From Halocafeteria seosinensis (taxonomy: Eukaryota): a stretch of DNA of 40,522 bases. This document shows positions 1 to 40,522 of the stretch, one piece after another. Within the stretch, counting starts at the first letter, position 1; every line of letters starts with the position of its first letter. The position numbers were made by a program, and so were the translations under genes. The notes under the pieces were generated by a model. That model saw nothing but the letters and a program-made list of their open reading frames with translations. It ran no database searches and was not told the origin of the DNA. The stretch lies in assembly GCA_001687465.1 (NCBI GenBank), contig LVLI01000074.1, forward strand, positions 1 to 40,522. The letters run 5' to 3'.

Positions 1-1643
1 AAGGTCTCCGGTAACGTCCAGGAAGTCCTCGCGGATCTTCCTCCCTAGACCGGATATCAACTCAACGTCGTGAGCATACGCTGAAGACCTGCCAGGGTCC
101 TGATCAGTGTAACGGAACTGGCTTTCCTGAAGGCGCTTACTTATTCTGGCAGCTGCCTTTTCTCGAAACGTCTGTTGCTGTTTGGGGGTTAACCAATGCG
201 TAAATTCTACATTACAAGCATCAACAGGTTCTTGATTTCCGTTTTTGCTTTGCGGAGCAGATGGTATACGGGCATAGGTCAACGCTTCGACAAGCCCCGC
301 TATTAGCATTTCCCCTGCAACCACCCCAAAATACATTGCAGGTCTAACTACGAAAGCAGCGGCGAGAACACCAACGCATACCTGGAAGCCATCCTGCATC
401 GTGTACTCGAATAAACTCGTTGAAGTCAACGTAGCAATGATAAACGGCGAGGGGTTGATCCATTTCATCAGTCAACGGTTTCCGACATAGATCGGCCGAA
501 AGACCACGAGTGAACAACTGAGTCTTCCCAGCTCCCCATCCTAGGGCCGCAACGGGACTGGTTAATGGAGTTTTGCGCCCAGAGCGAGGACCGTACACAC
601 TCATTATATTGCGAAGCGGCAAAATTTGGGCTTCTCGATTTTCGAACGAATATCCTCCAAAAAGTCCTAACTGTGTGGACCCTTCGCGCGGGTTGGATGC
701 AAGCCATTCCACTGCAAGCATACAGTAGGTCCCTAAACACGGTATGCTTTCGGAGCCCCTAAAATTTTCCAGGCAGGTAACTTACCAAATTGTGCGGTCC
801 CGAGAGGTGTTGGTGGTGTAGTAGTCTCTGCGTGACCAGGGGACACGGACACGGATAAGAAGGAGTGCTTTACATATCACATAGACGGAAGGTGGATAGC
901 GCCGACTGCCGTACATACCGATATATTTCTGGCTCTCTTCGAATGCAGCGGTACCTAACGTGGTGGCCTCTGGAACATTAAGCTGCCGGAAGAATGCTAT
1001 AGCTTTCTCTTCTGTGTCGAATGGAGCTTTTCCAAAGGCCACATTGAAGTCTTTTACAGTTTTCAGGCAAGAGTCGTGCTTGTCCCCCAAATAGTTCTTG
1101 AATTTTTCCAACCATTCGAGTAATGCTTTTTGACCTGCGGGTACTGCTGCCTCAAAGAAAGGGAGACATTGGATAGGTAAACCGAATGGGTTGTACGTAC
1201 ATGATATGCGGGAGTCACTTACCCTCGTTTTCCCCAATGGTTGAAGCGCGGGGATCTTGCCGCTGTCCATCATCCGAACTGCTTGACTGAGAAGTGAATG
1301 AGGACCGAAACAAGTTCTGCTGCACAAAGTTTAATCCTGTCTTTGGAATATTCAGCCTTTGGGGCCGACCGGCGAGGGATACATTCCAAACGGGAAGAAC
1401 GTTGGGTACAGGTGCCCCCTTGCTGCGGGTGTTCGCAGTCGTGGGCTTTCTTATTCCTCCAGGATTGGATGTCCATGTCCCTGTACCTCGGTTGGCATTT
1501 AGGTCTGTTCCAGAATAATGCCAGAGTCCATTCAAGACACCCCGTCTGTTTGGTCCAGCAGTGGACCGGAATTGAGTTTTGGCTTTACTTCCAAAGCCCA
1601 AGTCCGGACGACTCTGAAAGGCTCGTGCTAGCATGGGAAACAT
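1..1643 (-). CDS. Crinkler/RHS-type NTPase-nuclease gene, copy A (5' part only; continues off the left edge)
   Basis: Near-identical to 5073-6740 with the same four GT-AG introns. ATG at 1643 (MFPMLARAF). Walker A ALGWGAGKT in ORF 344-721. Confidence 0.8.
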
Positions 1644-2064
1644 GGCAAAGCCGATTCTGTGTACGCGCGTATGTGGGTGGGTTCGTGGGTCCCCGCGAAA
1701 GAGTATTTTCGACGTGACTACAAACACAAATGAACGGAAACGCGCTGTTTGTGTTTTTCAATACAGTACACACGGCATTTAGTGTCACTTCACTATCGAT
1801 ACCAAAAGTACCTGTATGGGCGAAAAACTTTCATCTTTTTGCCATCTGTGTACAAGCACTACATATATATATAGACATGGAACGAGTTGTACCAGGTGAA
1901 CAAATACATGCTTTTTATTGCGCTCAAAGGGCTTTCCAAGTTTGCATTCGTTATCGAGATATAGGACCTTCCTAAGGCTTCCTTGGCCACAAAACGTCGT
2001 TCACAAAGCTCCAGGGGTGAAAATTTGTGCCCTTTGGTAAACTTGAGAGCCTGCGTGTCTAACG

Positions 2065-2525
2065 GCACACACATATTTGTGACAGATAGCCCACCAGCCG
2101 GGGAGTTGACCACATCCTCTTAACGAGGACCGGTATGCGCCCGTGTTAAACAGCGACGGGTCGTTAGGTCGCTGTTCCTGACATGCGCCGCGAGGGAGGT
2201 TTTGTTCAGGAGGCCCCGGGGAGGTGCCATGCCTGCGGCAACGCTAACGGGCAGAATTCTCCACCGCCGTCAACTGTCAACTGTGTGTTGCTCCTACCGG
2301 AAGACGTGTCCGCTACAGGCTACGCTACGCCGTGTGAAGGGTGAACCCTACCCAGAACCGGTCCAACATCTTCACGTTGTGGCACATCAACGTGACTGAC
2401 TGTTTGGTGCAAAAGTACCGCATCTCCCTTGTTTCCCAGCGGGAGCCCGGTGCTTTCCTGGCAATTCTCTTGAGGAACTTGATTGCGTCTTCCCCGAAGC
2501 CTTCCGTCGCCTTCATCGCGAACTT
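2065..2525 (-). mobile_element. 5'-truncated RLE-type (CRE-like) non-LTR retrotransposon 3' end
   Basis: FAMKATEGFGEDAIKFLKRIAR...QSVTLMCHNVKML resembles the C-terminal tail of RLE endonucleases. The 3' region is shared with 6862-7137 and 39078-39365 and ends in a (TG)n-like tail. Confidence 0.75.
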
Positions 2526-3020
2526 GGTCTTCGGAAAGAGCCGGCAACTGCAGTATCACATCTGATCGAGGATTTAGAGTTATAATTTAACGTCCAAATT
2601 CGAAGAATCAAGAAATAAAATGGGGTGTGGTTTATATTCTGACACACAACTGCTTTTCACTCGGATGTCGTACGCCTTCGTTCACTACATGTGTCGCCCG
2701 GTCAAATGTACCAGTTTTGGGACATGTAGCTCGTTTAGGAAGTCCTGCTGCCATTTGAAATTTGTTTACCGACTAAATTTCCTTTCTCGAATTCATAGCC
2801 GCGATGAAGTATCCATACTCAACCTTCACGCGATTCTGTATTTCACGTATAGTTACTTCTTGAGCTCTTAAAGTGTTGTGTTGCTTTACATATTGAACCA
2901 CGAGCTCGTGGTAAAGGCGAAGATCTTTCGGTGGTCGTCCGGTGCGGGAGCCTCGACAAACTTCTGCTTTGGTAGCACTCGAGCGTAAGAGTTCGCTAAT
3001 CATTAGCGGCTCATCACCCG

Positions 3021-6000
3021 CTACACATTGACACTTGATTTTAACTTTAGAAGATCATTTCTTAGTGTCCGCAAGGCCTTTCGTTTCCCCTTACTCGTAT
3101 ACAGAGACCCCCCTTTGGCCTGTACTCTTCTTTCGAGCTCTTCACGAGCTTCGTCTTCGCTCGATGTACCTGCCATCTTTGAAAGTCGGTAGTCTGAGTA
3201 ATCGCTTATCTGTTCCGGTTTCCCTTTGTTGCTGTGGGTACTCCCATCCTGCTCAGTCAGTGTTTCGAGGTGAGCTAAAGCGGTCGTAAACTGTTGCGTG
3301 AGTTCCTTTCCCTCTTCAGGCGTTGTAATGCTGGCGGTGCGCAGAGCCAATGCGATGTTATAGTAAGTCTCAAGACTGTTGGCGACACTACGAGAATCCA
3401 TCACGTTGAAGGCGAGACCCATCTCCACCTGGTCGAGCATGACTATATAACAATCTTCTTGATGGTTATGCAGGCACCAAGCGTGTGGAATCTGCTCCAC
3501 CGTCCAGCCAGTTGGGATAGAATCCAGCTGACTAGCTCTGTGACACAAGCAAATCATTACTTTTTTGGTCCCTTCAGCTGCGTCTCTGAGGGACTTTGGA
3601 AATGCCTTATCAAACTCCACTAATATTTCGTTTATGTTAAGCGGGTCAACCTTATGCTTTATCTGAATACTAAGGAATAGCGGACGGAGATAGTAATAAA
3701 GGTCACCACTTGAAGAATTGTCCGATGGATAATATAGGACGTTGTTGCGGACATGTTTCCAGATAAACTCCCAATCTGTGCGTGTTACCTGCCTAATCTG
3801 CTGACTTCGTTTGAGGTACATAGCCGGCTCCAGCGATCTTATTACGTCTTGCTTCTCCTTTGGCCGTTTTTCAATTGAGGAAGTCCGACTCCCCTCATCC
3901 TCTTTTTTTGTGAATACAGGAAGCCTGGCCACACGTAAATCGTATGGGGAGTAGACAAGGGGTCCAACGTCGTCGAGAAATTTAGGTAAAGGGAAAACCG
4001 ACCTTAGGAATCGTTGTTCTGTGGGAAACGAATCCTCGAACAATCTCAAATGTAACAATTGAAACATTGCTTTCTCAAAGAATACACCATCGCTCGTCGA
4101 GCCTTTTGAACCCTGGATGCCCGGCTTCGAAATGCGCTGCAACAACCTGTCCATGTTGTCTTCAAAGCTGGACTGTGTCGACGTCAAGGGAGTGTCTCTT
4201 CGCGATCGGAAACAACTTGCCACAAATCGAATTTTGGCTAACAAGTGCTGCGCTCGAGGCGAGCTGTTGCCGGGGTTCCACACGTGGATACGCTTCCCTA
4301 ATGCAGCCGCGAGAATAGTTGGAAACCTTAGAGCAATTAAGTTTGCATCGCCATCGAAATCAATGTAGTAGTTAAACAACCGGCACCAATCAATAATATA
4401 CCGCGCCTCATTGGACGAGCGACTGAAAATGTCACCTTCAGCCATTCCTTCCGGAGCAGCACCACAAAAACCACCACTTTCATCCATCCTGTCCTCAGGA
4501 CGAAACCTCCGCCCCAACAATGACGCCACAGCAAGGTTCACAAAACAATTCATATAAGACTGGGCGACTCTATTTATTACACCAGCATAAGTTTGGATTT
4601 GCGGTAGAGAGCTGAGTCGGTTAACAGGATCCTCAAAGCCCTGAATACTATTCCTCTTAAAAACCATCGAAAACTGCTGCAAAGCCAAGTCCACGTACCG
4701 TGGGATACCTGCTGTCAAAACCCGTAGCGCCGATGCAAGAGAAGTATGATACGCAGGATCTATTTTTCCCTGGCATTGAATGACGTTCTTTATGTGGTCT
4801 TCATCCAAACTATTCAAATAAATAGTCTCTAACCAAGAGTCTTCGGGAGATCCCACAGGAAATTTACGAGTCTGAATATAATACCCACCCCTCGAGACTC
4901 GCAGCAAGTCAGGTAGCCTACCAATAGCTGACGGAATTATGCATCCCCCATGACTTAGATTATGAACCATATGCCACCATAAACATATAGCCACTGGACT
5001 TGCGTCCTTGTGCGCATTTTCACTCACCACGCAATTCAGTTCGTCGCAAACAATAGACACTCTGCAACCCATAAGGTCTCCGGTAACGTCCAGGAAGTCC
5101 TCGCGGATCTTCCTCCCTAGACCGGATATCAACTCAACGTCGTGAGCATACGCTGAAGACCTGCCAGGGTCCTGATCAGTGTAACGGAACTGGCTTTCCT
5201 GAAGGCGCTTACTTATTCTGGGAGCTGCCTTTTCTCGAAACGTCTGTTGCTGTTTGGGGGTTAACCAATGCGTAAATTCTACATTACAAGCATCAACAGG
5301 TTCTTGATTTCCGTTTTTGCTTTGCGGAGCAGATGGTATACGGGCATAGGTCAACGCTTCGACAAGCCCCGCTATTAGCATTTCCCCTGCAACCATCCCA
5401 AAATACATTGCAGGTCTAACTACGAAAGCAGCGGCGAGAACACCAACGCATACCTGGAAGCCATCCTGCATCGTGTACTCGAATAAACTCGTTGAAGTCA
5501 ACGTAGCAATGATAAACGGCGAGGGGTTGATCCATATCATCAGTCAACGGTTTCCGACATAGATCGGCCGAAAGACCACGAGTGAACAACTGAGTCTTCC
5601 CAGCTCCCCATCCTAGGGCCGCAACGGGACTGGTTAATGGAGTTTTGCGCCCAGAGCGAGGACCGTACACACTCATTATATTGCGAAGCCGCAAAATTTG
5701 GGCTTCTCGATTTTCGAACGAATTTCCTCCAAAAAGTCCTAACTGTGTGGACCCTTCGCGCGGGTTGGATGCAAGCCATTCCACTGCAAGCATACAGTAG
5801 TTCCCTAAAACACGGTATGCTTTCGGAGCCCCTAAATTTTCCAGGCAGGTAACTTACCAAATTGTGCGGTCCCGAGAGGTGTTGGTGGTGTAGTAGTCTC
5901 TGCGTGACCAGGGGACACGGACACGGATAAGAAGGAGTGCTTCACATATCACATATACGGATGAATGGTGGATAGCGTTTACTGCTCTACATACCTATAT

Positions 6001-6740
6001 AGTTCTGGCTCTCTCTGAACGCAGCGGCGCCTAAAACGATGTCCAGTGGAACGTTAAGCTGCCGGAAGAACCCTATAGCTTTCTCTTCTGTGTCGAACGG
6101 AGCTTTTCCAAAGGCCACATTGAAATCTTTTACAGTTTTCACGCAAGAGTCGTGCTTGTCCCCCAAATAGATCTTGTATTTTTCCAACCATTCGAGTAAT
6201 GCTTTGTGACCTGCGGGTACTGCTGCCTCAAAGAAAGGGAGACATTGGATAGGTAAACCGAATGGGTTGTACGCAACAGTTCCGTATGATATGCGGGGAT
6301 CACTTACCTGCAGTGGTTGAAGACTGTGTTTGGGCGGCGGGGTCTTCCGTTGCGTACTGGTGTCCATCATCCGAACTGCTTGGCTGAGAAGTAAATGAGG
6401 ACCGAAACAAGTTCTGCTGCACAAAGTTTAATCCTGTCTTTGGTATATTCAGCCTTTGGGGTCGACCGGCGAGGGATACATTCCAAACGGGAAGAACGTT
6501 GGGTACAGGTGCCCCCTTGCTGGGGGTGTTCGCAGTCGTGGGCTTTTTTGCTCCCCCAAGATTGGATGTCCATGTCCTTGTACCTCGGTTGGCATTTAGG
6601 TCTGTTCCAGAATATTGCCAGAGTCCATTCAAGACACCCCGTCTGTTTGGTCCAGCAGTGGACCGGAATTGAGTTTTGGCTTTACTTCGAAAGCCCAAGT
6701 CCGGACGACTCTGAAAGGCTCGTGCTAGCATGGGAAACAT
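3021..6740 (-). CDS. Crinkler/RHS (CR)-type protein: header + P-loop NTPase + PD-(D/E)xK nuclease, ~1128 aa, copy B
   Basis: Exons 6740-6308, 6210-5995, 5899-5858, 5783-5454 and 5386-3021 join in frame through four phase-1 GT-AG introns. Motifs: FENRE, Walker A ALGWGAGKT, Walker B VSIVCDE, AIGR, LTAGIPRYV, then REase-like FEKA...SSSGDLY...IQIK. Confidence 0.8.
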
Positions 6741-6861
6741 GGCAAAGCCGATTCTGTGTACGCGCGTATGTGGGTGGGTTCGTGGGTCCCCGCGAAAGAG
6801 TATTTTCGACGTGACTACAAACACAAATGAACGGAAACGCACTGTTTGTGTTTTTCAATAC

Positions 6862-7137
6862 GCACGCACACACAAATGTGACAGATAGCCCACCGGCCGG
6901 GAAGTTGACCGCATCCTCTTAACGAGGAGCGGTATGCGCCCGTGTTAAGCAGCGACGGGCCCGCTGTTCCTGCAGCCTTGCTGAGGGAACACAGCACTGG
7001 TTAAGCTCAGGAGGCATCGGGGGAGGAGCCATGCCTGCGCCCACAATGTCAGAGGTACCGACAAGGCTCAGTCTGGCAGGAGAAGACCCTGAGCCTGCCA
7101 CAGCGGCGCCAACGCCAAGACCGGTTGCAGCAGCGCA
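6862..7137 (-). mobile_element. Retroelement 3'-terminal fragment (dispersed repeat)
   Basis: Almost identical to 39078-39364 apart from a ~12-bp indel. Its (CA)n end abuts the right edge of the duplicated unit. Confidence 0.8.
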
Positions 7138-7521
7138 AAACAGACGCTTCTTCACTTCTCCCCTCTTTTTTTAGTTAGTTATCTTGTATGCCCCAACTGT
7201 GGTTCATCAAATAGCCTACTGTGGAGGGTAAACTTTACCCGGCAAAGTTTTTTATCCGTTCAAAAAGCTTCTGGGGTGCTTGCACTGTGAGCTGAGACAC
7301 GATTATGAAGGTTGAAATCCTGCATTAATCATTGCTTAGACAATCATCGCAATGAGGGCATTGCATTACAATCGTAGCGGAAAATTTGGATACACAAACA
7401 TGCAACTTGAACGCTTTTTGTAATCAAATGCCCTTGGGTATTTCCCTTTGTTGAAGACTCGATTTATACCGAACCCACATATCGGTTATTCAACTCATAG
7501 TCGGCGTGTGTATTAGTATTA

Positions 7522-8645
7522 CTCTTACCTGAAGACGTGTACGCTACAGACTACGCTACGCCGTGTGAGGGGTGAACCCTGGTCCAACATCTTCACGTGG
7601 TGGCGCATCAACGTGACTGGTTTGGCCGTCATCAACTTGCGGAAGTTCCGCATCTCCCTTGTTTCCCTTTAGTACTAGTGTGTATTATTTGTTGCCTAAC
7701 GGCTAAGTGGAGATGTAGTTGGGGGATCTTCACTCCGTCGAAGATCTCTCCAGGGGCCTCCTGCATTGTTTCCAGCGGAAGCCCAGTGCTTGCCTGGCAA
7801 TTCTCTTGAGAAACTTGGTTGCGTCTTCCACGAAGCCGCACGTCGCTTCTATCGCGAACGGAATAATTTCCGTGTGGTGGTCCCTCAAATGCCCGTATGT
7901 GTTGTCCGCTTCTGCCGCAATGCTGAGGAGTCTTCCCGCTGTCGTGACTGGTCTGTCTCCCGTGAGCGGGTTTGGCACTGCCACATCGACTTACAGTGTG
8001 CTCGTTGGGCCCTTTGCTACCAGGTCCATTACTGGCCTTGTCTCTCCTCCGTTTCGCGGCTCTATGAGCACCTCTCCCTCCACTGGCATTTGACTCATGC
8101 GGATGTAGTTCCCCAGTTCCACTGCTATCTTGTCATGACGGCGGATTCTTTGCGTGGCATCTCTTCCCCTTCTTTGACGCACCCCAGTGCGTGGTGCAGC
8201 ACCTCGTCGATCGGTCCTTCTCTACAGCATTCACCGGATGACCCCGTAAACAAGTTATTTTGGGGGAGCCTTAGGCGTAGGCGCAGTGCTACCATGTACT
8301 CGGCGTCGGTTAGCGTCCCTATCAGAGTCCGTGTAGGTACTCTCTGCAACACCTTGCCCAGATATTTTTGTAGCATCGGTTTGCTCCAGTAGCCTTTGTA
8401 GTGGCTCAGCGTCCCTTTCAGAGTCCGTGTAGGTACTCTCTGCAACATCTCTTGCCCAGGTATTTTTGAAACTTCGGTTTGCTCCAGTAGCCTTCGTAGT
8501 AGTGTGTATTATTCATGGCCTACCGGCTAAGCCTTCGTAGTTCGCATTCCGGCCGAAGTCCGATATTTCCTGTAGCGCGTTCTACGAGCACCTCTCTCTC
8601 TCTCCACTGGCATTTGAATCATGCAGACGTAGTTCCCCAGTTCCT
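7522..8645 (-). mobile_element. Decayed RLE-type non-LTR retrotransposon (Zn knuckle + restriction-like endonuclease)
   Basis: Frameshifted translation: EYMVALRLRL...CCREG..HHALGC (CCHC-like), RRHDKI (RHD), EP...RPVMDL, DVAVPNP, IIPFAIEATCGF. Contains stops, frameshifts and internal duplications (8581-8643 repeats ~8060-8120). Confidence 0.8.
8312..8494. repeat. Two-copy imperfect direct repeat (~85 bp, period 96)
   Basis: agcgtccct(a/t)tcagagtccgtgtaggtactctctgcaaca...ctccagtagcctt at 8312-8396 and 8408-8494. Confidence 0.9.
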
Positions 8646-8813
8646 AGTCGGCTACGTACGGAGAGAACAACAGTTTCCGAACATTCCGAACAAAACTAAA
8701 GGGAAGAAGTTAAGTGCGGGGCTGTGTCATATGAAAGAATTGTCACAGCTGCAGGATTGTCATTCACCGTACAAACGACAATAGTTTTTCTGATCCAAAC
8801 CGAAACCTTAGTC

Positions 8814-10915
8814 ATGGAAATACGTTGGGGTGGTTGTATCGCTCTGCTTGTGGGGATTTGTATCCTTATACAGCCACTTTCGGCCGCCGGAATCGATACT
8901 CGGAAACAGGCTGCTCACGCTTTATTGAGGCCTTTTTCGAAGCACAAGAAGTTGGGAAGTGATGCGCAATATGTAAGCGCATCAGTTACGCAGGACAGAA
9001 ATGGGCGAAAATGCACCGTAAGTATGCAATGATGGATAAACGCCGCAAAGGCACTTCCTAGGATCATCTTCAACTGGGTCCTTCATTCATGTCAAGATTC
9101 ATTGTTTTCTCCTGCTACACAGATTACAAAGGGTGTTAACAAAGATACCGATGCCTATGGAGGATGGGATGATGCCATCGATAGCACTGGGTGGGGCTAT
9201 TTGAGCGTGAAAACTGGGTCTTCCTCTTCCGACCCCGAAGCTAAAGCCTATGCAGCAGGTTGTGTCGAGGGTTATTTGACCCCTACACGGATGGAGCAAT
9301 ACTGGGGGAATTATGCCCTCAATGAATATGGCCACAAAGGTCCCAGTGTTCGCCTCTTGGAATTCATAGAGCAACAGAAAGAGTTTGTGGAGAATCAAAT
9401 TGGGCGGAATAAACACAACGCCAATCTGTTTACGACATCAGAAAGCAAGTTTTGGGACTCGATGGCACTCATCATGGCCCAGTTCGATGGACTTTGCGAT
9501 GGCTACGCACAAGGAAGCATATCACCCATTCCCATGACTGAACTGGAATTGTACCTTCTCAATAGTGTGGGAGATCTTGAGGATCTCAACAATGTATTTC
9601 CCCGCAACGATTCGACACCGAAGATCTCTGGTATAAAGACCACACCGGCACCGCAGTGGACAGAAATGACTGATTGTTCTGGTCTGATCAAGGTTCTTCC
9701 TGATAATAGTGATATCGTGGTAGGCCATACCACATGGAGAGACTATTATGCAATGCTCCGCTCCTACAAGAGATATGATTTCGACTTTATGCACAATGGA
9801 GAAATCTCCATGTCTTCCTCTCCAGGTATGTTTCTTACATGTTATTCGCGAGTGTCCGAAAGTATATTTTAAAACCGTTAGCCGGTTTTCAGGCTTTCTC
9901 CATTCAAAGGACGATTTCTACGTTGTCCCTGGTATGGTCGTTTTGGAAACGACAAACTCGATATTCAACAAAACGCTCTATGATCGCTTGACTCCTTCAT
10001 GCGCTTTATCATGGCAACGAGCTGCTATAGGTGTGTGGCAAGCCGCTACACCCAAGGAATTCACCTCTCTGTTTTCCCTGTATAACTCTGGCACATACAA
10101 CAACCAATGGATGGCGATTCAGCTATCGCAATTTTCACCAGGGAAACCTGTTCCAGACAGTGACGTCTTTTGGATTATCGAACAAATCCCCGGCTACACA
10201 AAAAGTGCAGATGTCAGTGCAGTACTCCAAAAGCAGGGCTATTGGCCGAGTTACAATATTCCATACTTCAAAGAAGTGAGTGACGTATGAAGTAAAGAGC
10301 TAGAAATGGCGTATTGAAACTTTGTTTCTACTCAGATTTATACGATGAGTGGTTATGAGGAAATGTATAAGAAGCATGGTAACGATTTTTCTTATGAACA
10401 TTGTCCCAGTATGTAGCACAATTCTGATCGACGTGTTTTTCGTCCGACATAAGCATTGACTACAAATTTGCGGGAGCTAACATTTTCCGGAGAAATGAAA
10501 CTCAACTAGACTCGTTCACGAACGTGCAGTCTATTATGCGATACAACCATTACACAAGCGACCCGCTGTCGGACAATAACCCGATGAACGCTATTGCTTC
10601 GCGCGCAGATTTGATCAGGTAAGCGCGTGTGATGTCTGCGGTATCTTGGGACGTCGTGTAAACTTTAACGCTTTCTAATGCAGTGGCTCTCCAAAAGCGT
10701 TTGGCGGAGTAGACTCGAAAGTGGTATCCTTCACCTCCATACAGAAAGGACAACTAGGAGTGAAAGCGATTTCAGGCCCAACCGCGGTGTCGCAACCTCC
10801 GTTCTCCTTCAGCAATAGCGCAAACGGCACTTTCAGCAACGTCCCTCGAGCTGGAGTACCTGATACATGGAACTTCGATTGGGTCGAAACAACAGAGCAG
10901 TTGCCCACTATGTAG
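8814..10915 (+). CDS. Phospholipase B-like (PLBD family) lysosomal Ntn-hydrolase
   Basis: Signal peptide. Motifs TGWGYLSV, DCSGLIKV (nucleophile Cys), GHTTW, SKDDFY, ETTN, YNSGTYNNQW, EQIPG, YWPSYNIPYF, MRYN, AISGPT. Introns 9018-9122, 9826-9892, 10276-10335, 10409-10473, 10619-10683. Confidence 0.93.
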
Positions 10916-10995
10916 TGTTGAAGGGGATGAGTCAAAGCGTTCAATTGACTCCGTATTCTTGTGAGCACACACTAATCAGCTGTTTCGTGTGCAAG

Positions 10996-13900
10996 TTACA
11001 TACGGGCTCGTAGCCTCACCGATTGCAGGGGAACCTGCAGCCAATCGTCGCCCAAGAATACTGTGGTGCCATTCGAAAGCGTTAGATACAGCCGTGCTGG
11101 TTCAGTACTGCGCGCTCTGATACAAAAATGTACCTCATCGTACTCATACTCAAATGGAGTATTTGCGTAGTAGAGTTTTCTTATATGCATTCTCGTACTC
11201 CCTGGAAGGGGGTAAGGTGTTATATGGAGCGAATCATCACGTAGCCTCAACCCTCCGTATCCAAATAGTACACCCTGGAGAAATCCGCCAGCTCCAGTGA
11301 TGAAATTTGGAGTTCCTCCAGAAGGCGTTTCGGTCCACACTTCATACGGTCTTTGAACGTTGGCAAATGACTGATTGAATCTTGCTGCAGCTTCGTCTGA
11401 GTTACCCAAATCGAGTTCTCCAATCGCGTACATGCTCCACGTCACTGGAACCCAATTGGTTTAATTCTTTCCACCTGACGTTATTACACTACAGAGGAGC
11501 AACTTACTTGCGGGGCCGCTGCTCGAAGTTCTGTTAGCATAATACTTCATATCCGCTTTCAGCGACTTCGAGGAGACATTGCCTGTGCCACATGGTCAAG
11601 ATAAGTAGCCGATGCATTTGCTAGAGACTCAGTAAGGCATACCAAAGCCCACTTGCAGAGGAAAGTATATCAGCACAACATCCGCCTGTTTGATGGTAGA
11701 GCCATCGTAATTTTCAAACTCAGGGTGCACGTTATCTGTAAATAGTACTCTACAACACGTCGGCAAGAGCTTCATACGAGTATCTTAAACAAGTCTTACC
11801 TGTCTCATTGTATAAAACAACAATACGCTCCGCCACATTTCTCCATGAGTTACGTTTCTCAGGAAATAGCCCATACTCCTCAGCCAGAGTCGAAGCCCGC
11901 ATCAAGGAGATTCTGGAATCAGAGCGACGCAGTCAGCTGACGCGAAAACGTGTAGCTAAATGCTTAAGGTTCTTGCTTACTTGGCCACGGAGTTAGTGTA
12001 GACTGAATCGTTGGCATGGTCGTGGTACTCATCAGGAGGAATAACATCATCTATGTGCAGCAGTGCAGAGCTATCTTGCAGAGAAGCAGCCAACCTGTAA
12101 ACGGCTTGGTACCAAAACTCATGAACCCTCTTATATTCCCGGCACTCAATTGGCGAACACGGAGGGACTCGATATGTTGCCAGTTCTGACTCAAGATCGA
12201 AGCGTCTACCAAGATACTTGTCTCGGATCGTGGTTCTTGAGTAGTTACAAAACTTGCTCGTAAGGTAGTTCGCGTTATCAAGTAAAACTGGGGGTAACTC
12301 CTCTGCTTCGATAAATTCTGCACCCCTGGAGTCTTTAAGAGCTCCGCACAGCTTCCTCTTTGAGCTATCTATAGTGGCTTTGGACATCCAAAAATCGGCA
12401 ATACCTGTAGGAGTGGCGCAATTCCGCTTGAGGTCAAAACCTTGTCAGTATACGAGGCTCATTTACCTGAAAAAACTGGCATTGCTTGCTCCAACAACCA
12501 TGAACTATCCGATCCGTTGATTGCAGCCCAGTATTGATGGAAAGCAAAGGCCACGTCTCCTGAGATATGGATTTCCCGGAGGCCGGTTGGGGACCACACG
12601 GGACAAGTTTCGACTCCTGTGCCCGAGGACTTCAATTCAACTTCTATCAGGATCTACAGACTAGCTGTTAAACTAACCTGTGAATGCACTTTCCCACGGA
12701 AACATTGCTCCAGAATAATTGTAATTTGAATAAGACTGGGCTTTCTCATATGCTTCGGATAGCCGAGCACGGCGATAATAAAGGATGCTGCGTGCCAGAT
12801 CTGGGTCTAGCATCAACAGAGGGGGATACATCCAAGTCTCAGCATCCCAAAATGTGTGACCTGTCAAAACGCATACATAGTTTCACCAGTACATGACAGC
12901 TACGTGATTCTGTTGCACCTACCGTGGTAGCCATCCGTCAATCCTCCCGGAGACAAAGAGTATGGTCTGTCTTCTCGAATGCTACTCAAAATCGCATACA
13001 AACTGGAATTTATCGCTGCAGCGGCGTCCTGGCGGTTGTCAAGGTTAATTCCTGCTTCCCATTTACCCCCAGCGTAGTTTGAGTCAATACCTTCACCCTC
13101 CCAAGCCCTAGAGTGAAGGCTCCACAAGGCTTGAGCATTTCGCTTCGCGCTATTGTAGTCACGGTGGACAGCATCAAGCAGTGTTTTTGGAGACGAAACA
13201 AATGTTTCCAACGAAGTTCGCACTGCCGTTAAAAAATAGTGAGTCACTTCGGTTGAGTCGATTACTAGGCTCTCCGGAATCGAAGTAGTTGCCACTGCGA
13301 ATTGCGTGTAGCTAGACCAATTTGTTTCCGGCTGCGCGTTTGTTCCGTTCCAAAATATCTGCACACAAGACAGATACCTGCGATTGAGCGTACATGTCAA
13401 GAAATACCCAAGTCCACTTACAACACCGTCAACCTCGGATATGTTGTAGCGCAAAGTACTCGAACTACTCCCGGAGTCATTGCGGAGCACCAAAACAGCC
13501 AAAGGATAGCCACCCAAAAAAGCGCTTGCATCATCGTTCTCTTTGAGGACTTCAAGTTCCATAACCAAAAGATTCGAGTAAACCTGATGAGCGTACCATC
13601 GTTGCTCTACCCAAATCGTGGAATTTGCGTTCGTGCACGTAACAGTGGAATTTTCAGTGCACTTTTCAGAGCTTGGTTCGATGTAGGAACGCCGAAAGTA
13701 GGTAGCTCTAGCCACATCCAATGCACAGTGTCCATTCTCTCCTGGGGCCTCAACATTCAAAGTTGCTGGGAATCGAGCTCGTTGAGATGGCGATAGATCC
13801 GAAAGTCCGCTAAACACTCCACTGACGAAAAAGCTGTCACTCCCAATGATTGTCCCAAGGAATCCATTTCCAATCATGGGCATCTTATTCTGCACCTCGC

Positions 13901-14196
13901 GTCAACAAAAATTAGTCCAAGCCCCTTTACAGCTTAAGGCGCTTGGAATTCAAACGTACCGGAGCTACGGTCGAGTCATTCCAGTGATAAAACATGTTAG
14001 CGTTTTGCACTCGCGGTTGCCACGGCGTCGGTATTGGTTCAGGCGGTGCATAATGCTGTGCTTCGACCGTAGATGTCTCTAACGGCGTCGCTTGTACCTC
14101 ATACAAGGAAAAGGAAGCAGATGAACAGGATCCCGTTATGAGGACGACGGTGACGACCAGAGATCGCAAACATGCCCGATGATTTGGTATTTTCAT
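10996..14196 (-). CDS. Glycoside hydrolase family 65 (PGGHG/acid trehalase-like), secreted
   Basis: Signal peptide. Motifs IGNG, LSPGGL, YHGHTFWDAETWMYP, GAMFPWESA, EIHISGDVAFA, VIPPDEY, IKQADVVL, GPAMTWS, NFITGAGGFLQ. Nine canonical introns of 60-70 nt traced (13890-13959 to 11445-11507). Confidence 0.93.
12068..12370. mobile_element. 294-bp insertion flanked by 9-bp direct repeats inside a GH65 exon
   Basis: GAGCTATCT at 12068-12076 and 12362-12370. Removing the insert plus one repeat gives FWMSKATIDSSALLHIDDVIPPDEY, the usual GH65 spacing. Confidence 0.6.
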
Positions 14197-14672
14197 TGCT
14201 TGTTTGCCGATACCACCCACACAGACACACATAGAAAGAACGGACAAACTTGGACTGCCATAGGCGACAAACCGTATGTAAAGGCAGTAGTATATACACT
14301 GTGATACCACACAGCTTTGAACCCAGCTTCAAGCAGACTTCCACCAAAGTCCAAGGTGGAATTCATTTTCACACCGGCCGTAATGAACAGCCCAAATCAT
14401 GGCTATGCATAAAGCATATCGTAAGTAGAAGTATTCCGTGGAGTTTCACTGCCGCGAATAGTTCCTGCTGAAATCTCCGAAGTGAACGAGGACGACGACG
14501 GTTGGGTTACACTGTCACTTGAACACTGAGGGTTGTTAAATAGTCAATCACGACGCTACATACAGCAATTGATGAATAGGACCCAATAGAATAGAGCGCA
14601 AATAATGAGCCGTTGGCTCTGCTTTGTCACATAATAGCGCTGAACATGCAAATGCTGTAGCCGGTATTAACA

Positions 14673-17600
14673 ATGAGTGTGACGAGTCATTCATCGTCTA
14701 CAGAGCCTCCCCTTGATATCGCTCACATAACGAATGAGCAACACGACTCCACGGTGCAGGTATACGTGTCTGAAACGACGACAGTGAAAGATGTCATCAA
14801 ACACGCAAAGAAGACATTGGGTCTCCACGGGAGCTTCTGCCTCAAAGTAAGTAGACCAGAGAGCATCTTCGGTGTGGGACTATCAAAGTCACATGTCTTC
14901 TCCATAGCAGAAGAGGGACTCTCAGTACAATAGCAATAGCTTAAGCGAAAAACTACTGATGAAGGAATGTATTGCACAAGGTAACAGTTTCACTATCAAT
15001 AAGTCCCCGAGAAGAGCGAAAGCAGTGGAACCTGCTTCAGAAAGCACCCCAGAGACACTTATAGCACCCAGTCAACAGTCATCGATACCAAACAAAAACG
15101 GAGGAATCTACCGCACTAGTAGCTCGTCAGCGCTGTTCCGTTGGACATTCGTACCTGACATGGACAAGAAAGACTCCATCCAGCACTTGCACCGCCTTTG
15201 TGACCAGCTAGAGAGAATTAGCAAGGGCATCGCTTCGGATGTAACGACGTTTACTACTCAACGAAAAGCAGCACCGGAATGTCTCCTTATTCAGGATATT
15301 TTAAATCCAACAACTTCTGCGAATACCATACGCGAGCTATACGATGCTTCCGACAACTGTAGACAGCTGCAAAACCAGTTGGAGACTGAATCCCAAGCAC
15401 TTTTTGTCAGAAAGAAGATACCGCAATCAAATCTAAAATACATAGAAAACGAGAAGTTAACAATGGTTAGTTTCATTCAACGACATGCAAATCCTGATTG
15501 GAGTGGCGATACGCTGGTCAGTGGAGCTCTGGTTCATGTGGCAGGAATCAGGGAGAGGACACTGGCAAATATCGCACACATTGAAACAACGGCACTACTT
15601 GAGGCCATGGAATGGTGCAGACATCACGTACAAAAGTGGGGAAGCATCTCATTTCACTCTCATTGCGCGGAACTAGGAGGGACAGAAACATGGCAGTATC
15701 AAGAAGCCACACTCAGAGTGACTACCTTTACCCCACTTACAGACGCAATTTTGGAATCATACCAAAAGACCATAGATGCGTTGCTTTCTCTATCGGCGCT
15801 TAGGGGCCTTTACTTTAGTGAGCAGAAGCAATTGATTTCATGCATGCAGTGCGTCGCCACACTGACTTCGCCCCAAGTAATAGAAAGGACAGGGAACATC
15901 AACTCTTTTGAAGACTCTGTGGCATCAGACACCAGTTCCAGTCTGACAGAATCAACAGTACAGCCATACAGCGTTTCGGAAGAGCACAGCCTCAATGAAC
16001 TTAAAGAGAACGAAGAATCAGTCGGAGATATTCGATGCTTCGTATTGCCTCCTCAAGCACGGGTGGGTTTGCTTCTCTCTGCATTGGTTTGGGCGTATCG
16101 AGCTGCGGCACTCGAGAACGACGAGGTCTCAACTTACGTACTGACGGAACAAGTTGCAGGAGAGAACACCCGTGCTTCTCGTATTAAAGATACTATTGAC
16201 TGCATAAGAGCGCAGCTCTTCCTTGTTAGCAAAGTATTCACCACAACGACAGTTATCTTTGGCTATAAGAGAAAGCAGAAAAAAACTTCTCAAGGAGACA
16301 CCATGCAGATACGACACCAGCTCGTTTCTTTGGAGGTCGATTCCAAAATAGCTCAGGAACTGGAAGGTATTAAACATTCTGACTCCACAGAAATATGCAT
16401 AAGGGGAGAGTCCGGCTTGCAATTCTTCGCAGCGCCTTCGCTGCAGGCCATAGGTCTCTGCCCTTATGGAAAGGCCTGTTTCCACCAGCTACTGCTTAAG
16501 TTTGACACATTGCGAACACCTGCAGTACAATCTCCCGGAGGTAACGAATATTGGGACCTTTTGCGAGACCTCAACCACCTGTGTGAATCCGTGGAGGCAT
16601 GCGGAAAACGGCGAGTATTTAAACCGAAGTCCGTAGACTCCTGGTACCCTGTTATGTTGGTACTCAGCGTCCTCGGTCGGAAGTCAGTTGAATACCCCAA
16701 GGGTCTCGTGGAACTCATGCAGTCAAATGGAATTGTTTCATTGGAGCCCATAGAAAAGCATCGGAGCGACATAGAAGTGGCCTGCAGGCGAATATATTGT
16801 GGCAACGCACTAGAGCTCACCAATTATCAGAAAACTCTCAAATCGGTGATTTCGAACGTACACTCATCGATTGCGTCAACAAATCAGTGGATGGAAGCCA
16901 ATACCACTATCGAACATATATCTGATTATGTGAAAAACGCATTGATGTCTCGTATTTGCAGTGTACGAGCTGAGGAGCTTCTTAGTGGAGAAAAACATAT
17001 TGCTCAAATCCTCCAACTTCCTGAAGGAGAGATTCGATTGCCCTTTACCATGAAGTGGGAAACTGTTACTCCCATAGAACTCAGAAGATCGTGGATAATG
17101 TATTTAAATGGTTTGCGGAAGAAGACTCTTGATGAGGTCCTAAAACTGGAGATACCAAGCTCCAACAATTACAGGGCTGAACAGTTGGAATCAAAACTGC
17201 GAAATAGTCGGCGAAACGCTCGGAGAGAAAGTATCAGCATTGGTTCCCGCATAAAACTCTCTAAGGAAAGGTGGGGGAAACGAGGTCAAACTGTGAAAAG
17301 GAGGAGTGTGTCTTTCCATGATTCAAAAGACTTTAGCAACAAAGATGCGTCTATGCTCACGTTGGGAAGAACTACAGGTCTCGGAAACATTACAAATAGA
17401 ATAGGGATTAAAGGATGCTCAATGGAGGTAGGGCGACAAGGAAGTACACGACGAAAGTGGTCGAGTGATGGAAGCTTGATCAGTCAGATCGCCTTACTTT
17501 CGTTCGGCGATCCATTCGAAGTTAGACTTTGCGAAAAGCTGGAAATGAAAGACATCTACTTCGAGCCTATAGTTCTAGCAGGTTTCCCTAAAACGGCCGA

Positions 17601-20600
17601 GAATATAAACGGTGATACTAACGGTAGTGAGCCGAATAGAACGGAGAACGCCAAGTACGCTTCGAGCGCATCCTCAACCTCTTCGAAATCCCAACCGGAT
17701 ACCGAAGGTGTAAGCGACCATATGCCAATTGACTTACCGCTGTTTGCTTTCCCCAATGGACTGCAATTGTACCAGTATCAGCGTGCGAGTCACTTTTTGG
17801 AGTTCGTGTTAACAACAGCGGACTCCGCAAGGTTTTATTGCGTCGTGATGTTCTGCTACAGCGAGATATCACCCTCTAGAGTGCGCGAGTGTCTTCGAAA
17901 GGCTCATACCTTTAGCGAGACAGATTTACCTGCATGGCTGAGAACCGGTTCAAATACCAAGATCTACATTCCCCAAGCCTTGGTGGTACTTTCTCGATTT
18001 CCCGTCTTCCGGTGCATGCGAACAATTCTCTCGCAAACTTTGCGCATTAGCATGTCACTCTTAAATCAGAGATCTTCGTCAATCGGCCGCAACCAAACTC
18101 CATGGCCTTTGGAACTTGTTCAAGATCATCCTTTTCTTCAAGCCCTACTGAGCTACTTGGTGTCCAAAGTTCCTGCTCCGCCGAGCGGTGCTGTATCTGT
18201 GGGAGTAACTATAGCGGACGCACACGTTGTGGTAGCACGACCTCCTCCAAACCAACTGCCTCAACTGGACTTACCAGTGCAACTAATATTTCTGTGTCTT
18301 GACATTGAGAACATCCTCCTTGCCTTCACTGCGCTGATGTGTGAAAGAAGTGTAGTGCTGTGTTCTCATTATGCTGCCATTTTGACCCCGGTTGCGGAGA
18401 CGCTGAAATCATTCCTGTTTCCCATGGAATGGGTATCGATGTATGTTCCTTTGTTGCCAATATCTCTATCAGAAATGTTGCTTTCACCTACTCCATATCT
18501 AGTTGGAGTCAATACCAGCGTTACCGAAGTTGTCGACCTCGTTCCCGACGTCGAAGCTGTCTTAGTCGATCTGGATGAGAACAAGGTCACCATGCTCATC
18601 GATGAGCCGCTTCCGCGGATCCCCGACACACTAAAGAAAAAACTGGTAAGAGCTTTGCAAGAGTCGACATATGCTGCATCGAGTAACATGTATAACCTAA
18701 AAGATTTCTATTTCCCACGGACCGCACACGTAGAGAAGCAAGACCAGGAATTTGAGATGTGGGTACAGAGTGAGCTGCCTGAGGAAGAGACAGCAAAACG
18801 ATCCAGTCCCGAAGAATTAGAGGCTGATGATACGTCCACGTCAGCAGTAGGTAAATTTGGAACGAAAAATCATCCCATCTTTCGCTGTAAGGCTTTACAA
18901 GAACAGCTACTCTTAGGAATGGCATGGCCTCGTACAGACCAAAGGCTGTGGAACAATGACGATGTGGAAGCAACCAATGGGGATCCCTCGCCGGAAGAAA
19001 ATGGATGTATTCGTTACATTGACAGTTTTGTCTTCGACACGAACGACGTTTACCACTCTTACTGGAGAAAACTGTGGAACCAGAATGCAACCGTCCAAAT
19101 GCAATGGTGTACGGATGGGTTACGAGAAGTGAGGCTACCAGCGGCGTCGTTCTCGTCAAACAGTCGAAATGTAACCCTGTATCCGGTACGAACACTGGAA
19201 CAATATGAGGCCGCTACAGGTTTCCACATTGTCCCTCCTGTAGGTATGAACTACCTCAAAGATTTCCACGGAAGCCCCCAAACCCTTCAGTCCGCTTCAC
19301 CGCAGCTGGGTGTCCACGTAAGGCCTGGTGACAACCCTAATGGCCCATGGAAATTCAACAGGAGTCACTATTGCTCCGTATTGCCCGTTCATTTAACGCA
19401 AGCAACGACGCAAGTAGTATCTGTGCATGTTGCGGGTACAAAGGACACTGAGATTTCCCTAAGAGAATACTCAAAGTATTATGGAGAACGAATAAGCACC
19501 GCTGCTTCATCAGCCGTAGCTTCATGGGAATGGCACGATTTATCAGGTGATAGTGTTACCGACGTGGATCGGAACGTGGATTCAGAAGGGAAAACATTTT
19601 CAGCCGAAGAGGCGAGGCGTGCATTCCTAAGGCTTTATGTTGGTCTCCTACTGCAGTATCAAAAGTATACCCGATACCACGAGGTTGATACTTCCGAAGG
19701 TTCTGCTTTGACAGTATCGTTCGAGAAGGAACGTTTCCTGGCTGACCAATCCACGCAAATGAAGCAAATGCTGAAGCACATTTTTGGTACTCAGCAGTGG
19801 GAGCAGTTCGTAAGAAGCCTCGTGCCCCCAACATGGCAAACAAACCACGTCAATTTTGACGCACGATTCCTGGAGAGCAGCGTCAGCAACAGTCGCTCGT
19901 TTAAGCTGAATCAGAGCACAGCAGCGAGAACTCGAGAAGATGAGGAGGTGGCGTCCGAGAGGGAAAGTGTGCGTTCCCTCGAGAAGAACACAGGGATACA
20001 GGAGGAACCCAATGCGGATCTATCTATAGCACGGTCAACGTCCGCGGTGCGAAGGACAGACACTCAGATGAACCACTCTCAAAAAGCATCTGAGTGGAAG
20101 CCAAGCTCGCAAGCAGAGTTCCATGATTCCTTGCCAGAGCATATTAGATTTTTCAACGATGCTATCGCCACAAAGCTTAGACGCTCTTATCGATTCCGCA
20201 CGAACAAGGCTGTCGCGGCGAAACTTCCAACGCCTTTCTTTTCATCGAAGGAGTACGATATTAAGCAACATCTCGTCATTGAACCGCTCAAAGTCCCACT
20301 TCTGTGGACAAGCTCAATTGTAAAGCGCAATAAAGGTGGGATTCGACTCCCTGGGCCGGCAACGCCTCGCGCTATGTCTTCTAGGGCAACACGTCGTGTT
20401 GAACGCTCATGGTCGGCAACCCACGATTTCTTCAGCCAGGTACTAGAGAGTCCTGGCAGAAGAGATAGTGAAGGTTTCATTTCTTCTCCTCTGACCAAAG
20501 CGCAACCTAGTCCTACTGCTTCGGGGTTTCCATTGATTGGATCCAATAACAATTCTCCTGTTCGTAGGGTAGACCACTTCCGAGCACCCAATGGCGGTTC

Positions 20601-20643
20601 ACCCCCGCAACTACAACTTCCGAACGACGTGCACGATCGTTGA
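14673..20643 (+). CDS. Large DENN-domain protein (putative Rab GEF) with a ubiquitin-like N-terminus
   Basis: Exon 14673-14846 and intron 14847-14925 join the 1894-aa ORF in frame. uDENN LPLFAFPNG, FVLT; DENN ERSVVLCS, LFPMEW..YVPLLP, PTPYLVGV, VDLD; dDENN AFLRLYVGLL, FEKERFL, TQQWEQFV. Confidence 0.9.
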
Positions 20644-20792
20644 GGAGCTAGAAGGAAGTGTTATGAGGTACTAAAGGAAGAACGCACACCAACAAGTATA
20701 TTCGTTGTGGTACAGATGAACACTACTTATCGTTCTTATCCTCGAGGAAAAGCCAATGTTCATAGCATCTGCCAATAACATCTCATGCAAAC

Positions 20793-22675
20793 TCAGGCGC
20801 GCTGCTGATGATTAAGAGAGGCAGTCCGTCGAACAGCGTCGATTTCGTCAAGGCCACGAATCATTTCTGTAAAGTTTGGCGTACCTAGACCGGAAGCAGC
20901 ATCCCACCCCTGAGTCGCACTAAAACCAGTGGAGCAGCAGGTGACTTGCGTACACCGGTTATTACCTTGAGTAACGTCAGTAAACGCGGCGGGGTACTCC
21001 TTCGCCATCTTATACAACAGAGGGTTTGCAAAGCCTATGAGGCTACCGCCATTCTCCATTCTATGAGCATTCATTAGCGCAATCATACCAGCAAATACGG
21101 GGCATGAGAACGATGTTCCATCTCCATATAGATGTGGTCCCTCTAATTCTACATAATATGCATGACCAAGCGCCGCAACGTCAGGATAGCCTCTACCACT
21201 TGGATTAAAACCTGTGGCTGCAGGGTAAGCTCCCGGCTTGCGTAGATATTCCTGAACAACATCGGCCTGATAGGACGGAGCGGTATCATATTCAGAAAAA
21301 CCTCCTCCAGAGGTAATCAGGGAATTACTTCCCTCGATAGTACATACTACTTCCACCCCACCAACGGAGCAATTAACTTTGCTGCATATGGGACTGTCTC
21401 CTCCGATGCGAACGCTGCTGTACATTGTAGCTCCCAGTGCTGTCACGTAAGGTGAAGACGCAGGAAACATTGGGTTGGTATTGTTTGTTTCGCACTTGTC
21501 GTCATTATACCCATGGGAACCATCATCTCCACTTGCTGCCAACAGTGTGATACCACTGGCTCCTAGTTTCATAAAGTTAATGTTGACCTTTCTTACGTAT
21601 TCTTTACTACCTTCACCATTGGTACAAGGTGGAGAATGTGGTGCTGTGGGACACTGATCTGTCTCAGGAGCTCCAAACGACATAGACATCACATCTGGCA
21701 AATCGTCCCTTGCTCGTTTCAATGCATCGTTCGTGAATTGGAACATCCATTGCTTAACAGTCCAGTACCAATTGGTATTTTTCTGTCCCACTGCTCCTAG
21801 ATACTGAACATCAAGAGTTGACTCTATTGGAGGGCGGGTCGTGTTAAAGGGGCCAATGATCTTATCGATAGTAAACGAATCAATATCGGTCTCCTGGATA
21901 AACGTTTGAACATCGCTAGGATGGTATGCGGGGTAGCCATTAAACTCAATAGCCGATTGTATTGTCTGGGAGGACCCTTTCATGTTGATACCATACTGCA
22001 AGTTGAGTGTCTCAGGAACGACTGTGTAATTTCGCACATCCACGTTTGGTGATAAGCGTCCAAATCTTCCATCGGGGAAGCCAAACAAACCAGAAATAAA
22101 CTCAATTTGATCTTTGACCAGTGGCGGAACCTGAAACGCTCCAGTTACACGATTCACTGCTTTTCGTCGAGCTCCGTTCTTGAACACGTAAGCTGTAGTA
22201 CCAAACACGCGCTCTATCACCTGTACCTCGGCTTTGCATTCCAGGTGTGACCAAAACGATTCACACACCGCTCCTTGGCTGTCAAAATACTGAGTGACTT
22301 TCTGGACGATGTTTGGCTCGGTAGCAGTCAAACGATTAAGTGCTTCGGTACTCCAATATTTTCCATACGAAGGGCTGCAAAGAGGTATGAAGTTGGACAC
22401 AACATTGCCTTTTCGAATTCTGCTTATGGTCCTTACCTATCGGGATCGGTCACTGAATGGAAGACTTCCTCCAACTTGTCCAAGTTGGAATCCGGCAGCG
22501 CCACGTCAAATCGCATCAGCGTTTCCGGTGGGCATCTCTTGGCAATTGTCCACTCATCTCGGCGAATACCAGGAGACGCTCTTGCCCCTCGAGGAGCGAA
22601 AAGAATCAGTATAGGTATGGCCATCATCACGACAACCGTGGCTCGCTGGGGAGTGAGGACGTTGATTCCCAGCAT
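20793..22675 (-). CDS. Tripeptidyl-peptidase 1-like sedolisin (peptidase S53)
   Basis: Hydrophobic leader, prodomain (VTDPDSPSYGKY across intron 22375-22436), catalytic ESTLD, ASGDDG, GRGYPDVAA, GTSFSCP, GWDAASGLGTP. Start could alternatively be 22627. Confidence 0.93.
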
Positions 22676-23050
22676 TTCCCGTTTCCTGTTGCATTCATTC
22701 ACAAAACGACTCCCGGGAGCTTGACAGTCAAAGAAATAAGTAATCCGCCTGGGGGAAGTGAGTAAAATGTGGTTACCAACTCTGAAAAAATGGGTGAAAA
22801 TGCTTTGTTCTTCGGTCAACTCCGGCGTTGGGTTGAAGTTGAGTCCGCAGGTTGGCTATACAGATCAATTGGCTGAGTTTGATAGACCGATCCTCGTCGG
22901 ACATATTGTCTATCTTATTGAACATTATGTTCGTGGGGTCTTTGAAGCAGGAGAGAACTTAATTGAGCAGAAAACGCGGTAACGTCGGCTTGGAATCGGT
23001 GACGCCATCCCAGGATCTCTCTTATTAAGATCATTTAACCTTTACACGCG

Positions 23051-24637
23051 ATGGTACAGTGGGTTCACCCTCTATTATTGGTCGCTCTTTCCGTGGAAGT
23101 TGCCTCGGCGAATTTGAGACCGAGGTTTGCCGAAGTAAAGGCCATACCGACGGCACCTCCCTTACCCACATGCCCACCAACACCCCCACTTCCTCCACGA
23201 GACGCAATAGTTCCGTTGAACGATACCATTCTCTCGGAGATCAAGTCTTTTCTGGTGGACAACACGGTTGGACCATGTACAGAAGGAGCGCACTCACCGA
23301 GCTCGACGGGACTCAGTGCGGCTATCGTCGTTGGAGGTCATGTGCGCTATCTGAATTCTGGATGCGTGAGCAAAGATAAACCAAATACGGCCCCAACCAA
23401 TGAAACCATTTATCGCCTTGCTTCGGTGACCAAGTTATTTGCGGTAGAAACTGCCCTTCAGGCTGTTAGAGATGGAAAGCTGGCCAGTTTGGACGATGAA
23501 CTGAAGGAATACTTTCCGGACTTTTATATCAATAACCCTTTCGGATCAAGTCAACCAACGTTTAGGCAAATGATGAGCCAACTTTCTGGCACTCCCCTGG
23601 AAGGTCCGTGTGACAGCGCGGCATGCGAGATCTCAACGGAAAAGATCTTGCCACGGATTGCGAAACATAGTCGGCTCATGATGCCTCCTTGGAGCTATCC
23701 CAGCTACTCTAACTTGGGATACTCAATTTTCGGAAATCTGATTGCTGAGCGACTGTACAATATGTCATGGGGTGATTTCGTTGCAGAGAAACTCACTAAA
23801 CAACTTGGGATGGATAGCACGGGTCTGAATTATACATCCAGCGTGCTCTCGCGAATGCCTACGTTCTATCTTCAGGATGGCTCGGTTGCTCCCTTCCAAC
23901 CACTTGGATGGGGGAACCCATCTGGTGGTATGTACTCTACCAGCGCAGATATGGCAACCTGGATTTTACATACTCTCGGAGAGTGGCGACAGGAAGATTC
24001 GAATGGGCAATTTCGCCGAAATATGCTGAGGCAAATCCACGAGAATCCAGATGCCGAAACAGGGTTTGGCGCCCCATGGGAAATCTATAGAAGTGGTTCT
24101 TACCTCCTCCGTACAAAATCGGGAGGTTTACCTGGTTTGACATCATTTATTGCTATGATTCCCGAACTCGATTTCGGATTCGTCTTCCTGTGGAACGGAG
24201 TAGTTCTGGGGGCTGATGATGCTGGGCGAGCCCTGGGTAACTATCTTGGTCAGATTTTGAAGGATCAATATACCCAGTACCAAACTGAGAACTTCCCCGC
24301 TCCATCAAACAAATTCCTCTCAGAGTATATTGGAGTCTATTCTGGAATGGGGCTTAAAGCCGTAGTAAATGCGACGGAGGACCCAAGTTTGGGGAACCAA
24401 CTGGTGGCACATGTTGACGCTGGGCCGTTTGGGGAATTGAAGCTAAGGCCGATGCCGTCTGAGTCTGACCAATTCGTGTTTCGCATTTTCTATCGCCGGG
24501 ATCGCAGTGCTTGTATGGCAGGAGAAACGGCGTCCCATGCAGGTGAATGGGTCTTCTTCAAAACCATCGACAACGGCACCAAGGCTTTCTCAGTTCCGGG
24601 CATCCGGTACTGGGTCAACTTTACGGCTATCAACTAA
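23051..24637 (+). CDS. Secreted beta-lactamase/transpeptidase-like serine hydrolase (S12, LACTBL1-like)
   Basis: Intronless 528-aa ORF with signal peptide. SxxK (ASVTK), YSN, PSGGMYST, KSGGLPG. Confidence 0.9.
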   Translation: MVQWVHPLLLVALSVEVASANLRPRFAEVKAIPTAPPLPTCPPTPPLPPRDAIVPLNDTILSEIKSFLVDNTVGPCTEGAHSPSSTGLSAAIVVGGHVRYLNSGCVSKDKPNTAPTNETIYRLASVTKLFAVETALQAVRDGKLASLDDELKEYFPDFYINNPFGSSQPTFRQMMSQLSGTPLEGPCDSAACEISTEKILPRIAKHSRLMMPPWSYPSYSNLGYSIFGNLIAERLYNMSWGDFVAEKLTKQLGMDSTGLNYTSSVLSRMPTFYLQDGSVAPFQPLGWGNPSGGMYSTSADMATWILHTLGEWRQEDSNGQFRRNMLRQIHENPDAETGFGAPWEIYRSGSYLLRTKSGGLPGLTSFIAMIPELDFGFVFLWNGVVLGADDAGRALGNYLGQILKDQYTQYQTENFPAPSNKFLSEYIGVYSGMGLKAVVNATEDPSLGNQLVAHVDAGPFGELKLRPMPSESDQFVFRIFYRRDRSACMAGETASHAGEWVFFKTIDNGTKAFSVPGIRYWVNFTAIN

Positions 24638-25246
24638 GATTCTCATTCAATTAACGGCAACGAATCATAGTTTTCCAATGTTAAACAATGGAAATAGCCG
24701 GTGTTACCACGAGTGGAATGAAAACATTAACTACTGCAACCCAAGCTTCCTCTTACACTTCCAACTTCAGTTGTACAAACACTTGTCCTGGAATCTAGAA
24801 CTACCAAAAAATTCCGTCAAGTTACATTATATCTGCCAACAGAAAGTTTGTTCCATTCCAACTGCCAACAGGAGTTCTGCTTTCGTTTCTCTTTTCCGCT
24901 CGCTGCGTAGGCATGTACATCCTGTACGGCCGGCGGAGTGGAGTTGCCGCTTTGCTTTCTACGCGCGGCGCGCCCAAACCCTCAAGTTGAAGTAGCAGAA
25001 AGATACGGTTTTTCGACAAAGATATTCGCCATTCAGTACTTGTATTGTCGATTGTTCACCACGCAGTAGAGTAAACACGCTAAAGTATCCATTCCTTCGT
25101 TCATCGTTGGTTGCGAAAGTGTTAAAAGATTGCCTTATTGACGTGGTATGTGCCCTTGTTGAAGATCATTTCAGGTTTTGTCCGGGGCTGTTCCACGCTT
25201 TATACGCTCTATTTGGCCCCTATACACCACAGATTCAAGCGTAACG

Positions 25247-25968
25247 ATGGCGCACGAACGAAAAGCCGAGAACAAATTGGCCTCGCACCCGGAATTGTCC
25301 AAGGCGTACCCCATCGAAGGAGAGAGTGACCTTCTGAAAAAACTGGGAGGGAACCTTGAACATAGGGAGAACAACAGCGCATTACGTATTTCGGCTGTGT
25401 TGAATAGAACAGGTACGTGCTGCAGCATTCCTCTCTGTTAGTATGGAGGGAATACGGGGTAGATAGACTGAGTTGAAGCGCTTTCGACACATCATCCAAT
25501 GATTCTAGTGTTCGACGATTCGATTCCATGCAGGTCTTCCATTGGACAGATCATCCAATTATACTGCCACAAAGTATGAGGACAAGGAAGGGAATATCTA
25601 CGCTCTGGATGTGCAAGAACTCCATGAGATCCTGAAGAAGATGTTGGGGCCACCTCGCCACATTCGGAAACAAGAAGATGCCGTCAAATTCAAAGGCATT
25701 ATCCTCTTCGAGGGTGTTCCTAGCATCAAGGACCAAGTAAGTGTTCGATATATGCGGTATAGTGTGTGTTGTTCAATAATTTGTGTTTTGGCCTCGTTCT
25801 CTACGCGTGTGCGCGTGAGCATGTTCTCCTGTGTGTTCACTTGTTGATTGCTTTTTTGATATAATGCAGACCGGCCATTTCGATCTGTGGAATGGCAAGA
25901 CAACCGAGAGCGACGACTATTGGACCTCAGCATCCAACATCTGGATCTGGAATGCCCCTGCAGAATAG
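25247..25968 (+). CDS. Tae4-family (NlpC/P60-related) peptidoglycan amidase homolog, spliced, catalytic Cys replaced by Ser
   Basis: Exons 25247-25412, 25534-25736 and 25870-25968 give 155 aa: LGG...NNSALRISAVLNRTGLP...YALDVQEL..IL..MLGPP...KGIILF...TGHFDLWNG...WIW. This is colinear with bacterial Tae4 motifs as recalled (NxCxIRMSYxLN, KGII, GHxxLWNG). The 5' end is uncertain: there is an in-frame acceptor at 25174. Confidence 0.85.
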
Positions 25969-26334
25969 ATTGTTTCAATCTCGTGATCTTGTTTCATCTA
26001 AACAGGACATACTTGTAATGTTCTATGCCCGATGTTTCACCGAAATGCAAAGAGTTTCGGCTAGATCAGTATAGGACCATGTTAAATCGACTTAGTTTTT
26101 CCAGCTGGATATATTCAGTCCCAGTTACTAGTTTACAATTTAGTTTGCTCACCTCTTAGAGCTCCTTCCTAGTACACTCGTTGTGTTGTGCGCAAAGAAC
26201 AAAGAAACCCTTCGCGTGAGCGTGAGTGTTCCGGAAGCTGACTCCATGGTAGTTGTATGAGTTCCACCGGGATTGTCATTCCCGGTTTATTAATTTGTAC
26301 CTAGTTGTGTAAAAAAAAGGGAAAGAAAAAAAAA

Positions 26335-27790
26335 ATGCGCTTTCATTTGGTTCTGAGTGTGGTGCTTGCTTCATCCATGCTATGGATGAACGACGCAGCG
26401 GCATTTCACACTGCGCATCGTCCTGTCAGCTATTTAAGGCGTCATTCCACTGCCGATTCGGATCGTCTCGTTCCCATACAAGGCTCCACGGCGTTTGCCC
26501 GAGGCGTCTCCATGGGGAAAGCCCTCAAAGATAGCGTGGACGCTATCTTTGACCTCCAGAAACGGGAGTACGCGGAGCGCATGGCGTACTGGAAGTCTAT
26601 GGCGAAAAACATCGAGGAGTATATCGAGGAATACGCCCCCGTGACCTACGCTGAGATGCTCGGAATGAACCAAGCTGGGATCGAATGGGAGACCTTACTC
26701 CTGATGGCGTGCAATTACGAAATGTTCATGACCGACGGAGTTTGGCTCAAGGAAGGACTCACGGCCAAGGGGGAATTGTGGAAGAAAGTGTTACCGGAAG
26801 CTCGACAGAGACAAGGGCATTGTACTGCCTTCTCCTCCTACGGCACCACTGCCCAAGAACAGCCGCAATACGCTGGACAAAACAATGACGAAGATCCGCC
26901 CATGTGGGCCAACGCTACCCACGATGTTGTCATGCACCTCGGTAAAGGCGAGGCGAATGAATCCCTCATCTACACGCATCCAGGTAAGTCAGTGTTCATG
27001 GTCCCATTCTTTTAAGAAGCAAGTCTCATTCAGCTCGATGCGCGATGTCTTATAGGTCTTCCGGCGTACATGGGAATGAACAAGAACGGTCTCTCAGTCC
27101 TGTGGCAGTATATCGACAACGGAGAACGGAATATTAACGAGGGTATGTACGATAAAGAGAAAGTGCCGGGATGTGAGATGATGGTAGTGATTACGCCTCG
27201 TTTTCTCTTTCGTATTATTGCTGCAGGCGTTCCTACATGCGTCCTTTTGAGAGAGGTGCTCAAGTTTGGGAAGATTGAAGACGCTGTAGACTACCTAAGA
27301 TCTACACCGAGAACAGTTCCTAACAACTTCCTGCTGTCGCAATGTGGCTATGGAGCAAACAACATTGAATGTAGTCCGTAAGTACGAGATCTATCGTTCT
27401 CGACAACCCCATGCGCAGTGCATGTACAATAATTACTGGGTCTGCAGCACCCACTTTACTGAAGTTCGCGTTGCAAGAGGAGATGTGACACATGCCAATG
27501 GTATCATTTTCGACGAAGAAATGGCCAGTCATGAAATTCATATCGTCAATAACACGAGTCCAGCTCGGTATAAAGCCATCAAGGAAATGATAAATGAGTA
27601 CCGCAGTGGAATGAACCCTAGTGTGGGCATGAAAATGTTGTCAACCCCTCCCGTCTTTAACAATGATACCATGGCGAGTATGGTGTTCGATCCTCAGGAA
27701 GGTGCAATGCATATCCGATTTATGGGCGACCAAAACTACCAGAAGTTTTCCTTGTCTTCGGGATCCCCTCTCTGCAACCGTAGAAGGTAA
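26335..27790 (+). CDS. Peptidase C45 / acyl-CoA:6-APA acyltransferase-like Ntn-hydrolase, secreted
   Basis: Signal peptide. RGVSMG, EMLGM, autocleavage-site HCTAF, GQNND, GMNKNGLSV, GVP..VLLREVL. Introns 26984-27055, 27143-27226, 27378-27447. Confidence 0.85.
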
Positions 27791-28051
27791 CGTGATACGT
27801 CGTCCCTCTTTTACGTCCAGAAAAGTGATGTCGCAAAGACACACAAATACTACATTTTACAGCTCACTGTTTAAACCCTTCTAAAGATGTATCTTCCGCA
27901 TATTCATTCTGGAACTTACTCCGCGGTTGCGGAGCCGGCTCTGGGGCCACATCTTCTAGTTTTGGTCGCTTGACGCCGCTTAATGCATGTCTACTGTCCT
28001 TCATATTTGCGTCGTCAAGAGATGCAGCAGCTTTGTCTGTATTCAAGTACC

Positions 28052-31028
28052 CTACACCGCTTGAGCTGATTCTGATCCCTGATTGGTCAAGTTGCGGATA
28101 TCCTCCTCAGTAAGCAGTGAGGTGCCGAATGCCGCAGACTGTGGTAAGGGTTGGGCCATTTCTTTCAAAAATTTTCGAGCGAGTAGTTTCGACATATCCA
28201 CTGTTAGATTCAAATGTGCTTCCGGTAAGAACTGAGTAACCCACTGGGGTAATTTCGAACGCTTGTCGTATCTCGCATAGCGGCTATCGGCGAACACCAT
28301 AACTCCATAATCCTTCTTGCTCCTGATCACACGGCCCACGCACTGAGCTGACTGTCGAATCGCATCAAATGTCAAGAAGTCTTGCTCCTTTATTCTAAAC
28401 GTATCTCGTAAATAAACCAATCGTGCTCGAAGAACATGCGACAACGTATACTGAAATGGTATTCCAATCAAGATGACCAACCGGCCATAGTGCTTCTCAA
28501 AGTCAATTCCTTCGGCAACTTTCCCCCGCGCAACACTGAAGAAGACAGCGCCACGTCCAATATCGCAAGCTCGTTTGAAATTATTTAACGCCAGTGTCGT
28601 CTCGTATATGTCCTTGGTTTCGATGAATAACAATTTATGTTTCTGTGCGTTTGCATCCATAACTGTTGGAGTAGAGGTGAAACATAAAAGGATATCCACC
28701 CTCGTTGCTTACCTCTATCTCAGTTAAAGTTCCCATTTGGTACCATTTGGATACGATCATCTCCATGTACGAGTAAGATGGGAAAAAGACGACAGCACCA
28801 TCCGGTACAACAGAGCACATTTGTTCCACCATGGATCCATAGTGCCTTAAAATTGTCTCGTCATCTCTTGTTTCGTATTTCGTCGACAAAGGGGTTTGAT
28901 CAGAACCCCGTGTAATCATCATTGGGCAAATGCATGGTCGCGTGATGGACATCTCCAAAGAAGCTTGTACCACAGGTCGGAAGTTGAGCATTCTGGAGTA
29001 CATATCTAATGGAGATAAAGTACCCGAAGTTATGATGACGGACTGAAATTTGTCGAAGACTGGTTTCACCGCCAACGAAGCATCTGCAGTCCATCAGTGG
29101 TAAAATAAAAAGTAAGATATCTACAGGTCCACTGGAGGTCGCAAAGGCCCAACATACCTAGACACGCTAGCTGGAGAACTGGGTCTGGAATATGCGGCGT
29201 TTGTGAGTTAAACGGTTCCAATATCACCATAAATCCCACAGAGTATGTGCATATAAGTGTTGCAAAGTCAGCCACGAGCTGCAACGGGGAGAACTCGTCG
29301 ACATCGGTGATCTGCAACCAAGCTCGAATACACAGTTAACTCTTTGCTTGCGTTACATGTTGCAAACGAGTCTGACATACTTGTAACGTCTTCATCAGCG
29401 AATTTAATCGTGAATAAGCAAACTTGAGGGGTTCAGTATCCATTTGGAGCGTGTTGCCCATGCGCTGTAGAAATCCTTGTGGAGTTTCAGATTCGACTTG
29501 TTCGACGCCGATTCTTTGCCTTAAGAAGCGAACTACCTGTTTCATGTACCGCACAAATAATTCTGCATTTCTTATGTTCCCTGGAAGCGCTTCCTCCACA
29601 ACATCCTGGGGAAGCACGGGAGCAGCCAGCATTTCCTCTCCTCCCCCGGTACCCTCTTGTTGTTGCTGTCGAGTATTACCGTTATTCTGCGCTGAGGAAC
29701 GAGGATGAGCATCTCCAAATGCTCCAGAATTCGACAGTCCCTGAACAAGCCGCTGGTATTCATCCTGCAGTCTTTGCGAGTCCGCTTCTTTCATTCTGTA
29801 GTCGTAAGCAATCTCATAGTTTGTCGTCCCCGGCAACAATGAGCATCACACCACCGTACCTCTTTACTTCCGTATCGAGTTTGTTGAGATTTGAATCTGC
29901 TACACTTAGCATTCGTTTATTCAAGGTTATACTCAAGGCCTCTATACACACCTGCATCGTATCATTGGAAGTATCTCTGAGTTAAGCAAGATGAGTTCGG
30001 GAACTTGTCACCACCTGACTCACGTTATCAATGTTGTGTCCCTCATCAAAAACCACGATACTCTTATCTTCCAATTCTCGGGTGACCATTCCCGCTACTT
30101 TCGGGTCCAGCATGTATTGATAGTTGTAGACAACGACGTTGGCATAATTGATGACATGCCTCGTGAGAAAGTACGGACACCACCCTTTCTCTTTTCCTAA
30201 TTCTTTCAGATCTTCTATAGAGTAAATACCTCGTATGTCAGCATCGGTCCCGGATCTGTCCAAAACATCGCTAGTGTGTAAGTGGAGCAAGAGTGTACAA
30301 CAGAGTGAAATACATACTTTTCGTATTCCTCAAAGTACTGGCACAACTCTACGGATGAATCCGTTTCAGCTTTGGCGCGAACCCATGAAGCGGTTAAATT
30401 CCGACATGCCGAATCTACTGTTTCTCTTTCTGATTCCTCGGAGACTGTGGGATGAATACACCTGTAAAAAATCGTAATACATTACGTGGAGTCTTCCCCC
30501 CCGAGGAAAGAGCCAAGTGCGTGCACGTACATGTTTCTTCGCGAACTGAGACACACCGCTAGAATTTCTTGTGACGGATGCGTAGAGACCTTTTCTCTGT
30601 ACTCGACCACTCTTTTGAGCTCCCGAATCGTCTGAATAGCATCATCATAATAGTCGAGGAATTCAAAGTGCCCTTGCTTCGTCCAAAGCGAAGCGAAGCA
30701 GGTAAGAGCCCTACTCACTTTCGTCATTTCCGGGACAGTCCGTGTACAGTAGATAAGTTTCCCACACGAGTCCGGGTAGGCGTATTGGTACGAAGTAATC
30801 AATGCCAAGAGAGACACGGTCTTCCCGGTCCCCGTAGGCATTTCCAATATGGCATCTCCTTTGGCATCAATGGCTCTCTGTATTGACGCTACACTGTGCA
30901 TACATACATGCATGCATGAGTATCATTAACTATGGACTTACCTTGAGCTCCACCATGTACTGGAATTGCTCCTTATAGATGTAATCATAGGGAAAAAACA
31001 CCTCCAGACCATCAATATGCACTTTCAT
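28052..31028 (-). CDS. XPD: TFIIH helicase subunit XPD/ERCC2/Rad3
   Basis: [80 protein letters not shown]. Nine canonical introns traced. Confidence 0.98.
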
Positions 31029-31059
31029 TGTGCCTTTGTTGTTGATTTACATGCATACA

Positions 31060-32354
31060 ATGGCTTTTATACGCCGTCTAGTATCCTTAGGGGGGAGTAG
31101 GGGGATATATCGTGTTCAATCAATCCATACAAGTGGCATTATATGCCATAATGAGCGCCAGAAAGAGTTTCAGGAGAAGGTCCTCCATCCTCAACGTGAT
31201 CATGAGGCAGATACAGTGGCCCCGGGGGATAAAGGAGAGTATTCCTGTGAATTTTACTACAGCCCGGATTCGAAATTGGTGCGAACTTTTTCGTGGTTAC
31301 TGTCGGCCAAAGCCCTCGGAGCTGGCCTTGCCAGTGGAGTCCTCTGGCAACGCGAAGGCGCTAAACTCTATGACATATACGTAGCCGCGGAGGAGTCGAT
31401 GCTCCCGTTTCAGACGTTCCTCGATACGACGACGCTCCCCCTACCGGTAGGTGGGTTGATTTAGCAAGGTTGTGCATGGTGAAATGACGAGGGTTGGATG
31501 GAATGCAGGACTTTCGAATGCCGTGTATTCTAGTTGGATTAGCGGGACTGGGGCTATTTCAGATACGAAGAAGTGTACACCGCGTATGCACGCGGCTAAC
31601 GAGGCGGATTTCGTCCGAGGATGGAAACGAATATATTGATGTGGAACATATGACCATGTTAGGCCGTAGAACTCGCACTTATCTTCGCGAAGGTACGACA
31701 TTTCGAGTAGGTTCCCTGTGCCCTGTGTGAGTGATATCTTCTGGAATGCAGATTGTGATTGCGCCAAACCTAAGAAACTTACGACACATTTTGTCACGAT
31801 ATCGAGAGACGGGACGAAGTATTACTACTTGCTCCCGGTAGAAGGGTGGAAATCGGAGGATAAAGACTATTTAAAGAGATTCATATATGAGCACTACTTT
31901 AGGTATGTGAACTTATCTGACACCGTATCACGTGCTTGTGCTCATACTGTACTTCGTGGCAACCATATAACCCCGCAGAGACGAGACACCGCCTCCGAAT
32001 GATGAAGAGTTAATACAGATAGAAGGTTTTGGGCCTTATCGCCCAATGCAGTTTGCCGATCCGTCACATCCTGCATCCCAGCAAATCGGATGGCCAGCTT
32101 CCAAGAAAGCCCTCGAAGGTACAGCACTGTTTGTGAAAGATGGGCACGTGTATACAGAGTTTAGCACTTCTCAGAGGAAGTCGATAGATCAGAAACGCGA
32201 AGACGAGTTAGCCAAAAGTATCACGGGGGACAAAGAACTCAACGAAGCTTTACAGAGCCGGCGTAGATTAAAGGGCCAACCTTCCAATCAAGTCGGAACA
32301 AATCGCAGTAATAACAGCAAACCTAAAAGTCATGATCAAGATGACAATACATAA
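31060..32354 (+). CDS. Probable mitochondrial membrane protein, TMEM70/TMEM186-like
   Basis: Arg/Ser-rich presequence-like start (MAFIRRLVSLGGSRGIYR), two hydrophobic segments, then VEHMTMLG. Four exons join in frame through GT-AG introns to the stop at 32354. The family call is tentative. Confidence 0.55.
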
Positions 32355-32516
32355 GGCAATTCACTTATTATAGTGACTTATACGGTATACCTCCGTTGGA
32401 ATTCAAAACTCGACTTCCAAGTTTCCAGTAATTGTAGTTTCGCAGGGATTGTCAAATAGTTCTTACTTTTACCTAGCAAGTAACATTGCTTGTACATTAT
32501 TGTTGAGTGTGATACC

Positions 32517-34393
32517 ATGGATGTCACTGGGGATAAGCGCTGGGACGAATGGCTCCCCGAGCGCATGAAACATACCGCCGATATTTTCATGGCAAATCGA
32601 GTGTATACAGACCCCAAGACGTCAAAGTTAGCTCATTCCCACACGTATGGGTCAGCTGTGTATGCTCTTGGAGGGTATCCGCCAGCGTACGTGGGCTGTA
32701 AAGAGCTGAAAATGAGGTATTTTTGTCATGTTCTCCCCTCTCTCCCTGCAGAGAAAGGGCCAAAATAGCCCGGAAATTGAGGGATGATTACGCATATAAG
32801 TTCCCCCATACAGCCAAGAGTGGTCTCCGAGCAGGCTCAGGAGGCAGTAGAGATGATCAACATAGGAAAATGCTCCAAAATGGAGGCCAGAATGCGCGAT
32901 TATTAGAGGATGCTGCCTCCTCCTCCTCCTCAGGCGCAGCAGCAAGTGCTGAAGCAGGACAACAGACCGACTCTCGGAAGCGAGGAGCTCCCTCAGAGCT
33001 ATCCAGTAGTACGTAATGGACATTTTGCGCTGGAAGAGTAGAAACCCGAATGAGACTGTGGTCGTGGTCCTGCAGGCTCTTATCCCACAGTGGAGGAAGT
33101 GGCGAGTGAAATCGAAGACAAAGAAAAGCCCAGGTAGGATGGCCTTCAGGCCAGTTTATCATATTATGAGTAGATTACTCAAATACTCTTTGCTCATATC
33201 AATGCAATGCAGTGGCGTGAAATCGGACAGCTTAGTTGAGTACCAGAAGGTGAAGGAGGAGTCGGACCAGATATCATCCCAAAGCCAAGCATTGAGCGCC
33301 AGGAGGAAACCGAAGAAAGTGCCGGAGCCACAATGGCACGCTCCCTGGAACCTCATGAGAGTTATCAGTGGTCATACAGGATGGGTCCGATGTGTTGATG
33401 TCGAGCCGGCAAATGAATGGTTCGTCACAGGTGCATCCGATCGGACAATCAAGCTGTGGGATTTGGCCTCTGGCACTCTGAAACTTACCTTTACTGGACA
33501 TATTCACGGAGTGAGGGGAGTGAAAGTTAGCCCGAGGCATCCTTACATGTTTTCTTGTGCAGAAGACAAAACGGTCAGGTGCTGGGATCTTGAGTACAAT
33601 AAGGTGATTCGGAAATATCATGGACATCTTTCTGGAGTATATGATCTCGCTCTTCATCCCACCTTGGATGTTTTAATGACTGGAGGCCGGGATGCAACTT
33701 GTCGTGTTTGGGATATTCGGACGAAACAGCAGGTGCATTGTTTGACAGGCCATGAACAAACAGTGTGCTCTGTCAACAGTCAAACAGCGGACCCACAGGT
33801 AATTACTGGCTCTATGGATAATACCATCAAACTATGGGATTTAGCTGCGGGCAAAGTGATGACGACACTAACCCATCACAAGAAGTCCGTTCGTTCTACT
33901 GTTTTGCATCCCACCGAATTTGCGTTCGTCTCTGGCGCTCCTGATAATCTAAAGAAATGGGCATTTCCTCATGGCACGTTTATTCATAACTTCTCTGGAC
34001 ATAACAGTATTATCAACGCTTTGGCTCTGAATGAAGACGATGTCCTTGTATCGGGTGGGGACGATGGAACTATTCGATTTTGGGACTACAAAACTGGCTA
34101 TGCGTTCCAAGATGAAAAAACCAAAGTGCAACCAGGGTCTCTTGACAGCGAAGCCGGTATCTTTGCTCTCGAGTTCGACAATACTGGATCTCGCTTGATT
34201 AGCGGAGAAGCGGATAAGACCATCAAAATCTGGAAAGGTACGTAGGGTATATGCTTCTCCAGATTAATATCTATTCCTTATTTGCAATTTGGTTGTTTAC
34301 GAAATTGCAGAAGATCCTGAAGCTACACCTGAGACCCATCCCATCGACATGGAGCGATGGCGTAGAGAGGTGCGGACGATTAAGAGGTTCTAA
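32517..34393 (+). CDS. PLRG1: Pleiotropic regulator 1 / Prp46 WD40 splicing factor
   Basis: [23 protein letters not shown]40 repeats, [34 protein letters not shown]. Four introns; last exon ends IKRF-stop at 34393. Confidence 0.97.
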
Positions 34394-34627
34394 GACGCTA
34401 TCAGACTTCTGGAAAATACTCTTTCATGCACATGTTACATCAATGCTACATTATGCTGTTCAAACCTCGTACCCCACAGAAGCCATAACTAAAGGATACC
34501 CCAGCACGGTAGAAGATCTTCTCTCCCATACCCCGAATGGTAGTAGTGCCGGTTCTAAAAACCTTCACTTCCGAAAGTATTTCGTCAGAGCCTTTAGGGT
34601 GCAAACGTGCTATCTTGTAAGTGAACT

Positions 34628-34930
34628 GCGGTAGGAGCAACGGCACACACTACCACAACATATGGAATGGAGGCACAGAGGAGACGATTCGCTATACTGG
34701 TAGTATTGCCTGGCGTACCACCTAGACTGCCTAGATTACTTTCGGCAGGAGTACTATTCGAGCACACACTTTGCATCGTCTTCGGAAGCAATACGCACGA
34801 TTCGTACATAGCGCCACCCCCGGTACCTCCTGAGCAAAACCAGTGTTGTGTTCCCCACGGCGCATGTCAGCGAAGAGGGAAGCACAGCAAGCCTGTCATG
34901 CGGTCAACTTCCTGTCCCACGTGCGTGTGT
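34628..34930 (+). mobile_element. Degenerate copy of the retroelement 3' region, opposite orientation
   Basis: cggtaggagcaac, cctcctgagc..accagtgttgtgttcc..acggcgcatgtcagc and atgcggtcaacttcc match the reverse complement of 2065-2300 and 39100-39250. Ends in gtgtgtg. Confidence 0.7.
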
Positions 34931-35200
34931 GGAAAAGTGTCTAACACTTTCTCATTTCCTCATTGGATCAGGTGTCATCTTACGCATGTAGTACGACACG
35001 ATGATGCGTGAAACACACCAATGGAATTGGTCAAACATCCTTACGGTATGATACCAGTACTTCCTCGTCTCCGCACATGCTTCACAAAGATTTCACACGT
35101 GTGTATCTTTGTATACAGTGTACACATTCACGTTGCATGGATGGAGCAGTTTTTGTTTATTTATTTCTGTAGCGTAGCGAAAGTGGCACGACATTGCATA

Positions 35201-36568
35201 ATGAAGGGATCCCTCGGTCTACAGGAGACGCAGGGATCGGATACCAACCGGTTGTACCATAGCCATAGCCTCTTACACGGCGTAGGACAGGTTTTCAGAG
35301 CCATACACACATTATTGGAACTCACTGAGTATGGCACGGAGTGGGAGCTTGAAGTGATCCCGGAAAATAACCTTACACGATGGAAGAAAGCGCTGAATGA
35401 GGTTCTCCCTGAGGGCATCGAACCACATCTGTTGCATGTTCGTCTTCGTTCCACCACAAATACCGTCCATAAGGTGCTCCCTGAGCATATGAAGGAAGCT
35501 TGGAACAAGTACGAGGATGCCCTATGCCAGTTGTATCGAGAAGCCCACAAGCTCTATGATCTGGAGGGTCGAATACGACGGCATTTGACCCATTTGAACG
35601 GCGCATCGACAACGACTCCAGCGAAGAGTCAAGCTGACCCCTCCCAAACAAGCCAGTACAGCGCAACCAGAGTTGATGGAGATATGTCTAGAGTGGACTT
35701 ATTCCGTCCGTGGTCCTCGCAAAGCCTCCAGAATTGTGCCGTGCCGCTAACACCGCCAGTCAGCAGCAGTGAAGGCAACAGGAACCATGAAGGGCGAAGA
35801 TTCTGCAGTCAGTGGAATTACCGATCATTCCCGACAGATAAATGTACCCAACAACGAATGATTATGCTCCCTGTAGGAGGCGAAAAGTTGAGCTACGAAA
35901 ACTCGGCTGCGCTGAGTGAGAAAGCGTTGCAACGGTCAAGTCAAGCATTACATTCCTCCCGTATAGAGTCCCTTCCAACCCCTGATGCGCTGGCACAGGC
36001 TAAAGCAACGACGTCGAAAAGAATAGGAGTCGGTTTTCATCCCAATCTCTCTTCCCGAACCCCTGAACAACTGCATTATGAGGGAAGCTTTGGCCGTGAA
36101 CAAACGAGCGCGCCTAGTCCTGTACACCAGGCTGTGTCCAAAATCTCTGATTCGGTATGGAGAGTTCACAGTACACATGATGCAAGTCACCAGTTCCCTA
36201 AAGAAACGTCTGAGCATTCTCGTGAAGTACCATTCAGTGTGTATCGCTCTTCAGCCTCTCTTCCAGGTAGTATGGATAGTAATGTCGTCTCGAAGCAAGT
36301 TCGTTTAAGCGGTGACAAACATAGCAATGAGGGACATGGCAAGTCACCGAAGAAGCAAAAGAGACGTCGCCTTCGTGAGCGGGACCATACCCATATATGG
36401 GGTATACAAATCGATAGGGGAATAGACAGGAGCCCTACTAAACAGATTAGCGGGTGGCATGATCCCATTCCTTTAATCAAGCAGACGGAGCGTTACTTCA
36501 TGTCATTACGAGCCAAAGACGCTGGTGAGATTGATCGGAGTGGTTGGGATACGCTTCGAGACGAGTAA
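35201..36568 (+). CDS. Hypothetical protein (main exon; probably continues through further exons to ~37253)
   Basis: Long open frame with a helical N-terminal part, Ser/Pro-rich linker and basic NLS-like PKKQKRRRLR. Candidate GT donors near the end. Start and 3' exons not resolved. Confidence 0.6.
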   Translation: MKGSLGLQETQGSDTNRLYHSHSLLHGVGQVFRAIHTLLELTEYGTEWELEVIPENNLTRWKKALNEVLPEGIEPHLLHVRLRSTTNTVHKVLPEHMKEAWNKYEDALCQLYREAHKLYDLEGRIRRHLTHLNGASTTTPAKSQADPSQTSQYSATRVDGDMSRVDLFRPWSSQSLQNCAVPLTPPVSSSEGNRNHEGRRFCSQWNYRSFPTDKCTQQRMIMLPVGGEKLSYENSAALSEKALQRSSQALHSSRIESLPTPDALAQAKATTSKRIGVGFHPNLSSRTPEQLHYEGSFGREQTSAPSPVHQAVSKISDSVWRVHSTHDASHQFPKETSEHSREVPFSVYRSSASLPGSMDSNVVSKQVRLSGDKHSNEGHGKSPKKQKRRRLRERDHTHIWGIQIDRGIDRSPTKQISGWHDPIPLIKQTERYFMSLRAKDAGEIDRSGWDTLRDE

Positions 36569-37690
36569 GAACACAGACAAGTATCCCTTTCTTGAGGGGA
36601 GCAGGCAAACAGGTTGTTACTGGAAGTCCGACGAAGAACGTGACTCCATTCTAGTTTCCCACCGTAAAGCGCGCTCGCAAAAAGAAGGGAAAAAAACTTT
36701 CCCTTGCCCTGCGACCAAAACTATTGCTGGCGTCAGAGTTGAACTGGGAACCGTTTAGTGAGGATATAATGAAATCCATAGGCAACATATCTACGGGAGA
36801 ATCCAACACTGTTTGCGTTCCTATTGACCCTCGCTGGGTTAACGGCAAGGGAGGTACTTTAAAGAGGAATTCACGCAGGTGGAAGGAAGATTCCACTGGG
36901 AGGTGACGCTATGTTCTATTCGGGAACCGACCTTGAACATCAAAGGCTTGAAGCTAGTTGTCGCGCTCTGTACTAGACTTCTTTTGTCTCCTGTGCGGGA
37001 GTAGCTTAACGTTGCGACCTGATCAAAATTAAACTTCCGTAGAGGAGCTTCAGTATCCAAATCAATTTTAAAAGGACAATTCCACTCAGATTGTCTGATG
37101 TATTTCGCAATAGATATCGTCAGTAATGCTTCATATTTGATTACAGATCACAGGAAGAGTTGCAATATTCTCAAAGCGAGGAATATGGAGGCTCACGCGT
37201 CATGGTTCACGATGGTTAATCTTCCTCCACCTTCCCAAGAGAACGAGCACTGAGGCAAACGGAGACATATTCATCTAATGAAACTAAACTTGCGATCACA
37301 ACCCAGAGAACCAGAACCACAATACAACTTGTTCCAACGGAAGGAATGGAGGCGATTCGGTGGTGTTCCACACCGACCATGTAGCCTATCTAGCTTACTT
37401 TTGGTAAGAGCACGATTTATGCACACATCTCATGTTTTTCTCCCTACCAACGTCCGTGTTCGGCGATGGTTGAAGTTTACCACACGAGTTTAGGTTATTC
37501 ATTTAGACTCGTAATATGAGTGTATTGCAAAAGTTTTGTCAGATGGAGTCGTTCTAGTCTTAACAAGAATGCGGCTCATTATGTCATGTCCGGTGAAGAG
37601 CCTGTAGAAGCCACCATCATGAGTGGGATTGAGCGTCCGTGAAGATACTTGAAGCTCATTTTTAGCTTCTTAGCTGGCTTACCATGGTGA

Positions 37691-38370
37691 ATGAGTCCAC
37701 AAGTAAGAAGCCACTCTTATTTGAACTATGGCTATCTGCCTCGGTGCTATCCGGTGCCTCTGGTTTTGTTTGCTTGCGGTTGCAGAAGGGAACAGGAATT
37801 AGAGATGCCAGACCACCAACATCTATGCACTTGCAAGCTGATATGCCATGTCGTATCGGCAATACTCGCTGGAATTGTCGTCTCCTTTGTCTTTTTCGCC
37901 CTCCCAGTGGCGAAGTTAACACTGTCTATTGCACACGATAACGACCTGAATGATCACTGTGATTCGCCCGTGTTTGTCAGCGTAGCACTCTTCATTCGGG
38001 GAATGCTAACCTTACTCACGGGAATCGCATTTACAGTCTTTGTGGGATGGAAAAGAGTTTCAGGGAATCAAGGCCGTATCTCTCGTTATGTGAGTTTCTT
38101 GGTTATTAAACGAATTGCTGTCGTCGTATTGAGCGTTGACTACCTGGAATCTTGTGTGGTGCTTCATTTCAGCTACCGCATTTAACCGCGATCACGGTGC
38201 TATTGGTACTGATTTTCATTTTGTTTTATCGAATCGTTTACGAGAATTGTGAAACGACGAATATGCCCTTAGATTTACACGCATTGATGACGTTGGCATC
38301 CTTCTCCCCTTTATTGGAATTCAGTATACTCTTAGCGGGATCATTCTACGCGTTTGCCAGTGCCTCTTAG
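37691..38370 (+). CDS. Small hypothetical 4-TM membrane protein
   Basis: ORFs 37691 and 38152 join through a phase-0 GT-AG intron at 38090-38172. Four hydrophobic segments with loop cysteines. Start uncertain. Confidence 0.7.
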
Positions 38371-39077
38371 AATATAGAGATGACCGATTCAACATGGGAA
38401 ACATCATTCATGTATACTGTATGCATATATGATGAGAATACGAACAGATTCCGGAAATCGTCTTCAACCGCCTAATTAAATATAACCATCTCCTCAGTTT
38501 CTTTTCGCCCTGCTGCTGGAAGACGTCAGCACCCGCCCCCTTGGCTCGTCTCGTCAATGCGCCGTAGCATCGAACAGTGTACACCAAAGATGCAATCTAG
38601 TCACAGCAGTGTTCCGAAAACTGAAACGTCGTATTTACGTTTCTCTCCTACCCAGCAATGTCCAGAGAATTGGACGGTCAAAGATCAAATCGAAGTTGAC
38701 GCGTCAGTGTCCAATTAAAATTAATGGATACTTTGACGACGAATGATTCTTCAATGCAAGTCTTTGCTACTATTGGAGCGATATTTCTGCCAAGTTCCGT
38801 TGTGTTATAGTGAAAGTGACTTGTTTTATGAACGCTATGGTCGCGTCTTCGAACTACAGCTTCTCTTAAGTCACAAGTCCGGGAGCCGGTCAGGCCATCA
38901 GGCAAGTTGCCTGTCAGTGGCGTACCATTTGTATTGTTGCGACGACCCACTGAGCTTCTGGGCCACCAAACATCAAATGCACCGAAAAAAAACATGCACC
39001 ATAAATGTACACGTAGCACATCTACAATTGTACCGTCAACATTGTCGCACCAGCGCTATCGACGTCGCCACCCCGAG

Positions 39078-40360
39078 TACACACACACAAATGTGACAGA
39101 TAGCCCACCAGCCGGGAAGTTGACCGCATCCTCTTAACGAGGAGCGGTATGCGCCCGTGTTAAGCAGCGACGGGCCCAATGTTCCTGCAGCCTTGCTGAC
39201 ATGCGCCGTGAGGGAACACAGCACTGGTTAAGCTCAGGAGGCATCGGGGGAGGAGCCATGCCTGCGCCCACAATGTCAGAGGTACCGACAAGGCTCAGTC
39301 TGGCAGGAAAAGACCCTGAGCCTGCCACAGCGGCGCCAACGCCAAGACCGGTTGCAGCAGCGCAGGCAGGATGAAGTGTTGTTCCCGACGCAACAGTTGT
39401 GACCAATGACAAGCCACCACCTGACGCGGGTGTGGCTCCCCAGAAATTCCGACCACCTCATTTTCGTCATCATAGCCCAGATTGAAGTACATCTCCTGCT
39501 CGAGATCGAAGAAGGTGCGGCTACCCAGGTCCTTCTGAAGCCACGAAGCCGGTTCCCACGTCCGTGCTGCCTCTGGGTAGCCCTTCCAGTGGACGAGGAT
39601 CCGCTTGTCATGGAGCCTGAAGTCGATAAACTTCTCGACATCGTCTACCGTGTGCGTAGCTCTAGGCGGCCAGTCTAAGCAAGAGGAACCATTACCCACT
39701 GGGTTGTTTGACGCGGTCTTAGCCAAGCGGTCGGCAGCCGCGTTTGAAGTACTAGAGCTTGCAGAAGTTCGGCATCCCCCTTGTGCCCCAGCGGGAGCCC
39801 GGTGCTTTCCTGACAATCATGTGGCAATTCTCGTGAGAAAGTGGGTTGAGTCTTCCCCGAAACCGCCCACCGCCGCCTCTATCGCGAACGGGATACAGTT
39901 TCCGCGTGGTATGTCCGTATTTTGTCCGCTGCAACTTCTGCGCTTCTGCCACGCCCGCTGTCCTGGCTAGTCTGTCTCCTGTGAGTGGGTTACTGGGCAC
40001 TGTCACATCGACAAAAGACTGTGCTCGTTGGGCCTTTTGCTACCGGTACGGTAGTACCAGGTCCATTGCTAGCCTTCGTTTCGCTCGCGGGTCTACGAGC
40101 ACCTCTCGCTCCACTGGCATTTGACTCGTGCGGATGTAGTTCCCCAGTTCCACTGCTGTCTACAGTGTCTTGTCATGACGGCGGATTCTTTGCGTGGTGC
40201 AGCAGCTCCCTTCACAGCATTGACCGGACGCCGGCGGACGGCCCCCATACACCGGTACAGGTTCTAGAGAGATTTGTTCTGGCGAGCCCTAGGGCCTGAG
40301 GGCCTAGGCACAGGTACAGTGCTACCATGTACTCGGCATCGGTTAGTGAAAATCCTTTTC
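39078..40360 (-). mobile_element. Decayed RLE-type non-LTR retrotransposon with an internal RNase H-tail/chromodomain segment
   Basis: LTDAEYMVAL, an RRHD region and VTVPSNPLTG are homologous to 7522-8312; 3' region matches 6862-7137. May extend to the right window edge. Confidence 0.78.
39520..39750 (-). other. Chromodomain preceded by an RNase H C-terminal-like motif
   Basis: NAAADRLAKTAS (NxxADxLAK), then DVEKFIDFR...ILVHWKGYPEAARTWEPASWL (chromo signature). Confidence 0.85.
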
Positions 40361-40522
40361 TTGCTTGGCGCTGCGTATAGCCATGTATTCGACTCTCAGA
40401 CTGAGGTTTGGTCGGAGTCCGACCGTCGGACCCGTGTATAATACCTGATGTACAGTACACTTCGTGACAGCCAACCCTTTTTTGTCCCTGTGTGGAGGGC
40501 ACCCGCGTTCCTCTCCTATTGA

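What the first reader, a model, noticed from the sequence alone, without database searches (positions are those of the whole stretch)
25247..25968. Intron-containing eukaryotic homolog of the bacterial T6SS toxin Tae4, with a Cys-to-Ser active site
Seen: three exons, split across ORF-track entries, splice into a 155-aa protein that follows Tae4 motifs end to end. The catalytic His (TGHFDLWNG) is kept, but the nucleophile position in NxCxxRxS is Ser (AGC at 25376-25378, one base from TGC). Known: Tae4 effectors are Cys-His DL-endopeptidases that cut peptidoglycan, and domesticated amidase effectors (dae) have been described in several eukaryotes. Inference: this is a domesticated horizontally acquired gene that is now either a serine-type amidase or a catalytically dead peptidoglycan binder/sensor in a bacterivorous protist. 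Whether this lineage or the Ser variant is already described cannot be determined here.
Basis: partly seen in the sequence, partly recalled or inferred. Interest (0 to 1): 0.85.

Follow-up and report, generated by a model that had tools for sequence, protein, structure and literature searches.

The report
Disarmed bacterial wall-cutting enzyme in eukaryotes
This is a spliced eukaryotic gene for a relative of the bacterial cell-wall-cutting toxin Tae4 that has serine in place of the cutting cysteine, as do most of 21 distant relatives that likely also come from microbial eukaryotes, so it likely no longer cuts and would instead bind something, most plausibly bacterial wall fragments.

Summary
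Exons 25247-25412, 25534-25736 and 25870-25968 give a 155-aa protein identical to a EukProt transcript product; spliced contigs of three runs skip both introns; no run shows TGC. Pfam Tae4 56 bits, and the model matches Salmonella Tae4 (Z 20.1, 1.6 A). A fourth, non-coding exon lies upstream, so no signal peptide is predicted. New result: the Ser is not a one-off. The protein sits in a supported clade (99/95) of 22 divergent rows, none with the Cys (Ser 19, Gly 2, Ala 1). His126 is kept in only 14 of 22, against 111 of 111 outside. Several members show intron-like read-through, so the clade is likely eukaryotic; its hosts were not named by any search. AU tests separate it from Branchiostoma Dae4 and from a canonical T6SS Tae4; no donor was found. 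Best reading: an old pseudo-amidase family, likely cytosolic, predicted to bind rather than cut. Peptidoglycan as ligand is inferred only. Eukaryotic Tae4 genes, and one Cys-less Nematostella copy, are already published; a whole Cys-less clade was not found in the searches. New variant of a known kind.

The parts
25059..25145 (+). upstream non-coding exon (5' UTR; true start not determined)
   Evidence: X2 contig covers 25059-25144 and joins to 25232; no ATG, in-frame stops
25146..25232 (+). 5' UTR intron, 87 nt, GT..AG
   Evidence: skipped in X2 and X4 contigs; ends checked
25247..25412 (+). coding exon 1 (Met1 to first base of Gly56)
25376..25378 (+). AGC, Ser44 at the catalytic Cys position of Tae4
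   Evidence: no variant in 4 runs; same Ser in close relative P0010/P0152
25413..25533 (+). intron 1, 121 nt, phase 1
   Evidence: skipped in X2, X3, X4; homology of P0010/P0152/P0003 breaks at the same place
25534..25736 (+). coding exon 2 (Gly56 to Gln123)
25737..25869 (+). intron 2, 133 nt, phase 0
   Evidence: skipped in X2, X3, X4; homology of P0002/P0003 breaks at the same place
25870..25968 (+). coding exon 3 (Thr124 to stop); His126 codon at 25876-25878
25969..26236 (+). 3' UTR, at least to where the X2 contig stops
   Evidence: X2 contig 25870-26236; contigs cannot show the true end

Best explanation
The gene encodes a spliced 155-residue protein with the Tae4 amidase fold and serine in place of the catalytic cysteine; it likely no longer cuts peptidoglycan, is predicted to stay in the cytosol, and would act as a binding protein, most plausibly for peptidoglycan stem-peptide fragments from bacteria. 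Shown: gene structure, splicing, Ser44, His126, family and predicted fold, membership of a Cys-less clade. Inferred: one old transfer from bacteria into a microbial eukaryote, loss of the nucleophile at the base of the clade, later erosion of the His and of the DATGH loop, and continued selection on the fold and on a changed, more acidic site (Asp at 42, 43, 81). Inferred by analogy only: the ligand. This member keeps more of the ancestral site than most of its clade (Asn42, Asp122, Thr124-Gly125-His126, Tyr140), so it is the best candidate to still hold the gamma-D-Glu-mDAP stem that Tae4 cuts.
For: Nucleophile column in 22 clade rows: Ser 19, Gly 2, Ala 1, Cys 0; outside Cys 106 of 109. His126: 14 of 22, replaced by six different residues (C, A, Y, V, F, I); outside 111 of 111. 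P0016 and P0017 lack both. Tae4 needs Cys44 and His126 (PMC3695027, passages and section 9) and nvDae4 needs its Cys (PMC8713801, section 8). The structural core stays conserved (Gly56, Gly110 22 of 22; Ser49, Ala51 21 of 22) at nearest-neighbour identities of 40-51%, which argues for a kept function. No hydrophobic N-terminus in P0001 (best 11-residue hydropathy -0.06, Branchiostoma P0176 3.15) and no coding upstream exon. Precedents: RipD, a dead NlpC/P60 domain that binds peptidoglycan (PMC12067865, passages); SERA5, a papain-fold protein with Ser for Cys and a non-enzymatic role (PMC4671257, abstract).
Against: No binding or activity data. P0001 itself keeps Ser, His and acidic residues at 138-139, so a Ser-His-Asp triad is not excluded for this member; Asp/Glu at 139 is kept in 17 of 20 clade rows. 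The crevice residues conserved outside have drifted in the clade (Asn42 106 of 109 outside, Asp 14 of 22 inside; Arg81 87 of 111 outside, Asp 13 of 22 inside), which may mean that peptidoglycan binding is lost too. A cytosolic protein does not meet intact walls in a food vacuole. The outside rows were collected with a His-bearing query, so 111 of 111 is inflated by selection, and rows are not independent, so the Fisher p of 1.6e-7 overstates the case. The hydropathy scan is crude; P0004 (2.28) and P0159 (1.94) score higher.
Confidence: 0.48

Rival explanations
1. A dead Tae4 fold that has been put to a use unrelated to bacterial walls: the reshaped, acidic crevice would bind a host protein, peptide or ion, as a housekeeping adaptor.
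For: Clade-specific conserved residues replace the bacterial ones (Asp42 14/22, Asp43 17/22, Asp72 19/22, Asp81 13/22, Arg97 16/22, His57 16/22); the DATGH loop is eroded; no signal peptide; stand-alone small proteins with no added domain (Pfam on 23 rows).
Against: P0001 keeps Asn42, Asp122, Thr124-Gly125-His126 and Tyr140, the ancestral site; published domesticated Tae genes serve against bacteria (PMC8713801; 10.1101/2020.04.10.036376, passages). No partner is known.
Confidence: 0.3
2. An active serine amidase: Ser44, His126 and Asp138 or Asp139 would form a triad on the papain-like fold and cut peptidoglycan or another amide.
For: Ser is kept in 19 of 22 rows rather than drifting freely; His in 14 of 22; Asp/Glu139 in 17 of 20. 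In Salmonella Tae4 an Asp already backs the His (PMC3695027).
Against: Ser is replaced by Gly or Ala in 3 rows and His by six other residues in 8 rows of one clade; the position that matches Salmonella Asp137 by numbering is Ser137 and varies; Ser is also the commonest harmless swap at a helix start (general knowledge); SERA5 with the same swap is inactive.
Confidence: 0.15
3. A decaying recent transfer, a contaminant or a sequence error.
For: AGC is one base from TGC; no named close relative.
Against: Three introns spliced in contigs, link to eukaryotic genes on one contig, no TGC in 4 runs, 3 of 3 coding differences synonymous, same Ser and same intron positions in relatives at 74-86% identity, clade-wide trait.
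Confidence: 0.02

Closest known systems
Tae4 of Salmonella Typhimurium and Enterobacter cloacae (PDB 4hff, 4j30, 4jur, 4hfk; PF14113)
   Same: Profile over 2-125 of 125 positions; E 3e-8 by sequence; model Z 20.1, rmsd 1.6 A, 142 aligned, 30% identity to 4jur_A; His126 kept.
   Different: Ser for Cys44; no Cys135/Cys139 pair; introns; no Tai4 or T6SS genes around it; tree with the clade held to the E. albertii Tae4 group is rejected (p-AU 0.003).
Animal Dae4 (Nematostella nvDae4; Branchiostoma Tae4-domain proteins P0014/P0176)
   Same: Tae4-family gene living in a eukaryote; Nematostella has a second copy predicted to lack the catalytic Cys (PMC8713801).
   Different: nvDae4 is secreted and active; Branchiostoma repeats keep Cys and His. 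Clade plus Branchiostoma as one group is rejected (p-AU 0.031). The Nematostella sequences were not fetched, so their place in the tree is untested.
Giardia muris Tae4
   Same: Lateral Tae4 gene in a protist (PMC7641422, passages).
   Different: Described as a recent gain in one gut parasite; its active site was not seen here; not in my tree.
RipD of Mycobacterium tuberculosis
   Same: NlpC/P60 fold with a dead triad that still binds peptidoglycan (PMC12067865); works-like model.
   Different: Bacterial, exported, another branch of the superfamily; both Cys and His replaced.
Plasmodium SERA5
   Same: Papain-like fold, Ser for catalytic Cys, kept by selection without enzyme activity (PMC4671257 abstract).
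   Different: Unrelated family and role; analogy only.

Membership tests
Tae4 family (PF14113) | Profile score above the curated cut-off over the whole domain | tested here: met
   56.3 bits against 27; 2-125 of 125; all 23 rows of alignment A1 match
Tae4 family (PF14113) | Tae4-type NlpC/P60 papain-like fold | tested here: met
   Model pLDDT 89.6; Foldseek: all 11 hits with E<=0.001 are Tae4-type chains; Z 20.1 to 4jur_A, next unrelated row 8.0
Active Tae4 amidase | Catalytic Cys | tested here: not met
   Ser44, no Cys in the protein
Active Tae4 amidase | Catalytic His | tested here: met
   His126; lost in 8 of 22 clade rows
Active Tae4 amidase | Third residue (Asp137 in Salmonella) | tested here: inconclusive
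   Ser137 by numbering, Asp138/Asp139 next to it; column varies outside too; model coordinates could not be measured
Active Tae4 amidase | Cleaves gamma-D-Glu-mDAP bond | not testable with these tools
   needs assay
T6SS effector Tae4 | Bacterial gene beside tai4, in or tied to a T6SS locus | tested here: not met
   Neighbours are eukaryotic genes; compare E. albertii locus L001
Dae4 (domesticated amidase effector 4) | Tae4 homolog fixed in a eukaryotic genome and expressed | tested here: met
Dae4 (domesticated amidase effector 4) | Secretion signal, as in nvDae4 | tested here: not met
   No hydrophobic N-terminus, no coding upstream exon within the 101 spliced bases seen
Dae4 (domesticated amidase effector 4) | Same transfer event as animal dae4 | tested here: inconclusive
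   Rejected for Branchiostoma (p-AU 0.031); Nematostella and Giardia sequences not in the tree
Dae4 (domesticated amidase effector 4) | Antibacterial activity | not testable with these tools
   needs assay
Non-catalytic peptidoglycan binder (RipD-like, works-like only) | Binds peptidoglycan without cutting | not testable with these tools
   inferred from site erosion and precedent

The most novel reading that the evidence does not exclude
An old, widespread and undescribed family of cytosolic bacterial-wall sensors in single-celled eukaryotes, built from a disarmed interbacterial toxin whose crevice recognises the gamma-D-Glu-mDAP stem: a protist counterpart, by convergence, of animal NOD1 and of receptor-type PGRPs (both analogies recalled, not tested).
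Probability: 0.2. Interest if true: 0.85.

Novelty: new variant of a known kind. Interest (0 to 1): 0.58.

Why it matters
Published domesticated Tae genes are kept as secreted weapons. Here a whole branch seems to have been kept for a long time after losing the nucleophile and the secretion signal, which would be a second fate for transferred toxins: weapon to binding module. How single-celled eukaryotes detect bacterial wall material is poorly known (general knowledge), and this small, Cys-free protein with solved relatives makes one candidate directly testable by binding assays. It also warns that the label 'Tae4 amidase effector' on eukaryotic or metagenomic hits can be wrong about activity.

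Tried and rejected
No whole genome is held, so paralogs with an intact Cys in the same organism could not be sought. No listed run is on record as RNA; X2-X4 are read as RNA-like only because they skip GT..AG introns of many genes; they are 2 samples of 1 study, and X1 may be the window's own source. Contig depth over the gene is higher than over neighbours, but depth cannot rank genes and is not used. Exon 1 alone found no Tae4 in Pfam or PDB. DNA context of clade members was not obtained: JGI metagenome scans with A2 and P0013 and a viral scan found nothing; the GTDB scan with P0009 gave one spurious hit in a response-regulator-like ORF; single-protein scans reach close relatives only. A profile search of 401 genomes of one bacterial phylum found 11 matches in 10 genomes, best 46.7 bits, all with Cys and His: a small sample, not absence. 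Plasmids gave 2 records, phages 1. ESM Atlas: nearest clusters are bacterial Tae4 clusters; clusters under 50 members are not searched. A donor was not resolved: the first tree put the clade weakly (82/68) beside an N-Q-C/GDHIDLW bacterial group, the second left three deep branches unresolved. Earlier findings of the scan: none returned. The founding Dae paper (Chou et al. 2015, doi 10.1038/nature13965) is not held, so its list of eukaryotic dae4 genes was not seen. No complex prediction was run.

Full report
Observation. Exons 25247-25412, 25534-25736 and 25870-25968 give 155 residues with Ser44 (AGC, 25376-25378), His126 and no cysteine. Since 499 splice combinations keep a frame open, outside support was needed. 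A search with exon 2 alone returned one protein among 33 candidates, P0001, a complete ORF from a EukProt transcript, identical to the model. Of four public runs that hold the region (one study, at most three samples), X2, X3 and X4 have contigs that skip both introns, and X2 and X4 also skip an 87-nt intron at 25146-25232; X1 runs through all three. No run differs at 25376-25378. The three coding differences are synonymous, too few for a test. The 101 spliced bases upstream of the ATG have no ATG and carry in-frame stops, so no signal-peptide exon was found. One X1 contig spans 20500-31000, tying the gene to a multi-intron helicase gene and other spliced genes. The host is a eukaryote; no call named its lineage, so 'bacterivorous protist' stays unverified.

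Family and fold. P0001 scores 56.3 bits on Pfam Tae4 (cut-off 27) and E 3e-8 to Salmonella Tae4 chains, with Ser44 on the Cys and His126 on the His. The AlphaFold2 model (pLDDT 89.6) matches 4jur_A at Z 20.1, rmsd 1.6 A over 142 residues; the first non-Tae4 row is at Z 8.0, and all 11 Foldseek hits with E<=0.001 are Tae4-type chains. The Atlas's nearest clusters are bacterial Tae4. Salmonella Tae4 needs Cys44, His126 and Asp137 (PMC3695027; passages and section 9 read).

The Ser is a clade trait. The search of 1.84 billion representatives gave 183 hits at E<=0.001, of which the best 150 were listed. The nearest ones lack the Cys. A quick tree of 129 domain rows put 21 Cys-less rows on one branch (SH-aLRT 99) and 3 further Ser rows (P0019, P0056, P0132) elsewhere. 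I then took 22 full-length clade rows, leaving out near copies (P0113, P0160-P0162) and ten fragments, against 111 other rows (domains of 105 residues or more, plus an annotated E. albertii Tae4). With the trait columns removed, 62 of these rows gave the clade 99/95 (bootstrap not fully settled); a second tree of 50 rows, with 15 clade rows and 12 genome-derived bacterial rows, gave 94/89. Nucleophile column: Ser 19, Gly 2, Ala 1 inside; Cys 106, Ser 3 of 109 outside. His126: 14 of 22 inside, with C, A, Y, V, F, I in the rest; 111 of 111 outside. The outside figure is inflated because distant hits were collected with a His-bearing query, but six different replacements inside one clade stand by themselves. 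Other site residues changed too: Asn42 (106 of 109 outside) is Asp in 14 of 22, Arg81 (87 of 111) is Asp in 13 of 22, and the DATGH loop is eroded, while the core is kept. Nearest-neighbour identities among the non-redundant rows are 40-51%. All 23 rows of alignment A1 carry the Tae4 domain and, but for one marginal DUF hit, nothing else.

Who carries the clade. Apart from P0001, the 19 clade clusters looked up come from ENA, Logan, JGI or NCBI assemblies without an organism name or UniRef record, mostly on contigs of 0.5-16 kb. Relatives at 74-86% identity (P0002, P0003, P0010, P0152) have the same Ser where they cover it and lose homology exactly at the window's intron positions. In more distant rows, Pro/Ser/Leu-rich inserts or leaders end in Gln just where homology resumes (P0015, P0016, P0072 twice, P0111, P0160) or begin with Val (P0015, P0031, P0093), as read-through of GT..CAG introns would give (junctions picked by eye, DNA not seen). 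P0111 and P0160, 87% identical, differ wholly upstream of that Gln. A profile of the clade found 11 matches in 10 of 401 genomes of one bacterial phylum, best 46.7 bits, all with Cys and His. So the clade is likely eukaryotic, but this is inference; locus scans failed.

Origin. Holding the clade together with Branchiostoma P0014 is rejected (p-AU 0.031), and with the E. albertii Tae4 group also (p-AU 0.003). The clade forms a third deep branch of PF14113 beside the canonical group and an N-Q-C/GDHIDLW bacterial group. Transfer from bacteria is the simple reading because the family is overwhelmingly bacterial, but no donor is shown, and a T6SS effector as donor is not shown.

Mechanism. A catalytic Ser-His pair should be kept across the clade; it is not, so a dead enzyme is the best reading (about 0.8 in all). 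P0001 has no hydrophobic N-terminus, so it is predicted to be cytosolic. A kept fold and new conserved acidic residues point to a binding role. I put peptidoglycan fragments first (0.48) because P0001 keeps most of the ancestral crevice and because RipD shows the same path (PMC12067865, passages); a host partner comes second (0.30) because the clade's crevice has changed charge and the cytosol holds no walls. A serine amidase (0.15) stays open for this member, which keeps Ser44, His126 and Asp138/139; SERA5, with the same swap, is inactive (PMC4671257, abstract).

What is known. Eukaryotic Tae4 genes are published: Nematostella nvDae4 is secreted and active, and its second copy is predicted to lack the Cys (PMC8713801, passages and section 8); Giardia muris has a recent Tae4 gain (PMC7641422, passages); tick Dae2 is the model case (10.1101/2020.04.10.036376, passages; PMC4832377, passages). 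A Cys-less Tae4 clade in microbial eukaryotes did not appear in the listings; one paper on gene gains in a heterotrophic protist (PMC5447177) has no Tae4 or amidase mention in its text or in 12 of 19 supplements searched. Chou et al. 2015 and its supplements could not be read and may list further eukaryotic dae4 genes, and most subscription papers are outside the library.

Verdict. Observation confirmed; interpretation partly supported. It is a Tae4-family protein and a domesticated gene, not an active-type Tae4 and not shown to be an ortholog of animal Dae4. New variant of a known kind; interest 0.58, resting on the clade-wide disarming, with 0.85 if the sensor reading proves true (probability 0.2).

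Noticed in passing
window 23039-24637 +: Single-exon beta-lactamase-family gene (PF00144, E 6.9e-40) directly upstream, with a hydrophobic N-terminus and SxxK, YxN and KSG-like motifs visible in the translation; a secreted penicillin-binding-type hydrolase could act on wall peptides. A 36-base match with a loose end at 23589 in X1, X2, X4 hints at a paralog elsewhere.
   Followed up: no
window 20793-22436 -: Sedolisin-like peptidase (Pro-kuma_activ plus Peptidase_S8) with an intron at 22375-22436; with phospholipase B at 9033-10287 the window is rich in digestive-type hydrolases.
   Followed up: no
window 26335-27790 +: Four-exon gene (introns) with a signal-like N-terminus and no Pfam hit in its separate exons; an internal Cys-Thr-Ala-Phe motif recalls N-terminal-nucleophile hydrolases (recalled, untested).
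   Followed up: partly
window 28052-31000 -: Multi-intron helicase gene (Helicase_C_2), XPD/Rad3-like by recall; contigs run across it and the convergent upstream gene.
   Followed up: no
P0014, P0176-P0179: Branchiostoma proteins with tandem Tae4 domains that keep Cys and His; named only 'uncharacterized'.
   Followed up: partly
L004-L013: A bacterial PF14113 group with N/Y/D-Q-C and G[DG]HIDL motifs; the few neighbouring ORFs scanned gave no Tai4 or T6SS Pfam hit, so some family members may not be T6SS effectors.
   Followed up: partly
P0019, P0056, P0132: Three separate Cys-to-Ser changes outside the clade, each keeping His; origin unknown.
   Followed up: no
P0111, P0113, P0160, P0072: His-rich inserts just before the strand that bears the catalytic His; in P0111/P0160 the His itself is Ile. 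A metal-binding add-on or intron read-through.
   Followed up: no
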